Source of the DNA: a virus | Taxonomy: Duplodnaviria; Heunggongvirae; Uroviricota; Caudoviricetes | Direction: 5' to 3' (one strand) | DNA length: 63,014 nt | IMG/VR virus record: IMGVR_UViG_3300045988_147415 | In this document: piece after piece, positions 1 to 63,014 of the stretch | How positions within the stretch are numbered: position 1 is the stretch's first letter | Layout of the letters: every line of letters begins with the position of its first letter | Translations under genes and position numbers: made by a program | Notes under the pieces: generated by a model | Databases searched by the model: none | The model's input: the letters and a program-made list of their open reading frames with translations, nothing else | Told to the model about the DNA's origin: nothing

Positions 1-1
1 G

Positions 2-247
2 TACGACCGTCTGTTCAGTGTACCGAACCCAGGGGCTGCGGATGATTTCCTGTCGGTGATTAACCCGGAATCGCTGGTGATCAAACAGGGCTTTGCTGAA
101 CCGTCGCTGAAAGAAGCGGTAGCGGGTAAAGCATTCCAGTTTGAGCGTGAAGGTTATTTCTGCCTCGACAGCCGCCATTCCACGGCGGAAAAACCGGTAT
201 TTAACCGCACCGTTGGGCTGCGTGATACCTGGGCGAAGTTAGGTTAA
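2..247 (+). CDS. glnS: glutaminyl-tRNA synthetase, C-terminal fragment (5' part outside window)
   Basis: Open frame enters from window start; C-terminal residues [12 protein letters not shown]...[16 protein letters not shown] match the conserved GlnRS tail; hairpin terminator follows. Confidence 0.8.
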
Positions 248-264
248 TAGGTATTTCGCCACAT

Positions 265-298
265 AAAAAAGTAAACGCCGCTACTGCGGCGTTTTTTA
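265..298. terminator. bidirectional Rho-independent terminator between glnS and the convergent methylase gene
   Basis: GC hairpin AACGCCGC-TACT-GCGGCGTT flanked by an A-run upstream and a T-run downstream. Confidence 0.55.
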
Positions 299-1201
299 CT
301 TCATTATCGCAATTATATCGTTAGCAACTACACGTGTTGACGCCTTGCAGGAAACCGACCGTCTGGCTGCCATATGATGTACTTTAAACCCGTTTCCTTC
401 ATATAGTTCACGGATGTTTGGCGCACCACTATTTGTTATCACTACCTTAGCGCCGCGCTGGTGGGCTTCCACCAATAGAGATACCAGCCGTTTCTGTTCG
501 TCGAAACGGAAGCTATTTCCTGAATAACTGGTAAACCCTTCTGTATCCGGCAGCGGTTCATACGGCGGATCGCAAAAAATCACATCGCCTTCACCAGCCG
601 CCTCGATGACGCCAGCAAAGTCACCTGATACAAAGGACGTGTTTTTGAGTACGTCATCAGCCAAAAATGCCTCCATCTCTGCATGTGGGAAGTAGGGCGC
701 TTTGTATTTGCCATACCCCACGTTGAACTCGCCATTTTGGTTGTACCGCGTTACGCCATTAAAACAGTGCCGATTAAGGTACAAAAAGGCGGCAGCATGA
801 TGTAGCTGGTCATACTTTCCTCTGTTAAATGCCTCACGCACTTCGAGGTAAGCGTCAGCGTTGTTGTAATTTTGGAAAAAACTATATGACAGCGTGACGA
901 GCGAATGTCCTTCTCGCTGCAATGTCTGATAGAAGTTAATCAGGTCACCGTTAATATCATTAAGCAGGTTGTGGCGAAATCCTGCATTTGTAAATACGGA
1001 ACCGCCACCAACGAATGGTTCTATTAACCGCTTGCCGTGTGGTAGATGCTCAAGCACTGTAGGCAACTCTGAGAATTTACCGCCTACCCATTTGAAGATC
1101 GGGCGCTCATATTCATCCGGAGTCCGAATGGTGCGCATATAGCTAATTTCAGCCATCGTATCCTGTTTTTTTATGGCTATGCTTGCTATAGATTTACTCA
1201 T
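296..1201 (-). CDS. DNA adenine methyltransferase (Dam family)
   Basis: FKWVGGK...EPFVGGGSV motif I and DPPY catalytic motif; strong overall resemblance to E. coli Dam; start set at MSKSIA with GGGGG RBS, overlapping the upstream stop. Confidence 0.85.
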   Translation of the reverse strand: MSKSIASIAIKKQDTMAEISYMRTIRTPDEYERPIFKWVGGKFSELPTVLEHLPHGKRLIEPFVGGGSVFTNAGFRHNLLNDINGDLINFYQTLQREGHSLVTLSYSFFQNYNNADAYLEVREAFNRGKYDQLHHAAAFLYLNRHCFNGVTRYNQNGEFNVGYGKYKAPYFPHAEMEAFLADDVLKNTSFVSGDFAGVIEAAGEGDVIFCDPPYEPLPDTEGFTSYSGNSFRFDEQKRLVSLLVEAHQRGAKVVITNSGAPNIRELYEGNGFKVHHMAARRSVSCKASTRVVANDIIAIMK

Positions 1202-1844
1202 AGAGCACCCCCTTATTCGCTTCGAAAACTGCCTTTGCGAATCCATGCGGAGTAGCACTTCGAAAATTAGCCCTTTCAGGTCCAGGTGGCGCGGTATGGA
1301 TTCTGTTATCTGGCTTGCCTAATGATTCGTCCATTAGGGCATCAGGCATGACAAAGCCTTGCCCGCTCCAGAGGCATGTTTTTTTGGTGTAATTGTCTTC
1401 CTTGCAATATGCAGTGAAGTGGTAAGGATGGAAGATGTGATCAGGTTTACGCCAGAATGTCGATATTTGGCTGACCGGGTTTTCAATCATGTACGGGCAA
1501 CCAATCATCTTTGCAATATCGTAACACTGCCAGACGACCTGCATCGCTTTGAACTGGAAAAACGGATCTTTGTCAGCCTTATGCGCAAACCAGCGCGCAC
1601 CGGAAACAGCAAGGTCCGTGCACGGCGGAAAACCAGCTAAAAACACAATACGTTGTAAATTATTTCGGAGAAAAGCATAAACTTCATCACTATCGATAAT
1701 CGCACTGATACGTGTCAGAACTGCGCCTGATTGCATCAGCTCATCTCTGGTCTCTGCGTGTTGTGGATCGACGATAACAGCATCTATACCATGCTCCAGC
1801 CAGGGGGCGACCATTTTCCCCGTGAAATCACAAAGACTCACCAT
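1194..1844 (-). CDS. short C5-cytosine methyltransferase-like protein
   Basis: GFPPCTDLAVSG resembles C5-MTase motif IV (PCQ) and MIENP resembles motif VI (ENV); internal ATG chosen because the longer ORF overlaps rdgC by more than 100 nt. Confidence 0.45.
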   Translation of the reverse strand: MVSLCDFTGKMVAPWLEHGIDAVIVDPQHAETRDELMQSGAVLTRISAIIDSDEVYAFLRNNLQRIVFLAGFPPCTDLAVSGARWFAHKADKDPFFQFKAMQVVWQCYDIAKMIGCPYMIENPVSQISTFWRKPDHIFHPYHFTAYCKEDNYTKKTCLWSGQGFVMPDALMDESLGKPDNRIHTAPPGPERANFRSATPHGFAKAVFEANKGVLYE

Positions 1845-1857
1845 CAGAGGTCTATTG

Positions 1858-2763
1858 TTAACGTTCTGCTTCACCACCAACGGCCTCCACCAGCGAAGTG
1901 AACATCGCGGATAATTCAGCAGTAAACAGGATAAAGTCAGCGTCAAATCGTTGCGCAACATCCTCTCGATCAATATCGTCGTTCTGGTCGTACAATTCGT
2001 CGCTGAACGACAAAGCCTTGATACTCATATCGTCATTCAGTCTGAAAAATGCACGGTCTTGCCAGTTAACCGCAACTGTGGTTGCAACCTTACCAGCTTC
2101 TATATGACTCATGATCTCGTCGGATAGCAGGTCCACTTTTTTGCAGCGGACCGCGCCGCCATCATCAAGCAATGCTTTTAAGGTCGCTTCCTCACCGGCA
2201 TGGAAACCGTTCGGGAAGCCATTTTTAATCCAGCCAGTGATGGTCAGTTCTAATGGGTCTTTCGGAGAGAAGGGGACAACGGGCAAGCTGCCAAGCGATT
2301 TCCGTAACAAAGCCAGCTGATCCTCTGCTTTTTTAGCACTGCTGGCCTCGACAAAAACCAGATGATTGCTTCGGTCTATCAGGATTTTAGCGACTGATTT
2401 TCTCGTGAAAGCACGAGGAAGAAGAGAGTGAAGCACTTCATCCTTCAGCGAATCTTTTTCAGTCTTCTTCAGCTTTCTGTCTTGCTCTTCTTCAAGTGTC
2501 AGGATTTTTTTCTGTAACTCTTCTTTGAGCACTTGAGAGGGTAGGATTTTTTCCTCTCGTTTATGCTGTATCAGAAGAAAACCCTGGTATTCATGGGTGA
2601 GGTTGTCGCCAAGAACGGGGGTCCAACCAGCTTTAGCCATATCCTGAGAACCGCATGGGGTAAACACAAACTTGCTAAGGGCTGCATTTACTTCTGCAGT
2701 ATCCCAGCTAACTTCGCGTGAAAGACGATAGATGAAGATATTTTTGAAAGCGACTGATCTCAT
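1858..2763 (-). CDS. rdgC: recombination-associated protein RdgC homolog
   Basis: Near full-length similarity to E. coli RdgC ([60 protein letters not shown]). Confidence 0.85.
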
Positions 2764-2774
2764 GTCTCACCATT

Positions 2775-2808
2775 TGTGTTAGAAAATACATATTAATTAT
2801 CTAACACA
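2775..2808. promoter_or_regulatory. inverted pair of operator-like motifs (TGTGTTAGAAAATACAT / ATTAATTATCTAACACA) upstream of the rdgC-methylase operon
   Basis: Perfect 9-bp inverted repeat TGTGTTAGA...TCTAACACA; same core TTTCTAACA recurs at 12 or more other promoter regions in the window. Confidence 0.45.
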
Positions 2809-2822
2809 AAGGGGTGCATTTT

Positions 2823-3476
2823 CTATCCTTTCTTGAAATCGAAGTTGCCAGCAGTGGCCTGAAAGGTTCCTCCTGCCTTGAAAGCTATGTCTCCGTTAGC
2901 GGTGACAGCAATATTTTCCCCTTTAACATTGATGTTGTTGGCTGATTTGACGTTAACACTCCCTCCTGCATTCACGATTACATCAGCCGGACCAATGATA
3001 TATATCTGCCCGGACTCATTCATGCCAATCCTTGAGCCTGCTGCCGTATTGGCAATTTCATAGCCGCCACCAGCAGTTCGTACTTCAAGAATATTGTTGC
3101 GGTGAATAACGAAGTCTTTCGTTGCTGAGATTTGGGGGCGGGGAGGTGCTCCATCTACTTCCGGCGGCGTCCAGCCGTTGCCTTTGCCAGATGCTTCTGG
3201 TGCAACGTTTGGAATTCCTCCCGGTGCATCCTGAGCGGCACCAACTATCATTGGGCGTCTGGTGTCTATTCGACCGTTAACATCTAAATAAGGAAACTCT
3301 ACCCAGACCAGGTCACCTTTGACTGTAGGTACAAAAGCGTTTCCGATGGGTAACAGGTATTCCGCCCAGGGTAGATCGTCATCAGGAACGCCATTCCAGT
3401 CAGGTAAAACACGGACTTGAGCACGCATAAGCCCTGCCGGGTGCACAGTTCCAACAATTTGCGCTCTACGCTTCAT
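2823..3476 (-). CDS. phage baseplate assembly protein V-like (spike/OB-fold)
   Basis: N-terminal G.V...G..RV.LP..WAEYLLP...GDLVWVEF pattern typical of gpV/Mu gp45-type baseplate spikes; Gly-rich C-terminal repeats. Confidence 0.65.
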   Translation of the reverse strand: MKRRAQIVGTVHPAGLMRAQVRVLPDWNGVPDDDLPWAEYLLPIGNAFVPTVKGDLVWVEFPYLDVNGRIDTRRPMIVGAAQDAPGGIPNVAPEASGKGNGWTPPEVDGAPPRPQISATKDFVIHRNNILEVRTAGGGYEIANTAAGSRIGMNESGQIYIIGPADVIVNAGGSVNVKSANNINVKGENIAVTANGDIAFKAGGTFQATAGNFDFKKG

Positions 3477-4453
3477 TTGTTCGGCACTCCCAATATCATT
3501 CGTGTTGTGTAGCCTACGCGGTCTTCAAAGTGCGCAACATTTTTTACTATCAGCTTACGGGGCATTGATTCATCAATGCGGTTTTCCTGATCATAGCGGT
3601 ATACGATAATCTCTATCACCATCCCCGGTTTTATATCAGGATTGCCTGCGACTTCTATATCCATTTTGGGGACGAGAGACAGCTGCATATTGCGAAGAGT
3701 TTCCATATCAGAGTCGGATATATAACGCACTGGGAGTGAGCTATCGCCATATTCGACGTAGCCATCGGTCATGGAATACCCAACAAAACGATATTGATTC
3801 TTTGCTGTTGTCGCATGTTCCTGTTGGAGTAGGCGCATTTTTGACAAAGTGTATTCTGCTTTAGGGTTATTCCCCTCGTAGGTAAATGATGGCGTTTGCT
3901 TCATCAGATCAGCCAGGGTGTAAAAGTTAAATTCCCCCCGGCATACCCAACATAATGCACCTTTGTCTCGCGCTATCTGCGAGAGCATTTTTGACGGTTT
4001 GTCACCAGCATTCAGATGATATGTAACTGCGCGTTTTAGCACGCTGCTGGTAATTTTAAGCTTGCCGGAATATGCCTTGAATATAGCGTCTGGTGTTTTG
4101 TTGGTATGTAAATTTGTGCGCGGGGAGGGGATCTTAAACCTGCGCACGTCTTCACTGACAGCAATAACGGTAACAACATCACCAGCCAGCATTGCAGACG
4201 TAACAAAGAAATCTGTTTTAAAAGTGCCTGCATTACCGTTTGGATCGCCCATTTCAGCCACCAGCGATGCACCGTATTTGGCTTTCCAGTCATCAATTAC
4301 GGTGCCGGTAGCGTCATGAATTTCCAGTTTTAGCAAAGGGGCTTTGAGGCTGGTTTTTTCTACATATACTGCGGTAAAAATCCAGTCTCGTGGCACTTTG
4401 TTATCGTTAATGAGCACTGACTGTAGAAAATATTGTTGTAACTCCTGGGCCAC
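3473..4453 (-). CDS. putative phage baseplate/tail protein
   Basis: 326-aa ORF translationally coupled directly upstream of the V-like gene; no recognisable catalytic motifs. Confidence 0.45.
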   Translation of the reverse strand: MAQELQQYFLQSVLINDNKVPRDWIFTAVYVEKTSLKAPLLKLEIHDATGTVIDDWKAKYGASLVAEMGDPNGNAGTFKTDFFVTSAMLAGDVVTVIAVSEDVRRFKIPSPRTNLHTNKTPDAIFKAYSGKLKITSSVLKRAVTYHLNAGDKPSKMLSQIARDKGALCWVCRGEFNFYTLADLMKQTPSFTYEGNNPKAEYTLSKMRLLQQEHATTAKNQYRFVGYSMTDGYVEYGDSSLPVRYISDSDMETLRNMQLSLVPKMDIEVAGNPDIKPGMVIEIIVYRYDQENRIDESMPRKLIVKNVAHFEDRVGYTTRMILGVPNK

Positions 4454-4456
4454 TTA

Positions 4457-5224
4457 TCACCCCATAGATATCGAGGTTTCGGTAATAATACGTTTTGCGT
4501 CCAACTCCCATGCTGTGATCACGTCTGCAATCACACTTATCGGCGCTTGTGTGGCATAAATACGCTCTTCTCCAATTGGTGCCGAAACATCCGTAAATCC
4601 GACTTCTTTGGCATCCTGTATCGAGCAAATCAGCGGGACCGGGACACGAACAAGGTGAGTGGTTGCTTCAAATTGTGTACCTGTCATCAGGCGAAGCCGT
4701 GCGCCCAGCGAATTACACATCAGACTCATGGTCGCTTTATCAGTTGCCATTAACGTAACGTCATACGTCAGAATGGCCTGGGTGTATTCCAGTTCTGCTA
4801 AAGGCATTCCGGTATCCGGTTCGCAAAAACTGGCTACTTTTTTGCGGTCAATCTGCTGATCATCGTTGATATAATTGATATCCATAGTGCGTGAGATATT
4901 GACCAGGGGGAGAGCATCCCGGTTAATGTTCTGGTTTTCAGGTTTTCTCCCTTGCCCGGCATTTGCGCGACGAACTGCTTTAAGAAACTCGATCGAATTG
5001 TCGAAACGGGCCACATAGACACGCTCTGCTGGTGGACGATTCAGGAATGACGCAAAGCGTTTTTCTTCCGGCGCGGGGGCCACCAGTAAGATATCAGAAA
5101 AGATATTGCTGATTAGCGTAGCAAACGCGTTATCCACGCTTTCAAAGCCCGTGGTCTGGAATTTTCCTGTGCGTGAGGTTTGCCATTCACCTGTTCGCGC
5201 CAGGAGGGTTTTATTTGAAGTCAT
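4457..5224 (-). CDS. putative phage tail/baseplate protein
   Basis: 255-aa ORF in the same operon, overlapping start/stop with neighbours. Confidence 0.4.
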   Translation of the reverse strand: MTSNKTLLARTGEWQTSRTGKFQTTGFESVDNAFATLISNIFSDILLVAPAPEEKRFASFLNRPPAERVYVARFDNSIEFLKAVRRANAGQGRKPENQNINRDALPLVNISRTMDINYINDDQQIDRKKVASFCEPDTGMPLAELEYTQAILTYDVTLMATDKATMSLMCNSLGARLRLMTGTQFEATTHLVRVPVPLICSIQDAKEVGFTDVSAPIGEERIYATQAPISVIADVITAWELDAKRIITETSISMG

Positions 5225-6024
5225 TCGATCACTCCGTTTTGAGTCGTATCAAAATTCCTGGCAGGTATGCAGTAGTAAAGCGAACCAACATGCTGTGTGC
5301 CGTAGCTAAAAATACGGTGCACGTACCACCAGCGGCGGGCTACGCCGTTTACCATCTCTTCATTCCATTCAAGAATTGATCCGACGGGGACGTTATTTGC
5401 TGCAATACGCAGAATCAGAACATCATCGGTTAAGCCATCCTGCTCTCCGTCTGCGTCAATCGCATGGAAAGAGTCACGCCCGTCAGGGTTATCCAGCACA
5501 TAAACGATTTCAGGTTCCTGGTAAGTCAGTTCGCGTTGGTTGTTATCCAGTTCAGTGAATGACTCTTCTCCTGTTTCATCGCTGACTACCCCATATGTGC
5601 CAACATCTGGTCGATATAAGAGAGCCTGAAACGCGTCTGGGCTGGATTCAATAATCAGCATCCAGTCTGCGCGGATTTGGTCGTTAAAGGCTTTATGCCC
5701 GTTATAGCGTGCTTTTAGCTGTGGAGTTGGTTCTCTGCCAGCCAGGGAAGGTGGAAGTATGGCTATATCTGATTCGCCAGCATCCGGAGTAAGGCCACCG
5801 TTGCTATCAGCAAAATTATCATGGCTATCAGCTTTGGCGGCGGGTTGCTCTTCCAGAATGCTGAATGAATCCGATCCGGTATTGCCATGTTCCGGCGCGC
5901 CTCCTGCATTCGCTTCAATCGGCGCTGGCGTTTCTCTCTGCGTGCTGTCATGTTCTGACTCCTTACTTGCCAGGTTTGCATCGTCAGCAAACCATTCGTC
6001 AAAACGGCCCATAAGCATCCTCAA
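5221..6024 (-). CDS. hypothetical phage protein (first gene of baseplate operon; acidic N-terminal region)
   Basis: 267-aa ORF with GAGGA RBS; operon position only. Confidence 0.35.
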   Translation of the reverse strand: MRMLMGRFDEWFADDANLASKESEHDSTQRETPAPIEANAGGAPEHGNTGSDSFSILEEQPAAKADSHDNFADSNGGLTPDAGESDIAILPPSLAGREPTPQLKARYNGHKAFNDQIRADWMLIIESSPDAFQALLYRPDVGTYGVVSDETGEESFTELDNNQRELTYQEPEIVYVLDNPDGRDSFHAIDADGEQDGLTDDVLILRIAANNVPVGSILEWNEEMVNGVARRWWYVHRIFSYGTQHVGSLYYCIPARNFDTTQNGVIE

Positions 6025-6102
6025 AGGTCGATCTGTCAGGTATCGAAAGGAAGATTTTCTGGAGATTGTGATTTTGGATGAAGGAGGGGGAATTCATAAA
6101 AT

Positions 6103-6129
6103 GCACTTGCGCACAGTGCAACGGTGCGC
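6103..6129. promoter_or_regulatory. overlapping palindromes GCACTTGCGCACAGTGC / GCGCAC-N9-GTGCGC in the higBA promoter region (candidate HigA operator)
   Basis: Dyad symmetry immediately upstream of a TATAGT -10-like hexamer and the higB RBS. Confidence 0.3.
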
Positions 6130-6174
6130 TATAGTTATGGCATTCGGTAATCATCACGGAGGATCAAATGACTA

Positions 6175-6477
6175 ATGACCAAAAAAATTAACATAAAGGA
6201 TTTCAGGGATGCGTGGCTTGATGATTTTTTTGAATTTTCAACACCACATAGAAAGATACCTCCTGATATTCATATGACATTGTCACGGAAGTTGGACATT
6301 ATCAATGCCGCAACTACCTGTAAGGATTTAAGATCACCACCAGGTAATCGGTATGAGGAACTGTCAGGGAAGCTAAATGGCTATTCATCAGTAAGGGTGA
6401 ATAAGCAATATAGGTTAATTTTTAAGTGGGTTAACGGAAAGGCCGAGGACTTGTATCTCGACCCTCACAAATACTAA
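6175..6477 (+). CDS. higB: HigB-family toxin (plasmid maintenance system killer, RelE/ParE superfamily)
   Basis: DLRSPPGNRYEELSGKLNGYSSVRVNKQYRLIFKWVNG matches the conserved HigB core; toxin-first order with adjacent HTH antitoxin. Confidence 0.8.
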   Translation: MTKKINIKDFRDAWLDDFFEFSTPHRKIPPDIHMTLSRKLDIINAATTCKDLRSPPGNRYEELSGKLNGYSSVRVNKQYRLIFKWVNGKAEDLYLDPHKY

Positions 6478-6547
6478 AACAGATACCCGGTTACGGACCG
6501 GGTTCTGACCAGAGTCCACTTAATACGCACGCTAGTAAGGGCAAAAA

Positions 6548-6886
6548 ATGAAACAGGCAACCAGAAAACCGACGACCGTAGGTGATATCCTGCTGTACGA
6601 ATACCTGGAGCCGTTAGAGCTGAAGATCAACGAGTTAGCAGAAATACTTCATGTTCATCGTAACACCGTAAGTGCTCTTGTTAATAATAATCGTAAGCTA
6701 ACGATGGATATGGCATATCGCCTGGCAAAAGCATTCGATACTTCTGTAGATTTTTGGATTAATCTTCAGACCGCAGTAGATCTGTGGGAAGTCGAAAATG
6801 ATATGCGCGTTCAGGAAGAGTTAAGTCGTATCAATACTGCTGAAAAATTTATTTCTCAGCGGAACCTGAATAAAAAAGCAGCCTGA
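6548..6886 (+). CDS. higA: HigA-family antitoxin (XRE-type HTH)
   Basis: GDILLYEYLEPLELKINELAEILHVHRNTVSALVNNNRKLTMDMAYRLAKAFDTSVDFWINLQ is a classic HigA HTH; directly downstream of higB. Confidence 0.8.
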   Translation: MKQATRKPTTVGDILLYEYLEPLELKINELAEILHVHRNTVSALVNNNRKLTMDMAYRLAKAFDTSVDFWINLQTAVDLWEVENDMRVQEELSRINTAEKFISQRNLNKKAA

Positions 6887-6906
6887 TATAGTAAAACACA
6901 TACAAA

Positions 6907-6935
6907 AAGCCCACTTAGCAAGTGGGCTTTCCTTT
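6907..6935 (+). terminator. Rho-independent terminator after higA
   Basis: Hairpin AAGCCCACT-TAGCA-AGTGGGCTT followed by a T-rich tract. Confidence 0.5.
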
Positions 6936-6942
6936 GTAATTA

Positions 6943-7143
6943 ATGAACATTAAACCTATCCGTACAGAACAAGATTATGAGGCCGCACTGCGTGCGGTCG
7001 AACCGATGTTCGATAACGAACCGGAAATGAATACTCCGGAAGGTGATTTCTTTGAGGTTATGAGTCTTCTCATTGAGGAGTACGAGAAGAAACATTACCC
7101 AATTCAGCCACCATCACCTGTTGAATCTTTTAACTATCCATAA
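6943..7143 (+). CDS. short ORF resembling only the N-terminal (non-HTH) domain of XRE/HigA-type antitoxins; possibly truncated
   Basis: MNIKPIRTEQDYEAALRAVEPMF...EEYEKKHYPI is the usual N-terminal segment of longer antitoxins but the ORF stops before any HTH. Confidence 0.4.
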   Translation: MNIKPIRTEQDYEAALRAVEPMFDNEPEMNTPEGDFFEVMSLLIEEYEKKHYPIQPPSPVESFNYP

Positions 7144-7164
7144 TAAAAGTAATCAGGATAAGCT

Positions 7165-7893
7165 ATGATGTCAGAAAAAGTTAAAGATAATTCGTCTATA
7201 AATGAAACAGAACTAAAATCATTTTCTGAAATAATAAAAGATAAAATATTTAACAAGGTTTTTGCATATGTTGTCATTTCTTTTCTAATCCTTAACTGGA
7301 AGGATATTTTAATTATATTAAAGTCAAAGGACGACATCCTATATACATTATCTATTGTTTTTGTTGGTGGTAATGTACCGTTCTTTGATAATTGGATTGT
7401 ACCCCCGTGGGTTTGTCACGTTGTAATCCCATTTATTTATGGAGTATTTGCATCTGTATTAGCTCCTATTCTCACACTGACGATATCTAAGCTAACAAGT
7501 AAATTATACACTGAAATAAGATATTTAGATGAAGTTGCTGATTATGATAAAAGAATAGAATTGCAAAGAAAGAAAACAAAGTTAAATCAAGCAACCAATG
7601 ACGCTAAATATTCAAAACAAATCTTAGATGAAAATGAAAATAAACTTAATGACTTGGTTACGAAACAGCGAGAAATTTGTGGCGCGATAAAACTATTGCA
7701 TACTGATGTTGGCAGTATTATTGAACTATATAAAAATAAGGGGGTTAGCATTGAATCTCCGCAAGATTTATGTGATTTTATAGTCGCTATAAAAAGCACA
7801 TCATTCTATAATGATGACAAGCATTTTAATAAATTGGTGTCTGATATTTCCAGTTTGTTTGATAATACTGGAATTGATCTTTCAAAAAAATGA
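7165..7893 (+). CDS. AT-rich cargo gene: membrane protein with cytoplasmic coiled-coil domain (candidate abortive-infection/defence protein)
   Basis: Strong drop in GC over the ORF; three hydrophobic helices then a Lys/Glu/Asn-rich coiled-coil region; own terminator. Confidence 0.55.
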   Translation: MMSEKVKDNSSINETELKSFSEIIKDKIFNKVFAYVVISFLILNWKDILIILKSKDDILYTLSIVFVGGNVPFFDNWIVPPWVCHVVIPFIYGVFASVLAPILTLTISKLTSKLYTEIRYLDEVADYDKRIELQRKKTKLNQATNDAKYSKQILDENENKLNDLVTKQREICGAIKLLHTDVGSIIELYKNKGVSIESPQDLCDFIVAIKSTSFYNDDKHFNKLVSDISSLFDNTGIDLSKK

Positions 7894-7899
7894 AAGCCC

Positions 7900-7940
7900 A
7901 GCATAAACTACTAGGCTATGTGTGGTTTATGCTTTTTTTA
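7900..7940 (+). terminator. Rho-independent terminator after the AT-rich membrane-protein gene
   Basis: Hairpin AGCATAAAC...GTTTATGCT followed by TTTTTTT. Confidence 0.5.
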
Positions 7941-9120
7941 CATACTCCATGAACATTTTTTCAGCTTGTGCTGGTGGTGTTCCAGCCATGACAAGCGCAT
8001 CAATGAACGCCTGCTTCTTCAGTGCGAACTGATCGGCAAGGCGTTGCTGAAGCTCCTTGTTTTTCTGTTTCTCACGTTGCAAGGCCGCTTCTTTTGCTGC
8101 CGCCCGTTTTTTCTGTGCATCTGACAACTTTCTGGCCTTGGTCAATTGGTCACGTAGTTTGTCGATCTTGCCGTTGTCCTTTGCCAGTTTTGTACTTAAA
8201 GCTGCCTGGCGCTTCTGATAGAGCCTCCATTCGCGTTTGGCGGCTTCAACGTTCGTTTTACTGCTACGATTGCGATTAAACTCCTTCTCGTCTTCTTTTG
8301 AGAAGTGTTTAGTTGTACGGCGGCGATCGTCACCAAATGCAATTTGCGTTGCAGCCTTTTGTAGCGCACGAGCAATACTCATTTGCCAACTGGCGGACTG
8401 TAACCGCGTCATTGAGTGGATCACGTGTTTACAGGCGACGCCTTGCAGCTTCGGGTTGCGAACTTTTGGATAGGCGTATTCTTTTGGCGGTGCCAGGGCA
8501 AAGTTACCCGCAGTGGCGATGTAACGATACCAGTATTGATGACGACCACAGTCACAATCGAAAGACACTCGCCCGGCGCACAGTGATTTAGTGATTTTGA
8601 GAGCTGATTTATCGTCTTCTGCGATGTCATCAACCATCTGATCCCATTCTTCAAAGCGTATCCTGACGATATGGTGCTGGTGGACGGATATATCCGATGC
8701 TTCTACGCGGATATTAATCACATTGTGGCGAAGAGATACGGGTGTAGCTCTTTTGATACCAGATCCGTCATCCACGGCGTTATTTGCACGCTTAATATCG
8801 ATTGCCTGGCTGGATGCCACCAGCTGGGCGTATGTGATGCCAGCCGTCTTGCTGTCATATTTTTCGCGCGTTTTACTCCGTAGCTTTTCGAAACCTTTCA
8901 GGTCGTCTCGCGTGAAGAACGTGCCGCCTTTTTTCTTCCCTAACTTGAGAATATCTTCGGCGGATTTGTTCCTCAGTCTACCTGGCGTCAGCGTCCGGTG
9001 AGCTTGTCGGCGCTTACGGGTTTGTTCTTTCCTGATAAGGTCGAATAAACGCGTGAAGTCCTTAGAGGACAGGCCGTCAGTGATATAGCGCCCGTCCTGG
9101 TTTTTCAGGAAATCAGGCAT
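7927..9120 (-). CDS. SWIM zinc-finger protein with Lys/Arg-rich coiled-coil C-terminus
   Basis: FDCDCGRHQYWYRY...GVACKHVIH fits the CxCx(n)CxH SWIM motif; 397 aa. Confidence 0.55.
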   Translation of the reverse strand: MPDFLKNQDGRYITDGLSSKDFTRLFDLIRKEQTRKRRQAHRTLTPGRLRNKSAEDILKLGKKKGGTFFTRDDLKGFEKLRSKTREKYDSKTAGITYAQLVASSQAIDIKRANNAVDDGSGIKRATPVSLRHNVINIRVEASDISVHQHHIVRIRFEEWDQMVDDIAEDDKSALKITKSLCAGRVSFDCDCGRHQYWYRYIATAGNFALAPPKEYAYPKVRNPKLQGVACKHVIHSMTRLQSASWQMSIARALQKAATQIAFGDDRRRTTKHFSKEDEKEFNRNRSSKTNVEAAKREWRLYQKRQAALSTKLAKDNGKIDKLRDQLTKARKLSDAQKKRAAAKEAALQREKQKNKELQQRLADQFALKKQAFIDALVMAGTPPAQAEKMFMEYVKKA

Positions 9121-9442
9121 TTTCTATCTCCGGTTCCGCGCTTGCGTAATCACGGATCTTGTTCCTTAGCCATGCCACATCAGGAAGAGTTAACGTGGTC
9201 CCTGCGGGCATTTCTTCCATTTCTGACTCATGGCCCACCAGCACCCGGAATACCCAGCGCAAATCTGCATTGCCATACGCCCTGTAGGCTGCAAGGTCTG
9301 AACGATATACTTCATCAATCTTTATCGTGTACTGGAAATTATCAGAGTGATACTCCGATACCCGCTTAATCATTTCCTGGTGAAACAGCGCACGAAAAAT
9401 ATCGTCTTCAATGTACCTATCGTCGAGTCTGCTATAGCCCAT
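9113..9442 (-). CDS. hypothetical protein
   Basis: 109-aa ORF overlapping the start of the SWIM gene by 8 nt. Confidence 0.45.
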   Translation of the reverse strand: MGYSRLDDRYIEDDIFRALFHQEMIKRVSEYHSDNFQYTIKIDEVYRSDLAAYRAYGNADLRWVFRVLVGHESEMEEMPAGTTLTLPDVAWLRNKIRDYASAEPEIENA

Positions 9443-9635
9443 AACAAAGCCTCTCAGTCATAACCTGGGGGAAACTGTATGCAGGGTGTGAAATGCGAGA
9501 AACAGACAGGCCACCAGTTCAGGGGGATGGGGTTCATAAATCCCCTCACTGGTGACAAGTGACTTTCATTAATCTTTATGCGGGGGCCAGCTTCATTTGC
9601 TGGCATTAGATTAAAAATCAAACGGAGTAAATGAC

Positions 9636-9770
9636 ATGGATGTTATCTTCGAATTATTAATGCTAATTGATCTGTTTATGAACGCTTCATTGACCACTCA
9701 AATACTCGCGTCAATATTTTTGTTACTCTTCTACCTGGTATTGAGGGAGTTAACAAAGCTACTAATGTGA
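9636..9770 (+). CDS. possible small hydrophobic peptide (44 aa)
   Basis: ATG with GGAG about 11 nt upstream; MDVIFELLMLIDLFMNASLTTQILASIFLLLFYLVLRELTKLLM; convergent with the next gene; not in the ORF track because under 60 aa. Confidence 0.25.
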   Translation: MDVIFELLMLIDLFMNASLTTQILASIFLLLFYLVLRELTKLLM

Positions 9771-10424
9771 TCAAAGTATCACGGTATCTTCATCAACTTC
9801 TTTCCCAGCCAGTGACTTTGGCTGGGAGGTGCCTGCTTTAACTTTTTCATGCCCAATAATGGACAGGAACGAAGCGAGTATGCCTGTTTTTTGTTCTTTC
9901 TCGACTGTACCGGTCATCTGCTCTACGTAATCCGCACTGGCAACGTTGTGGTATACGGTCGCGTAGCAACACAGGATCATAATAATATGTTCCGGCCTGA
10001 TGTCCTGCCAGTTCACCCGGTAGACTTCTTCTCCGTTACCGTTGTATTCGGTGTCAACGATGGAGTCGGGGATTTCGAAAGCACCTTTGTTATTTTGCGG
10101 CAGGGATAATAGCTTCTGGAGTTTTAGCTCTCTGTATCTTTCCATCCCGACGATGATTGCTGCTCTGCCATCGGCATGACGGGTCTTGAGAGTCACCTGG
10201 CTTGCTCCGGTGCCAGCGGAGATCGTTGGCGTAATTTCGTCTACTAGAACCTTAAATTTGCTTTTCCGCAGGGCTGCTATAGCTGGAGGAATTTTTTGCT
10301 TTTGCTCCAATGCTGACGCGGGAAGGGGTTTTACTTCGTTAATAATGAGAGCACCGTCTTTCAGTATTGCAGTGAGCATTTGAGGCTTGCTGGTGGTCAG
10401 GCTGAATATTGCGATCTTTTCCAT
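9771..10424 (-). CDS. hypothetical protein
   Basis: Start set at internal MEKIAIF with GGAGGA RBS; the longer ORF would read through a terminator hairpin. Confidence 0.5.
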   Translation of the reverse strand: MEKIAIFSLTTSKPQMLTAILKDGALIINEVKPLPASALEQKQKIPPAIAALRKSKFKVLVDEITPTISAGTGASQVTLKTRHADGRAAIIVGMERYRELKLQKLLSLPQNNKGAFEIPDSIVDTEYNGNGEEVYRVNWQDIRPEHIIMILCCYATVYHNVASADYVEQMTGTVEKEQKTGILASFLSIIGHEKVKAGTSQPKSLAGKEVDEDTVIL

Positions 10425-10450
10425 TGTCCTTCCTCCACGGATGACGGATA

Positions 10451-10476
10451 CAAAAAAAGGCCGCACATGGCGGCCT
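10451..10476 (-). terminator. Rho-independent terminator on the minus strand with no annotated gene upstream
   Basis: Hairpin AGGCCGC-ACATG-GCGGCCT followed on the minus strand by a 7-nt U tract. Confidence 0.5.
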
Positions 10477-10769
10477 GCTTTGGCGTTATGACTCCCTACC
10501 GCGCTTCGGCTGAAAGTTAATCGTCAAAAGAACCTTCAACGGGAGCCGTTAGCGCGATGGATTATGTGCAGTTTGTGATTTCCAAAATAGTGTCAACCAC
10601 TTTTTATGGATTTTATTTTTTGACCGAAATTTGGCCTAAATCATGTTGATTTGGCTGATTATTTTTATAACATAAAAGTCATTTTGATTGCATGAAGGAC
10701 GGTGCAGTGAAGTTAAGGGTTTTAGGGACCGCGCTCGCGGCTAAGATGGTAAAGTATGGAGTTAATGAA

Positions 10770-11591
10770 ATGTTTTTTATAAAAAATGGAAAAAGATGTT
10801 CCTCAACAATACTTGCTACTGTTGTTGCTCTCTCTGTTCCCACATTTGCCTTTGCTTATGATTTTAGCAAAATTGACTGCAATGCCCCTAAAACCAGACA
10901 GATGTTAATCGATGATTATAATGAACTGCTGAAGGACGATCAGGAAGCAATCTCTGTAATTGATGCTTATAATCAGATCAATGAGATAAGAGAAAAAAAT
11001 AAGCTCCAATGCCTGGGAACGTATGAATTCTCAGATGGAAGTGCGCTTAGGGTTAGATATAAGTTATATTTAAATAGCCTCGGCACACCCATATATGAAT
11101 TTTCTCCAGTTGAGGAATTAACGCAAGATGACGTAAGCGCATCTATCCAAAATATCCCTGCAACCACAGCGAGTAAGGCTGGAGGGAATGAAGAAACGTA
11201 CTCCTGTAAAGTGGCTGTAACCTACAATGGAAAGCGCTCTAACTATATGGGGGATACCGGAGTCTGGGATCGTGTGATTACTGACTATGGCACTTATTTC
11301 TCCTGGGATTTGCCGCGCGGAAATCGAGGCAATAGTACAGGCCAGGATGCTTTTAGTGGCATGGACGAATTAAAGCCAGCATTAGAAAATAAGCTGGTGA
11401 GAAAGGAAGTCGAAAAAGATGGTAGCGTGGTTGATGAATTTAGGACTGATGTAAGTTATGGGGAAAAACAACCAGTTCATAAGTTTGTATATGCTCGTAG
11501 AATAAAACCTACAGGCATGAGAGAGTATTATGTTACGGATTTAACAGACAAGCGGGCGTTTATGTTTCTGAATTGTCAGAGAGATTCGTGA
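10770..11591 (+). CDS. AT-rich cargo gene: secreted protein of unknown function
   Basis: Signal-peptide-like N-terminus (KRCSSTILATVVALSVPTFAFA); low GC relative to flanks; start at internal ATG with GGAG RBS. Confidence 0.55.
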   Translation: MFFIKNGKRCSSTILATVVALSVPTFAFAYDFSKIDCNAPKTRQMLIDDYNELLKDDQEAISVIDAYNQINEIREKNKLQCLGTYEFSDGSALRVRYKLYLNSLGTPIYEFSPVEELTQDDVSASIQNIPATTASKAGGNEETYSCKVAVTYNGKRSNYMGDTGVWDRVITDYGTYFSWDLPRGNRGNSTGQDAFSGMDELKPALENKLVRKEVEKDGSVVDEFRTDVSYGEKQPVHKFVYARRIKPTGMREYYVTDLTDKRAFMFLNCQRDS

Positions 11592-11630
11592 TTGACATAG
11601 CAGGCTTACTATTAAGCCTGCTTTTTGGCT

Positions 11631-11990
11631 TTACTCGGTAATAGTTTTGCAGTTGTTTTGATTTAATGACAATCCTAGCTTGCTAGCAGCCAACTCATTT
11701 TCTGTGTGAGAACCAGCAAAAATGAAGCCTTGTTTTATCTTATTTACGGTGAAATATTTATTATACATGAACGCCCAGATAAATGAGGCAATCCACGGGC
11801 CAATTCCGGCTGTGAGGAATGCCAGTATCAGCATCACTACAAATACCCCAATAAAAGTTATAAAGTCTTTCCTGAACAAAGCTGGAAAAGCACCAAACAA
11901 GAATGTAGTCCAGGAAAAACCATAAAAACCGGTGATTGATTCGCCAGTTTGAGGGTTTTCAAGTTTAATTTTAGTAGCCACGATTATCAT
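11631..11990 (-). CDS. AT-rich cargo gene: small inner-membrane protein
   Basis: 119 aa with two or three hydrophobic helices; low GC. Confidence 0.5.
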   Translation of the reverse strand: MIIVATKIKLENPQTGESITGFYGFSWTTFLFGAFPALFRKDFITFIGVFVVMLILAFLTAGIGPWIASFIWAFMYNKYFTVNKIKQGFIFAGSHTENELAASKLGLSLNQNNCKTITE

Positions 11991-12126
11991 CCTTTTACAT
12001 AAAAAACATATAGTTATAGTGCTGTGTGAGATTCTAATGTTACTAATTTACACTTTGTAATGCAATTAAATAACTTTAGGCAGTGGAAGTAACTATTCGT
12101 GGCAGACTATCGTTAAGACCTTTCAA

Positions 12127-12411
12127 TTATGGTTGCTGTAAGTGGAGGGGAACAGCCTGTTCTATCATCTCGCGTATCAAGCCAACTTCAAGTAGTTCCT
12201 CGGATTCCCAGTATCTGTTTGTCACCAGATCCAGGCTGGCTATGACCTTGTGCCGGTCATTCGGCATAGCCAATTTTTCTGCTATAACCATCAGTGAAAA
12301 CTCTTCATCCAGTAGAATTTGATAGCAGTTTTTTGATAGTTCCACTTCCCTTATGAGACTGAAACGTCGCTGGATTGTGGCAGCAGAGTAAGTGAAATCT
12401 ATTTTCTTCAT
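12127..12411 (-). CDS. hypothetical protein
   Basis: 94-aa ORF just downstream of the antirepressor gene. Confidence 0.4.
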   Translation of the reverse strand: MKKIDFTYSAATIQRRFSLIREVELSKNCYQILLDEEFSLMVIAEKLAMPNDRHKVIASLDLVTNRYWESEELLEVGLIREMIEQAVPLHLQQP

Positions 12412-12470
12412 CGTGCGGAGAATCCGGTTATTTAGTAGTTAAAGCCCCGGACAGGCCGGGGCAACAGTAA

Positions 12471-13412
12471 TTAACTAACAATCCAGTCCGTAGCAACAAC
12501 ATCCTCTGGAGCTAAATCAATCGCATGGATTTTCCCATCCCGGATGGTGCGCCAGTGCTTTCGTGATCCACCTTCGGGCCATACCCATACACCTTCAGGC
12601 CAGGATGCTCGACGGCATACGATTGCATACCCTGTTTTAATCCTCTCTCTCGCGGTATGCAACGACAGGTTTGCCTTTGGACTTTCAGGTACAGGATGGT
12701 GAATGGCCTGAAACAGCCCCATTTTGGGGTGATACCAGCGTTTATTACGTGGTTCTGCCTCCGACATCACCTGCTTAAAGGCTTTCCGGAAGGGGGCCAG
12801 GGCCACAATGGAGCGTCGCGCAAGCAAACCATCTGGAGTTAAAAACTCATGCGTATCGGTGGGAATCCGGAAAGCGTTGACCAGGTTGCGACATTTGGCT
12901 TCAGTCAGGCCACATTTCGCCGCCAGCTGGCGGTAGCCAATGTAGCCTTCCGGAATATTGCCTTTCTTGATTTGCTCGACGGTTTCAGCGACTTCGGACA
13001 CTTGTGCCGATACTTCGGCTACCTGGGCATTAACGGCGTTGATCCGGCGTTCATGCTCAAGATGCATTTGCGCCATTTCAGCCAGGATTTCGGCTTTTGA
13101 TTTTAACTGTACCCGGGCATTCTCCAGTTCGCGCCAGCGGTCCACCAGCCGGGCGGTAAATTCGGGAGAAAGCTGTGCGACGACAATGATACTGTCACGC
13201 TTGCCTTGTTCGCCTTCAAAGATGTAAGCCTTGGAAAATCGACGAGGGCCAACTGATTGTTTATTTTCAATTTCCTCAATTTGAGGAAATTGAATGACAC
13301 CACCTTTAGTTAATACTTCAATGGTACGCTTCACATTATCATGACGCTTACCTACCAGTTCCGCGATCTCAATACTGGTCATTGTCGCTTTTTGAGAGAT
13401 GGACAGATTCAT
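12471..13412 (-). CDS. ant: phage antirepressor (N-terminal Rha-type domain, C-terminal Ant domain), immI-like copy 1
   Basis: TSIEIAELVGKRHDNVKR Rha-type N-terminus; 313 aa; paralog of the 51842..52549 gene; preceded by an icd-like ORF as in P1 immI. Confidence 0.75.
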   Translation of the reverse strand: MNLSISQKATMTSIEIAELVGKRHDNVKRTIEVLTKGGVIQFPQIEEIENKQSVGPRRFSKAYIFEGEQGKRDSIIVVAQLSPEFTARLVDRWRELENARVQLKSKAEILAEMAQMHLEHERRINAVNAQVAEVSAQVSEVAETVEQIKKGNIPEGYIGYRQLAAKCGLTEAKCRNLVNAFRIPTDTHEFLTPDGLLARRSIVALAPFRKAFKQVMSEAEPRNKRWYHPKMGLFQAIHHPVPESPKANLSLHTARERIKTGYAIVCRRASWPEGVWVWPEGGSRKHWRTIRDGKIHAIDLAPEDVVATDWIVS

Positions 13413-13627
13413 CAGTGCACCTCCACGCAGTTCATCGGCAGATTCCAGTAATTGAGGATCTCCATCGCATCAAGAGTGAAGCGAGCAGCAAAAATGCAGG
13501 GTTCTTCGGGAAGGTATGAGCGCGCTTCTGCTTCGGTAGCAGCCATGACGCAGATATAGAGGTGTTTTTGGCAGGAATAGAAACGCCAGATAAATTCAGA
13601 ATGAGTTGGGGTAGGGGTAGTAGCCAT
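13412..13627 (-). CDS. icd: Icd-like small protein (host cell division inhibitor-like), immI copy 1
   Basis: 71 aa; EFIWRF...ATE.EARS motif shared with the paralog at 52549..52773; AAGGAGG RBS; translationally coupled to ant. Confidence 0.5.
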   Translation of the reverse strand: MATTPTPTHSEFIWRFYSCQKHLYICVMAATEAEARSYLPEEPCIFAARFTLDAMEILNYWNLPMNCVEVH

Positions 13628-13689
13628 AATGGCAGCCTCCTTTTGCTAATTTAAGGAGCTACCGCGTGAGGTTCCAATCTCAATGGCGG

Positions 13690-13790
13690 TAGCACTGACT
13701 GGGTTGGAACTACCGGCGCAAAAGGGAACCGGCCTGCCTTTCGGCAGCCCAGCCAGCACTACCATTGATCTCTGAGCTAAACGCTACGTA
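13690..13790 (-). ncRNA. candidate c4-like antisense regulatory RNA (tRNA-like features), immI copy 1
   Basis: Minus-strand transcript carries GUUCCAAC complementary to GAUUGGAACC sites both upstream and about 42 nt before the icd start; a UAGCUCAG...GGUAG D-arm-like segment suggests RNase P-type processing; boundaries approximate. Confidence 0.3.
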
Positions 13791-13811
13791 TGGCTGTGCG
13801 ATGGCATGACA

Positions 13812-13835
13812 CAAAAAAAGACGCTTTCGGCGTCT
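13812..13835 (-). terminator. Rho-independent terminator upstream of the c4-like region
   Basis: Hairpin AGACGC-TTTCG-GCGTCT followed on the minus strand by UUUUUU. Confidence 0.5.
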
Positions 13836-13940
13836 GTGTCGCCTTTTGCATTATCCGGGGTTCCAATCCCGGCACCCGTTTTTCTAAGGTGCCGTAGAAA
13901 TATACCCCACGATAATGCCAGGGCGCAACAGTCAGTATTT

Positions 13941-14109
13941 TATGCTTTGGCGGATTTCTTCCGGGCTTGCTTGCAGGCGTAGGCCATTGCTTTAGCTTTC
14001 ACTTCATCCAGCTTCCCGGTGATCACTTCTTTTCCGAGAGTGACAAACCAGTCATAGCAACCGCCAGTAATGTTCTTGATTTGAAAGTTGAGGTAGCGAA
14101 CCGTCATTT
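13941..14109 (-). CDS. possible small protein (55 aa)
   Basis: ATG preceded by GGGGGTG RBS; MTVRYLNFQIKNITGG...; under the ORF-track length cutoff. Confidence 0.3.
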
Positions 14110-14426
14110 TGACACCCCCAGCGCGAGTAAAGAATGCAGATTATCGCGTGAGTGGTGGACGAAGAGTGATGGTAAAAGACTGTAGTTGTTCATAGTGTAG
14201 TGACTCCTTGCTTTCGGAGCCGCCATTGACTGTTCCACGGTCTGGTGGCGGCGCAATAAAGGCTGGAACACCGTGAGTCAACGGGGGCTTTTCAGCCACC
14301 TATATTGCACCGCCATAGGTATAGCGGCGGCAATAATACGAAAAACTAAACAGTTTGTCTCAAAAAGTTGACCGGTGTGCCAATCGGTAGTGAATGTACA
14401 TCGGGGAAATTTACAATTCAACTTAA

Positions 14427-14450
14427 AATGTTAGAAAACTAATTTATCAA
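14427..14450 (-). promoter_or_regulatory. operator-like motif (TTGATAAATTAGTTTTCTAACATTT on minus strand)
   Basis: Instance of the recurrent TTTCTAACA motif, overlapping the 3' end of the ref-like gene. Confidence 0.35.
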
Positions 14451-15017
14451 TTCAATCGCCATCTGATACAACGCCATTTCATCGGCATTGTGCCGTATGA
14501 AATCTGCTTTTCCGCCTATTTTTCCATCAGCATGAACAGGGACCAGCCAGGGATATTGTTCTCGGACCTCGGCTGGCGCTGCGTACTGGTGGTGCCATTT
14601 ACACAAAGGGAGGACATATTTATGCGCGTTCTCTGCCGTTCTCCCGAAGATATGGTGCAGGGATACTACTGGGCTATGTTGCCCGTGAATATGGCAGGCA
14701 ATGCAGGGGAGAGTACCGATAGCGGTCTGTATCCGGCGTTCATCGGCTGTGAGTGATCTGCCCTTCAGGCCGCGTGACGTGCGTGTTTTTTTGGGCGGAG
14801 CGGATACAGCTTTATCTTTTCTCCGCTGTTCATATTGCTTTGCTTTTTCAATTTTCTTTTGCCGATATTCAGGCGATGCGGCTTTTTCTCTCGCTCGCTG
14901 CTGCTGGCGTTGAGCTTGTTGAAGGCGCTTTGCCCTTTGTTCCTCTCGCCAGGCCGGGTCAGCCAATTTTTGCATGGCTTTTTGTCTCTGTTTCTCCCAA
15001 TAACTCTGTTTCTGCAT
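14439..15017 (-). CDS. ref: Ref-like HNH-family nuclease with a highly basic disordered N-terminus
   Basis: About 75 aa Lys/Arg/Gln-rich N-terminus then a Cys/His-rich core (CIACHIHG...HHIFGR...LPLCKWHH); size and architecture fit P1 Ref; operator motif in its promoter. Confidence 0.5.
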   Translation of the reverse strand: MQKQSYWEKQRQKAMQKLADPAWREEQRAKRLQQAQRQQQRAREKAASPEYRQKKIEKAKQYEQRRKDKAVSAPPKKTRTSRGLKGRSLTADERRIQTAIGTLPCIACHIHGQHSPVVSLHHIFGRTAENAHKYVLPLCKWHHQYAAPAEVREQYPWLVPVHADGKIGGKADFIRHNADEMALYQMAIELIN

Positions 15018-15076
15018 GATGGCAGTCTCTTACTTTTCAACGATTTTTCTATGATTGATCAAAATGGTTAGATATT

Positions 15077-15099
15077 CAAAATTGATTTTCTAACACAAA
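15077..15099 (+). promoter_or_regulatory. operator-like motif AAAATTGATTTTCTAACACAAAA upstream of the ref-like gene
   Basis: Recurrent motif about 60 bp upstream of the ref-like start. Confidence 0.4.
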
Positions 15100-15289
15100 A
15101 CATTAATATCATTCCTGATAACTGTTTGGAGGACATGATGCTTATAGCTTTAAGTGCGATCCACCAGCCATCTGTGAATGAAATTGGCCTGTTCTATGTG
15201 TTGTTTTTCGGGGCGTTGGCGCTACTTGAGCTTGGTATTGAGCTTTTCGCAGTGCTTATGTTTTGCGTCACGATTTTGGGGAAATTTTG

Positions 15290-15901
15290 ATGGTGAAACG
15301 TGTTTTGAAAATTTACATCGCGGGGCCGATGACTGGTTATCCAGATTACAACCGTGCTGCGTTTAATGCGAAAGCGAGCGAGCTGATGGCTGAAGGGCAT
15401 ATCGTTCTGAATCCAGCTGTGTTACCTGGTGGCCTTTGTCAGAGTGAATACATGGATATTTGCCTGGCAATGGTGCGTTCTGCTGATGCGATCTACTTGC
15501 TCAATCGATGGGAGGAATCGATTGGTGCTCGTGCAGAGCACGCGCTGGCTGAAAAGCTGGGGCTGACTGTAATTTATGAGTCACCAACCAACATTGAATG
15601 CCAGGTTGCTCCGCATATTTACCGGGAACTGGTCAATGCACTGCGTGATATCGCTGCTGTATATCACGGTACAGAACAGCTTCGTGAGCGTTTAGCCCAT
15701 ACCATTTCCTATTACCTGTCTTTATCTCATGAGCACAAGCTCCGCCAGAAGGTAATGATCAAATTTATCATGAGGTTATCGAAATCCCTGGCAAACGCCG
15801 ATCCAAAGAATCCATTACCGAAAGAGGCAATGAATTACCTGAAGTCCTGCAACGTTGTTTCTGAAGATGGCGTTCTTTTGGTTAGAAGGAGTTCTGCGTG
15901 A
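15290..15901 (+). CDS. DUF4406-like (nucleoside 2-deoxyribosyltransferase-fold) protein
   Basis: N-terminal KIYIAGPMTGYPDYN...LNPA pattern; start at internal ATG. Confidence 0.45.
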   Translation: MVKRVLKIYIAGPMTGYPDYNRAAFNAKASELMAEGHIVLNPAVLPGGLCQSEYMDICLAMVRSADAIYLLNRWEESIGARAEHALAEKLGLTVIYESPTNIECQVAPHIYRELVNALRDIAAVYHGTEQLRERLAHTISYYLSLSHEHKLRQKVMIKFIMRLSKSLANADPKNPLPKEAMNYLKSCNVVSEDGVLLVRRSSA

Positions 15902-16215
15902 GCTGGCGGGGATGGGGAAGGGCAGAAATCATGATACTCCGCCAGTGCGCCGGAACTATGACGGTCGAGAGTATTGGGAAGCTGATCGGTCGTACCGGTG
16001 ATGCCGTCAGGACTAAAGCGCGGGAGTTGGGGATCAGCATGATTCTGAAAGGAGACTTTCATCCGTCAGCCAAATACCGGCAGAGCGATATAGAACTGGC
16101 ACGGCAGCTTCATCAGTGTGGTGTTCCCCGCCGTGAGATCGCGGAAAAACTCGAAATGCCCCTGGGCATGATTAATCAGTACGTTTATTTCGAAAGGAGA
16201 GTGTATGAAGTCTGA
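15898..16215 (+). CDS. small HTH-type DNA-binding protein
   Basis: GTG start overlapping the upstream stop; C-terminal HTH-like segment (RREIAEKLEMPLGMINQYV). Confidence 0.45.
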   Translation: MSWRGWGRAEIMILRQCAGTMTVESIGKLIGRTGDAVRTKARELGISMILKGDFHPSAKYRQSDIELARQLHQCGVPRREIAEKLEMPLGMINQYVYFERRVYEV

Positions 16216-16693
16216 AGGTTTAACGCCCGCACAACTGGCAGAGCGTAACGCTGAGTATGTAACGGAAATTTCCCGACTTGAGAAAGCGTGTGCTGCGCTG
16301 GCGGCGGAGAATGCTGGGCTGAAACATGCAATGGCTGTAACTCTTGAGCATGTGTCGGTCACGGATGCAGGGCAGGCCGGAGTTGCTGCAATGATTATCA
16401 ACGATGCCCTGCACCACAGCGAAACTCCAGCCACCGATGCTTTTCTGGCTGAAATTCGTGCGACGGCTCGCAACGAGGGGATTAACTATACCGCAAGCCG
16501 TCTTGCTGCTGCTTTCAACCACGGATTTATCAATAAGTCTTTACGTGAAGTTTTCGACGTTACGCGCATGATTCTGTCAGCGAAAGAAGAGTTGGCTAAT
16601 GAACCGCACCCGATTGATGGCCTGTCCGGTGAATATGCGGAGAAATCCCTTGAAGAATGGGCGGAACAGATTCGCAAAGGAGCTGACAAGTGA
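16205..16693 (+). CDS. hypothetical protein (coiled-coil; paralogous C-terminal domain shared with 17109..17894)
   Basis: AALAAENAGLK coiled-coil and shared ...TPATD.FL.E...AR.EG....A.R.LAA...GFI... segment. Confidence 0.45.
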   Translation: MKSEGLTPAQLAERNAEYVTEISRLEKACAALAAENAGLKHAMAVTLEHVSVTDAGQAGVAAMIINDALHHSETPATDAFLAEIRATARNEGINYTASRLAAAFNHGFINKSLREVFDVTRMILSAKEELANEPHPIDGLSGEYAEKSLEEWAEQIRKGADK

Positions 16694-17100
16694 AGAGGAT
16701 GATTTTTGTAGCGGCATTGCTGACCATTACCCAACAGGCGCAGGCTTCAGCAGTTATTGTGGCATCTACCGCCGCGACCACGGCTGCTGTAGCTGCTGCG
16801 AACTCTGCGAATATCGCAAACCAACAGTCACAGCGTGCTGCCAATGCATCAGCCAGTGTTCACCCGATCGCCATTAAGACCGGCAAGAAAAATATAGGTT
16901 TCATAACATGCGGCAAACGTTCTGACGAGGCTGTAGGTTCACTTGGATGTACGGTATATGGGGATAGTGAGAGTAGAGAAATTCCATGGAAAACGTGGCC
17001 CGGATACGTTCTCGGATCGAAGCTCCCTGCCAGCTACGAAGTAAATGCCGTATCGTTTGATCACTATAACGGCGTGGCAACTGTCTATTTTACATACTGA
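16690..17100 (+). CDS. secreted protein of unknown function
   Basis: Signal peptide MKRMIFVAALLTITQQAQA; Ala-rich low-complexity region; translationally coupled. Confidence 0.45.
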   Translation: MKRMIFVAALLTITQQAQASAVIVASTAATTAAVAAANSANIANQQSQRAANASASVHPIAIKTGKKNIGFITCGKRSDEAVGSLGCTVYGDSESREIPWKTWPGYVLGSKLPASYEVNAVSFDHYNGVATVYFTY

Positions 17101-17108
17101 GGCTCCGC

Positions 17109-17894
17109 ATGAAATTCTCCAAATTTTCTGAGTTGGTGAATCGTATTTTGTCCAACAACCACAGCCATCGTCGCGATATGGATGTAACGATCGTTGTTCA
17201 TTCGCCTGGCAGCATTGGTTCAACACCCTCAGTTGAGGTTCAGTCAATTCACGCTGGTTTTGATTGGGATTCCGGGAAAGTGCTGATTTTCCCTGCACAG
17301 CCACTGACTACGCTAACACCAGAACAGATTACTGATATTACTGATAGTGTGCGCAAAGGTCAGTCCTGGCACGCATATCAGGAATACAAGAAGCATAAAG
17401 AGCAGTTGGAAAAATTATCGATTGAACTTGATACCGCAAAACAGCGCATTGCAGAGCTGGAGGGTAATCGCGCGGCGCTGGCTGCGGAGAATGCGAGACT
17501 GAAGGCGATATGTGAGGATCGCCGCACGTTCATTATGAATGGCGTGCAGCTTGGTTTTATCAAGGTGCCAACAGTGGAAATAGATCCAGCTCTTGAAACA
17601 ATTCGTATCGCCCTATCACCACAAAAAACCACTCCTGCGACCGACACTTTCCTGGATGAAGTGAAGACTGAAGCACGCAAGGAGGGCGCTTACTTTGTGG
17701 CGAACAGGATGCTGGCTGCTTGGGAAGCTGGTTTTATTGATGATACTGCGAAGAACGCCGCGGATATTGCCCGGATGATTCTTACCTCTACTGAGTTTAT
17801 GGCTAATGCGCGGGAAGGCGATTTTGACCGCTCATTCTCTGATGGGGTTCTCGAAGATATCGCCGAACAGCTTAGAAAAGGAGGTAAACAGTGA
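17109..17894 (+). CDS. hypothetical protein (coiled-coil; paralog of 16205..16693)
   Basis: Shares the AALAAENARLK coiled-coil and C-terminal domain with 16205..16693. Confidence 0.45.
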   Translation: MKFSKFSELVNRILSNNHSHRRDMDVTIVVHSPGSIGSTPSVEVQSIHAGFDWDSGKVLIFPAQPLTTLTPEQITDITDSVRKGQSWHAYQEYKKHKEQLEKLSIELDTAKQRIAELEGNRAALAAENARLKAICEDRRTFIMNGVQLGFIKVPTVEIDPALETIRIALSPQKTTPATDTFLDEVKTEARKEGAYFVANRMLAAWEAGFIDDTAKNAADIARMILTSTEFMANAREGDFDRSFSDGVLEDIAEQLRKGGKQ

Positions 17895-18139
17895 GTAATA
17901 CCGCACGACTACAGCTTGGTTTTTCACCGCTATCAAAAACCATCGTGTTGGCAAAAATGCGTGACTTAGGGGATGGAACAAAACGTCGTGTCGGCAATGA
18001 TCGCGGTCGTGATGTAACCAACGAGGCCGCACAACTCGTTTGGCATCTAGTCATGGCTGAAGGCGGTGAAATTAATTGGGAGCTGGATGATGGTTCTCGC
18101 ATGGTATTGAAGGCAGAAAAGCAGGAGCCACCACAGTGA
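17891..18139 (+). CDS. hypothetical small protein
   Basis: 4-nt overlap with the upstream stop (translational coupling). Confidence 0.4.
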   Translation: MSNTARLQLGFSPLSKTIVLAKMRDLGDGTKRRVGNDRGRDVTNEAAQLVWHLVMAEGGEINWELDDGSRMVLKAEKQEPPQ

Positions 18140-18411
18140 ATATCGACACCACGATAACAATCGATACGGCCCTAAATACCGGTCTGGCACTTTTCGGTTG
18201 GCTTTACATCATGTCCCGTACCTGGCGATGGCTGGGTTCCATTTTCCTAAAAGAGTGGAAAAAACGGCGCAAACAGGAACTACGCCAGAAGGCATTAGAA
18301 GCGTTCTATGACGCATTTGAGCTTAGCCGCATTGAACCAGGCACAACAGCCAGAATAGCGACAAAAGGCGACCTGATGATAGTGATGTTCAGACAGGAGA
18401 AAACCAAATGA
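18136..18411 (+). CDS. hypothetical small membrane protein
   Basis: Coupled ORF; one hydrophobic helix (LALFGWLYIM). Confidence 0.4.
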   Translation: MNIDTTITIDTALNTGLALFGWLYIMSRTWRWLGSIFLKEWKKRRKQELRQKALEAFYDAFELSRIEPGTTARIATKGDLMIVMFRQEKTK

Positions 18412-18632
18412 CAGAACAGACGATGACAAATCGCGAACTTGTTGATGCCGCGATTGAACTTGCTGGCGATTTTTATTCCATGATGGGTTACGAGCATCGA
18501 CCTGGTTTTAAGTATTGGGAGTCACCGCATCCGCAAGAACAACAGGTGTTTGAAATGGCCTGCCGTGCTTTTGAGGTTATTCGCGGTTCTGATGTGATGG
18601 AGGCCGTTGCCGACTTGGAGGATGAAGAGTGA
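18408..18632 (+). CDS. hypothetical small protein
   Basis: Coupled ORF in the same chain. Confidence 0.4.
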   Translation: MTEQTMTNRELVDAAIELAGDFYSMMGYEHRPGFKYWESPHPQEQQVFEMACRAFEVIRGSDVMEAVADLEDEE

Positions 18633-18925
18633 GCATCATTAAAGAAATGCCGGTAGAACGTGATGAATATGGCTGCTGGACACATCCGGAGTATGAGAAG
18701 TTTTGCGCAGGTCGTGAATGTATTTCCACTGAGGAATTTGACGCCTGGATGAAGGAAAATAATCTTCAGTGGACTATTCGCAGTATGGATCTGGACGCAG
18801 CTGGACCCGATATTGCCGCCTGGGAACCGGAGCGACCAGAGGGTGAAGGCTGGTTTGTTGGCTCTATCCATGACACTGAAGATGGTCCAGTTTGTATCTG
18901 GCTGCGGGAGAAGGTTGCCGCATGA
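18629..18925 (+). CDS. hypothetical protein
   Basis: Coupled ORF; stop overlaps the phosphatase start (ATGA). Confidence 0.4.
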
Positions 18926-19614
18926 TCCAGGCTATGCATGAAGTGAATTTATATAGCCGTATTGATGGTTCTGGCTACAGAAACATATGGGTTGTTGGTG
19001 ATCTGCATGGTTGCTACACCAGACTGATGTCCGAACTCCATCGTGTGGATTTTGACCCGGCGCAGGATTTACTGATATCGGTTGGCGACCTTATCGATCG
19101 CGGCACCGAAAATGTTGAATGCCTGGAGCTATTGCAGATGCCCTGGTTTCGGTCGGTTATGGGAAACCACGAGCGATTAATGATCGATGCGTTAAGTCCT
19201 GATGGCAACGTGAATAACTGGCTAATGAATGGCGGGCAATGGTTCTTCATGCTGGACGCTGATCAGGAAATATTAGCCAGGGCGCTGGTGGAGCTGGTAA
19301 GACGTCTGCCCTATATCATTGAGTTGAACACCGGGCATGAAACTATCGTTATAGCCCATGCCGACTATCCAGGTGGAGAGTACCAGTTCGGTAAGGATGT
19401 GTCGCTTTTTGATGTTGTCTGGTCGCGCAGTCGCGTCGGTGATTCGATAGATGGCATTGGTGGAGAAATCACAGGCGCAGATCGCTTTATCTTTGGGCAC
19501 ACACCGGTACGAAGACCAAAAGCATACTGGAATCAGCACTACATAGACACTGGCGCGGTTTTTTGCGGAAATCTGACGCTAATGCATGTGAAGGGAGGGC
19601 AGCTTAAAGTCTGA
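18922..19614 (+). CDS. serine/threonine protein phosphatase (lambda PPase / PrpA-like metallophosphoesterase)
   Basis: GDLHG, GDLIDRG and GNHE metallophosphatase motifs; start at internal ATG overlapping the upstream stop. Confidence 0.85.
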
Positions 19615-19640
19615 TCAAATCATTTACGCACTCAAAATAC

Positions 19641-19672
19641 GTTAGAACATTGATTTTAGTTTTCTAACATAT
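19641..19672 (+). promoter_or_regulatory. operator-like motif pair (GTTAGAACATTGATTTTAGTTTTCTAACATAT)
   Basis: Recurrent motif with a partial inverted half-site, about 40 bp upstream of the 19712 gene. Confidence 0.4.
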
Positions 19673-19711
19673 TATTTTACCACTCGGAACAAAACAGAGT
19701 CGGTATGCATT

Positions 19712-20707
19712 ATGAGTGCAATAATCACCCCATATGTCGTAAATGAAACTGGTGTGGCTGTCTTTCCTGTAGATAAGCCCACCAGCAATTACATCGGCGC
19801 AGGACGCCGTTTTCTTATATCCCCATTGCCGCGCGAACAGGTTGAAAACACCCCTGATGGCGTCGTGGACCTGAATTATTCCCTGGTTGCCAACCAGTCA
19901 CTGACACCCTTTTTTCAAAGTGAGCGCGTATTTAATGCGTTAGGTGGTGAGGATTCTATCGTTCACTGGGTTAGCACCAACATTCACGATTGCCAGGCGC
20001 ATGATAAGCGTGATTGTAGCCACCAGCTAACCACTCACTTCTATAACGGTTCTGCCGTTCGCCTGTGCTGGAAGCATGATGCGGAATACATGATGAAGGG
20101 GTACGGCAAGCTTGACGACCAGCTATCCCTGAATCGCGCCAACTGGATTATGAACTGGGCCGCCAGCGAGTTAAAACTTCCGCCAGACCGCGATCTTAGC
20201 ATGGTTGAACTCACCTTTTGGGCCATTCGCCGGAATCTTAAAGACGAGCTACCTGATGAAGCTGGTCGCATTGCATTTTGTCAGCCAAAGCCTGAGATCC
20301 CTACAGGCACTCTGAAAGAGTCGGATATCACCTGGGAGCACAGCACCCGCGAGCTGGTGGATATTACCGCAGAGCAGATCGTCAACCTGTCTGTAGATGA
20401 AGATTCCGGCCTGCTTTATATGCGCCGACCAAAAACGGTCCTCGGTAAAAGCCCGGCTTATCTCCGGTTTGTGGTTTCTCGTCCGTGCATCGGATGCGGT
20501 GGAAAAGTTAATCACCCGTTCATGTACCGCGCCCGCTCGTTAAACGAACACGATCGCTGGGCTGTTCCTCTTTGCGATGAATGCGCCAGAAGCGCAGAAA
20601 ACGATGTCCGGGCATGGGAAAAAACGCATGGCATACGCCTTTACGTAGCCGCTAACCAGCTTTTCGATTTCGCCATCGAGCGCGGAGTGATCACGTTCAA
20701 TAACTGA
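19712..20707 (+). CDS. hypothetical protein with C-terminal Cys-rich (zinc-ribbon-like) segment
   Basis: 331 aa; C-terminal CIGCGG...CDECA cysteine pairs. Confidence 0.5.
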   Translation: MSAIITPYVVNETGVAVFPVDKPTSNYIGAGRRFLISPLPREQVENTPDGVVDLNYSLVANQSLTPFFQSERVFNALGGEDSIVHWVSTNIHDCQAHDKRDCSHQLTTHFYNGSAVRLCWKHDAEYMMKGYGKLDDQLSLNRANWIMNWAASELKLPPDRDLSMVELTFWAIRRNLKDELPDEAGRIAFCQPKPEIPTGTLKESDITWEHSTRELVDITAEQIVNLSVDEDSGLLYMRRPKTVLGKSPAYLRFVVSRPCIGCGGKVNHPFMYRARSLNEHDRWAVPLCDECARSAENDVRAWEKTHGIRLYVAANQLFDFAIERGVITFNN

Positions 20708-20720
20708 TGGGAACAATGCA

Positions 20721-21020
20721 ATGAGTCAAGGTAATGGTGACGGAGCTGCAAAGTGCAGAATCTCCACTTGTTTGATTAATGACAAAAAAATAGAACCGTG
20801 CGCGGCGTTGGCACAATCCCTGGAGCAGGATGCTGAATACACGACGCGGAAAGGTCTGCTGAAATACAAAATCTATAACCATGAATTAATTCATTCACAA
20901 GACCTGATCATGCTGCGGTCAGGCGAGCTTTCTAAATCGCCGATTCGAATTTCATTTTGCCCGTTCTGTGGTGAAAGTCTGAAAACGTGGGAAGCGGAGG
21001 CAACCAGTGATCAAAATTAA
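20721..21020 (+). CDS. hypothetical small protein (possible zinc ribbon)
   Basis: CRISTC ... CPFCG cysteine pairs. Confidence 0.4.
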   Translation: MSQGNGDGAAKCRISTCLINDKKIEPCAALAQSLEQDAEYTTRKGLLKYKIYNHELIHSQDLIMLRSGELSKSPIRISFCPFCGESLKTWEAEATSDQN

Positions 21021-21816
21021 CTATCAAGAACTGCGCGAGGCGGCGGAACAGGCAACGCAAGATGAATGGGTAGCATATATTTTGCCGGGTCATAACGGCA
21101 TTTATCCTGCGCGCACGTCTGAGGGTAGGCATTGCGGATACTTTATTGACTGGCCTGGCATTGATGGACAAAGGAATGCTGGTGCTAATGCCCGTTATAT
21201 CGCGTCTATCCCACCAAAAGTTGCGCTGGCACTCCTGGCCGAAATTAAGTGCCTGGAAGACACAAATATTGATGCCATGTGCCGAATTGCAGAACTGGAA
21301 AAACAATGCGCTGAATGGGAGCGAAAAGCATTAAGCAACTTTGAAGAGTGTGCTGCTATGGCTGAACGTATCGAAGAGTTGCAGACAAACTCTGCACCAG
21401 GTTCGTTTGGCATCATCGGTGAAAACATTCGAACACAGGATAATCGAATAACGTCAGACCCTATGTTTTGTGTGTATCAAAAGCGCGAAATCGTTGTTGA
21501 TGCTGATTATGACTATGACCGGATTGTCTGGGTTGATGAAGATGGCAATGAAGCCAATAAACGCCAAAGTCGTCGTCTCGAACTACTTCACGAAAACTTT
21601 CGAGAGCCACCAGAAAAATGGCGGCGCGTTGCTGTGAAAGATATTGATGAATTCGTGACCTGCTGTTTCACCGAGCAGGGTTGTAAAGACTACTTGGCAG
21701 CCAATGGTCACAATCTTCGCTTGCCTTTTATATATGTAAAAAGCGGTTTCAGGAACGCTGAATATATCGGCATAAGAAACTGGCTTGCTGGCATTCGCAT
21801 CAAAGGAGGTGAGTAA
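21007..21816 (+). CDS. ead/Ea22-like family protein
   Basis: N-terminal ELREAAEQATQDEW...ANARYIASIPPKVALALLAEI typical of Ea22-like prophage proteins. Confidence 0.55.
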   Translation: MIKINYQELREAAEQATQDEWVAYILPGHNGIYPARTSEGRHCGYFIDWPGIDGQRNAGANARYIASIPPKVALALLAEIKCLEDTNIDAMCRIAELEKQCAEWERKALSNFEECAAMAERIEELQTNSAPGSFGIIGENIRTQDNRITSDPMFCVYQKREIVVDADYDYDRIVWVDEDGNEANKRQSRRLELLHENFREPPEKWRRVAVKDIDEFVTCCFTEQGCKDYLAANGHNLRLPFIYVKSGFRNAEYIGIRNWLAGIRIKGGE

Positions 21817-21992
21817 TGCGTGTGGCATGTATCGGCTTGTTACCGTACCCGACTCGTTTTTGGGCTTCTGCGCTAATTGCAAAGCCACATGTCCTGATGG
21901 CTGACAACATCATCCCGGCACCAAAGCGCCGCCATACCGGTATTGCAGCGGCACGACGAGCAGCAAAGAAACGCAGGAGAGCAAAACGATGA
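21816..21992 (+). CDS. possible small basic protein (58 aa)
   Basis: AGGAGGTGA RBS; TAATG overlap with the upstream stop and ATGA overlap with the next start; below ORF-track cutoff. Confidence 0.3.
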   Translation: MRVACIGLLPYPTRFWASALIAKPHVLMADNIIPAPKRRHTGIAAARRAAKKRRRAKR

Positions 21993-22180
21993 AAAACCGT
22001 AAAGCAAAGATGCTTATTTCCCGTGTATACAGACGTTGCCATCCCAGCCAGTGGTTGAGAGTTAGCAATCGCCGTGTGGTGTTGTACTTATATTCTGGAA
22101 TTGCCAGAGAGGGAGTCCGAGATAAGCGCAGCGCGGCGCAAAACCGCTGGAAAAACCACCTGCGCACTAAAGGAGACTGA
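21989..22180 (+). CDS. hypothetical small basic protein
   Basis: Translationally coupled on both sides. Confidence 0.35.
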   Translation: MKNRKAKMLISRVYRRCHPSQWLRVSNRRVVLYLYSGIAREGVRDKRSAAQNRWKNHLRTKGD

Positions 22181-22181
22181 T

Positions 22182-22391
22182 ATGGCTATTGCCGCAAGTT
22201 ACACCATGCATCTCTACTGTGATTGTCGCCAGTGTACAAATGGTAAATATCAAACGCCAGACTTCGGTGAGTATATCGGTACGTCATGGGCTGGCTGTGC
22301 AAAAGAGGCGCGCAAGGACGGCTGGCGAATAAGCAAAGACAAAACGCGTGCTTTTGCGCCCGGGCATAAAGTTTTGAGGGTTAATAAATGA
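22182..22391 (+). CDS. small Cys-containing protein (possible zinc-binding)
   Basis: Internal ATG with AAAGGAG RBS; YCDCRQC motif. Confidence 0.45.
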   Translation: MAIAASYTMHLYCDCRQCTNGKYQTPDFGEYIGTSWAGCAKEARKDGWRISKDKTRAFAPGHKVLRVNK

Positions 22392-22837
22392 CCACTATTA
22401 CCAAAGAACGTGCGGAGATTAAATCATTCATCACAGGCTTCCTGAGCGACCCAGCGCACGATAACCAATCTTCAGACAGCCTGCTTGCCAATGTGTTTCG
22501 TATCGCGCTGGCATCGCTGGAAGCAGAACCGATGGCATGGCGATATCGCTACGTGAAAAAAGGCATTACGGACTCACAGGGGGAGCCGTGGGTTGGTGAC
22601 TGGAAATATGTACCGACAAAAGAGGATTGCAACGACAGACCGAACTATGAAATTCAGGCGTTATTCACTGCCCCGCCTGTGCCACTGACACCAGAAGGAT
22701 TGATTAAAGCAGTGCGCTTCTATGAACAGGTTAAGCGTGAGAATCCGCCAGTCGAAACCGGAGCATGGAAAGACGCTGTTGACTGGGTGCTCAAAGAGGC
22801 TTGCCAGGCTGTAAACATTGGTACCAAAGGAGATTGA
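22388..22837 (+). CDS. hypothetical protein (paralogous N-terminal motif with the next gene)
   Basis: Shares ALASLEAEP and TAPP(V/A)P segments with 22839..23681. Confidence 0.45.
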   Translation: MTTITKERAEIKSFITGFLSDPAHDNQSSDSLLANVFRIALASLEAEPMAWRYRYVKKGITDSQGEPWVGDWKYVPTKEDCNDRPNYEIQALFTAPPVPLTPEGLIKAVRFYEQVKRENPPVETGAWKDAVDWVLKEACQAVNIGTKGD

Positions 22838-22838
22838 T

Positions 22839-23681
22839 ATGACCACTTTCACCGACAAAGAACTGATTAAAGAAATCAAAGAGCGCATAGGCAGCCTGGA
22901 CGTTCGAGACAATATTGAGCGCCGTGCTTATGAAATTGCACTGGCATCGCTGGAAGCAGAGCCTATTGGTGAAGTTTCAGAGAAGCGACACGGCCTTGTT
23001 ATGGATGGAACGGTAGACCTTGGCGGGAAATCAACTTATCGCATCATTAAGGGAGAAAAAGCGATGAAGTTGTTGCCGTTGGGGACGAAGTTTTATACCG
23101 CACCGCCAGCGCCGGTAATACAGGCTGATGTCGCGCAAGCAATTGAAAATCTCAAGCAGAAATTAGTGGAATGCAATCGCTATAACTACTGCGCAGATGC
23201 AGTTAAGGGCGTAGAGGATGCCTGCCACGCTGCCATGCTTCAGGGTATCCAACCTGTAAGCCAAACTTACAACTTGCCAGAATTAATCGAAGGGATGGAA
23301 GTTTCCATTGATGTAAGCACTTGTGATGCTGATTTAGGTAATCGCTATTTCGGCACCGTCACCGAGGCGTTAGAACTTGATACAGCCAAGAATGGTTACA
23401 TCCTCCTGGTTCAGGACGCAGAGCCAAACTTCGATGTAAATGGCAACTCTCCGGGAACTCCGGATAGTTGGATAAGCTGTAGTGATCGAATGCCTGAAAA
23501 GGGCCAGAACGTGCTTATTTCGGTGAATTTCGATAGCTCTCTGGTTGAACCGCTAATATGCTCCGCACGCTATACCGGAAGCACCTTTCGGCGCGGAGAT
23601 GCAACGATTAAGCCGGGTAATGGTATTGAGCAAGCAACTCACTGGATGCCGCTACCGGAACCGCCGCAGGAGGCGAAATGA
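22839..23681 (+). CDS. hypothetical protein with DUF551-like C-terminus
   Basis: C-terminal W(M)PLPEPP motif; AAAGGAG RBS at internal ATG. Confidence 0.5.
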   Translation: MTTFTDKELIKEIKERIGSLDVRDNIERRAYEIALASLEAEPIGEVSEKRHGLVMDGTVDLGGKSTYRIIKGEKAMKLLPLGTKFYTAPPAPVIQADVAQAIENLKQKLVECNRYNYCADAVKGVEDACHAAMLQGIQPVSQTYNLPELIEGMEVSIDVSTCDADLGNRYFGTVTEALELDTAKNGYILLVQDAEPNFDVNGNSPGTPDSWISCSDRMPEKGQNVLISVNFDSSLVEPLICSARYTGSTFRRGDATIKPGNGIEQATHWMPLPEPPQEAK

Positions 23682-23938
23682 TGGATGTAAAAGAGAAGGT
23701 TTTGCAGGTGATGCGTTCCCGGGCTGCCCTGCAAGATAAAGCTCTCGGCGGGGAATATCCATTCAGGATGGCAACCTGGAATTTGCGGTTGGCAATGGAG
23801 AAGGAATTTCCTGATGAAGAATGGCGTTCGGCAGATTTGCGCAAAATTCTTATGGAGATTGCTAAAGACGGAACAGTATCTAAAGATAAACATGCCAGCC
23901 GGATTGGTCAGGCAGTATGGAGACTGGAGGAGCGGTAA
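23678..23938 (+). CDS. hypothetical small protein
   Basis: ATGA overlap with the upstream gene. Confidence 0.4.
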   Translation: MMDVKEKVLQVMRSRAALQDKALGGEYPFRMATWNLRLAMEKEFPDEEWRSADLRKILMEIAKDGTVSKDKHASRIGQAVWRLEER

Positions 23939-24237
23939 TGGCTAACCTGCAACTTGCCGTCAAAGGTGAATACTTCGATGCCATGATTCGCGGGGAGAAA
24001 ACGGAAGAGTATCGCCTGTGCAATGACTACTGGAATAAACGCCTCGTTAATCGTAAGTATGACCGCCTGATTATCACAAAGGGATATCCGAAGCGCGACG
24101 ATTCCAGCCGCAGACTTGACGTCCCGTATGACGGATATGAAATCAAGACAATCACACATCCACACTTCGGAGATAAACCGGTAAAGGTGTTCGCGATAAA
24201 AGTAAAATTAACACGGAGTAATTATGTGGTGCGGTAA
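23938..24237 (+). CDS. ASCH/DUF3850-like small protein
   Basis: LAVKGEYFDAMIRGEKTEEYR pattern; TAATG-coupled start. Confidence 0.45.
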   Translation: MANLQLAVKGEYFDAMIRGEKTEEYRLCNDYWNKRLVNRKYDRLIITKGYPKRDDSSRRLDVPYDGYEIKTITHPHFGDKPVKVFAIKVKLTRSNYVVR

Positions 24238-24256
24238 TAATCATGGCGGAAGCCAG

Positions 24257-24517
24257 ATGATACTTACCGAATATACGTTCGACCACAAAACCAATAAATC
24301 ACGTTCAGTATATTTGCTTCGGCACAATAGCCGCGTAAGAAATACCGTGCTGGAGCAAAATCTGACTGTTGAAATGGATAATTTGGGAAACTTCAAGCCA
24401 ACAATATCGCTTGATGATTTTCCTCGTGGTTTAAGCGAAAGAGAAGCAATGCTGAAATTAGCAGAATGGTTACAAAGATTGAGCATTGCTATTGAGGATA
24501 ACTGGATTCAACCATAA
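24257..24517 (+). CDS. hypothetical small protein
   Basis: Start ambiguous (24224 or 24257). Confidence 0.35.
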   Translation: MILTEYTFDHKTNKSRSVYLLRHNSRVRNTVLEQNLTVEMDNLGNFKPTISLDDFPRGLSEREAMLKLAEWLQRLSIAIEDNWIQP

Positions 24518-24541
24518 TGAAAAACAGAAAGAAAGATTGCT

Positions 24542-24751
24542 ATGGCAACATTTAGTAAATTCGCAGTAATTATGATTTTATTAATCCCCCTCACTGTTAC
24601 AGCAGGGGAACAGCAACATTGCACAAAAGAGAATGAACACCCTTTCATCGTTATTCAATGTGATGACGGAACGGTGACAGTGGTTAATGTAAGAAATGAC
24701 CGTGTAGCTGTATGCCGTAAAGGCGAACCATGCAAGGAGATAAAGCTATGA
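24542..24751 (+). CDS. small secreted protein
   Basis: Signal-peptide-like N-terminus (FAVIMILLIPLTVTA) with several Cys. Confidence 0.4.
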   Translation: MATFSKFAVIMILLIPLTVTAGEQQHCTKENEHPFIVIQCDDGTVTVVNVRNDRVAVCRKGEPCKEIKL

Positions 24752-25527
24752 CCAAAATCACTAAAGAGCGTATATCAGAGATTATTTCCCGTATCGAAAT
24801 GTATGGTCACGGTGCTGGATATACGGCAGATGAAGTATTGGCACTTGCCCAAATGGCTTTGGCGGCTTGCAAAGATGATAAAAAAATGAAGCTTATCGAC
24901 TTGTTAGTGAAGGAGCTGCCTAAGTGCGGCGGGTGGCCTGATGGAATGAGTTATTGTTACCTACCCAGTGTCAATTTAATGGCACCATGCGCGACTTTTG
25001 CTTTTGGCTCAGACCTCAAAAAAGACACTTTCTTTGGGCGCAATTTTTGTTGTGAGATTGAGCTTCCAATTGGTGACCTTGATAGCGATGAATACCAGTC
25101 AGTTGTCACTCGCGAACAATACGAATCAGCTCTCATAGCGTCGCAGAAAGTCGAGTTCAATGGTGATGAACCTGAAAGTAAGGCTTACAAGTTAGATTTT
25201 GAGCAATTAGATTTTGAGCAATGGCTGGAGCAGCAACGCGGGGAAATCGATGTGGACTGCGGTTGTGTGTCTGCGGAAACATTCATGCACTGGTTGCGGG
25301 TAGCTTATGAGGCTGGGAACCATCCGGTTCTTCCGGATAGTTCCCAACAAGCGCCCAGGAAAAGCGTAAAAACCACTCTGGAAAGAGGCTATCTTGAGGC
25401 CGCATTAAAGATTAAGCCGGGCCATACGCTAGGCGTCATTGATGCCATGTTGGTTCATGAAATGGCTAAGGCTTTATTGCCGCTGGTGGCTGATAAACAT
25501 GAGGCGGGCCATGCCAACGAAAGCTGA
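24748..25527 (+). CDS. hypothetical protein
   Basis: AAGGAG RBS; ATGA overlap with the upstream stop. Confidence 0.45.
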   Translation: MTKITKERISEIISRIEMYGHGAGYTADEVLALAQMALAACKDDKKMKLIDLLVKELPKCGGWPDGMSYCYLPSVNLMAPCATFAFGSDLKKDTFFGRNFCCEIELPIGDLDSDEYQSVVTREQYESALIASQKVEFNGDEPESKAYKLDFEQLDFEQWLEQQRGEIDVDCGCVSAETFMHWLRVAYEAGNHPVLPDSSQQAPRKSVKTTLERGYLEAALKIKPGHTLGVIDAMLVHEMAKALLPLVADKHEAGHANES

Positions 25528-25843
25528 GTTACAGGCTCGCGTAGAGATTCTTGAAAAAGAAAATGCGAGTCTAAAAGGAATGCTGGCGCGGGCGGAAAGG
25601 GAATTATAAGGCAAATTATTGCCAGAAGAGCTGCCACCAGCAGATATATCTGATCGAGTGTCCTGGTGGATGAAGTATTTCCGTGCACCGTGGGAGGCGT
25701 TTTGGTGCTACGACCATCGCAGATGGTGTGATGAGCTTGATAGCAGTTTCCCCTATTTTGCGGAAGGGAACTCTTGCCCTGAATGTAGGAGTTAATGATG
25801 ACCGGCGATAACGCGTTTGCACCAAAGGTGTCTCTTTAATGTA

Positions 25844-25863
25844 TACTGTATAAATGAACAGTA
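25844..25863. promoter_or_regulatory. LexA (SOS) box TACTGTATAAATGAACAGTA upstream of humD
   Basis: Perfect CTGT-N8-ACAG LexA consensus about 20 bp upstream of the humD start. Confidence 0.7.
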
Positions 25864-25882
25864 TTATTGAGGTGAAAACGCT

Positions 25883-26272
25883 ATGGGCTTCCCTTCTCCT
25901 GCGGCGGATTATGTTGAAAGCAGAATTTCTCTTGATCAGCAACTAATCAGGCATCCATCAGCGACATACTTCATGCGGGCGGCAGACAGCCATCACCGTG
26001 AGGGAATATTGCAGGGTGCTTTGCTGGTGGTTGATTCCTCGCTTACTCCGGTTGATGGCTCTCTGCTTGTGTGCGCTATGGAGGGCGAATATCGCATAAA
26101 GAGATACCGAAAGTATCCGCGCCAGCACCTGGAGGATTTAAGCACCGGGAAGAAAGAGGCGTTACCAGTGGATGACGATGGATACACGGGCAGTAATGCT
26201 GTTTTTGGTGTGATCACTCATGTCATCAATGATGCCCGAAGTGGGGAGTTTGATGATTGTCCGGTTATTTAA
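25883..26272 (+). CDS. humD: UmuD'-like protein (HumD)
   Basis: Begins at GFPSPAADYVE, matching the post-cleavage UmuD' N-terminus; S24 peptidase fold residues retained. Confidence 0.85.
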   Translation: MGFPSPAADYVESRISLDQQLIRHPSATYFMRAADSHHREGILQGALLVVDSSLTPVDGSLLVCAMEGEYRIKRYRKYPRQHLEDLSTGKKEALPVDDDGYTGSNAVFGVITHVINDARSGEFDDCPVI

Positions 26273-26344
26273 GCTGCAAAGTGCTGGTGCTTTATGCCTG
26301 TGAAGTTTATAATCGTGTACACATAACGAGTACACGAGGTGTTT

Positions 26345-26566
26345 ATGCAATCCATTAACTTCCGTACCGCGCGCGGCAACCTTTCTGAAGTGCTCAACAA
26401 TGTTGAAGCCGGGGAAGAGGTTGAAATCACCCGCAGAGGCCGTGAGCCAGCAGTAATTGTCAGCAAGGCTACTTTCGAAGCCTACAAAAAAGCGGCGCTG
26501 GATGCTGAATTTGCATCCCTGTTTGACACCCTGGACTCCACCAACAAGGAACTGGTTAACCGATAA
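26345..26566 (+). CDS. phd: Phd antitoxin (prevent-host-death)
   Basis: [39 protein letters not shown]... matches P1 Phd essentially throughout. Confidence 0.9.
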
Positions 26567-26946
26567 TGAGGCATATATCACCGGAAGAACTTATTGCGCT
26601 TCATGATGCGAATATAAGCCGCTACGGCGGCCTGCCGGGAATGTCAGATCCGGGTAGGGCAGAGGCCATTATCGGGAGAGTTCAGGCCAGAGTTGCCTAC
26701 GAAGAGATCACCGACCTTTTCGAAGTCTCCGCCACCTACCTGGTGGCTACGGCGAGAGGGCATATATTCAATGATGCCAATAAGCGTACCGCGCTAAACA
26801 GTGCGCTGCTATTTCTACGCCGTAACGGTATACAGGTATATGATTCTCCCGTGCTGGTGGAGCTTACAGTGGGGGCTGCAACTGGTGAAATCCCCGTATC
26901 TTCAGTAGCGAAAAAACTACGTGAACTATATGGTTCCAATATTTGA
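26566..26946 (+). CDS. doc: Doc toxin (death-on-curing, Fic fold)
   Basis: [25 protein letters not shown]...[12 protein letters not shown] matches P1 Doc; TAATG overlap with phd. Confidence 0.9.
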
Positions 26947-26950
26947 AAAG

Positions 26951-26974
26951 AAGCCCGCTCAACCAGGCGGGCTT
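26951..26974. terminator. hairpin shared by convergent doc and terminase-paralog genes
   Basis: AAGCCCGC-TCAACCAG-GCGGGCTT; on the minus strand it is followed by a U-rich tract. Confidence 0.4.
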
Positions 26975-26981
26975 CCTACTA

Positions 26982-28088
26982 TCACTCAATGATTTTTTCT
27001 GCTGTCAGCCAGCTAATTTCTTGCCTGTCTTTCGGCGGTTTTAGCATGTGGGCGTATTCAGCGACATTCTCCCACGGAATTGTTTTTGCCCACTCAACGA
27101 TAGCATTGTGATCTGCAGTGAAGAGTGGAATGGTGTGCGATTTCAACCACTCTAATGTTGTAACGCCATGTTTTTTTGCGTGGTGCTGTGCATGATGCCG
27201 GGCTATCACTTGTAATGGCATTGTCCATTCACTACCATCAGGCATCGAAAAGCGCATTGTTTTCGGCATATCTGATTCAAGAACAGCCTCCCGAATACCC
27301 GGGAACTCACCAAGAACCATGCGACGGTAATCATCGCCGATTTTACCACCATACATTTCTGCAATCCCATCAAGATAATCTTGAGTAAGCAGAGGTGATT
27401 CTTCTGCGTTCAGCTTGATGGCTGTATAAATACCACATGGATTTTCTTCAGTTTTTGCACGACCATGATGGGAATCGTAAAAGTGTCCATGTTCCTCCTC
27501 TGGAGGAGCAGACATTAAAAGTATACGTGAATCGTCACTCACTAAAGATGCTCTTAACATCCCGAATAGCCGATAGCTTACAAGAGCCGCGTCCATAACA
27601 ATGATCAAAAGATGTTCAGCATAATATCCGGCTACATCTTCCTCATAATTTAGGCGATATGGTTTAATTTCGCAGCCCCAAGATTTTTGGTAACGATGAT
27701 TGAGGCCATTTTGGTCGATTTGAAAATACTCTCCCAGTAATGGCGCTTTTGTTTTAGCTTTCTCCCAATACATATTCATGAGTGAGAGAGTTACCATTCC
27801 ATTACGCTCAAAGTCTGGAGCGACCATGACCGTTTTAGACTCAGGCATCAGGATCGTATAAAGGATACAAATGATAGCCAGAGCAGACTTATGCCCTATC
27901 CCAGTCGGTGTGGTAACGCTGACTGCTGAACCTTTTTGTTGAATCGCCTCAACAATTAATTTTTGCTGGTGGGTTAACTTAACCCCCATCAACTCTTCTG
28001 CTGCTAATGCCCAGTCATGGCTATATTTGCTTACCAGCTCTATCCACTCTGGTAATTCGGTGATGTTTTTAGGCGTCAGCATCAGCAT
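26982..28088 (-). CDS. terminase large-subunit ATPase-domain paralog with degenerate catalytic motifs
   Basis: Aligns with the pacB-like protein over about 250 aa (THQQKLIVEAIQ, HFYDSHHGRAKTEENP) but Walker A is GIGHKS rather than GTGKS and Walker B is VMDAAL rather than ILDEAS. Confidence 0.55.
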   Translation of the reverse strand: MLMLTPKNITELPEWIELVSKYSHDWALAAEELMGVKLTHQQKLIVEAIQQKGSAVSVTTPTGIGHKSALAIICILYTILMPESKTVMVAPDFERNGMVTLSLMNMYWEKAKTKAPLLGEYFQIDQNGLNHRYQKSWGCEIKPYRLNYEEDVAGYYAEHLLIIVMDAALVSYRLFGMLRASLVSDDSRILLMSAPPEEEHGHFYDSHHGRAKTEENPCGIYTAIKLNAEESPLLTQDYLDGIAEMYGGKIGDDYRRMVLGEFPGIREAVLESDMPKTMRFSMPDGSEWTMPLQVIARHHAQHHAKKHGVTTLEWLKSHTIPLFTADHNAIVEWAKTIPWENVAEYAHMLKPPKDRQEISWLTAEKIIE

Positions 28089-28875
28089 CCTCCGCTACCT
28101 CTGCTTCCACATCAGCCACGGCTTCATCGGACGGTTCTTCTTTGGCCTGCTCTGCAATCGCCGCACGGCATTTCGCCCTGGCTGTAGCGATTGCTTCAGC
28201 TCGCACATCATCAGGAATCGTTGACGTGATATACATATCCAGTTCTTCGGCGCGGAACACTGTTTGGTCCAGATATTCGCGTAGCATCCAGGTAAATTCG
28301 AAATCACACGCGATAATTTCTGCGCTACCTTCTGCACCATTTGGGAAATGAATAAATGCCTGTTTAGCCAAACCGATAACACGACATGCGGTTGCCAAAA
28401 CAGCGACAACCAGGTTTACATTTTCACACGCTACGGGCTGATTAACGCCGGAGATTACTCCATTTAACTGTCGGTTATATGGAAGGTAGTTTGAGATGCG
28501 TTCTACGCGCCATGTGCCAGTCAGGCTGCCATTTTTAAAGATAATTGGTGTAACGGATAGCCCAAGCTCGCGTATAAGTCGTTGCGCTATAGCAGGATCA
28601 TTAAACAGGTCTAATGCTACACATTCGAAAGACTGCGCAAGGGCAAACAGTTCTTCCAGCGAGTAGTCTTTGCCCCTGGCGGTGATGTAACGACGAACGC
28701 CGCTGTCCGCATCACTCCATATAGCTACGCCATGCTCTTCATTCAGTTCTTCATTAAAGCCGAGATACGTCATGATAGTGCGTTCAATCGTGTCAAACGG
28801 CAGTGACATGTCGGCGTTAACAGCCACCAGCAGGCCATTACGCAAGCGGTATTGAATTGCTTTAGTATTTTCCAC
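28069..28875 (-). CDS. hypothetical protein with acidic C-terminal tail
   Basis: 268 aa; C-terminus EAVADVEAEVAEDADADA. Confidence 0.45.
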   Translation of the reverse strand: MENTKAIQYRLRNGLLVAVNADMSLPFDTIERTIMTYLGFNEELNEEHGVAIWSDADSGVRRYITARGKDYSLEELFALAQSFECVALDLFNDPAIAQRLIRELGLSVTPIIFKNGSLTGTWRVERISNYLPYNRQLNGVISGVNQPVACENVNLVVAVLATACRVIGLAKQAFIHFPNGAEGSAEIIACDFEFTWMLREYLDQTVFRAEELDMYITSTIPDDVRAEAIATARAKCRAAIAEQAKEEPSDEAVADVEAEVAEDADADA

Positions 28876-28881
28876 GTTAAA

Positions 28882-29544
28882 TCACTCCACTACAAACCAG
28901 TCACATGCCAGTAAGTCGCCTACAGAAGGAACCCACGGAACAACTACACCTTGTGCATTTTTTAAGGCGAAATAAGCACCATACGGAACGAGGTCGCCGG
29001 GGAAATATCCCTTAATGGCTTCCATTCGTGCCGGGTACTGTCCTTCAGGAACCAGCCAGCAGAATTGGTTTTCGCCGTTCCACCCGCGTCGGGCAACTTT
29101 CTTGCCATCCTTCAGCCACATCAGCGCGTCAGAAAAGTCGGCTGCTTCAAGGTCGATTTCTTCTTGTAGAGTAGCGATACCGCCAGCAGAAATAGTTACG
29201 TCCCTGGCTGTAATGAATGTCACCCCATTGTGACCTTCAATGCTGAGCGATACCCCATTTTCGGAGGCGTCGTTAACCCGGCTATAGCATTTTTCAAATG
29301 CTTTCTCTGGCACATAGACCAGATAGCCATTTTCAGCAGTGACGAGATATCCTCCTATTTGCGGTCGGAATTTTTCCAAGAACACACCATCAACACGAAG
29401 CGTCATTCCTTTTGGCTCAACGACTTCGATACTGCCAAAAATGGGCGCATAAGCTTCGCCGACAATAACAATATCTTTGATTTTCGATGCCCGAATGACG
29501 CTGTGGCTTTTGTATTTGGGGAACACCTGAAAAGTGCTGGCCAT
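28882..29544 (-). CDS. hypothetical protein with DUF2829-like C-terminal motif
   Basis: ALMWLKDGKKVARRGWNG motif, repeated in 37191..37766. Confidence 0.45.
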   Translation of the reverse strand: MASTFQVFPKYKSHSVIRASKIKDIVIVGEAYAPIFGSIEVVEPKGMTLRVDGVFLEKFRPQIGGYLVTAENGYLVYVPEKAFEKCYSRVNDASENGVSLSIEGHNGVTFITARDVTISAGGIATLQEEIDLEAADFSDALMWLKDGKKVARRGWNGENQFCWLVPEGQYPARMEAIKGYFPGDLVPYGAYFALKNAQGVVVPWVPSVGDLLACDWFVVE

Positions 29545-29558
29545 AATCTTTCCTCTAC

Positions 29559-30053
29559 TTAAAACTTTTCGTACTGAAGCGGTGTACGCTTGATTTCAAT
29601 GCGGTCTTCCGATGTGCTACCAAAGCCACCAGCACCACGTTCCGTTTCGTTGAGTTCCTCAACCTCGACTAGTGAGACTTGTTCAACACGCTCAAAAATT
29701 CCTTGCATGACAGCCATTCCAGGCTTGAGACAAACGCCTTCCCCGCCGGGATCAGTAATCAGTTTTGCCATGATTTCACCGCGATAATCGGAGTCGATAA
29801 TTCCTACGCAGTTAGCCAGGCGAGTATGTTTTTTGCAGCCCAATCCGGAACGCGGATAGAGTTTCAGACACCAGCCGGGCGGGATCTCCATAGCCAGTCC
29901 GGTGTACACCCACCAGCTTGAGGAAATTGCACCATTGCTATCGACACATGGTTTTATTTCAACAGCCTCAAAATCCATCGCCGCCGATCCGGAGGTGGCA
30001 TAAGCTGGAAGTTTTGCTGCCGGATGTAGGCGTTTCACTTTTACGTAAATCAT
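29559..30053 (-). CDS. dut: dUTPase
   Basis: AYATSGSAAMD, PRSGL and GIIDSDYRGE motifs of trimeric dUTPases. Confidence 0.8.
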   Translation of the reverse strand: MIYVKVKRLHPAAKLPAYATSGSAAMDFEAVEIKPCVDSNGAISSSWWVYTGLAMEIPPGWCLKLYPRSGLGCKKHTRLANCVGIIDSDYRGEIMAKLITDPGGEGVCLKPGMAVMQGIFERVEQVSLVEVEELNETERGAGGFGSTSEDRIEIKRTPLQYEKF

Positions 30054-30526
30054 TGTTTTTTAGCTCTCTGCGTGAAGGTGTAAACCCGACGTTTGATATG
30101 TGGAACGGTAGGAACAGGAAGACAGGAACTTTCAATAACTCCTTGCTCCTCCAGCGATCGCACCGCCCGCAAGAACTGCGACGTGTCGCCGCCAAACTGG
30201 CGGGCATAGGTGCTGCCGTTATGAAGTATTTGAGCTATTACCCGAGCTTTTGTCTGGCTGTCACGATATGCGAATAGCCGCACGGCCTCTTCTGGCGCAA
30301 TCGATAACTGATAGCCTTTACCGGCACGGTGTCGAATGAATCCATGCGCCAGTAGGTTTTTGAGTTCGTTACGAGTGCGAACAGATCCGTAATCCAGGAA
30401 GTGTGGATTGATAACGACTGGCTTAAACCATTCCGTAGGTGCTTTAGCTAATAGAGCTAACAGCTTTCCGGACAATTCTGGATAGGAAGACGGGTAGCAA
30501 TTCAGAGATGGGTAATAAGTTTTCAC
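30050..30526 (-). CDS. hypothetical protein
   Basis: 158-aa ORF coupled to dut. Confidence 0.45.
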   Translation of the reverse strand: MKTYYPSLNCYPSSYPELSGKLLALLAKAPTEWFKPVVINPHFLDYGSVRTRNELKNLLAHGFIRHRAGKGYQLSIAPEEAVRLFAYRDSQTKARVIAQILHNGSTYARQFGGDTSQFLRAVRSLEEQGVIESSCLPVPTVPHIKRRVYTFTQRAKKQ

Positions 30527-30867
30527 CGACGCCCCCTTGCAGGATATCGACCTGCATCAGTATCCGGTGCGATAAAGCCGGTAGTGGGGCGAGTGAAAGC
30601 GAGATTAATCTTCTCGACCATAGTGCGATAATTTTCCTGATAGTGGGCCAGGAGTTTTTCGGCGGCAATGATGGTTACTTTCCGGACGTAGCTTTCTGCT
30701 TCCTCCAGATTTCGCCAGTTTTTTTCGAGGGTAAACACAGGGACGGCCTCAAGCCCGGTCATGATGCCGAACACAACGACAGCATGACTGTTCTTAACAC
30801 CAGCGGCGAAGGTTACGGTGTAACCATCCACCTTGAAGCGTCTTGATTCCGTGATTTGACTCTGCAA
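30523..30867 (-). CDS. hypothetical protein downstream of cre
   Basis: 114-aa ORF; operator motif in its promoter. Confidence 0.4.
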   Translation of the reverse strand: MQSQITESRRFKVDGYTVTFAAGVKNSHAVVVFGIMTGLEAVPVFTLEKNWRNLEEAESYVRKVTIIAAEKLLAHYQENYRTMVEKINLAFTRPTTGFIAPDTDAGRYPARGRR

Positions 30868-30924
30868 AGCACCCTCCTAAATAGGCGAGGGTACTTTACA
30901 GCAAAGGCGTTAATCTAAAAAGAT

Positions 30925-30946
30925 GTGTTAGAAATTTAATTTACGA
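30925..30946 (-). promoter_or_regulatory. operator-like motif (CGTAAATTAAATTTCTAACACA on minus strand)
   Basis: Recurrent motif at the cre 3' end, upstream of 30523..30867. Confidence 0.4.
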
Positions 30947-31969
30947 ATCCATAAGGCGGCTATTAGCCCCCACAGACACGCCGCCACGGCGAAGATACCG
31001 CATAAGTGTTTCCGGTTTCTTCCAGGTTCCTTCCTGCATGATCTCCACCATAGACACCTGCTTTTCAGCCATATCAATAGCGGCCCCGACGCGTGCACTA
31101 TGCCCGGTCCACGTCCGGTATCTTCCTTTGTTTGGCGTAGCATCTCTTTTATTCAGCAACACCCAGGCGTCGCTGAATATTTTCTCCATTGCAGGTGCAG
31201 TAAGGGGCGTTGTCGTGATCCTGGCCTTATTGCTACGGTGTATCGGCGGGAACAGCACTGCGTCAGGATGTTCGCGAAGCCCGGAAACATCCAGCCAGTC
31301 ATTCAGCACAGCGGTAGTGCGACGGGAAAGCACCTTATCAAGCCCGGCGGCGGTCGTTATTGTCTTCGTGTGTGAAATATGTAGCGTGACAGTGTCACCT
31401 GTTTGGTCCAGATCTCCTACACGAATACGCGAGATTTCCGACATACGCATCAGCGTATTGTATGCAACAAAGAGAAAAGCCCGGTTGCGCAGGTCCACCA
31501 GCCGTTCTGACCTGGACAACAGGACGTCGAGCAGTTTCAGATCGTCCCACCGCAGCGGTATAGCCTGGCCTGTTCGTTCGCCTTTTTCAGTTGCCGCTTC
31601 GCGCCGGATGCGCCGCATAGCCAGAGAAACACTTTTATCATCCGAAAGTGGCGCAAGGCCACAATGCGAAAGCAGCATGTTCAGCATGGCGTAGTGCTTA
31701 TCAATGGTGGTCGAAGCCAGATCGGCATCATGCAGCTGAAGAAAATACTCGCGGGCCATTTCTGGTGAGATCGGAAACCAGGCAAGCTGGCGAGCGTGAC
31801 ACCAGCGCGCCCAGGAATGAAACACCAACCGGAGGTCGCGCAGAGTATTCGGCGCATAAGCCCCCTGGTCATTCATGAACCGCATAAAGTTTTCTGCGGC
31901 TTCCTGGTACTCTTTGCCAATGTTGCGCAGAAAACCACCGGAACTGCCAGAGATAATTAATTCACTCAT
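30941..31969 (-). CDS. cre: Cre-like tyrosine recombinase
   Basis: Colinear similarity to P1 Cre (SWARWC, VSLAMRRIRRE, RNRAFLFVAYNTLMRMSEISRIRVGD, HTKT, SGHSARVGAAIDMA, EIMQEGTW); roughly 40 percent identity by eye. Confidence 0.85.
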   Translation of the reverse strand: MSELIISGSSGGFLRNIGKEYQEAAENFMRFMNDQGAYAPNTLRDLRLVFHSWARWCHARQLAWFPISPEMAREYFLQLHDADLASTTIDKHYAMLNMLLSHCGLAPLSDDKSVSLAMRRIRREAATEKGERTGQAIPLRWDDLKLLDVLLSRSERLVDLRNRAFLFVAYNTLMRMSEISRIRVGDLDQTGDTVTLHISHTKTITTAAGLDKVLSRRTTAVLNDWLDVSGLREHPDAVLFPPIHRSNKARITTTPLTAPAMEKIFSDAWVLLNKRDATPNKGRYRTWTGHSARVGAAIDMAEKQVSMVEIMQEGTWKKPETLMRYLRRGGVSVGANSRLMDS

Positions 31970-32120
31970 GAAACTATTTGACCTCTATATACAGATGACG
32001 CTACGCGAAAAATATAAAAATGACAGGGTAGCTATAAGTTAATTTTCAAAATACAAGCCTTTGATTCGAGGCACGTATTTTCAGTGATGTCAACACTGTT
32101 CATCTACACATGATTATAGC

Positions 32121-32154
32121 CTAACTTTAAATAATGCCAATTATTTAAAGTTAT
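32121..32154. other. lox-like recombination site CTAACTTTAAATA-ATGCCAAT-TATTTAAAGTTAT
   Basis: 13-bp inverted arms around an 8-bp asymmetric spacer; arms resemble loxP arms (ATAACTTCGTATA); about 150 bp upstream of the cre-like start. Confidence 0.65.
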
Positions 32155-32334
32155 AAAATGCCGATTTTTTTTAATCCATCATAGATTGATGATGACCAGT
32201 AACACGTTGCCTTCATGGTCTTTAATTTGCGAAGTGTGGTTTCTACGGTTGGTTTTCTAAAATTGATGACAAAAAATCACAGTTCGATCCTTTACTCACT
32301 CTGTTATTCGACATAAATTTGTCATAGTAATTTT

Positions 32335-32355
32335 ATGTTAGAAAACTAAATCGAG
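32335..32355 (-). promoter_or_regulatory. operator-like motif (CTCGATTTAGTTTTCTAACAT on minus strand) just upstream of the candidate repressor gene
   Basis: Recurrent motif 10-30 bp before the 32364 start; weaker variants at about 32251-32270 and 32036-32056. Confidence 0.4.
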
Positions 32356-32363
32356 TAGGAATA

Positions 32364-33401
32364 ATGAGTAAGAAGTCGATCGAGAAAGAGTACAAACGGT
32401 TCCTGCAAACCGCTGAACGGTGGAAAGAGCTGGTGGTCGCAAACTCTGTTTTCCATGATACCAGTTATGCTGGCGAGGAATTCCGCCATGTTGCATTAAC
32501 GCATGACCAAAACATATTAGAAGAAGCTGAAAAATGTCTTGCTGAATGGAAAGCCTTCGTTGACATGTGCCGCGATGCCGACGGCAAAGCGTCGAACATT
32601 GTTGAGTCTGTATATTCTCCGATCCCATTCATCATTGAGGACACCAATCAAAGCACGCATGTCGTTGTGCAAAGCGCTACAACAACACGTACATTTACAC
32701 GTGAACAATTGCTAAAAAAATACGACAAAATCATAAAGAAAAGCCTGAAAAACAGGGTTTTTTCTCAAATTGTAGGTGCTCTTGAAGAAGAACAGCGCTT
32801 CTTTGAAGCTGAGCCTGAAGGCGAGATCTACCGGGCGCGTAAAGAGGCATATACAGATGTTGTGCTGACAACAAACATCGAAGGCAGCAATGCCCTTTCT
32901 CGCTTTAGAGTTGGCGCACATGGCGCATTGGTTTTCGCAAGACTACCGAAGACAACGATCCCCGTTGTCAATAATGTTGGTGAACGCCGGAGCATTACAA
33001 TTTATTCTGGCGTCGAATCGGTACCTTGCAGCCTTCTCGGCGATTTTAACTTATATCGTGTTCGTGACCTGGAAAAACACCAGCCAAGCTACGTTGCGAA
33101 GTCGTACATCTTAAGGAACATCGATATTCGCAATGAAAGCCTTAAGCAGAAATCCGCTAAGATGCTGGAGGATGCCGATCCGGCTATTCGCCATATCATT
33201 GAGCGTAAGATACGTACATCACGTGAAGCAATGGCAAGGCTGGATAAAATGGATCTGGAATTGTTAGACGTAATGATGGCCTCTGGAGACGACCTGACCG
33301 GCATTAAACTGAATGAAGCTCGTAAAAAATACGGCAAAGCAATCGAAGAACGTTACGGATACACATTCCCCCAAACGCAGTACGCCGCGAAGCTCTGGTA
33401 A
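32364..33401 (+). CDS. hypothetical protein; candidate C1-type master repressor by position
   Basis: 345-aa ORF divergent from cre across the lox site and convergent with pacB, the topology of c1 in P1; no sequence-level confirmation. Confidence 0.35.
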   Translation: MSKKSIEKEYKRFLQTAERWKELVVANSVFHDTSYAGEEFRHVALTHDQNILEEAEKCLAEWKAFVDMCRDADGKASNIVESVYSPIPFIIEDTNQSTHVVVQSATTTRTFTREQLLKKYDKIIKKSLKNRVFSQIVGALEEEQRFFEAEPEGEIYRARKEAYTDVVLTTNIEGSNALSRFRVGAHGALVFARLPKTTIPVVNNVGERRSITIYSGVESVPCSLLGDFNLYRVRDLEKHQPSYVAKSYILRNIDIRNESLKQKSAKMLEDADPAIRHIIERKIRTSREAMARLDKMDLELLDVMMASGDDLTGIKLNEARKKYGKAIEERYGYTFPQTQYAAKLW

Positions 33402-33410
33402 TCACAACCG

Positions 33411-33427
33411 GCCCCGCATCGCGGGGC
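33411..33427. terminator. terminator hairpin shared by the convergent candidate repressor and pacB genes
   Basis: GCCCCGC-ATC-GCGGGGC followed by TTTATATAT. Confidence 0.5.
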
Positions 33428-33428
33428 T

Positions 33429-34937
33429 TTATATATCCAGATCTGGCATTTCGATATCCGCCAGAACCTGATCTCGGAAAGTTGCCATTTCGGCACCAAT
33501 ATCTTCATTAGCAGGCACATAGTCCACCAGCATAGTGAAGCAGTAGGTATCCCATCGGTCAGGCGATTTGATGTTTAGCTTTTGCCGCATGTGCTCTTTG
33601 CGCATCATCGCCATTTTCCCTTCCTCATTCAGTAAAAAGGGGATTTTTGACGCTTGCTCTGCCGTTTTAGGGTCACTGTCTATCCGCATACGCCCTGACT
33701 TTATGGCATCACGCGCCATAATATTTGCGTAGGCACGCTGATTAACAAATCGCTCCCTGTCTTTGTTCGCAAACATGGGTTTTCCCCACCGAATACGTAC
33801 CGGGTTCGCACCACGACGCACCAACTGCGCACACGTATCAGAACCAAAACCATCGGCATCAACCGCGATTGTTATATTCGGGTATTTTTCCGGCGTACAT
33901 TCGTTATATATGAAGTCAGCAAAGGCCAATGGGTCCATAGTGCCAGGCATCTCCATTACCTTAAAGTTAACAACGCGCCGCTTATCCCTGTGACCAGATA
34001 CCTTGCAGATGTTGAGGACCGACTTATCTCGCCCATTACCAACGTCAGCCGTTGCCACCCATCCCCAGTTTTTCTCCAACAACACCTTGCGGCGAGCAGC
34101 GCGATCGCATTCATCACGACCAAGCAAATAGCCGTTAATTTCTCGTGGGAACTGACCAAGCACCTTGACCATGTACTCAATAGAATCGCGCCCGCCATAT
34201 TCCAGAAGCTTCTGCTTGATGAATTGTGGTGTGACGAACGGTGATTCTTCCGAGTTAAGAACAATTGCTGTCCAGATCCCTTTCGGGTTGTCTGGGGTTT
34301 TTGCTTGAGAATGGTGCGAATCGTAGAAATAACCACTTGGCCTTGTTGGCTGGGATAGCATCAACATCCGGTTATCTTCTTCAGTAAGAGCACCGGTCAT
34401 TACGCCGATCGCCTTATCAGATATACCAGATGCTTCATCCAGAATTAGAAGCAAATGTGCCGCGTGTTCACCCGCCAGCGCTTCTTCGTTGCCGAGTCGA
34501 TAACCTTTGCAGAGAACTTCCCAAATCCCCTTACGGGAGCGCTCATAAAACATGGTGTCAGAGAGGACAAAATAGGTCTGCAACCACCCATGACGCTTAA
34601 CTGCATTCGCCCAATACTGTTTAACGTATTTGAATACGCCTGTTTTTACCTGGCCTATCTTGTTAGCAACAATGATGACACGGGCATCGGGGAACAGGAT
34701 CATGAAAATCAACAGCAACATCGCGGTAAGGGACGACTTCCCCGTTCCGTGTCCGGACGTGACGGTCGTCCTACTCCCCGTTTCCTGCACGGACTGAATG
34801 ATCTGCTGCTGCTGGTGGGAGGGGAACATCCCAAAAATATCGACAACAGCCTGGGTAAAGTTGTAGCGGTATTTGATTACCATATCGCGCCAGCGTGGAT
34901 CGCTGGTGACGCATTTAATCTTGCGCCCTCCAGCCAT
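33429..34937 (-). CDS. pacB: terminase large subunit (PacB-like)
   Basis: Walker A SGHGTGKSS and Walker B LLLILDEASG; 502 aa; directly downstream of the small-subunit gene. Confidence 0.8.
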   Translation of the reverse strand: MAGGRKIKCVTSDPRWRDMVIKYRYNFTQAVVDIFGMFPSHQQQQIIQSVQETGSRTTVTSGHGTGKSSLTAMLLLIFMILFPDARVIIVANKIGQVKTGVFKYVKQYWANAVKRHGWLQTYFVLSDTMFYERSRKGIWEVLCKGYRLGNEEALAGEHAAHLLLILDEASGISDKAIGVMTGALTEEDNRMLMLSQPTRPSGYFYDSHHSQAKTPDNPKGIWTAIVLNSEESPFVTPQFIKQKLLEYGGRDSIEYMVKVLGQFPREINGYLLGRDECDRAARRKVLLEKNWGWVATADVGNGRDKSVLNICKVSGHRDKRRVVNFKVMEMPGTMDPLAFADFIYNECTPEKYPNITIAVDADGFGSDTCAQLVRRGANPVRIRWGKPMFANKDRERFVNQRAYANIMARDAIKSGRMRIDSDPKTAEQASKIPFLLNEEGKMAMMRKEHMRQKLNIKSPDRWDTYCFTMLVDYVPANEDIGAEMATFRDQVLADIEMPDLDI

Positions 34938-36301
34938 TAATCATCCTCCGGCGGTTCTATCGCGATATCATCATCTCCGGCGTCATACCCTGCATCAGAT
35001 GCATCATAATCACCGTAAATTTCAGCCGTTGCCGAAGGGTCAATATCCAGCTCTTCGTCGTTGGCCTCGAATTCTCCAGCTTTACGCTCGCCATTGCGGT
35101 CGTAATCTCCGCACCCCAATTCTTCAACAATGGTTGCCACATCCGCCCGGCGCTCTGCCAGCCATTGCGGATGGTTAGCCTGAAGCGTTGCAAACTCCCT
35201 TGCCTCTTTGTCCAGCTGTTCATCATCAACATCATTGACGTCAGAAACAGGTGGTTCGAGAAGAGTGATAGCTTTCGCCGCGCGCGCCGCGAGGATAGCC
35301 GGGACGCTGACCCCCTGGCGCTCGATGTATTCAGCAACACCGATATCATCCAGTTCCTCGCGCTCACGCATACGTATAGCGGCGGCGATAACTCTGGCTG
35401 CGCGTGCGTCAGCGCCAATGCGATATTCAATCTCTTTGCCACGCTGTTCGGCCTGTAGGCGTGCTAATTCGAGTTTTTCTCTGGCCTCAGCCTCTTTGAA
35501 TGCTTGCTGGCGAGCGCTCTGACGAAGCTTTTCATCCCCCTGTCGCAGCTTTTGTTCGGACTGATATATAGCTGCCAACCTACTGATAAAATCATTCATG
35601 TAGTAGGCCGCGTCACTGATTAGACCGAGAAGGCGCTGCCCAGGGTGCATTCCTTCTGGCTCTTTATCGCCCAAGGCGTCTATTTCCGCCTGTAGACGTT
35701 CGGCCTCCTGATCAACAATGCTTTGATACTGAAGTGCGCGCTCTTGCGCCATTTGAATTGCTAACCGCAGGTGTTCTTCTGCGCCGTTCTTCATCATATC
35801 GCGAGCCACATTCGTAGTGGGCAATGTGGCACGCTGCACAGCACCGCCAGGGATCATTGCTGAAGATCCCTCAATTTTTGGGGCGCTTTTATCTTCTTCG
35901 GGGATCATTTTCGCCATTTTTTCGCGCAATGATCTCCTGACAGATTCTTTTATCTCATTGTTATTATTGGTATTACTTTCATGATCCGAAGTTTTCTTTC
36001 TTGGCATACTTCGGAAAGAACCTGCACCCTGCGAATTGTCAATTTCTGTAAATTTTGTTTTTTCTGCACCCTCTTCCAGCTTTTTTGTTGCTCTTCCCGC
36101 CCGTTTTTTTTCAGGTGATTTGGTGCTTTTTTTTGTTGTCTTTACCTGCGACCGCACCTCATTTTTTTTCATATTGAGATGCTTTCTGGCTGTATTGAAG
36201 CTAAGGCCATGCTCCTCACAGTATTCCTTTACAGTGATCCCTTTTTCTTCACGCAACGCTATAAAGCGGGCGCGGTGCTCCTCCCAATTAACCAGACTCA
36301 T
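34937..36301 (-). CDS. pacA: terminase small subunit (PacA-like) with N-terminal HTH
   Basis: N-terminal HTH (ITVKEYCEEHGLSFNTARKHL); overlaps the pacB start; contains an internal GATC-hexamer cluster. Confidence 0.6.
   Translation of the reverse strand: MSLVNWEEHRARFIALREEKGITVKEYCEEHGLSFNTARKHLNMKKNEVRSQVKTTKKSTKSPEKKRAGRATKKLEEGAEKTKFTEIDNSQGAGSFRSMPRKKTSDHESNTNNNNEIKESVRRSLREKMAKMIPEEDKSAPKIEGSSAMIPGGAVQRATLPTTNVARDMMKNGAEEHLRLAIQMAQERALQYQSIVDQEAERLQAEIDALGDKEPEGMHPGQRLLGLISDAAYYMNDFISRLAAIYQSEQKLRQGDEKLRQSARQQAFKEAEAREKLELARLQAEQRGKEIEYRIGADARAARVIAAAIRMREREELDDIGVAEYIERQGVSVPAILAARAAKAITLLEPPVSDVNDVDDEQLDKEAREFATLQANHPQWLAERRADVATIVEELGCGDYDRNGERKAGEFEANDEELDIDPSATAEIYGDYDASDAGYDAGDDDIAIEPPEDD
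35850..35990. other. candidate pac packaging site: cluster of GATC hexamers inside pacA
   Basis: Five GATC sites within about 135 bp (near 35852, 35865, 35903, 35931, 35983) plus TGATCA near 35710, against about 0.5 expected by chance. Confidence 0.45.
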
Positions 36302-36690
36302 AAAGCAACACCACGCTTTTTAACGGCGGCATTCCACAGCTTATTCGCCATGTCCACCAGCTCTCGTTGCTCTTTTCGCGCCTGTTCGACTGATTTCCTG
36401 CTACAGTTTTTAACCAGTAAGCTACCGTATTCAGGCGTGCGCCCGCGCACCTTGAACTGATATCCGTTCAGACCATGTAGCCAGTATTTTCGTGGATACA
36501 CACGATCATCCAGCTCACAGATTGCCCTGCTTGAACGAACAAAATGACGAATGATGTTAGTTACACTTACTCGTGAAACATGGAGATGAGGGTATTTTTC
36601 TTTGGCGAGAGTGGTAATTTCAGTGACTGTCAGATAGCAGTCAGCCCTGATCATGATATCCGCAATTTCTGCGCTGCTGATTTGTTCCAT
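36298..36690 (-). CDS. hypothetical protein; candidate late-promoter activator (Lpa-like) by position
   Basis: 130-aa basic protein immediately upstream of and coupled to pacA; operator motif in its promoter. Confidence 0.3.
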   Translation of the reverse strand: MEQISSAEIADIMIRADCYLTVTEITTLAKEKYPHLHVSRVSVTNIIRHFVRSSRAICELDDRVYPRKYWLHGLNGYQFKVRGRTPEYGSLLVKNCSRKSVEQARKEQRELVDMANKLWNAAVKKRGVAL

Positions 36691-36767
36691 TAATCCCCCG
36701 GGCAGGAAATGACCGAGGGGATGATAATGAGAATGTTAAAACTGTATAGACTGGTAAAAAGATGATT

Positions 36768-36790
36768 ATATTAGAAAATTAATATTAAAT
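36768..36790 (-). promoter_or_regulatory. operator-like motif (weaker variant) upstream of the Lpa-like gene
   Basis: ATTTAATATTAATTTTCTAATA on the minus strand. Confidence 0.3.
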
Positions 36791-36798
36791 ACCTAACG

Positions 36799-37191
36799 CT
36801 ACCAGCGAGACAAACGAACAACATGTTTCACTTTTGCGATCCACTTTCCGCGATAACTATTGATTACGGCCTGTGCCAGCTTCAAATTGGCTTCAAAATC
36901 AGCCTTACTACCATCAGACTCCACCAGCATTCCTCCATCTATTTCTGGTAAACATAGATAATCCTGCTCAACCTGCAGCGGCATTGATGGCTCTCTGAAT
37001 GGCGTTACTTGCTCTGCTTTCCAGCGAAATCTAACCCTCATCCCCCTGGTGGTCATTACTAGATAGCCTGTTATAGTGCTTTTATGGCCCACATCAGTAC
37101 GCGTGGCATTGCATGACACGATCTTACAGTTAGCGATAGACCACTCCATATTGGTGGCCTGTTGAGTGCTTAATTTGGTAGTCCCGTACAT
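36799..37191 (-). CDS. hypothetical protein
   Basis: 130-aa ORF coupled to the upstream gene. Confidence 0.4.
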   Translation of the reverse strand: MYGTTKLSTQQATNMEWSIANCKIVSCNATRTDVGHKSTITGYLVMTTRGMRVRFRWKAEQVTPFREPSMPLQVEQDYLCLPEIDGGMLVESDGSKADFEANLKLAQAVINSYRGKWIAKVKHVVRLSRW

Positions 37192-37766
37192 CAGAAAGCC
37201 TCCCAGTCAGTCGCGATTATATCCACACCAGTTGCAAACCAGTCTGTCTGCGCCTGTAAATCCCCATTCATCATTACCAGGCGAGGCATCACCATCACAT
37301 CGCACCCTTCCACAATATCGAATGCCTCTTCCGGCAAGAATTCGAAGAGCTTTTCTTTGCTGCCAATGCTGCCACGGAACATCGATATATAGCTCCCTTT
37401 AGGCCATGATGTCCGCCGGGCATCAAGCCCTTTCATCATCCAGTAAAAAGCCGAGGAAAAAGGGATATTCTTTTTGCCAATGATTACATTATTCGCTTCT
37501 GTGTACTTCAGGAACTTAACTAACCTTACCATTGACTCGGATAACGCAACGTATGGCTCATGATTGATTGCTGACACGCTTACACCGTGCAATCCAACGC
37601 TTACCACTGTCATATCGCCGCTCTGTGCGGTTTCGATATTGACGCCTTTGCGAACTAATGAGGCGTAAAGTTCCTCTCGCTTTTGGGTCCAGCGTTCCCG
37701 CTTCCCTATGAAGTCACTCAAAATGAGATCTTCTTCTGCATATGCGTTATCGTTCGCCATTAACAT
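37191..37766 (-). CDS. hypothetical protein with DUF2829-like motif
   Basis: FYWMMKGLDARRTSWPKG resembles the motif in 28882..29544. Confidence 0.45.
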   Translation of the reverse strand: MLMANDNAYAEEDLILSDFIGKRERWTQKREELYASLVRKGVNIETAQSGDMTVVSVGLHGVSVSAINHEPYVALSESMVRLVKFLKYTEANNVIIGKKNIPFSSAFYWMMKGLDARRTSWPKGSYISMFRGSIGSKEKLFEFLPEEAFDIVEGCDVMVMPRLVMMNGDLQAQTDWFATGVDIIATDWEAF

Positions 37767-37974
37767 AACGTCTCCTTTTTACACGCGCGACCATCTCTCG
37801 GTTAAACCGATAGAGATGTCGAAACTTCGTATTAATTAAGGGTTACAGCCTGAGCGGCTATATGATGAATTGAAAGGAGTTGTGGCGGTGGTGCCTCCAC
37901 CTGCCAGGTCAGCCACGCCCGGCGACGACACTTATCAGAACCTCAATGAATGAAAATGGCTTCGTCACGAGCGC

Positions 37975-38040
37975 ATAGCCGCAATTACCACAACGGAAAC
38001 GGCGCTCGCGTTAATTAAACGCCTTTTCCTGTTGTGCGCC
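37975..38040. repeat. hairpin element, copy 0 of a repeated tRNA-trailer module
   Basis: CCACAACGG ... CCTGTTGTG inverted repeat resembling the elements at 38800, 39130 and 39367. Confidence 0.35.
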
Positions 38041-38220
38041 GTACTCTTCCGGCTGTCACACCGAATCGCCAGGATGGTGAGTCCTCGGTCCGACGATATG
38101 AACGGGGCTTGCACATTCCGGCTACCTGGTTTGTTGCCTGAGCTAGGGGAAAAGGTAACCCCTTTAACGTCACCAGACCGCTAACGACGCATGTGCCAGA
38201 CGCCGTGTTACAACCAAATA

Positions 38221-38296
38221 TGGTGGCCCCTACCGGATTTGAACCGGTGACCGTGCGATTATGAGTCGCCAGCTCTAACCACTGAGCTAAAGGGCC
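38221..38296 (-). tRNA. tRNA-Ile (anticodon CAU, ileX-like; Met cannot be excluded)
   Basis: 76-nt cloverleaf GGCCCTTTAGCTCAGTGGTTAGAGC...GGCGACTCATAATCGC...GGTTCAAATCC...GGGGCCACCA, closely resembling E. coli ileX. Confidence 0.8.
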
Positions 38297-38433
38297 AGAT
38301 TACTGTTAATTCCGCTTACGCTTTTTGCCAGAACCGCGTAAGGCTTTTGCCGCTTGCTCGGCCCCATATGCAACCACCAGCAAAAATAAAAATGTCCAAC
38401 CAGGGTTCTTATCGGCAAACGCCCAAAAATTCA

Positions 38434-38667
38434 TCACTTACAGCCACCTTGCATTTCCTTGGATAATTCATTGATTTTAGTGCTCAATAAGTAATCAAAG
38501 TAAAGATAAAACACAAAAGTAACGATAGTGCTTAAAGTGTCTGAAATTGCGTATTTCAGCTCAGGAAGCATGACAAAGCAGACAAATAGCGGAAGAAATA
38601 ACTGCACTATGCACAGGCTCTTCTTCCACAACCATCTATATCTGAAGTCTGACAACAAAAACTCCAT
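38434..38667 (-). CDS. possible small membrane protein inside the tRNA cluster
   Basis: AT-rich ORF with two hydrophobic helices; start ambiguous and RBS weak. Confidence 0.3.
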   Translation of the reverse strand: MEFLLSDFRYRWLWKKSLCIVQLFLPLFVCFVMLPELKYAISDTLSTIVTFVFYLYFDYLLSTKINELSKEMQGGCK

Positions 38668-38799
38668 TGCTTGAAACTTTATTAGGTTGCGGTGCCTGGT
38701 GCCTCCAGGTGACGTTAACCAGTTAACAATTAACGCCGGGATGTTTGACTTAACCACTAAGGAGGATTGTTTTAACTGTTCCGCGTGCGCTTAGCCGCA

Positions 38800-38920
38800 T
38801 TCACCGCAATGGTAAGAGCACTTGGCTGGCTGGGCGGCGATGACGCCTGTACGCATTTGGTGATCCGGTTCTGCTTCCGGCATTCGCTTAATTAGCCAAA
38901 TACTCTTAACGTTGCACTGG
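38800..38920. repeat. hairpin trailer element, copy 1 (immediately 3' of tRNA-Ser)
   Basis: Conserved TCACCGCAATGGTAAGAGCACTTGG paired with CCAAATACTCTTAACGTTGCACTGG about 70 nt away. Confidence 0.4.
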
Positions 38921-39004
38921 CGGAGAGTAATGGAATCGAACCATCATCGCTTGCGCAATGGGACGGTTTTCAAGACCGCTTGAGCACCATGCTCCCTACT
39001 CTCC
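38918..39004 (-). tRNA. tRNA-Ser (anticodon UGA), long variable arm
   Basis: 87 nt; acceptor GGAGAGT/ACTCTCC, anticodon loop CTTGAAA, T-loop TTCGATT, CCA encoded. Confidence 0.75.
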
Positions 39005-39129
39005 AGTGATTGTGGCGACCGGTGCTGATCTCCGGCTTGCGGTTATTTCAGACTCTCACGGGCGTTTAATTGCCCCGCCGAACAGCTCTTTTCCGCAATA
39101 GCTGCAATGTCTTTCGCGCATCAGCCTGC

Positions 39130-39240
39130 GCATTCACCACAATGTTGAGAACACTGGTTGTCACGCTGCAACGCAACATTTATTCGTAGATTGGGATATG
39201 ACCCCGTTACGCCGGTGTTCTCAACGTTGTAGTGCCGGTT
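39130..39240. repeat. hairpin trailer element, copy 2, with a duplicated fragment of the tRNA-Thr 3' end
   Basis: CACAATGTTGAGAACAC ... GTGTTCTCAACGTTGTAG 17-bp inverted repeat followed by GTGCCGGTTACGG. Confidence 0.4.
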
Positions 39241-39366
39241 ACGGTTCCGGCCAGGCCTCTTCCTCAACGGGGTGTTCTCCATACGGACTACCGTTTATTG
39301 GTCGTTCCTGCGGTTTATGTTGTGAAGCCAGATGCTTATCTTCTGGTTGCTTCTAGGAGCTGCACT

Positions 39367-39452
39367 TCATCACAACGGTAAGAGCATTTATGGCTCGCAT
39401 CGCGGGAAAAAGCCCACGGTAGAGAGTCGAACTCTACAAATGCTCTTACCTG
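39367..39452. repeat. hairpin trailer element, copy 3 (immediately 3' of tRNA-Thr)
   Basis: GGTAAGAGCATTT ... AAATGCTCTTACC 13-bp inverted repeat enclosing two internal hairpins; no valid cloverleaf on either strand. Confidence 0.4.
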
Positions 39453-39458
39453 TTGTGT

Positions 39459-39534
39459 TGGTGCCGGTTAACGGGATCGAACCGCTGACCATTCGCTTAC
39501 AAAGCGACTGCTCTACCAACTGAGCTAAACCGGC
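39459..39534 (-). tRNA. tRNA-Thr (anticodon UGU)
   Basis: 76 nt; acceptor GCCGGTT/AACCGGC, D-arm GCTCAGTTGGTAGAGC, anticodon loop TTTGTAA, T-loop TTCGATC, CCA encoded. Confidence 0.8.
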
Positions 39535-39538
39535 AATT

Positions 39539-39625
39539 TGGTGGGGAGTGATGGAGTCGAACCACCCGAGTCGCAATGACAGTAGATTTACAGTCTACCC
39601 CGCTACCCCTACGGACTAACTCCCC
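39539..39625 (-). tRNA. tRNA-Tyr (anticodon GUA), long variable arm
   Basis: 87 nt; anticodon stem-loop GTAGACTGTAAATCTAC as in E. coli tRNA-Tyr; acceptor GGGGAGT/ACTCCCC; CCA encoded. Confidence 0.7.
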
Positions 39626-39630
39626 TAAAT

Positions 39631-39707
39631 TGGCGATGGTGGGTGGATTCGAACCACCGACCGACAGCTTAGAAGGCTGCTGCTCTATCCTACTGAGCTA
39701 CACCATC
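39631..39707 (-). tRNA. tRNA-Arg (anticodon UCU, reads rare AGA)
   Basis: 77 nt; acceptor GATGGTG/CACCATC, anticodon loop CTTCTAA, T-loop TTCGAAT, CCA encoded. Confidence 0.8.
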
Positions 39708-40912
39708 ACTTGCCGGGTACGTCTCCGGCGAGGGCTTCCACCTCCGTATGCTTTTCGGCGCACCGCGCCCTGGCTGCAATTCGGTAACAGGGGATGCACA
39801 ACCCTGGCTTCCAGCGTGATTAGCGCCTTCAGCATGACGGGATATACCCGTTACAAGAGATTTCCCAGGATGCCATTAACCAATGGCTGTTACGCGGGAG
39901 GGACGTAACAGGTAAGGGCGCTGACCAGAAAGACCTGACCCTTCTCATTCATCTGGTTAATCACACCAGCGCCCTTGCCTGTTATGCCTCCCCGTTCCCT
40001 AATACACAGACGGGGACACTCTGCGGTCGATTTTTTGACGGGGGACGACTCATACCCCGTGGCGTCTGGCTTCTTAGGCCGCTACCATCATCAGATCATC
40101 GTTTGCATTTACTTTAATGGTCGGTTTCTAAACCGCCGCAAAGTCGCTAACCATGACGAAAACCCTAAAAAAGCCCACCCGAAGATGGGCAAATACGCTA
40201 CATCTCACACAAGAAAGAAGCCGACTGCCTGAGCTGGATTCACTTTCAAATGCCCGCTGAAAGGGATCACAAGTCGGCTTCTTTCTTGATGCGGCACTCT
40301 CTCCGCCCGTCACCGCTCTGTCTCGGTTGTCGCGTTTGCCACGCCAGCCGTAACGAGGTTTAAAGTCTTTACACGTTTCCATCACTCGACTGCCGTCTGT
40401 GGCTGTTCGTTGCAGCGGGGGTGCCTCCCCCTGGGGATATCCCCGGCCTTACCCCATTCTTTCAAGACACAATGCAAGGCCACATCCGCATAGGTGCATT
40501 ACCGCAACATTAAGGAGACTCAGGGCAAAAGGTAACCGCCACAAAAATCCCTATGCCTCCTTAATGTTGAAGATGTGCATTGATGATTAGATGCAGCATG
40601 TACCGTTACTCTCTGCCGGACCATCATCAATGAACACCTTAAAAAGACCTTCCGTGGCTCAACATGTATTGTCGTTTACTCCGCAAAGTGCTCTCTCTGA
40701 AACCACTTTCCGCACTAAACCTGCTGAACTTTGGCCTGCACGGTGCCAAAGCGTGCTCTTGCATTACTATACATTTCTAACACTTTAATTTGTTAAATGC
40801 TGGTGGGAGAACAATAACCAATAAGTGACTATCAAGCCCAGCAAGCGAAACGTGGGTACCGCCCACCAGCAAGGAAAATTCTATGTTAAGTTATCTTCAC
40901 AATCAATACATT

Positions 40913-40940
40913 CGAATTGTGATTTTAGATTTCTAACACA
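40913..40940 (+). promoter_or_regulatory. operator-like motif ATTGTGATTTTAGATTTCTAACACA (second copy at about 40768-40792)
   Basis: Good match to the recurrent motif at the edge of the 1.2-kb noncoding region. Confidence 0.4.
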
Positions 40941-42149
40941 TTATTTCCCATAAAGATCTTCTACACCCCCATTCTTCTTATCCCATTCGTTCGCCCATAC
41001 CCGGCAAGCGTCAATGATTTCCTGACGACGATCTCCTTGCATGAACGGGATGCTTTCATGGAAACAGCTTGGAATGCAGGCCACACTGAATACAGTATCA
41101 AACTCCGTCTGCTTGATTGCCTCCAGCGTCTCCGGACGCATTTTTAATTCATCGATTGGCGCATCCTTAGAGTCCATAATCCGGCGATATAAGCGCGGAA
41201 AATCCGTCTCCAGGTACGCCATAATTTTATCTGCGAGACATTCGTCTATGTCGGTATTCCAGTCCTTTTCGAAGCCCGGCAGGCGATAGTAAAGCGGCGT
41301 TCCCCATACCGATGGGATCACATCCATCGTTAACAGGCGATTGGTTCTGATTTGTTGATGGTAATTAGCCGTCAGCAGTGCTTCGCCACGCTGCCCAGTT
41401 TCCGCAACCAGGCCGTGTGGATACTCATGGATGTAGGCAATGGCATCCCTTCCATCATACATAAGTGGAAATGTCTCTGGTCTTTGTCCCATGCCACAAG
41501 CACGGTTCAGATCGTGACCAAGCTGTGAGCACTCTCGCTTTAATGTTTCGATAATGCTCTGCGCTGTAGCCAACTTTTTACGCAGTGTGACGCCTTCGCC
41601 TTGATAATCAATGCATTGCTGATTGAGCTTGGTTAAACGCTCTTTTAGTTCCCGGCGCTCTCTTTTCAGCGTGCGGTTATCCTTCTCCGCAACATCCAGC
41701 CGCTTTGTCAGGCTGGGCGGATAGTCTTTTTTGTAACGGTTCAAATCGGCTTCGGCAGATTTACGCAGTGTATTTGCCTGTTCAAGACGCGCTTCCAGAT
41801 TGCCGATCTCATTACGCATATTCGCGGCAAATTGATTAACTGCATCACCCAGGCTTTCAACTGTCGCTGATACGCCTGTGACTTGTGAAAAACGGATCAA
41901 GCCATCATTAACGGCTTGTTGGTATTCCTCAAACTGATCCACCAGCTTATTGTAATCAACTGCCCCATCATCAAGCAGCTTGTTGATTTCCGCCACCAGG
42001 TTATCTGTAGTGGCAATGACACTCTCGTGCAGTCGCTTTGACAGGTCATCACCCGGATTCCGTTTCTGTATAAGAGCGATTTGTGTGCGCAGCGTTTCAA
42101 TTGCTGTCGAGATAATTTCCAGATTAGAAGTATCAGTGTGTTGACTCAT
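40941..42149 (-). CDS. hypothetical protein (N-terminal coiled-coil, C-terminal globular domain)
   Basis: Start set at internal ATG (MSQHTD) because the ORF-track start is GTG; operator motif directly upstream. Confidence 0.5.
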   Translation of the reverse strand: MSQHTDTSNLEIISTAIETLRTQIALIQKRNPGDDLSKRLHESVIATTDNLVAEINKLLDDGAVDYNKLVDQFEEYQQAVNDGLIRFSQVTGVSATVESLGDAVNQFAANMRNEIGNLEARLEQANTLRKSAEADLNRYKKDYPPSLTKRLDVAEKDNRTLKRERRELKERLTKLNQQCIDYQGEGVTLRKKLATAQSIIETLKRECSQLGHDLNRACGMGQRPETFPLMYDGRDAIAYIHEYPHGLVAETGQRGEALLTANYHQQIRTNRLLTMDVIPSVWGTPLYYRLPGFEKDWNTDIDECLADKIMAYLETDFPRLYRRIMDSKDAPIDELKMRPETLEAIKQTEFDTVFSVACIPSCFHESIPFMQGDRRQEIIDACRVWANEWDKKNGGVEDLYGK

Positions 42150-42166
42150 TGCTGTTCCCGTCACCT

Positions 42167-42193
42167 TGTTAAATTAGTTTTCTAACATATTTT
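42167..42193 (+). promoter_or_regulatory. operator-like motif CCTTGTTAAATTAGTTTTCTAACATAT
   Basis: Near-identical to the reverse complement of the site at 54320-54346; about 20 bp upstream of the 40941..42149 start. Confidence 0.45.
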
Positions 42194-42230
42194 ATTAGTT
42201 TGATGGCGGTATCGGAAGATGCAATAAACA

Positions 42231-42257
42231 AAAAACCCGCTAATTGGCGGGTTTTTA
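42231..42257. terminator. bidirectional Rho-independent terminator
   Basis: AACCCGC-TAATTG-GCGGGTT flanked by an A-run and a T-run. Confidence 0.55.
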
Positions 42258-42262
42258 TGCAA

Positions 42263-42577
42263 TTACTGTGTTGCAGCCTGATAAATAAGATACGCGATAA
42301 ATACAGGTACGATGGCCCATTGCAGCAATGAAAGTAGCCTCATTACTGTTATTGGGGTAACTCCATTCACGTATTGCTTCTCTGACATTTTCCCTAACCA
42401 ACTAACCGACAACAGTGCCGAGTTTTCCCCCAATTCCAGCTCTCTGAGAGCTTCACGGATTAACGGCGCTGTCACAGCCTTAACCGGCGTGCTCAACGTG
42501 ATACTCCGCGTCCTCCCCGCATCGTCAGCGAACGCCAGACTCACATAATATTTTTTGCTCAATGTACAAACTCCCAA
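42263..42577 (-). CDS. hypothetical protein with C-terminal transmembrane helix
   Basis: 104 aa; hydrophobic C-terminus (WAIVPVFIAYLIY); followed by a terminator. Confidence 0.4.
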   Translation of the reverse strand: MGVCTLSKKYYVSLAFADDAGRTRSITLSTPVKAVTAPLIREALRELELGENSALLSVSWLGKMSEKQYVNGVTPITVMRLLSLLQWAIVPVFIAYLIYQAATQ

Positions 42578-42759
42578 TCATCAGCGCTTGCACTTTCCGG
42601 GGTTATGTGAACCTTATCGCCAGTAACAATATTGCGAGCTTCAAAACTTCCATTGATACGTTTCGAGATCTCAATACATAGAGCCTGCTGCCATGAGCGA
42701 CGACGAGCGATAGCATTAGTTCCTGCAGGGATAAGTTCTGCCACGTTAAGTAAACGCAA
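42559..42759 (-). CDS. hypothetical small protein
   Basis: 66-aa ORF overlapping the downstream gene by 19 nt. Confidence 0.35.
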   Translation of the reverse strand: MRLLNVAELIPAGTNAIARRRSWQQALCIEISKRINGSFEARNIVTGDKVHITPESASADDWEFVH

Positions 42760-42773
42760 AACGATTTCTCCGT

Positions 42774-43265
42774 TTAATCAAGACAAACATATTCCGTGAT
42801 AGCTTTTATGGCTTCAGCGGCACTGCGCGCCTCAAAGCAGTAGTAACCTGCTTCAGTGAGGCGAGTCATCCAGACGAGTTGTTCGGGAGTCAGGCGATTT
42901 CTCCCATGTTTCATCTCAATGCGCATTCCGTGGTATCCCCCGCAAGCAAGGTCTATAGAAAGATCGGGATATCCCTTCTTTTGGCCTTCTGCCACCATCT
43001 TTATTGCCGTCCTTATGCCTCGCAGACCGCCGTTTGGAGTGGCGTGAGTATGCTCATACACATAGCGCATATTGCGATACAACCAATCCAGGACGCGAAC
43101 CTGTTCGTAATGCTCATGGTTCCTTTTGATTAGATCTGGGTTTTTCTCCAGTTCTCTGAGAGCTGCGGCATGTGGGGATGTTTCAGAATATTCACTGCGA
43201 CGCCTTCTTTTTCGCGCTATTTTTCTAACACACCCATTGATAGTAAATAAGCGAAATAATAACAA
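42774..43265 (-). CDS. VRR-NUC domain nuclease
   Basis: HEHYEQVRVLDWL...HATPNGG...GYPDLSI...GGYHGMRIEMK...LTPEQLVWM pattern of VRR-NUC; start uncertain because an operator motif lies within the first 20 codons. Confidence 0.55.
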   Translation of the reverse strand: MLLFRLFTINGCVRKIARKRRRRSEYSETSPHAAALRELEKNPDLIKRNHEHYEQVRVLDWLYRNMRYVYEHTHATPNGGLRGIRTAIKMVAEGQKKGYPDLSIDLACGGYHGMRIEMKHGRNRLTPEQLVWMTRLTEAGYYCFEARSAAEAIKAITEYVCLD

Positions 43266-43404
43266 CTACGTTAGATTTGTAAAACAAGAGAGATACTACT
43301 CAAGGATGGGCTATATGCAACAGGTCGGATTTGCTTTTAGAGTAAAGAGTGACCTTAATCAACAAGGAGGGTAAATCGCATGGCATTTACCCAACCTGTT
43401 ATTT

Positions 43405-43665
43405 TTAAAGGGTTATTTTATCCTGTTCGGATAATTCTTTGATTGTCTTGTCGATTGCGATCAACCAACCTTCATAGGTTAAATCATCAACAAGTTCTAC
43501 CAACTTATCATCGGTGTGAGGAAAGTATATCCAGCTCCAGTTCGCAGGGTTTTCTGCTTTTCGCAGCGTAAAAACCTTCTTGTATCGGTGGAACTCAAGG
43601 ATATACCCCTTCGATATGGAATATTCCTTTAGGTCTTCGACCGTAAACCTACGATTCTTTCGCAT
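43405..43665 (-). CDS. hypothetical small protein
   Basis: 86-aa ORF coupled to the upstream gene. Confidence 0.4.
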   Translation of the reverse strand: MRKNRRFTVEDLKEYSISKGYILEFHRYKKVFTLRKAENPANWSWIYFPHTDDKLVELVDDLTYEGWLIAIDKTIKELSEQDKITL

Positions 43666-43667
43666 GG

Positions 43668-44102
43668 CTACCCCATGATTCGATATTTCTCTATAGACTC
43701 GTCGTAACTTGTGTACACGTATGGCTCTGTATCATCAGCATAAGGTGCGACTTCCAGAGCATGAACGGGATTGTATACCGCGTCATTTTCCAGGCGATCG
43801 CTCGAATACAGATGCCCAGCCAAAACCGTAAGCGCCGGGCGACTCATTTTGTAGATCTCTGCCACATCACTATCTACAACTTGTCCAAATGATATGTCGC
43901 CGCGCTCCAGCAATATCGTTTTGAGCGCGGGCCACCACGGACCATAAAGGTGATAAAGCTGTGGATTTTTCTTCAGTCTTTCTACCATGCCATCAAGATA
44001 AACTGTCAGGTATTCTTCTTCACTCCTGCCATTGAGCGCCTGCGGCAAAATGTCCTCAAGGTAGGATTCCGTCGGTTTTACAGTGTCAATTAATGTCGTC
44101 AT
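43668..44102 (-). CDS. hypothetical protein (second gene of the giant-protein operon)
   Basis: 144-aa ORF 36 nt downstream of the giant gene. Confidence 0.45.
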   Translation of the reverse strand: MTTLIDTVKPTESYLEDILPQALNGRSEEEYLTVYLDGMVERLKKNPQLYHLYGPWWPALKTILLERGDISFGQVVDSDVAEIYKMSRPALTVLAGHLYSSDRLENDAVYNPVHALEVAPYADDTEPYVYTSYDESIEKYRIMG

Positions 44103-44138
44103 TCAAATTCGGCCCCGGTTGGGGCCGCTCCTTATCTG

Positions 44139-47100
44139 TTAGGCCGCATCGGCGATTATTTTACGCAGTTCATCTACCGAGTAACGCGTAGATACCATCC
44201 ATGCAGGACGGTCAAAGTTCACATCAGCAACCGGGTTTGCTTCAAAATTCCAGAAACGCCCGCCAATCTTCTTAATCGCGTCTTTGGCGTTCCGTATTGT
44301 CGAGGAACCTGGTTGGTCGGCAATGAGATAAACCGCGCCAACGTCCTCGCTGACGCTCCACCAGCGCCCGCGAACACGCGCCTTAGCGCGAATCGGCTTA
44401 TCATTAACCACAATGATATAGTCATCATTCGCCGCTTCATCAGCTCTGGCTTCAGCCACTGCCGCCTGCTCTTCTCTTTTGCTTTCAGCCTGCTCAAGCC
44501 TTTCCGCGATCTCTGATTCAGTGGCCCCGCCGTTTTTCAGCGATACATAGTCCTGCCACGTTGCCGATTTGAGCGTATCCGGCAACTCATTCACATAGTC
44601 GCCGTCTTTCAACTCACGGGCGCGGCGGGTAGCCATTTCTACCAGGCGATTAACAGAAACAGCATCAGCAAAATCGTCCTTACTAATGTATTTTTCATCA
44701 AATGCATTGATGACAGCCCCCACCTTAATCCACTGTGCTGCCGGTGATTCCAGGGGGTTATCAGCCTGAACAATGGCGAGTTTCGCTCCATCTACCCCAT
44801 TATTCGCCAGCTGTTCCAATGCCGCCCATCCATCTGCATCACTGAGTGATTTATATTGCTCAAACAATGCATCGCGCCAGGCCACCAGCGCAGAACGTGT
44901 TTTTTCGATCTTCGTCTTAATTTTCGCTATCTTGACCTGATTAAACATCCGTTCAATATCATCGATATTGCTAAAGGCTTTCATCCTGCCCTGGAATAAA
45001 CGGTATGCCAGCACGGTCCTCCAGAATGATTCCAGACCTTCTCCGGACGGTTTGCGGAACAAGCTAAGAATATCTTCAGAAGTGACTTTATTAAGCGAAC
45101 GACCTGACAGACCACGCCCAGCCATCCAGTTTTCGAACTCCTGGGCAACATCATCCATCGTTGCCTGTGCGCCCCATGCCTGCATTCCCTGGATGTAATC
45201 ATACCCATACAATGCCTGGAGGAATCCCTCTCCGTCCACGATATTCAGCGGATTATCACTGGCTTGTATTTTTGCCACTTCACGCTTCAGCGCCTCATTG
45301 TTGATATCAGGGTAAATCCACTGCTCTGGTGCAATATCCGATGTACGCCCGATTTTCTGTCCTATCATGCCATCATAGGTCGATGACAGCGCGATCTGAC
45401 CATCATCGGTGCGATAGGCCCAGTATTTAATACCTGGTTCACCGCCCCATGCTCTACCAGGCTGGCCTGTAGTGACCTTCATTACTCCGTTACGAATAGC
45501 ATCATAGAACTGATCGCGAGTAAGTGACGTTGATAGCTGGTGGCACTGAACACCACGCGCAGCTGTTGCACGCGATTCTGCAACACCCTCTTCAAAAGTT
45601 ACCGCTTCAATCACTGAGTCAAACGGTAATGTTACGATTGACCCCGGTGATCGAGCGTAACGGCTTGCTCTATCCAGCCAGGCGATACGACAGATGTATT
45701 GTGCTTTTTCACCATCAATTTTTTCCACCCGGACAATCGCTGTTGTTTCGCGATCATCAATGACTGCACGGTAATAACTACCTTTATGCAACAGAATGTT
45801 CTTGTCAGTGCGCATATATTCTTGCGGGTTCTGAATAACATCGATGCTGATATCCAGCACACCAGACTTAATAGCGCGTTCCACATCACCACGAGAGCGT
45901 TTCATAATGGTATCCGCGTCTTTTGCCCTGGTGATCGCAAACCGCAGCACCCGCGCACGTTTTCTGTAGCTACTCAACTGCTCAAGCGCGTATTTTTGCC
46001 CATTCCTGTTCGTACCCGCTTTTATCAGGTCGTCAAGATTGCGCTGGTAATACTCTATCTGTTCCATCGCGCTTTTCAGTTCTGTCTCCATCATGCCGAT
46101 ATCTTTTCCGGCGGCGTTTGCCGCTTTCAGGTAGATATCGAGAGCATTGTTGGCCTCGCGCTGTGCTTTCAGTTTCAGACGTTCTTCACGCTCTTGCGCC
46201 TGGCGAGCCATGATTGCGCGGCGTTCTTCCGGGTTTGCCGCCAGCATAATGGCGCGTTCATCAGCATCATCCGCATCACCATTGGCGATCTCTGACATGT
46301 CGGATGTCATCACCATCTTGATCCAGTCTTTCTTACGTTTCAGCGTATCCAGACGGAAGTCGTCGAATGTGCCTTTGCCACAATAGTAGTGAACATTGAC
46401 CTTTTCTTGCGGTGAACCTACGCGCGCACCGCGCCCATTTCGTTGGTCGATACTGGCTGGTGTCCAGGGTAGTGTCAGGTGATGGATATCGGTTGTCCCG
46501 ATGTGCAGGTTAATACCTACTTCAGCCTTCTTGTTACAGATTATGATGCGCGTGCGACCTTCGTTATAGTCGGCGGCAATGCCTTCCATGCCCTCAAGGC
46601 CAGCATCATTTTTAGCTGAGAGATAATCCTCATATTGTGCAAGTTTGCTGTAGTAGGTTTCCCATGCCCCTTCTTTGTATTCACCGTTTTTGTTTGGAGT
46701 AGGTTCGGTCGGCTTATTCACCTTCTTCAGCTTGATGCCGCCAGCCTGGCTAACTGTCGTCGCATTGATAATGCCAATCTCCTGCTCCGGCATTTGCAGT
46801 GCACTGGCGATAATACGGCGAAGCTTCTGGTGCTGGGCTTTTTCATCAATAAAGACGATCTGCTTACCGTTCTTCAGACCTTCACGAAGATTTTCGATCA
46901 GCGCGGCATACTTCGGCGGGATGGGGTGCGATACCTGCTGCATATCAATACCGGCAGCCGCAATGGCCTTCAGTATTTCAGCTTCCAGTTCAATGCTGGC
47001 ACGTATTTCAACATGCGTCGGATGTTCACTAAAAGCGGTCTTCACTACCTTGCTGGTACGCGTACTGACCAGCCCGCCAGCGCCGTCTTCCTCGGCCTCA

Positions 47101-50100
47101 TCAACATCATCTGCCACTTTACCGCCAGCTACTTTTGGCAAGGCATCAGCAATAGCTTTTACCTGGTCTGCAAGCTCAACGGGGAACTGGAATGTAATTG
47201 CACTGGCATACAGATCCGGGTCTATAGCAACCTTGTCCATGTCACGGATGATGGAGAAGATGAAATCATCCGGTTTGTCGTTAGTGATATGCCCGTTTTC
47301 ATCGACTGTCAGCTCATCATTGCGACTTAACTCCTGAGCACGCTTACGAAGCTCTTCATAAGCAGTCTCCTGCTCCCCTGTCATCGGGATCTGCAAGGTG
47401 TTCTCGATGATGTCGGGAATTTTAACCGTCGCTCCGACATCTGCAGCAGTCTTCAGAGTGGTCCAACGATGGAAAATACCACGCAGGCCGTCAAGGTTCT
47501 GGAAGCCCACCAGCCCCTGCTTCTCTTCCACTTCCCCGGAAATTTTCTGGACCTGAACTGTGGCTGTTTTGCCAAACACACGAACGAAATCATCAGGCGT
47601 AATGATGCCCATGCGCATCCACTCTTCCTGCGGAATGACAGTAGACAGCATGTTGAAGGCATCAATCGGACTGTTCACCAGCGGAGTTGCCGTCAGCATG
47701 ACTACACCACGCCCGTTGTTGCGTTTCATCATGTACGCAGCTTTTACAGCCATGTCGCGGGCCATCTTGGATACTGCCGGGTTAGGCAAATATGCCAGTT
47801 GTCCCGCTTCACGCCCGGCATTAAAGGAGTTGCGGTAGTTATGCCCCTCGTCGGCAATCACGCTATCGAAGTTCATATCCTCAAAGTACGGGATATTCTG
47901 CTTCTTCGTTGTACCGGTATTCGCGGCCTGATCCTTAATCTTGTTCTTCTTCTGCGCATCACGGTGTTTACCGGACGCCAGGTCAAGACGCCCCATTTCC
48001 ACAGCATTAAAGACAGCTTGCTGTGAGTTCTCCTCGATGGTTTTTTCTCGTAGCGGGATAGACGCGAATTGTTCTTTTGTCATGATGACCGTTCGCCAAT
48101 TTGACGACGGGATCATGTTCATACGCTGAACGATAACGGCGCTGGCGGACTCTTTCACAACATTTCTGGTAAGAGGCTGCCCGTTACTGTCGAGGCGTGG
48201 TTCGCCATTTTCATCAAGCACCGGCGAGGTCAGAATATTTCCGCTGTCATCACGAACTTCATCCAAACCGATAAACATCATATTGGCGAAGGCATCAGCA
48301 CTGTAGAAACTCTGTGCCTCGTGATACCAGTTCTGATAAACCGCCTTCGGAACAACAATACACGTGCGTTTAGTGCGACCTGTTTCGAAGTTATACGCCT
48401 CAAGCGCAAGCGCGGTCGTGGTTTTACCCAGCCCGGTACCAAATCCCATGATGCCGCGCCCATCTTCTGACAAGCGCCGAACTTCTTCATTCTGATAAGT
48501 AAGAGGAATGCGCTTTCCACTAAGCCCTTCCAGGCCAAGCGGTGCGTCAGAATGCGTGAACGGAATGAAACCATTGAATGCGTCGTTATACTCGCGGGCT
48601 ATCTGATCAGCCTGCGGGTGAGTGCGTAACCAGTCGTTAAAACTAACTTCCAGTTGAGCAATTTTATCCAGGTACTCGTTAGCGTTCTGCCCACGCGGTT
48701 TAACACCGTTCAGGTAGTTTTCTAACTGGTTCAGGAAGCCGTCTTTATTGTTGGCCTTCTTGAACTCATTCCCGTTTTTGCCGTTTACGGTTCGTAGCTG
48801 ATAGCCGGTAAATACCCCGTCCTTACCTTCGTAATCGTCCGGAGATACCAGAATGCCATCGACGACCTTCAGATCAGGTTCAGTGTATTTAAACTCGTCA
48901 TAGCCCTGCTCTGCCAGGAACTCTTTTATCAAGCGGCGATCCAGCCAGCGGGCATTCAGATTAACGGTGACTTTATTTAGTGGCGTGAAAATACGTTTCT
49001 CTTCGATTTTCGCCAACTGACGCTCAAAGTTCGCTTTCTGCTCACCTGTTGACGCATCACGCCAGCCCATCAGCAATGCTGTTTTGGTTGCAATATCGCC
49101 GCTGGTGGCGCGGTCCATCGGCAGCAGGCAGCCATACCCATCAATAGCGATATCATCAAATTTCGCCAGGTATTCAAGGGCCGCGTCGTCGTCCTCTGGC
49201 AGTTCACCAGCAAACGCCTCACGAAAGTCTCCCAGCGTTATAGGATTAAGGGCTACATCACTGAAAAGATGTGCTATCACTTGTTCAGGACGTGTAAAGT
49301 CAATACCGGCAGCACCATCCGTTACATCAAGTCGCCCTGCCAGAAGGTCAGAAGTGGAACCATCCTGTTTCACATTGCCAGTGAACGTCATCCAGTTTTT
49401 AGCGCCAGCTTCAGCAAGCCCATTCAGCTTAATGGCGTGCGGTGGTCCATACTTCGCAACTTCTGCTGCCGCCAGGCGGGATGCATCTGCCAGTTTGTCA
49501 TCAACGTTCACACCCAGGTTACGCAAATCAAGTGCCTTGTTGATCAACTGACCTATCAGCGCACCGCGCATAACGCGCTCCCTGTCTTTTTCTCGCTGCT
49601 TGCCAGCAAAGCGAATCATTGCTGCCACTTCATCACTGACAACCGATGGATAGTCGGACGCGATCGCCGATATCTGGTCCCATGACAAAGCCAGAATCCC
49701 GTTTGTTGACTGGAACGCGATCTGCAGATCGCCAAACGTCGAAACACCATATCGACTTACATCAAGCGCGGAGGATTTGGTTGTCGTGTCCTTAACCCAT
49801 TTCAGACCATCAAACTCATGCCAGATACCGCCTACAAGGCGTTTATCGCCCACTTTCGCACCCTGCCATGCCTGAGTAGTTACGCCGAGCAAATCCCAAT
49901 TGATGCGACTATCAAAGCGACGAGATAGCGCGGTTTTCATCGACTCATTGGATACACGACCGTCTTTTTTCACCACCAGGGTATTGCGGAAGCTGGTACG
50001 TTCCATGTCGCCGTAAACAAATCGCTTCCCTTCGGTTGTAAACCATTTTCCTTTGAGGAAGGTATCCCAAAGGACGTTTGCCGATTTGAGTGTTGAATCA

Positions 50101-50975
50101 TCCGTGTCGGGGATCATCTCCAGGAAGGTTTCCGGGTGTTTACGCAATACCCATACGTCCACCACGGTATCTGTACCGGATTCGCTGAACGTACCAGAAG
50201 GCATACGATGTGCGCCCAAAAATTCCGCTTTACGGCTGACTTTATCGCGCAATTTTTTATATTTCGCACCATCGGTCATGCCATTCGGCACCACCAATAC
50301 GATAAGCCCACCAGGCTTAACCTTGTCGATCGTGCGCAGCACAAAGTAATTGCCAACGTTCTTCTCGTTTGCATATGCCGGATCAAGCCCGGCGACACCG
50401 GAACGCCCTTCACCAAACGGTACGTTACCAACAGCGTGATCATACATTGCGTCTTTCGCCGCCAGCGCCTCAAACGCCCCGATATTCACATCGTCTTCCG
50501 GGTGCAAAAGCTGGTTTATTCGACCGGAAATCGGAGACAGTTCGGCGCTGGTCATTATCATGCCCTGCCGTTTTGTCTCCTGGAAAATACCTGTGCCCGC
50601 TGATGGTTCCAGTACGTGCCCGCCATCAATACCGTAGTCAGCAAACAGATCCCATATACCTTCAGCCATAAACTGTGGCGTGTAGTATTCGTATTGGCTG
50701 CCCTCACCATCTGTCAGGCCGCCTTCACCGGTATACCCGGCAAGAATCTGACGTTGTTCGTCAGTTAATTTCGCCCCATCGAAGCCGGGCGGAAGGGAAT
50801 TAAGAAGATCTACTGCGGCATTATTTGCTGCCCGGCGTGTTTTCTGAATACTGACGCCATCGGCTTTCCTGACGCCAAAGGTCGCAACAGCACGTAATTT
50901 ATGCAACCGACTAACAATTTCAATCAGTTCGCCTAAGCTGGAGGCTTCACTGATTGAATGAAGTAGTTTGTCCAA
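44139..50975 (-). CDS. darB: 2278-aa DNA methyltransferase-helicase fusion (DarB-like putative antirestriction protein)
   Basis: N-terminal SAM-MTase motif I (LEPSAGTGIF) and N6-adenine motif IV (NVPFGEG); central SF2 helicase motifs (GLGKTT, DEGHNYRN, LTATPLVNSP, QRNGRGARVGS); AGAGGGGGA RBS. Confidence 0.8.
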   Translation of the reverse strand: MDKLLHSISEASSLGELIEIVSRLHKLRAVATFGVRKADGVSIQKTRRAANNAAVDLLNSLPPGFDGAKLTDEQRQILAGYTGEGGLTDGEGSQYEYYTPQFMAEGIWDLFADYGIDGGHVLEPSAGTGIFQETKRQGMIMTSAELSPISGRINQLLHPEDDVNIGAFEALAAKDAMYDHAVGNVPFGEGRSGVAGLDPAYANEKNVGNYFVLRTIDKVKPGGLIVLVVPNGMTDGAKYKKLRDKVSRKAEFLGAHRMPSGTFSESGTDTVVDVWVLRKHPETFLEMIPDTDDSTLKSANVLWDTFLKGKWFTTEGKRFVYGDMERTSFRNTLVVKKDGRVSNESMKTALSRRFDSRINWDLLGVTTQAWQGAKVGDKRLVGGIWHEFDGLKWVKDTTTKSSALDVSRYGVSTFGDLQIAFQSTNGILALSWDQISAIASDYPSVVSDEVAAMIRFAGKQREKDRERVMRGALIGQLINKALDLRNLGVNVDDKLADASRLAAAEVAKYGPPHAIKLNGLAEAGAKNWMTFTGNVKQDGSTSDLLAGRLDVTDGAAGIDFTRPEQVIAHLFSDVALNPITLGDFREAFAGELPEDDDAALEYLAKFDDIAIDGYGCLLPMDRATSGDIATKTALLMGWRDASTGEQKANFERQLAKIEEKRIFTPLNKVTVNLNARWLDRRLIKEFLAEQGYDEFKYTEPDLKVVDGILVSPDDYEGKDGVFTGYQLRTVNGKNGNEFKKANNKDGFLNQLENYLNGVKPRGQNANEYLDKIAQLEVSFNDWLRTHPQADQIAREYNDAFNGFIPFTHSDAPLGLEGLSGKRIPLTYQNEEVRRLSEDGRGIMGFGTGLGKTTTALALEAYNFETGRTKRTCIVVPKAVYQNWYHEAQSFYSADAFANMMFIGLDEVRDDSGNILTSPVLDENGEPRLDSNGQPLTRNVVKESASAVIVQRMNMIPSSNWRTVIMTKEQFASIPLREKTIEENSQQAVFNAVEMGRLDLASGKHRDAQKKNKIKDQAANTGTTKKQNIPYFEDMNFDSVIADEGHNYRNSFNAGREAGQLAYLPNPAVSKMARDMAVKAAYMMKRNNGRGVVMLTATPLVNSPIDAFNMLSTVIPQEEWMRMGIITPDDFVRVFGKTATVQVQKISGEVEEKQGLVGFQNLDGLRGIFHRWTTLKTAADVGATVKIPDIIENTLQIPMTGEQETAYEELRKRAQELSRNDELTVDENGHITNDKPDDFIFSIIRDMDKVAIDPDLYASAITFQFPVELADQVKAIADALPKVAGGKVADDVDEAEEDGAGGLVSTRTSKVVKTAFSEHPTHVEIRASIELEAEILKAIAAAGIDMQQVSHPIPPKYAALIENLREGLKNGKQIVFIDEKAQHQKLRRIIASALQMPEQEIGIINATTVSQAGGIKLKKVNKPTEPTPNKNGEYKEGAWETYYSKLAQYEDYLSAKNDAGLEGMEGIAADYNEGRTRIIICNKKAEVGINLHIGTTDIHHLTLPWTPASIDQRNGRGARVGSPQEKVNVHYYCGKGTFDDFRLDTLKRKKDWIKMVMTSDMSEIANGDADDADERAIMLAANPEERRAIMARQAQEREERLKLKAQREANNALDIYLKAANAAGKDIGMMETELKSAMEQIEYYQRNLDDLIKAGTNRNGQKYALEQLSSYRKRARVLRFAITRAKDADTIMKRSRGDVERAIKSGVLDISIDVIQNPQEYMRTDKNILLHKGSYYRAVIDDRETTAIVRVEKIDGEKAQYICRIAWLDRASRYARSPGSIVTLPFDSVIEAVTFEEGVAESRATAARGVQCHQLSTSLTRDQFYDAIRNGVMKVTTGQPGRAWGGEPGIKYWAYRTDDGQIALSSTYDGMIGQKIGRTSDIAPEQWIYPDINNEALKREVAKIQASDNPLNIVDGEGFLQALYGYDYIQGMQAWGAQATMDDVAQEFENWMAGRGLSGRSLNKVTSEDILSLFRKPSGEGLESFWRTVLAYRLFQGRMKAFSNIDDIERMFNQVKIAKIKTKIEKTRSALVAWRDALFEQYKSLSDADGWAALEQLANNGVDGAKLAIVQADNPLESPAAQWIKVGAVINAFDEKYISKDDFADAVSVNRLVEMATRRARELKDGDYVNELPDTLKSATWQDYVSLKNGGATESEIAERLEQAESKREEQAAVAEARADEAANDDYIIVVNDKPIRAKARVRGRWWSVSEDVGAVYLIADQPGSSTIRNAKDAIKKIGGRFWNFEANPVADVNFDRPAWMVSTRYSVDELRKIIADAA

Positions 50976-51126
50976 AGGATTTCCCCCTCTAAACCGTAAA
51001 AAATTCCGCTATGCGGTACGATTGAGAGGGTATGGAGAATGTTATTTTCAGGGGGACGATACTACCGTCAAAATCACATACTCCCCATAGTTTGCCTACT
51101 TATTAACCCATGACCGGGAGAAAAAT

Positions 51127-51612
51127 ATGGCAAACATTGAACCTCGCTGGCTAATTGAAGCCCGTAAGCACATTGGCCTGACTGAAATAAAAGGCGCTAA
51201 ACACAACCCTGAAATCGTTCAGTTCTGGCGCGACATCAAGCGCGGCGGAATTAAAGACGATGAAACGCCGTGGTGCGCAGCATTTGTCGGTGCAATGCTG
51301 GAACGTGTAGGCATCCGCTCAACAAGATTTGAGTCGGCAAAATCCTATCTGGATTGGGGCGAGAAATTAGATACACCGGCATACGGATGTATCGTTGTAT
51401 TTACCCGCGTAGGCGGTGGGCACGTAGGCTTCGTTGTCGGACGCCGCGCCAATGGCGATCTGCTTGTCCTGGGTGGGAACCAGGGGGATGCGGTTAATAT
51501 TCGCGCATTCCCAACATCAAGAGTGTCTGGCTATCGCTGGCCTGCTGGCGAACCACGCAATACCGCTCTGTTACCAGTCGGAGACGCAGCAACCTCAACT
51601 AATGAGGCATGA
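51127..51612 (+). CDS. TIGR02594-family protein (CHAP/NlpC-P60-like putative peptidoglycan peptidase)
   Basis: Conserved WCAAFV...GCIVVF...GGGHVGFVVG pattern (Cys/His dyad). Confidence 0.5.
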   Translation: MANIEPRWLIEARKHIGLTEIKGAKHNPEIVQFWRDIKRGGIKDDETPWCAAFVGAMLERVGIRSTRFESAKSYLDWGEKLDTPAYGCIVVFTRVGGGHVGFVVGRRANGDLLVLGGNQGDAVNIRAFPTSRVSGYRWPAGEPRNTALLPVGDAATSTNEA

Positions 51613-51637
51613 AAAAAGCCCCGGCCAGGCCGGGGCA
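51611..51637 (-). terminator. Rho-independent terminator after the split antirepressor gene
   Basis: GCCCCGGCC-AGG-CCGGGGC followed on the minus strand by UUUUUU. Confidence 0.5.
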
Positions 51638-51644
51638 TCACGCT

Positions 51645-51845
51645 TCAAGTCACGATCCAATCATTACCGACTATATCAGCCGTCGATAAATCAACTTCCC
51701 GGATCTGGAGTCCATTAATACAAAACCATCCGGTAGTAGAGTAATTATCAGGCCAGGCCCATACACCAACACTCCATGCTTTACGGCGGCACACTTCAGC
51801 CTGTCCTTCCCTGATTTTTTTTACCGCCTGCATGATGTCCATCAC
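51645..51845 (-). CDS. antirepressor C-terminal domain encoded as a separate ORF (immI-like copy 2)
   Basis: 66 aa aligning with the last 60 residues of the intact antirepressor (...VCRRKAW..GVWAWP...DWIVT); start overlaps the upstream stop (ATGA) in a different frame. Confidence 0.5.
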   Translation of the reverse strand: MMDIMQAVKKIREGQAEVCRRKAWSVGVWAWPDNYSTTGWFCINGLQIREVDLSTADIVGNDWIVT

Positions 51846-52549
51846 TCACCTCCCCAACCGATCACCTGGAATTGCCCCATTTTGGGGTGATACCAGCGTT
51901 TTCCTCGGTGTTCAGCCTCCGACATCATCCGGTTAAAAGCATTCATGAAGGGAGATAAGGCCACGATGGAACGACGCGACAATACCCCCTCTGGAGTTAA
52001 AAACTCATGTGTATCGGTGGGAATCCGGTAAGCGTTGACAAGGTTGCGGCATTTGGCTTCGGTCAGGCCGCATTTTGCCGCCAGCTGGCGGTATCCAATG
52101 TAACCATCTGGCATGTTGCCCTTCTTGATTTGCTCGACGGTTTCTACCACCTGGCTAACCTTTGACTCAACAACATGAAGCCGCTTTTGCTGCTGAACTG
52201 CATTTGCAGCCATTGCGGCGATCATCTCTATTTCGGTCAACGGCTGGCGTGCTTGTTCTTCCAGTTCGCGCCAGCGGTCCACCAGCCGGGCGGTGAATTC
52301 GGGAGAGAGCTGCGCAACGACAATAATGCTGTCTCGTTTGCCTTGCTCGCCTTCGAAGACGTAAGCCTCGACACTACGGCGTAGTCCTAAGTTATTGATT
52401 TTTTCGAAAACCTGCAATGCAGGAAGTTGAATAACTCCAGATTTAGCCAGGCGCTCTATTGATATTTTTACGTTATCTGGACGACTTCCCACCAGCTCCG
52501 CGATCTCAATGCTGGTCATTGATGGCTTTTCAAGAATGCAGATATCCAT
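51842..52549 (-). CDS. ant: antirepressor N-terminal Rha-type portion (immI-like copy 2; gene split relative to copy 1)
   Basis: TSIEIAELVGSRPDNVK Rha N-terminus; high similarity to 12471..13412 over about 230 aa, then terminates early. Confidence 0.65.
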   Translation of the reverse strand: MDICILEKPSMTSIEIAELVGSRPDNVKISIERLAKSGVIQLPALQVFEKINNLGLRRSVEAYVFEGEQGKRDSIIVVAQLSPEFTARLVDRWRELEEQARQPLTEIEMIAAMAANAVQQQKRLHVVESKVSQVVETVEQIKKGNMPDGYIGYRQLAAKCGLTEAKCRNLVNAYRIPTDTHEFLTPEGVLSRRSIVALSPFMNAFNRMMSEAEHRGKRWYHPKMGQFQVIGWGGE

Positions 52550-52773
52550 CAGTGTGCCTCCGCAATGCCGGGATTGGTAATATTGCGATACCAGGGATTA
52601 GTGTTTGGTTGTGGGGAAGTAGAGAAACGACCAGTAAGAACACCATGCTGATCAGGGATCAGAGAACGGGCTTCTTTTTCGGTTGCGGCAATTGCGAAGT
52701 GATCGCAGTGTTTTTGCAGGGAGTGGAAACGCCAGATGAATTCTGGACGTGAGCAAGGATTGGCATTAACCAT
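52549..52773 (-). CDS. icd: Icd-like small protein, immI copy 2
   Basis: 74 aa; paralog of 13412..13627 (PEFIWRFHSLQKH...ATEKEARS); GAGG RBS. Confidence 0.5.
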   Translation of the reverse strand: MVNANPCSRPEFIWRFHSLQKHCDHFAIAATEKEARSLIPDQHGVLTGRFSTSPQPNTNPWYRNITNPGIAEAH

Positions 52774-52829
52774 AGTTACGGCCTCACTAACAGGTTTAAC
52801 AACCTGCTACCCGCTGTCAAACAGGTGGC

Positions 52830-52920
52830 AGGACGTGACAGGGTTGACAGACTGGCGTTAGTGAAACCAGCAGGCCGAAGCCTCCCCATCACGCCCCACC
52901 ATAATTCGGGCGTAACGCGG
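52830..52920 (-). ncRNA. candidate c4-like antisense regulatory RNA, immI copy 2
   Basis: CUGUCAAC element complementary to UUGACAGC sites located about 41 nt before the icd start and again about 170 nt upstream; same geometry as copy 1 with a different sequence; boundaries approximate. Confidence 0.3.
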
Positions 52921-53116
52921 TTTACGGACACAAAAATACCGCAATATCGGAAATCTGCGGTTGTCCGCACTAACATTCAGGCTGTCAAACCTGGTCGCAG
53001 AATTTGCTACGACGGCATGAATATAAGCCTGAAAACATGGAAGATCAACTAAAAATTTCAGCAATGGATGACTTCAGTCGATGATGCAGATCATACATTC
53101 CGATTTAGAAACAGCA

Positions 53117-53135
53117 AATTAATTTTCTAACACAG
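53117..53135 (+). promoter_or_regulatory. operator-like motif AAATTAATTTTCTAACACA upstream of the immI copy 2 operon
   Basis: Recurrent motif about 340 bp upstream of the icd start. Confidence 0.4.
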
Positions 53136-53186
53136 ATTATCGAGCGAGCATTTTCCGATCATTGGGATGTTTTGTAGACACACAGG

Positions 53187-54149
53187 TCATCCCCTAAAGC
53201 CCGCCGGGATTGACCAATCCTCACGGTCAAATTCAGACCGATAGCCACGCTGTTTCATCAGGTCAAAGGCTTCACCAATGGTTGCACACCCCTGGGAGCC
53301 AGAATAATCCATTGAGAAATCCAGGGCACTGGATTGTTTAGGCTTATTCACTGCGGTAGCGGCACTACGTATCCATGCAAATTTTTTTGCCAGCTTTTCA
53401 GCGGTACGATACAGAGCCTGCCGTTTTGCGTGCCCCTCGTCTGAACGACGCTTTGCAGCTCTCGCTTTTGCCGCCGCCAGGCAGTGGTTGGTATGTTCTT
53501 CCCTGATTACTGGTTTTTTATCCAGCCCCCCATTATCCGCTTGAGAACTATCTTCTGGTGAAGCCTTTGGCTGAACCGCGCATGATCTTTCTCTTCTTTT
53601 GGCTATAGAGTGACTCTTATTTTCTATTGGCTGTCCATTTTGAACATGGGGGGACTTGTTCAATTTGAACAGGGGGTTCCCAGTTTCAAAAAAATAACGA
53701 ACCTTTGAAATCAACTGCTTAACCAGTTTTGTGGCGTTGGCAAATTTGATGCCCTGCTTACCCCCTATCTCCATTGCTACATGAATGAAGTGGAGAAATT
53801 GTGTCGTAAACCGATATACGTTACACACCTGGGCATTGTTATTCGCTACCTGATGTTGCTTAACAAGCATTCCGCACTTCGTCGCTTCAGCAAATGCCCG
53901 GCGCACAGTAGAAATACTGCGTCCTGTAATCTCGGACATATCAGCATATGAGCGACGGATCATGTATTCATCGGTAGACCCTGCCAGGTTGGCGAACTCG
54001 GCAATAATGGCGCTATGTGAAGGGGAAAGAAGACCGCTATGACGAGCAAAAAAACTCAACTGATGACCTTTGATTTTTTTGTGGTATTCAGTGTTGTTTT
54101 TATACTCAGAAGTGTTGAAAGTTACTGAAACTGAATTTAAAATACTCAC
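53187..54149 (-). CDS. HTH-containing protein; possible replication/regulatory protein (RepL-like position)
   Basis: Internal HTH (ADMSEITGRSISTVRRAFAEATKCGMLV); own promoter after a terminator. Confidence 0.35.
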   Translation of the reverse strand: MSILNSVSVTFNTSEYKNNTEYHKKIKGHQLSFFARHSGLLSPSHSAIIAEFANLAGSTDEYMIRRSYADMSEITGRSISTVRRAFAEATKCGMLVKQHQVANNNAQVCNVYRFTTQFLHFIHVAMEIGGKQGIKFANATKLVKQLISKVRYFFETGNPLFKLNKSPHVQNGQPIENKSHSIAKRRERSCAVQPKASPEDSSQADNGGLDKKPVIREEHTNHCLAAAKARAAKRRSDEGHAKRQALYRTAEKLAKKFAWIRSAATAVNKPKQSSALDFSMDYSGSQGCATIGEAFDLMKQRGYRSEFDREDWSIPAGFRG

Positions 54150-54212
54150 CAGATAGTTCCGTGAAAAAATCTATCTACCGTATAAATCTATGGCAGTGGA
54201 TTTATACACCCA

Positions 54213-54236
54213 AAAAGCCGCTTCTCAGCGGCTTTT
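54213..54236. terminator. bidirectional Rho-independent terminator
   Basis: AAGCCGC-TTCTCA-GCGGCTT with flanking A/T runs. Confidence 0.5.
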
Positions 54237-54319
54237 GCTTTTTTGGCAGTCGCTACCGGAGCAGTGACCGCGATCCTACTCGATCCCATCCACCAGGATC
54301 AACAGTGTATATAAATACA

Positions 54320-54346
54320 CTATGTTAGAAATTTAACTTAACAAGG
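54320..54346 (-). promoter_or_regulatory. operator-like motif (CCTTGTTAAGTTAAATTTCTAACATAG on minus strand) next to palindrome GTGTATATAAATACAC
   Basis: Near-identical to the site at 42167-42193; adjacent perfect 6-4-6 palindrome at about 54305-54320. Confidence 0.45.
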
Positions 54347-54349
54347 CAA

Positions 54350-55348
54350 TCACCCCCTTCTAGAAACGAAGAGTAACGGGGTGGTGTTTTTGTTCTCCTT
54401 CGGTGATAACTCTGGTTCTTTCTTGCCTGATACCGGTAAGCCATAAGTAGCATTTGCCCCAAGAGATTCAAGCATCGCAGCCACTATGCGGGCATCATCT
54501 TCAGACTGCATACGGCAGAGCGCCCGGCGCTGTTCTGCGCTGATAAAAACAGGCATTTCCTGGATAGCGTCACGCAAAATCCGGCGGCATTGCTTTGCAT
54601 TTTCCCCTTGGCTTTCCATCATCGCTGTTTGAGCGCGCAGCTTATCTCGAAGCTGTATGTTTTCCACTTCAAGGAGCATCAATTCTGATTCCAGGGCTTC
54701 ACGATGTGCAGATTCGAGCATGGCTTGCTGATTTTTCATTGCTGAAAAGTGGTGAACCAGATCCGTAGCTGCGTTATCGGTAAAACCTTGTTCGATAAGT
54801 GCTGCATGAATAGCCGCATCGCGCTCTTCTGCTGATTCAAGCATCAGGCTTTTCTTGTCGAGGCTGATATAGTTAGGCACAGTTACGTAATCAAAGCCGT
54901 GGAAAGACTTTACCAAGGATACCGATGAATCTGGACCAGATGTAGCCCACGACCAACCACCAGCACCAGAATTAATCATGCCCTGAACAATACGCCCGGT
55001 GTCTGTATCCAGTATTTCCTGCGTATGCGTAACAATGCCGTTGTCGTCAATCGAAATGTCGATAGTCCTGTTTGACGGCACGTTCTCCAATACAACAGGC
55101 TTCCCATCTACCATCACAACAGAGACTTCCGGCAAGTTCAGGCTTTTCGTTTTGTTATAGTGCATCGCCCGGCGACCATGACCGTAATAACCATACATCT
55201 CACCCAGCGCGATACGCTCTTTTGTTTCTGGCGAGTTGAATGTGTCTCGTACCGACTGAATGACGTAATTTCGGTTGTTCTGCGGTGTGTGTTTGCGGAT
55301 TTTCTCTACCAGGGAGAAGCGATCCGTAACAGTATTCAGTGATTGCAT
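54350..55348 (-). CDS. putative head morphogenesis protein (protease/scaffold-like by position)
   Basis: 332-aa ORF directly downstream of the portal-sized gene; coiled-coil C-terminal half. Confidence 0.3.
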   Translation of the reverse strand: MQSLNTVTDRFSLVEKIRKHTPQNNRNYVIQSVRDTFNSPETKERIALGEMYGYYGHGRRAMHYNKTKSLNLPEVSVVMVDGKPVVLENVPSNRTIDISIDDNGIVTHTQEILDTDTGRIVQGMINSGAGGWSWATSGPDSSVSLVKSFHGFDYVTVPNYISLDKKSLMLESAEERDAAIHAALIEQGFTDNAATDLVHHFSAMKNQQAMLESAHREALESELMLLEVENIQLRDKLRAQTAMMESQGENAKQCRRILRDAIQEMPVFISAEQRRALCRMQSEDDARIVAAMLESLGANATYGLPVSGKKEPELSPKENKNTTPLLFVSRRG

Positions 55349-55361
55349 TATTTCCCTCCGG

Positions 55362-57044
55362 TTAATTGCTCATCACAAATTTTGCAAAGTTTATTAACTG
55401 TTCTGGCGTCCAGTTTTCCGGATCGTCACCGGACGACAACGGCGCGGATTCATACATTCCATGCTCGTTGTTTTGCTCTGATTCATTCGCCTTAAACTCT
55501 TTGATCATGGTATTGAGAGTGTCATCGTCGATGTGCAGCTGTTCGGTGAACAGATAGCGCATAAACGCGTCGCTGCCAGCCAGTTTCGGGTTGTTCTGGA
55601 CCTGGTCCATAATTTGGGAGATGACAGCAACAAAGTTGGCGCGTGCATCCAGTTCTCGGTTTTCCTCTTCCTGGATAGCAGTGTTCATTGAGTTGAATTG
55701 CACGTCATAAGGACGGTTTTTTTCGGTGTAAACCTTCCCGTATTTATAAGCGAGGTGAATATCATGAAGCCGATAAATAGTTCGCTGGGCGGCCTGTCTG
55801 ATCCAGTTCGCACGTAATGCGGCCTGGATAGCTGTTTGTTGCCATCCGCCCTCTCCAAGCCCACCGCTCATTTGATCTGCCCAGCCGAGCATCGTGGCGT
55901 CAATGCCTAAACTGGCCGCTAACTGACGAAGATGAAACATAACGTCTTCAATGCCGCTGATATCTGCGGGTATAGACTGCGTATCAATAGTGATGCCGTT
56001 CTTCCCATCTCCCATAACAGGTATCAGATGGTTAAGCACAGTCGGAATAGCGTTGGCATTAATCGACCTTTGCGCCACCAGGTCACTATGACGCTTCAAT
56101 GCCTGGCTGACGCCACGCGTATAGTTCGCCGCATTAACCGGGTCCAGTGTGTTCGTGGTAAGAGCAATCAGGCGGTCAATTTTGGCTGCATTATTTCGCG
56201 TTGATTTCAGCGCGGCGAGCGCAGCACATAAATTCAGGTAAGGTTCATAGCTGTATTCAAGGAATGAAGTTCCGTAATTCTGCGTCTCCATTAACGGCTT
56301 ATCAGCCTGCTCACTTAACAGTGAGTACCCTTTTGTGCCGTAGCTAACCGGAATAACTTTATGCTGTGGCGTCCAATAGGGATTTTTCATGGAAACCAAA
56401 TTCCACGGTTCGGTTATTACTCTGCGCAAACTATGCGTATCCAGGATGTAATCACCACTGAAACCTACCAGCTGGCTACCACGATAAAACTCCTGGACGA
56501 AGTGTGGCAGAGTGTAATAACTGGACTCAATGCCTGTTATCCCCCTGCCCTGTTCAGCATAAGGGCGGACATAAGACACCCCAAAGATCGCCATAATCAT
56601 GGCCCATGAAGGAAGTCCGTCATTAATCATCGCCCCCAAATCAGCAGTTAACTCTTCACACCTACTTACCGCCTCGGCATCGGAACCATCTTTTGGCGAA
56701 AGCATGAATGCCAGCCCGGTTTTCTTTGAAGGCGCAAGCGCATGTGCAATATGAATGTTTAAAGCCGTCGAGATAGTCGGGCTTTTAGCCATCGTTTCCA
56801 GGATGTTGTACTTTTGCAGGCGCTCGCCTGGCAGTTCAGCGGATAAAGAAATTGAATCTGCTGCACTCGTCATGCCATCGCTGTTGCTCCCCAGTATACC
56901 TGGACGTAAAGCAGACAGGCCGGAACGAGCAACGACACTATGCCCGCTCGTAAAAACGACCGGATCGGCGGGCGTAACATCACCACCGTTGAAGGCTTTC
57001 TTCAATGCTGACAGAAAGCCTTTGTTTTTGTCTTTCGTTGCCAT
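55362..57044 (-). CDS. putative portal-like head protein
   Basis: 560-aa ORF in the structural operon; assignment by size and position only. Confidence 0.35.
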   Translation of the reverse strand: MATKDKNKGFLSALKKAFNGGDVTPADPVVFTSGHSVVARSGLSALRPGILGSNSDGMTSAADSISLSAELPGERLQKYNILETMAKSPTISTALNIHIAHALAPSKKTGLAFMLSPKDGSDAEAVSRCEELTADLGAMINDGLPSWAMIMAIFGVSYVRPYAEQGRGITGIESSYYTLPHFVQEFYRGSQLVGFSGDYILDTHSLRRVITEPWNLVSMKNPYWTPQHKVIPVSYGTKGYSLLSEQADKPLMETQNYGTSFLEYSYEPYLNLCAALAALKSTRNNAAKIDRLIALTTNTLDPVNAANYTRGVSQALKRHSDLVAQRSINANAIPTVLNHLIPVMGDGKNGITIDTQSIPADISGIEDVMFHLRQLAASLGIDATMLGWADQMSGGLGEGGWQQTAIQAALRANWIRQAAQRTIYRLHDIHLAYKYGKVYTEKNRPYDVQFNSMNTAIQEEENRELDARANFVAVISQIMDQVQNNPKLAGSDAFMRYLFTEQLHIDDDTLNTMIKEFKANESEQNNEHGMYESAPLSSGDDPENWTPEQLINFAKFVMSN

Positions 57045-57108
57045 GAATCACCGCAAATTGTTTCCAGTTTTGCGGCAGCATAATCAGTATGTGATTTCAG
57101 CGGTTGGT

Positions 57109-58506
57109 TTAGTTTTCCGTACGGCAATTATTTAGATCTGTAGAATTTTCAAACATAGCAAAGTTCAGACCTTTCCCTTCGCCAAATTCACCCTCAATTT
57201 CATCAGATACAGCAGACAAAATACGACGCAGATCAACATCGCCACCGCCGAACATATCGCCCAATGCCTGTTGTTTATGAGTCAGCTCGTCGTTGATTTT
57301 TTGCGCCATTTTTTTGAATGCTGCCCCCATACGCTTCGCACTGCGATTATTTGCTACGATGAATAACGCCAATGCCTCAGCTTCCGGTGTACTGTCGCCG
57401 AATAACCCCCTTTGGGCGATCACTTCTTCAACGGCCTGACCGTTGTCTTTGGCTTCACGTACAAGATTAATTGCTTCCTGGAGTGCTGCTATCGCCTGTG
57501 TATCCAGGCCATTAACCTGCTCTATACCGTCCACTAAGCCTGTTACTGCGTCATGGTGAGCGTCGCCAGACAGCGACTGCATTTGCGCAAAATCGCTGGC
57601 TGCCGTATTTAATGCGGTCAGGATATTACGCATTTCCGGATCTGGCTCTTCCGACACCAGCCGAACAAGCCTTTCATCCTTGTACGCTTTGGCAAAAATT
57701 GCATTCTGGATGCGATCGATAAGCTGTTTCGTGGGACGCCCATCGGCAGTAAGCAAGCCTGCCGTCGCTGTATCGCCAATTTCGCGCAAAAACGCACGAA
57801 TAAACGCATCATTGGACCGCGCCAGCAGATTTCCATCATCTGAAGGATTAAATAGCGCCATGACGCTCTCAGTGAGAAATTGCGCATCCGCATACGCTTT
57901 TTCACTTGCTGCCATCTCTTGCAGATCGCTAATGTTTGAATCGCGGGCAAATTGAGCGCGGTCTACATCTGTGAGTCTTTCTCGCACCAGTACGGGCATA
58001 GACATTTGCGAAATTTCGTCAGGATTCAGACCAAACTCTTTCGCATGGTCGATCAGGTACTGGCGATACTCATCCGCCTGTCCTTGCTCATAGGCACGCC
58101 AGATACCCATACTCCTTCCGTTGCCGGATTCAACAACGTTGTCCGGACCAACTATCGGCGCTCCGTGGCTGCTCATACCGGAATCCGTTAATTGTGCCGG
58201 GCGTAAATTGGAGGCAATACGGTTAACCTGGAGTTTGCTGGATAGCCGGGTACGATCTCGTGGTTGGAGTTCTTCCGGGAAGGCCGGGTTAATCGTACCG
58301 TCAAGGTTGTTCGAAATGATCAGACTGCTGGCATCAACGACCTTAAAAGCCGTCTTTACCTCTGCACCTTTGCTGGTGACTACGTAGCTACTTCGCCCCA
58401 GGCGTGTTTCTTTCCTCTCTAATGAAGAAACCAGAGCAATGACGCTGTTAATATCTGCGGCCCCGGAAAGCGCAGAAGTAACTGATTTGTTCAAAATACA
58501 CTCCAA
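57109..58506 (-). CDS. hypothetical phage structural protein
   Basis: 465-aa Ala/Glu-rich ORF in the same operon. Confidence 0.35.
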   Translation of the reverse strand: MECILNKSVTSALSGAADINSVIALVSSLERKETRLGRSSYVVTSKGAEVKTAFKVVDASSLIISNNLDGTINPAFPEELQPRDRTRLSSKLQVNRIASNLRPAQLTDSGMSSHGAPIVGPDNVVESGNGRSMGIWRAYEQGQADEYRQYLIDHAKEFGLNPDEISQMSMPVLVRERLTDVDRAQFARDSNISDLQEMAASEKAYADAQFLTESVMALFNPSDDGNLLARSNDAFIRAFLREIGDTATAGLLTADGRPTKQLIDRIQNAIFAKAYKDERLVRLVSEEPDPEMRNILTALNTAASDFAQMQSLSGDAHHDAVTGLVDGIEQVNGLDTQAIAALQEAINLVREAKDNGQAVEEVIAQRGLFGDSTPEAEALALFIVANNRSAKRMGAAFKKMAQKINDELTHKQQALGDMFGGGDVDLRRILSAVSDEIEGEFGEGKGLNFAMFENSTDLNNCRTEN

Positions 58507-58588
58507 CTATAGAGAAAGCTGTGAGTGTAAAAAGTGTGTGATTTATGTGAGAACAGATAAGTGAAAGGGGCATTTCAGCCCCTTTTGA

Positions 58589-58957
58589 TTACCCGGCATA
58601 ACCGTTAGCTTTCACCCAGCTTATGGTCTGCTCTTTAGCCTGCTCCAACGTAAGGAACTCGCCAACATAGTTTGAGATCCCACGCAGCGCATCAATAAAT
58701 TCCATTTGTGTGGACTTTGTGAACACACCGCCCAGGAAGTCAGTCACTATCTTAGGGACTTCATCTACAACAGGATCAGTCTGTTGTTGCGGTTCCGCTG
58801 CCGGTTGCGCGGCAGTCCCCAGGCCCAATTTCAGCATCACATCAACAATCTGCTTACCAATGGTGACGCGTTGCAATACTGGCGCAGTTTTCTGCGCCTG
58901 CATTAGATCTGATAGCTCTTTACCTAATTTCAGGCGGTCTAAAACAGAGATGGTCAT
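58589..58957 (-). CDS. hypothetical protein downstream of the DarA-like gene
   Basis: 122-aa ORF coupled to the upstream gene. Confidence 0.4.
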   Translation of the reverse strand: MTISVLDRLKLGKELSDLMQAQKTAPVLQRVTIGKQIVDVMLKLGLGTAAQPAAEPQQQTDPVVDEVPKIVTDFLGGVFTKSTQMEFIDALRGISNYVGEFLTLEQAKEQTISWVKANGYAG

Positions 58958-60894
58958 TAAGCACCTCCCTGCTGAATTTCAGCCAGAATGTTGATCAGGT
59001 AGTCAACTGCTGCACCAACAGTGGCTTCGTTCTCGTCGTATCGACCTGCACTGATTAGAGCGTTTGCAGCTTCCTGCACATGGTCAAGTTCGGCACTGAT
59101 TACCGTCAGATCGCGAGATGTAAACTGCACCGGGACGGATTTAAGGTACTCCAACGCTTTATCTGCTTCCTGATCAGCTTCAGTTGCCGCTTCTTCAGCG
59201 TCTTCCGGCGTTGGCTGTTGCTCTGGTGCTGTTTGTGGGTGTGATTCTGGCTCAACTACAGGTGCTAATTCAGGCTCTGGCGTTGCTTCGTTTGAATGAT
59301 TTTGAAGGGCGTTATATACGTCCATAATGAAAAGGTTCTCCCCATCACCAAGCGGATAAGCCACGTTCGGAAACTCTTTGCGGAAAAGAATTTTTACTTG
59401 CGCCTTGAATGTTTTCAAGTCGCTGCCAAACAGGTCTACATAGCCATCAATGTGTTCTGCCATGCTGGACGCAACCAGTTCCCTCGCCATATTTTTCAGT
59501 TCATCGTCATCAGGTAGATAGCGTAATTCATACTGACTGACTTCTTCATCTGTCAGTTTACGGTCATACGTAATGATACCGTGACGAGCATATTCGTAAT
59601 ACTGATCAGCCTGGTCAGGACGATCAAGCACGGCTTTATTTCCATCCGGCACAGCACCAACACCAGCCGGGCGAGATTGAAGTGCATAGTGGTATTTACC
59701 TACATCTTGGCTCTCTGGTTGTGATACTGGGTTCGTCTCGGGGTCTGTCTGTGGTGGTTCGGAGTCTTCCTGCTGGCCTGGTAACACATCAACTTTATAT
59801 TTATCTGCGTTATGCTCTCGGTAGGCTTTAAGTAATTTGGTTGCAGCATCTGCCAAACTGCCTCCTTTGACAGCACTGGCATCAATACTGAATTTACCTT
59901 CAGGTGCTACTATCGTAACGAAATTGTCACTGCCGGACGTGACATAATTAACTTCAGCGCCATTATCCAGCACTGTTTTTCCGTCAATGGCAAGATTATG
60001 TTTTACATGTCGCAGCTGGTCACTAAACGCTCGCTCTTTCGTTTTTTCACCTTTAGCAGACAACAATTTATCGCGTTTTGCTTGTAATTCCTCGTTGATG
60101 GCTTTCTGGGCATCAAGTTTTTTTTGCATCTCCGTAAGAGCAGCACGCTTTTCAGTCAGCCCACGTTGCGCAACGTCCACCTGATCAATCATTATTGACC
60201 GTTCTTCTGCCAGTTTATCTGCTTCATTGAGATAACTCTCAATATCTGCCTTCATTTTGTCCTGGCGCTCTTTTGCTTTCTTAAATTTTTCGCTGTTACG
60301 CTCAATCAAATTAGATAGCGCCTGGCATACCTGGCTTAAAGAAACATCTCTCCCACCAATCGGGGCGACAACGTGAGTTACGTTACGCTTATTAAGTAAA
60401 AACTGAAATGCAACAAGCTCGTCGTTACTCTTTATTTTTGCCCCGTCAGCTGTTGGAGAGTGGAAAATTATGCTTGTACTCTGCCCGTCAGTAAGCGGTA
60501 TCTGCGCGGTCAAAACAGGGATATTAGCTATCCGACGCACACGACCGATAATCGCACCACCAATACAATTACGTCCATTTTCATCGGTCCCAGCTTCATC
60601 AGTCCCTGCCATAATATTCGTACCATTCAGGCCACGATTCAGCGCACGGACGAAAGCTCGCATTGTTTGAGCTAACCGAATTCTGGTTGTAGTTATGGAC
60701 TCAAACATAGCTTCGTCAGACACAACCAGAATTTCATTGCCCATATAGGCAAGCTCAATATCTTCTAAGGTCGCCGCCTCAAAAATCAGGTCATCTTCGT
60801 TTAATTCTTCTGAAGACCAGCGACTTGGCATATAGCCGGGGATCGTATCAGCAAAAGTAGACTGAATATTAATTCGTAAAGGATTGTTAATCAT
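58957..60894 (-). CDS. large internal-head-type protein (DarA-like by size and operon context)
   Basis: About 645 aa with central coiled-coil and Pro/Glu-rich low-complexity segments; start at internal ATG (MINNPL) with GGAGG RBS. Confidence 0.35.
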   Translation of the reverse strand: MINNPLRINIQSTFADTIPGYMPSRWSSEELNEDDLIFEAATLEDIELAYMGNEILVVSDEAMFESITTTRIRLAQTMRAFVRALNRGLNGTNIMAGTDEAGTDENGRNCIGGAIIGRVRRIANIPVLTAQIPLTDGQSTSIIFHSPTADGAKIKSNDELVAFQFLLNKRNVTHVVAPIGGRDVSLSQVCQALSNLIERNSEKFKKAKERQDKMKADIESYLNEADKLAEERSIMIDQVDVAQRGLTEKRAALTEMQKKLDAQKAINEELQAKRDKLLSAKGEKTKERAFSDQLRHVKHNLAIDGKTVLDNGAEVNYVTSGSDNFVTIVAPEGKFSIDASAVKGGSLADAATKLLKAYREHNADKYKVDVLPGQQEDSEPPQTDPETNPVSQPESQDVGKYHYALQSRPAGVGAVPDGNKAVLDRPDQADQYYEYARHGIITYDRKLTDEEVSQYELRYLPDDDELKNMARELVASSMAEHIDGYVDLFGSDLKTFKAQVKILFRKEFPNVAYPLGDGENLFIMDVYNALQNHSNEATPEPELAPVVEPESHPQTAPEQQPTPEDAEEAATEADQEADKALEYLKSVPVQFTSRDLTVISAELDHVQEAANALISAGRYDENEATVGAAVDYLINILAEIQQGGA

Positions 60895-61522
60895 GCTCAT
60901 CCTCCAGGCGCGCGATTTCTTCTTTAAGAGCACGTGTCTTAGCTACTTCCTGAGACAAGGCAGCTTTAACGTTACCCGTATCTTGCATTACTTTGTCTGA
61001 CTTGCTCTGGAGTTTAGACAGTTTGTCGTTAGCATTAGCGATATCTTCACGGAGTGCATCACGTGATTCTTTCGCTTCAGCTAATTTCTGAGCGTTAGAT
61101 TTAACTCCCTGCCGCTTCTTATTTCCGTCATCAATATTTTTTGCTGCACGAGCAAGTTTTCGAGCTAATGACTTCTGGAAAGAAGTTGCTCCGCGATTAA
61201 ATAAAGCCGCAAGAGATTGCCCCAAAGCCGACATTGTTTTTACTGGCTTGAACGGTACTGTTTTACCATTCAGTTTGATCCCAGATATATCACCGGTATC
61301 GTTAACCTGAACTTCCATTGTCTGTTCATCAATACCAATAAGGGTAAACGTGCGCGTCATGATCCCATCTTTCTTCCTGCCATTACTGGCAGGGATCACC
61401 CTCGCTATCTTGTAACCACCTTTGCTGATTTCTTTGACGAGTTTTGCCAGCCCCTTTTCGTTTAACTCATCATAATTAAGAAGAACATAATTATTCTTAT
61501 TTGACATCCCAGTCTCCTTCAC
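60887..61522 (-). CDS. hypothetical protein with C-terminal coiled-coil
   Basis: 211-aa ORF between the antiholin-like and DarA-like genes. Confidence 0.4.
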   Translation of the reverse strand: MKETGMSNKNNYVLLNYDELNEKGLAKLVKEISKGGYKIARVIPASNGRKKDGIMTRTFTLIGIDEQTMEVQVNDTGDISGIKLNGKTVPFKPVKTMSALGQSLAALFNRGATSFQKSLARKLARAAKNIDDGNKKRQGVKSNAQKLAEAKESRDALREDIANANDKLSKLQSKSDKVMQDTGNVKAALSQEVAKTRALKEEIARLEDEHD

Positions 61523-61943
61523 GCTTTTCGATCGTAAACTGGCGCTCTATGCAGTCATTGATAGGGAAAATGCGATAAAGCGGATTCAGTCGGCAGTTAC
61601 CGTTAGTCAATGTGACTTTCAGATCCCACTTCGTTGGCTCAAGATATTTCGTATCGATGAGCAAATACTCTTCTCTCTCACCGCGTTTTGAGGCGTCAAC
61701 TGGTCGCGTTTTCCCTGAAATAACCACAGATGGATTTTTCAGGTCTTGCAACCAATATTCGATTTGAGCATTGCTGACCCAGCTTCGCTTAACACGTAGC
61801 GAAACAGGAAATGCTATAGCTGATTCTTTCACTACAGCGTCACCAATACTCAAAATCTCAACACTCTTGCGACGAAAAATGAAACGGTCAATGATGGCAA
61901 CAAATGCCATGATAAAAATGAAATAATTTCCAAAGTTACCCAT
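61497..61943 (-). CDS. putative holin antagonist (LydB-like by position)
   Basis: 148 aa with one N-terminal hydrophobic helix; ATGA-coupled to the upstream holin-like gene. Confidence 0.3.
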   Translation of the reverse strand: MGNFGNYFIFIMAFVAIIDRFIFRRKSVEILSIGDAVVKESAIAFPVSLRVKRSWVSNAQIEYWLQDLKNPSVVISGKTRPVDASKRGEREEYLLIDTKYLEPTKWDLKVTLTNGNCRLNPLYRIFPINDCIERQFTIEKREGDWDVK

Positions 61944-62269
61944 TATTTCTCTCCACCTTTTCCCCCATTCGCTATTACGCTTAAGAGATTCAAGACGTTA
62001 CTAGCTCTGGACTTCAAGCCCTGTAAAATTTCACTACCGTTGTTACTGGCAATCAGAACAACACAGAAAATGATGCCTTCAGGCCATTCTTGGCTAACCG
62101 CCACCCCATACCCCGCAAGCCCGGCTGTTACCGCAGTAAACAATTCACTCGCAAGATTGAGCAGGGACGCAGAAATGCGCCCGTCTCTAACTCCGAGAAG
62201 GAATACGCCGGTTCCACTTAGTAGGGATGTTATGACTACTACAGCCAGATTTTCATAATCTGCAAACAT
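61943..62269 (-). CDS. putative holin (three transmembrane segments, LydA-like)
   Basis: 108 aa; three hydrophobic helices and a charged C-terminus; GGAGGGG RBS. Confidence 0.4.
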   Translation of the reverse strand: MFADYENLAVVVITSLLSGTGVFLLGVRDGRISASLLNLASELFTAVTAGLAGYGVAVSQEWPEGIIFCVVLIASNNGSEILQGLKSRASNVLNLLSVIANGGKGGEK

Positions 62270-62347
62270 ACCCCTCCAGAAATAACATCTAATGCGCCAC
62301 TAACTTAGTCAGTTTGTTATTTCCTTACAGGACATCTTCTAAAATCT

Positions 62348-62373
62348 CCCCCCTTAACATACAAGGGGGGACA
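62348..62373. promoter_or_regulatory. GC-rich hairpin in the divergent promoter region immediately upstream of cin
   Basis: TCCCCCCTT-AACATAC-AAGGGGGGA; the stem ends 2 nt before the cin ATG. Confidence 0.3.
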
Positions 62374-62374
62374 T

Positions 62375-62935
62375 ATGCTTATTGGATACATTCGCGTATC
62401 AACTAATGACCAAAACACCGCTTTACAACGAAACGCCCTTGAAAGCGCAGGATGTGAGCTAATTTTTGAGGATAAGGCGAGCGGCAAAAAGGCTGAACGC
62501 CCAGGGTTAAAAAAGGTTCTGCGTATTCTTTCCAGAGGTGACACCCTGGTCGTATGGAAGTTAGATCGTCTTGGGCGCAGCATGCGTCACTTGGTTGTGC
62601 TGGTGGAAGAGCTGCGTGACAGAGGCATTAACTTCCGAAGTCTCACTGACTCCATCGACACCAGTACACCAATGGGGCGCTTTTTCTTTCACGTAATGGG
62701 GGCGCTGGCAGAAATGGAACGTGAGCTTATCGTTGAACGTACACGCGCAGGACTTGATGCAGCTCGCGCAGAAGGTCGTATAGGTGGGCGTCGGCCTAAA
62801 TACAAAGAAGAAACATGGCAGCAAATGCGGCGATTGCTGGAGAAGGGCATCCCCCGTAAGCAGGTTGCAATCATCTATGATGTGGCTGTTTCCACGCTTT
62901 ATAAGAAGTTTCCGGCGTCATCATTTCAATCCTAA
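62375..62935 (+). CDS. cin: serine DNA invertase (Cin/Gin/Hin/Pin family)
   Basis: MLIGYIRVSTNDQNT...GDTLVVWKLDRLGRSMRHLV...GINFRSLTDSIDTSTPMGRFFFHVMGALAEMERELI...IPRKQVAIIYDVAVSTLYKK matches Cin/Gin throughout. Confidence 0.9.
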   Translation: MLIGYIRVSTNDQNTALQRNALESAGCELIFEDKASGKKAERPGLKKVLRILSRGDTLVVWKLDRLGRSMRHLVVLVEELRDRGINFRSLTDSIDTSTPMGRFFFHVMGALAEMERELIVERTRAGLDAARAEGRIGGRRPKYKEETWQQMRRLLEKGIPRKQVAIIYDVAVSTLYKKFPASSFQS

Positions 62936-62955
62936 ACCTTGGTTTAAGAGAACTC
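62924..62955. other. candidate crossover site (cix/gix/hix-like) overlapping the 3' end of cin
   Basis: TTCAATCCTAAACCTTGGTTTAAGAGAA contains the AAACCTTGGTTT palindromic core seen in hix/gix sites. Confidence 0.45.
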
Positions 62956-63014
62956 GGTACCAGTGGTGAAAAGATCCCCCTGTTGAGCACGGCTAACACA
63001 TGGAGTGCGCGCCA

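Follow-up and report, generated by a model that had tools for sequence, protein, structure and literature searches.

This locus raises the question of why one of two related antirepressor genes in a single phage genome is continuous, while in the other the C-terminal part is encoded by a separate ORF in a different frame. The window, which is the whole 63,014-nucleotide stretch of IMG/VR record IMGVR_UViG_3300045988_147415, represents a plasmid-prophage of the phage D6 type, in which two immI operons like that of P1 are present. A first-pass annotation had described copy 2 as one antirepressor gene split in two, and had proposed a decaying pseudogene, a deliberate two-polypeptide arrangement, a programmed frameshift or a 1-nt assembly error.

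Layout of the two immI-type operons

In P1, the C4 RNA blocks the translation of icd and thereby the expression of ant. The immI operons are comprised of a promoter, an a1b1 or isrK-like leader, the C4 antisense RNA, icd and the Rha-family 'Ant'. The features of copy 2, in the order of transcription, are the following.

53020..53048, minus strand: sigma-70-like promoter candidate of the copy-2 immI-type operon (TTGATC-17-TATATT), from a consensus scan
52974..53026, minus strand: a1/b1 target element of the C4 RNA (Rfam RF03163, 54.4 bits, gathering 46.7, E 5e-11)
52821..52906, minus strand: C4 antisense RNA gene of the P1/P7 immI type (RF01695, 68.8 bits, gathering 45, full length 1-87)
52549..52773, minus strand: icd-like gene (74 aa), the TGA of which overlaps the Rha ATG (GGAGGCACACTGATG)
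51842..52549, minus strand: Rha-family putative antirepressor gene (235 aa; D6 orf18), ending in GWGGE-TGA
51846..51853, minus strand: Shine-Dalgarno sequence GGAGGTGA of the small ORF, inside the last Rha codons
51840..51844, minus strand: TGATG stop/start overlap (Rha TGA at 51844-51842, small-ORF ATG at 51842-51840)
51645..51842, minus strand: small gene (65 aa and stop; D6 orf17), predicted to encode a free-standing Tad2-like (DUF2829-fold) protein
51815..51822, minus strand: A8 homopolymer within the small ORF (codons V-K-K-I), a mutational hot spot
51612..51636, minus strand: intrinsic terminator (GCCCCGGCC-TGG-CCGGGGC + T6), 9 nt past the small-ORF stop, closing the operon

The promoter candidate is situated directly upstream of the a1b1 element and may serve the operon. 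Nowhere in the window is there a match to the consensus of the P1 C1 operator (ATTGCTCTAATAAATTT) with 3 or fewer mismatches. D6 and RefSeq label the product of the icd-like gene 'host cell division inhibitor Icd-like', and its sequence matches phrog_1426 (E 6.5e-39). The stop/start overlap of this gene with the Rha gene is preceded by GGAGG, and from this overlap we infer that translation of the Rha gene is coupled to that of the icd-like gene. The small ORF lies within the operon, upstream of the terminator, the hairpin of which is also present 3' of the fused copy-1 gene (alignment columns ~1207-1230).

Three parts can be recognised in the 235-aa protein: a Rha/wHTH module at the N-terminus, a coiled coil and a middle domain that is conserved. 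Its Pfam matches are HTH_24 (29.8 bits) and Phage_pRha (21.9 bits, below the cut-off of that family), and its sequence matches phrog_63, 'anti-repressor Ant', with E 1.9e-47. The possibility that it represents a full-length Roi protein, and copy 1 Roi with an extra domain, was considered and rejected, only the N-terminal ~100 aa being Roi-like.

The mechanical call places the small ORF at 51645..51845 (minus strand) with a GTG start; the likely start is the ATG at 51842-51840, which gives 65 aa. The A at 51842 is common to the Rha TGA and this ATG, and, relative to Rha, the small ORF is read in the -1/+2 frame, so that the coordinates agree with the first description of two frame-shifted ORFs in which the ATG of one overlaps the stop of the other. 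The sequence GGAGGTGA is 3 nt upstream of the ATG, its GGAGG core 6 nt upstream, and the region is unpaired in the predicted mRNA fold. An mRNA structure occluding the Shine-Dalgarno sequence, which would enforce coupling, was looked for at two junctions and found at neither. The window has 7 occurrences of the motif GGAGG-N3-7-TGATG where 0.77 would be expected, a 9-fold enrichment that was reached in 0 of 100 shuffles. Five of the seven sites are at the stop of a long ORF and the start of the next, including the copy-2 Rha/small-ORF junction and both icd/ant junctions. The stop/start arrangement of the Rha gene and the small ORF therefore exceeds chance.

The second operon, copy 1, contains the fused form of the gene.

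13412..13769, minus strand: copy-1 leader, with the C4 RNA (13682-13769) and an icd-like gene (13412-13627)
12471..13412, minus strand: copy 1, a fused Rha-family protein encoded by a single 313-aa ORF
12474-12668, minus strand: Tad2-like domain of copy 1 (residues 249-313), joined via a Pro-rich linker

The C4 RNA of copy 1 matches RF01695 at 76.7 bits, and the icd-like gene is coupled to the fused gene via GGAGGTGCACTGATG. That copy 1 is one uninterrupted reading frame of 313 codons, as the first-pass annotation had it, is confirmed. The protein matches phrog_63 over its full length and phrog_7385 with residues 252-312 (E 1e-13), and the same architecture is found in more than 100 protein clusters of 301-314 aa.

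Over its entire length the 65-aa protein aligns with residues 249-313 of copy 1 (40% identity), and it has the same C-terminal DWIV(S/T), and its earlier identification as the C-terminal part of the copy-1 protein is thus correct. The copy-2 Rha gene stops exactly at the domain boundary. Copy 1 has there a 16-codon Pro-rich linker, HHPVPESPKANLSLHT; copy 2 has an unrelated sequence, 16 nt shorter (GWGGE-stop / MDIM), which contains the Shine-Dalgarno sequence GGAGGTGA. When the two copies were aligned at the nucleotide level, the 1-nt lesion suspected earlier was not found at the junction.

Fold and distribution of the small protein

The fold of the 65-aa protein was predicted with AF2 (pLDDT 89). 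The best three matches of the model in a Foldseek search of the PDB are all Tad2 structures, and its best matches in BFVD are Tad2-like/DUF2829 proteins of 65-226 aa. The model shows the small protein with the Tad2 fold, predicted to consist of helix alpha1, an antiparallel beta-sheet and a short C-terminal helix. This fold is used by phages to soak up bacterial immune signals.

The relationship is distant at the sequence level. The small ORF aligns with nearly the whole PF11195 profile (positions 1-72 of 73) but reaches 15.1 bits (E 0.034), and the copy-1 domain 12.3 bits, both below the gathering threshold of 25. A profile search of 1.8 billion proteins reaches two relatives, P0008 (E 7.5e-4) and P0005 (E 2e-10), which score 37.4 and 23.9 bits, respectively, against PF11195 (cut-off 25), and hhalign of the window pair with P0008 gives 96.6%. 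Sequence searches of the PDB with two-sequence and nine-sequence profiles gave nothing significant, the Tad2 entries 8kbi and 8sme appearing only at E 0.28-1.1, and NCBIfam has no match for the small ORF or the copy-1 domain. When the 65-aa ORF was the sole query of a word-indexed homology search, only near-identical proteins were recovered; among 50,697 phage records, D6 was the only match in tblastn of the small ORF and of P0006, another relative. No relevant publication connecting Tad2 with an antirepressor was found in a literature search.

Of the elements of the SPO1 Tad2 ligand pocket (bioRxiv 10.1101/2023.05.01.538930), the contacts W25, S76 and D79 are retained in the small protein as W23, S53 and D56, and four others are changed (N26 to S24, W73 to V50, T78 to A55 and H71 to R48). 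Tad2 homologues with other ligands and pockets exist, for example ModTad2 with His-ADPR. The residues of the fold core, W23, W28, W30, P31, D56, D61 and W62, are retained.

The domain is also found on its own. PHROG 7385 comprises stand-alone proteins of 65 aa. The relatives P0005 and P0006 directly follow a1b1 and C4 on unrelated phage-plasmid backbones, with no icd or Rha gene, and at loci L010 and L011 the domain alone fills the C4-controlled slot that is held by icd-ant in P1 and D6. This architecture rests on ~7 contigs and two protein clusters; further loci of the kind were found neither in the genome, viral or metagenome contigs searched nor in PLSDB. Synteny of L010 and L011 with the copy-2 locus of D6 was considered and rejected, the neighbouring genes being unrelated. 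These findings show that the Tad2-like domain is an autonomous unit, which occurs fused, coupled or alone behind C4. The description as one antirepressor gene split in two overlooks this essential feature; copies 1 and 2 therefore represent the fused and unfused states of two modules.

Conservation, selection and rival explanations

In megablast the locus is 95% identical to phage D6 along its entire length, and 80% or more of it is covered by each of 110 plasmid records. Across all 29 related loci, which represent 23 distinct operon haplotypes, the Rha/small-ORF junction varies neither in length nor in phase (locus L007, pSa1423-160k, with frame breaks throughout, was left out). The GGAGG core and TGATG are invariant in the 29 loci, whose sequences are polymorphic (T/C) at position 51848. 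An intact small ORF is present in ~109 plasmid records from E. coli, Salmonella, Shigella and E. marmotae, with 89-100% amino acid identity. Frameshifted alleles are rare: L034 (A7, in which the ATG frame is lost), P0003, and P0007, in which the A run is altered; in the allele of L035 the family-invariant R19 is replaced.

An indel of 1 nt introduced by sequencing or assembly, which would have to be considered a priori for any such junction, has a negligible probability. The junction is present in D6, in ~110 independently sequenced plasmids and in 22 IMG/VR contigs, and the copies differ there by a non-homologous linker 16 nt shorter, which together refute the suggested assembly error. The split of copy 2 is a conserved two-cistron junction and is mechanistically ordinary. 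Among the options proposed at the outset, the deliberate two-polypeptide arrangement is favoured by the conserved junctions and intact ORFs, the strong Shine-Dalgarno sequence, the overlap of the icd/ant type and the position within the operon.

Programmed ribosomal frameshifting or transcriptional slippage would join both ORFs into a ~300-aa protein. The two ORFs are homologous to one continuous copy-1 protein, the small-ORF frame is open for 22 codons upstream in the GGC haplotypes, and the small ORF has an A8 run 18 nt after its start; even so, such a mechanism is very improbable. The search for slippery heptamers that had been recommended found none: the last Rha codons, ATC GGT TGG GGA GGT GAG TGA, lack the X XXY YYZ pattern. 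The start of the small ORF is immediately preceded in its own frame by a TGA (51848-51846), in the window as in most haplotypes, and any -1 shift farther upstream would end there; the A8 run, being downstream of both stops, cannot join the frames. The RNA structure is ordinary as well (MFE -26.6 kcal/mol; shuffled sequences average -28.7; z = +0.67).

Selection on the modules is uneven. The fused copy-1 domain has 22 synonymous and 7 nonsynonymous changes (ratio 0.10), a pattern of purifying selection, which indicates that the domain is functional when fused, as judged from the substitutions. The small ORF has 11 synonymous and 24 nonsynonymous changes (ratio 0.59), which is not significantly different from neutral (p = 0.10) and differs from the pattern of the fused domain (p = 5e-4). 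The ratio is 0.09 in Rha residues 71-235 of copy 2, which are under strong purifying selection (Fisher p = 8e-6 against the split domain), and 0.04 in the copy-2 icd-like gene. At the protein level the split domain thus evolves ~6 times faster than the fused domain and than Rha residues 71-235. With 35 changes in 192 sites, the small ORF has diverged in total to about a third of the level that its neighbours show at synonymous sites (syn/S 0.53-0.64). Its variable sites are enriched in the positions of the SPO1 Tad2 pocket loops, with 10 of 18 sites in 22 of 64 positions (p = 0.03). The fast protein evolution fits either a surface engaged in an arms race or relaxed constraint after the separation.

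The ratio of 0.59, not significantly below neutral and far above those of icd, the Rha gene and the fused domain, and the alleles with frameshifts or a lost R19 would be expected if an ancestral fused gene had been cut at the linker and the downstream piece, still open and perhaps translated, were unneeded and drifting to loss. We consider such a remnant quite unlikely, since a perfect Shine-Dalgarno sequence and an ATG exactly at the stop are kept in all 29 loci, ~109 plasmid records carry an uninterrupted ORF, its divergence stays well below the synonymous level of its neighbours and the fold-core residues are retained. True decay in this family looks different: in relatives, copy 1 shows scattered indels and no new start. 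A pseudogene would be expected to have a lineage-specific lesion and to lack a Shine-Dalgarno sequence or start, and neither is found, because the junction is widespread and both signals are perfect. Of the idea of a decaying pseudogene, what survives is the ratio of the small ORF; for the arrangement itself decay is unlikely. A somewhat unlikely alternative is that the antirepressor has two subunits, the Tad2-fold piece being, for example, an oligomerisation, repressor-binding or ligand-sensing module that would be supplied in trans at ~1:1 by translational coupling in copy 2. Copy 2 would then build from two chains the machine that copy 1 makes as one. The domain is fused to Rha and strongly conserved in copy 1, the TGATG coupling favours equimolar synthesis, and Tad2 proteins are obligate oligomers (bioRxiv 10.1101/2023.05.01.538930). 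The domain standing alone in the C4 slot at L010 and L011 would also be expected if it were the effector that C4 must silence, and its place in the icd-ant slot could equally mean a role in antirepression. However, an obligate subunit is not expected to evolve ~6 times faster than its Rha partner (0.59 against 0.09), stand-alone homologues occur with no Rha gene nearby, and the nearest structural relatives are sponges of small molecules rather than repressor binders.

The small ORF is, in our judgement, probably an independent gene that is gated by C4 and translationally coupled, and that encodes a ligand sponge or anti-defence protein. The protein would be made by termination-reinitiation or by direct initiation whenever icd and Rha are translated. 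Its synthesis would be expected while C4 is limiting, after the phage enters a naive cell or when it is induced, and an established lysogen would not make it. By analogy with Tad2, it may then work as an oligomeric sponge of small size, the ligand of which is most likely an immune signal derived from a nucleotide, in a counter-defence of the anti-Thoeris type. A more speculative reading, to which we give little credence, is that a signal-binding domain of the Tad2 fold is a recurrent cargo of C4-gated phage-plasmid immunity operons, where it may be joined to the antirepressor in one protein, be coupled to it or replace it, and that it serves as a sensor for the antirepressor or has been co-opted as a repressor-binding antirepressor. 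As a sensor in the fused and coupled forms, it would bind a signal derived from a host TIR protein or cyclase (gcADPR, His-ADPR or similar) and thereby switch the antirepressor on; because the signal would arise when the lysogen is attacked or its defence fires, the prophage would induce and escape the doomed cell.

Comparison with known systems

Proteins of the Tad2 family (Thoeris anti-defence 2; DUF2829/PF11195), which includes SPO1 Tad2, ModTad2 and HgmTad2/AcrIIA7, are homo-oligomers that sequester gcADPR, His-ADPR or cyclic nucleotides and inhibit Thoeris. The small protein lies below the Pfam threshold of this family, and its context is new: an immunity operon gated by an antisense RNA, in which it is fused or coupled to a Rha-family antirepressor. 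What the locus adds is a divergent domain of the Tad2/DUF2829 fold, as predicted, that annotation has missed in hundreds of E. coli and Salmonella phage-plasmids and that sits under the C4 immunity switch, physically linked to an antirepressor. If it is a sponge, a counter-defence gene would be timed by the superinfection-immunity circuit, on at entry or induction and off in the lysogen, and the clinically common D6-like plasmids would carry a candidate anti-Thoeris function.

The same locus is present in phage D6 as orf17, orf18 and orf19 (MF356679, NC_050154), with the identical gene order repL - icd - ant - orf17 - (hydrolase, opposite strand) - darB, and the small protein is 100% identical to orf17. 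Since D6 and RefSeq list the icd-like gene, the Rha gene (Ant) and a hypothetical 65-aa protein as three genes, the split has already been annotated as two genes. The public label of orf17 is 'hypothetical protein', and neither Tad2/DUF2829 nor the relation to the C-terminal part of the other Rha protein is mentioned.

The likeness to P1/P7 immI (c4 - icd - ant1/ant2) extends to C4 and a1b1 at the Rfam gathering level, to an icd-like ORF coupled to the next gene by a stop/start overlap and to the intrinsic terminator at the end of the operon. The differences are that the 'Ant' protein here belongs to the Rha family with a Roi-like N-domain, as assigned by family match, that there are two operons per genome, and that a Tad2-like module is added, either fused or as a third coupled cistron. 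The analogy drawn earlier with Ant1/Ant2 of P1 fails, because those are nested in-frame products of one ORF, whereas the two polypeptides here are non-overlapping, are encoded in different frames and share no residues.

The arrangement can be compared with gene fission or fusion at a domain linker, accompanied by translational coupling, which is a general phenomenon in bacteria and phages. Here the break falls exactly between two independently folding modules, the 16-codon Pro-rich linker corresponds to a stop, a Shine-Dalgarno sequence and a start, and both states exist in one genome. This natural pair of a fused and an unfused domain, with sharply different rates, is convenient for studying how fusion to an antirepressor affects the domain.

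Anatomy and conservation of the split locus

Copy 1 of the Rha-family gene is a single ORF and copy 2 is divided into two ORFs in different frames, as the first-pass annotation had described; the ORF calls and a gapless alignment bear this out.

Features of the two loci, and a tRNA cluster, in the window
13814-13892, minus strand: isrK-like Hfq-binding RNA (RF01394, 62.5 bits), upstream of the copy-1 C4
13682-13769: C4 antisense RNA of copy 1 (Rfam)
12471..13412, minus strand: copy 1, single 313-aa ORF
52974-53026, minus strand: a1b1 target element (Rfam RF03163), upstream of copy-2 icd
52821-52906: C4 antisense RNA of copy 2 (Rfam), upstream of icd
51842..52549, minus strand: Rha-type ORF, 235 aa, C-terminus ...QVIGWGGE followed by TGA
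51842 to 51645, minus strand: small ORF (mechanical opening at a GTG at 51845)
51636-51612: terminator hairpin, 8-bp all-G+C stem and T6 run, 9 nt after the small ORF
38224-39707, minus strand: four-tRNA gene cluster (Rfam tRNA, 41.9-72.1 bits)

The ATG of the small ORF (51842-51840, minus strand) has its A in common with the TGA of the Rha ORF (51844-51842). The 65-aa product, MDIMQAVKKIREGQ...GNDWIVT, aligns without gaps to copy-1 residues 249-313 with 40% identity, and CRR, W, GVW-WP and DWIV are shared. The nucleotide alignment proposed earlier reveals diverged, mosaic paralogues and no 1-nt lesion. The Pro-rich linker of 16 codons in the copy-1 junction region (HHPVPESPKANLSLHT) is replaced in copy 2 by an unrelated sequence, 16 nt shorter (GGTTGGGGAGGTGAGTGATGGACATCATG), and the break coincides exactly with the point where helix 1 of the Tad2-like domain begins. 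The copy-2 Shine-Dalgarno sequence (SD), GGAGGTGA, is an 8-nt match to the consensus 3 nt upstream of the ATG, with its GGAGG core 6 nt upstream. Along the Rha copies (12471-13412 and 51842-52549) near-identical DNA blocks (alignment columns roughly 440-550 and 680-840) alternate with strongly diverged ones, a pattern suggestive of gene conversion between the window's two immI operons.

The C4 and a1b1 elements together with the terminator, which also follows the fused copy-1 gene, identify both copies as P1-type immI operons, with the small ORF as the last cistron of the copy-2 operon. In P1, C4 RNA blocks translation of icd, and ant expression needs icd translation. As the last cistron of such an operon, the small ORF would be controlled by the same C4 switch. 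The two leaders are unlike, with an isrK-like RNA in copy 1 and a c4-a1b1 target in copy 2; Rfam reported no a1b1 match in the copy-1 leader.

The split itself is known and ordinary, since the two-gene arrangement is already annotated in Escherichia phage D6 (95% identical to the copy-2 locus) and in more than 100 plasmids. In D6, three abutting genes, orf19 (Icd-like), orf18 (anti-repressor, 'similar to HK97 Roi') and orf17 (hypothetical, 65 aa), are flanked by repL and peptidoglycan hydrolase/darB, and the same three-gene annotation is found in RefSeq plasmids of E. coli, E. marmotae, Salmonella and Shigella. The locus is matched over at least 80% of its length by each of 110 plasmid records (90-99.9% identity), and in about 109 plasmid records tblastn recovers the 65-aa ORF unbroken (89-100% identity). 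When the icd-to-orf17 segment was compared among the window, six database loci and 22 IMG/VR contigs (n=29), all 29 had the identical 1129-nt length up to the junction, the identical TGATG overlap and the GGAGG core. A 1-nt assembly error, a possibility raised at first, is excluded by this conservation and by the one-piece ORF in the plasmids. All three ORFs are intact in 27 of the 29 loci (23 distinct haplotypes). Locus L026 failed the three-ORF check, yet its 65-aa ORF is open; locus L034 has A7 instead of A8 at 51815-51822. This A8 homopolymer (minus strand, small-ORF codons V-K-K-I) is kept in 28 of 29 loci. In L034 the ATG frame is lost, and protein P0007 likewise has an altered run. Slippage or phase variation may take place here, or the run may be no more than a sequencing-error hot spot.

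The TGATG junction is the putative standard coupling device of the phage. GGAGG-N3-7-TGATG occurs seven times in the window against 0.77 expected, a count reached by none of 100 shuffles. At five of the seven sites the TGA closes a long ORF and the ATG opens the following one; among these are the Rha/small-ORF junction and, in both copies, the icd/Rha junction. The stop/start overlap argues for translational coupling of the small ORF. The predicted mRNA fold leaves its SD unpaired, and folding at both junctions was no better than in shuffles, so the ORF could be initiated directly as well as through reinitiation. Of the options originally listed, a deliberate two-polypeptide arrangement is the one supported, by a junction conserved in 29 of 29 loci and built, with its SD and TGATG, like the icd/Rha junctions. 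Programmed frameshifting, which would join the two ORFs, is very unlikely: the last Rha codons (ATC GGT TGG GGA GGT GAG TGA) were checked for slippery heptamers and contain no X XXY YYZ, the junction lacks a stimulatory RNA structure, and a TGA (51848-51846) in the small-ORF frame stands right before the start, both in the window and in most haplotypes. Position 51848 (minus strand) carries a T/C polymorphism (GGT/GGC), synonymous for Gly in the Rha gene. The T allele of the window creates this TGA; the C allele (loci L003-5, L030-32 and L035) opens the small-ORF frame for 22 more codons upstream and turns the SD from GGAGGTGA into GGAGGCGA. Upstream openness is thus not conserved among haplotypes.

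Predicted fold and modular occurrence of the small protein

The small ORF matches PF11195 ('Thoeris anti-defense 2-like') over its full length with 15.1 bits (E 0.034), below the cut-off of 25, and by score does not belong to the family. In PHROGs it falls into phrog_7385 (E 1.7e-49), whose members are 65-aa proteins that stand alone, while the copy-1 domain corresponds to the C-terminal end of phrog_63, 'anti-repressor Ant'. A profile built from the two window sequences matched only 7 proteins among 1.84 billion representatives, of which P0008 passes PF11195 with 37.4 bits and P0005 nearly passes with 23.9. Hhalign of the window pair with P0008 gives 96.6% probability. The AlphaFold2 model (9-sequence alignment, pLDDT 89.3) has a helix at 3-11, four strands, a helix at 54-58 and a strand at 62-64. 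The profile search and the predicted structure solidly support a Tad2/DUF2829 fold.

The domain is an autonomous module. Two stand-alone proteins, P0005 (96 aa, Raoultella plasmid-like contigs of ~88 kb) and P0006 (68 aa), share 31-40% identity with the small ORF. On two other phage-plasmid backbones (Raoultella-type contigs of ~88-90 kb) each is encoded directly 3' of homologues of the window's a1b1 and C4 RNA, with a terminator after (L010 3752-4291, L011 3746-4207). Neither icd nor a Rha gene lies between C4 and the Tad2-like gene at these two loci, and their neighbours are unrelated to D6. With the two copies of the window, three architectures result:

C4 - icd - Rha fused to Tad2-like: window copy 1
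C4 - icd - Rha / Tad2-like as separate genes: window copy 2
C4 - Tad2-like alone: L010, L011

The last is rare (~7 contigs), and none was found in PLSDB, IMG/VR, or genome and metagenome scans. Intact fused forms are abundant: over 100 protein clusters (301-314 aa) have this architecture, and PF11195 is annotated in none of them.

The fused gene (12471..13412 in the window) is frameshifted in five of 12 IMG/VR relatives: L042, L044, L045 and L046 (about 2330-2698) and L043 (about 2153-2698). In four, which represent two haplotypes, the C-run in ...GCCCCCTTC... (Ala-Pro-Phe, about residue 205) is longer by 1 nt, and one has a 2-nt deletion; the called ORFs of 81-98 aa (P0009, P0010, P0012, P0013) contain the Tad2-like domain. 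Such frameshifts may be genuine lesions that recur, or sequencing errors in homopolymers. At L009 2447-2698, in the P1-type (IncY) E. coli plasmid NZ_CP010154, an 83-aa ORF of copy-1 linker and Tad2-like domain, annotated 'transcriptional regulator', adjoins a tyrosine recombinase, lies near an IS26 and is what truncation has left of the fused gene.

Selection and the role of the small protein

Codon states over unique haplotypes, synonymous : nonsynonymous, with ratio (crude count, not a tree-based model)
icd: 27 : 4, 0.04
Rha residues 71-235: 72 : 23, 0.09
Rha residues 1-70 (mosaic): 48 : 76, 0.45
split small ORF: 11 : 24, 0.59
copy-1 middle domain: 39 : 10, 0.08
copy-1 fused Tad2-like domain: 22 : 7, 0.10

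In these crude counts the split ORF stands apart both from the fused domain (Fisher p = 5e-4) and from the neighbouring Rha gene (p = 8e-6), and it is not significantly below neutrality (p = 0.10). Ten of its 18 variable positions lie in elements that form the pocket of SPO1 Tad2 (loops beta1-beta2 and beta3-beta4, strand beta4, loop beta4-alpha3 and helix alpha3), which make up 22 of 64 positions (one-sided p = 0.03). This fits diversifying selection on a binding surface and also relaxed constraint on it. The N-terminal wHTH of Rha (residues 1-70; 52340-52549, minus strand) is hypervariable and mosaic among D6-like elements, with 76 nonsynonymous states in 70 codons. Its 72% identity to the Roi N-domain of Stx phages (VT2-Sakai) suggests frequent exchange of the module with lambdoid prophages.

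Copy 2 is probably a three-cistron, C4-gated operon in which icd, a putative antirepressor of the Rha family and a free Tad2-like protein would be translated in series. The last would be produced on entry of the phage-plasmid into a naive cell or upon induction, and would be silent in the lysogen; most likely it would act in anti-defence as a small oligomeric ligand sponge, the likeliest ligand being a nucleotide-derived immune signal. A two-subunit antirepressor with the Tad2-fold piece as a working part is unlikely; the fusion in copy 1 and the lone Tad2-like gene filling the C4 slot in L010 and L011 favour it, but the six-fold rate difference between the split domain and its supposed Rha partner speaks against it. 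Somewhat less likely still is a relaxed remnant, for which the ratio of 0.59 speaks. Three findings speak against drift alone: with 35 changes in 192 sites, total divergence reaches about a third of the synonymous divergence of the neighbours; the Trp, Pro and Asp residues of the core do not vary; and the ORF is open almost everywhere. The decaying pseudogene once considered is unlikely for the arrangement, conserved in 29 of 29 loci with SD and ATG, and for the small ORF itself survives as this remnant. That the domain is a sensor/effector tying host immune signalling to prophage derepression is improbable.

Missing from the annotation are that one and the same domain makes up orf17 and the copy-1 C-terminus, that its predicted fold is that of Tad2/DUF2829, and that it is a recurrent cargo of C4-controlled operons; full-text literature searching found nothing on these three points.

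SPO1 Tad2 contacts its ligand through W25, N26, W73, D79, T78, S76 and H71 (bioRxiv 10.1101/2023.05.01.538930). In the alignment, the small protein keeps contacts as W23, S53 and D56, whereas others are altered (S24, V50, A55 and R48). Other ligands occur among Tad2 relatives, as with His-ADPR in ModTad2 (bioRxiv 10.1101/2024.01.03.573942).
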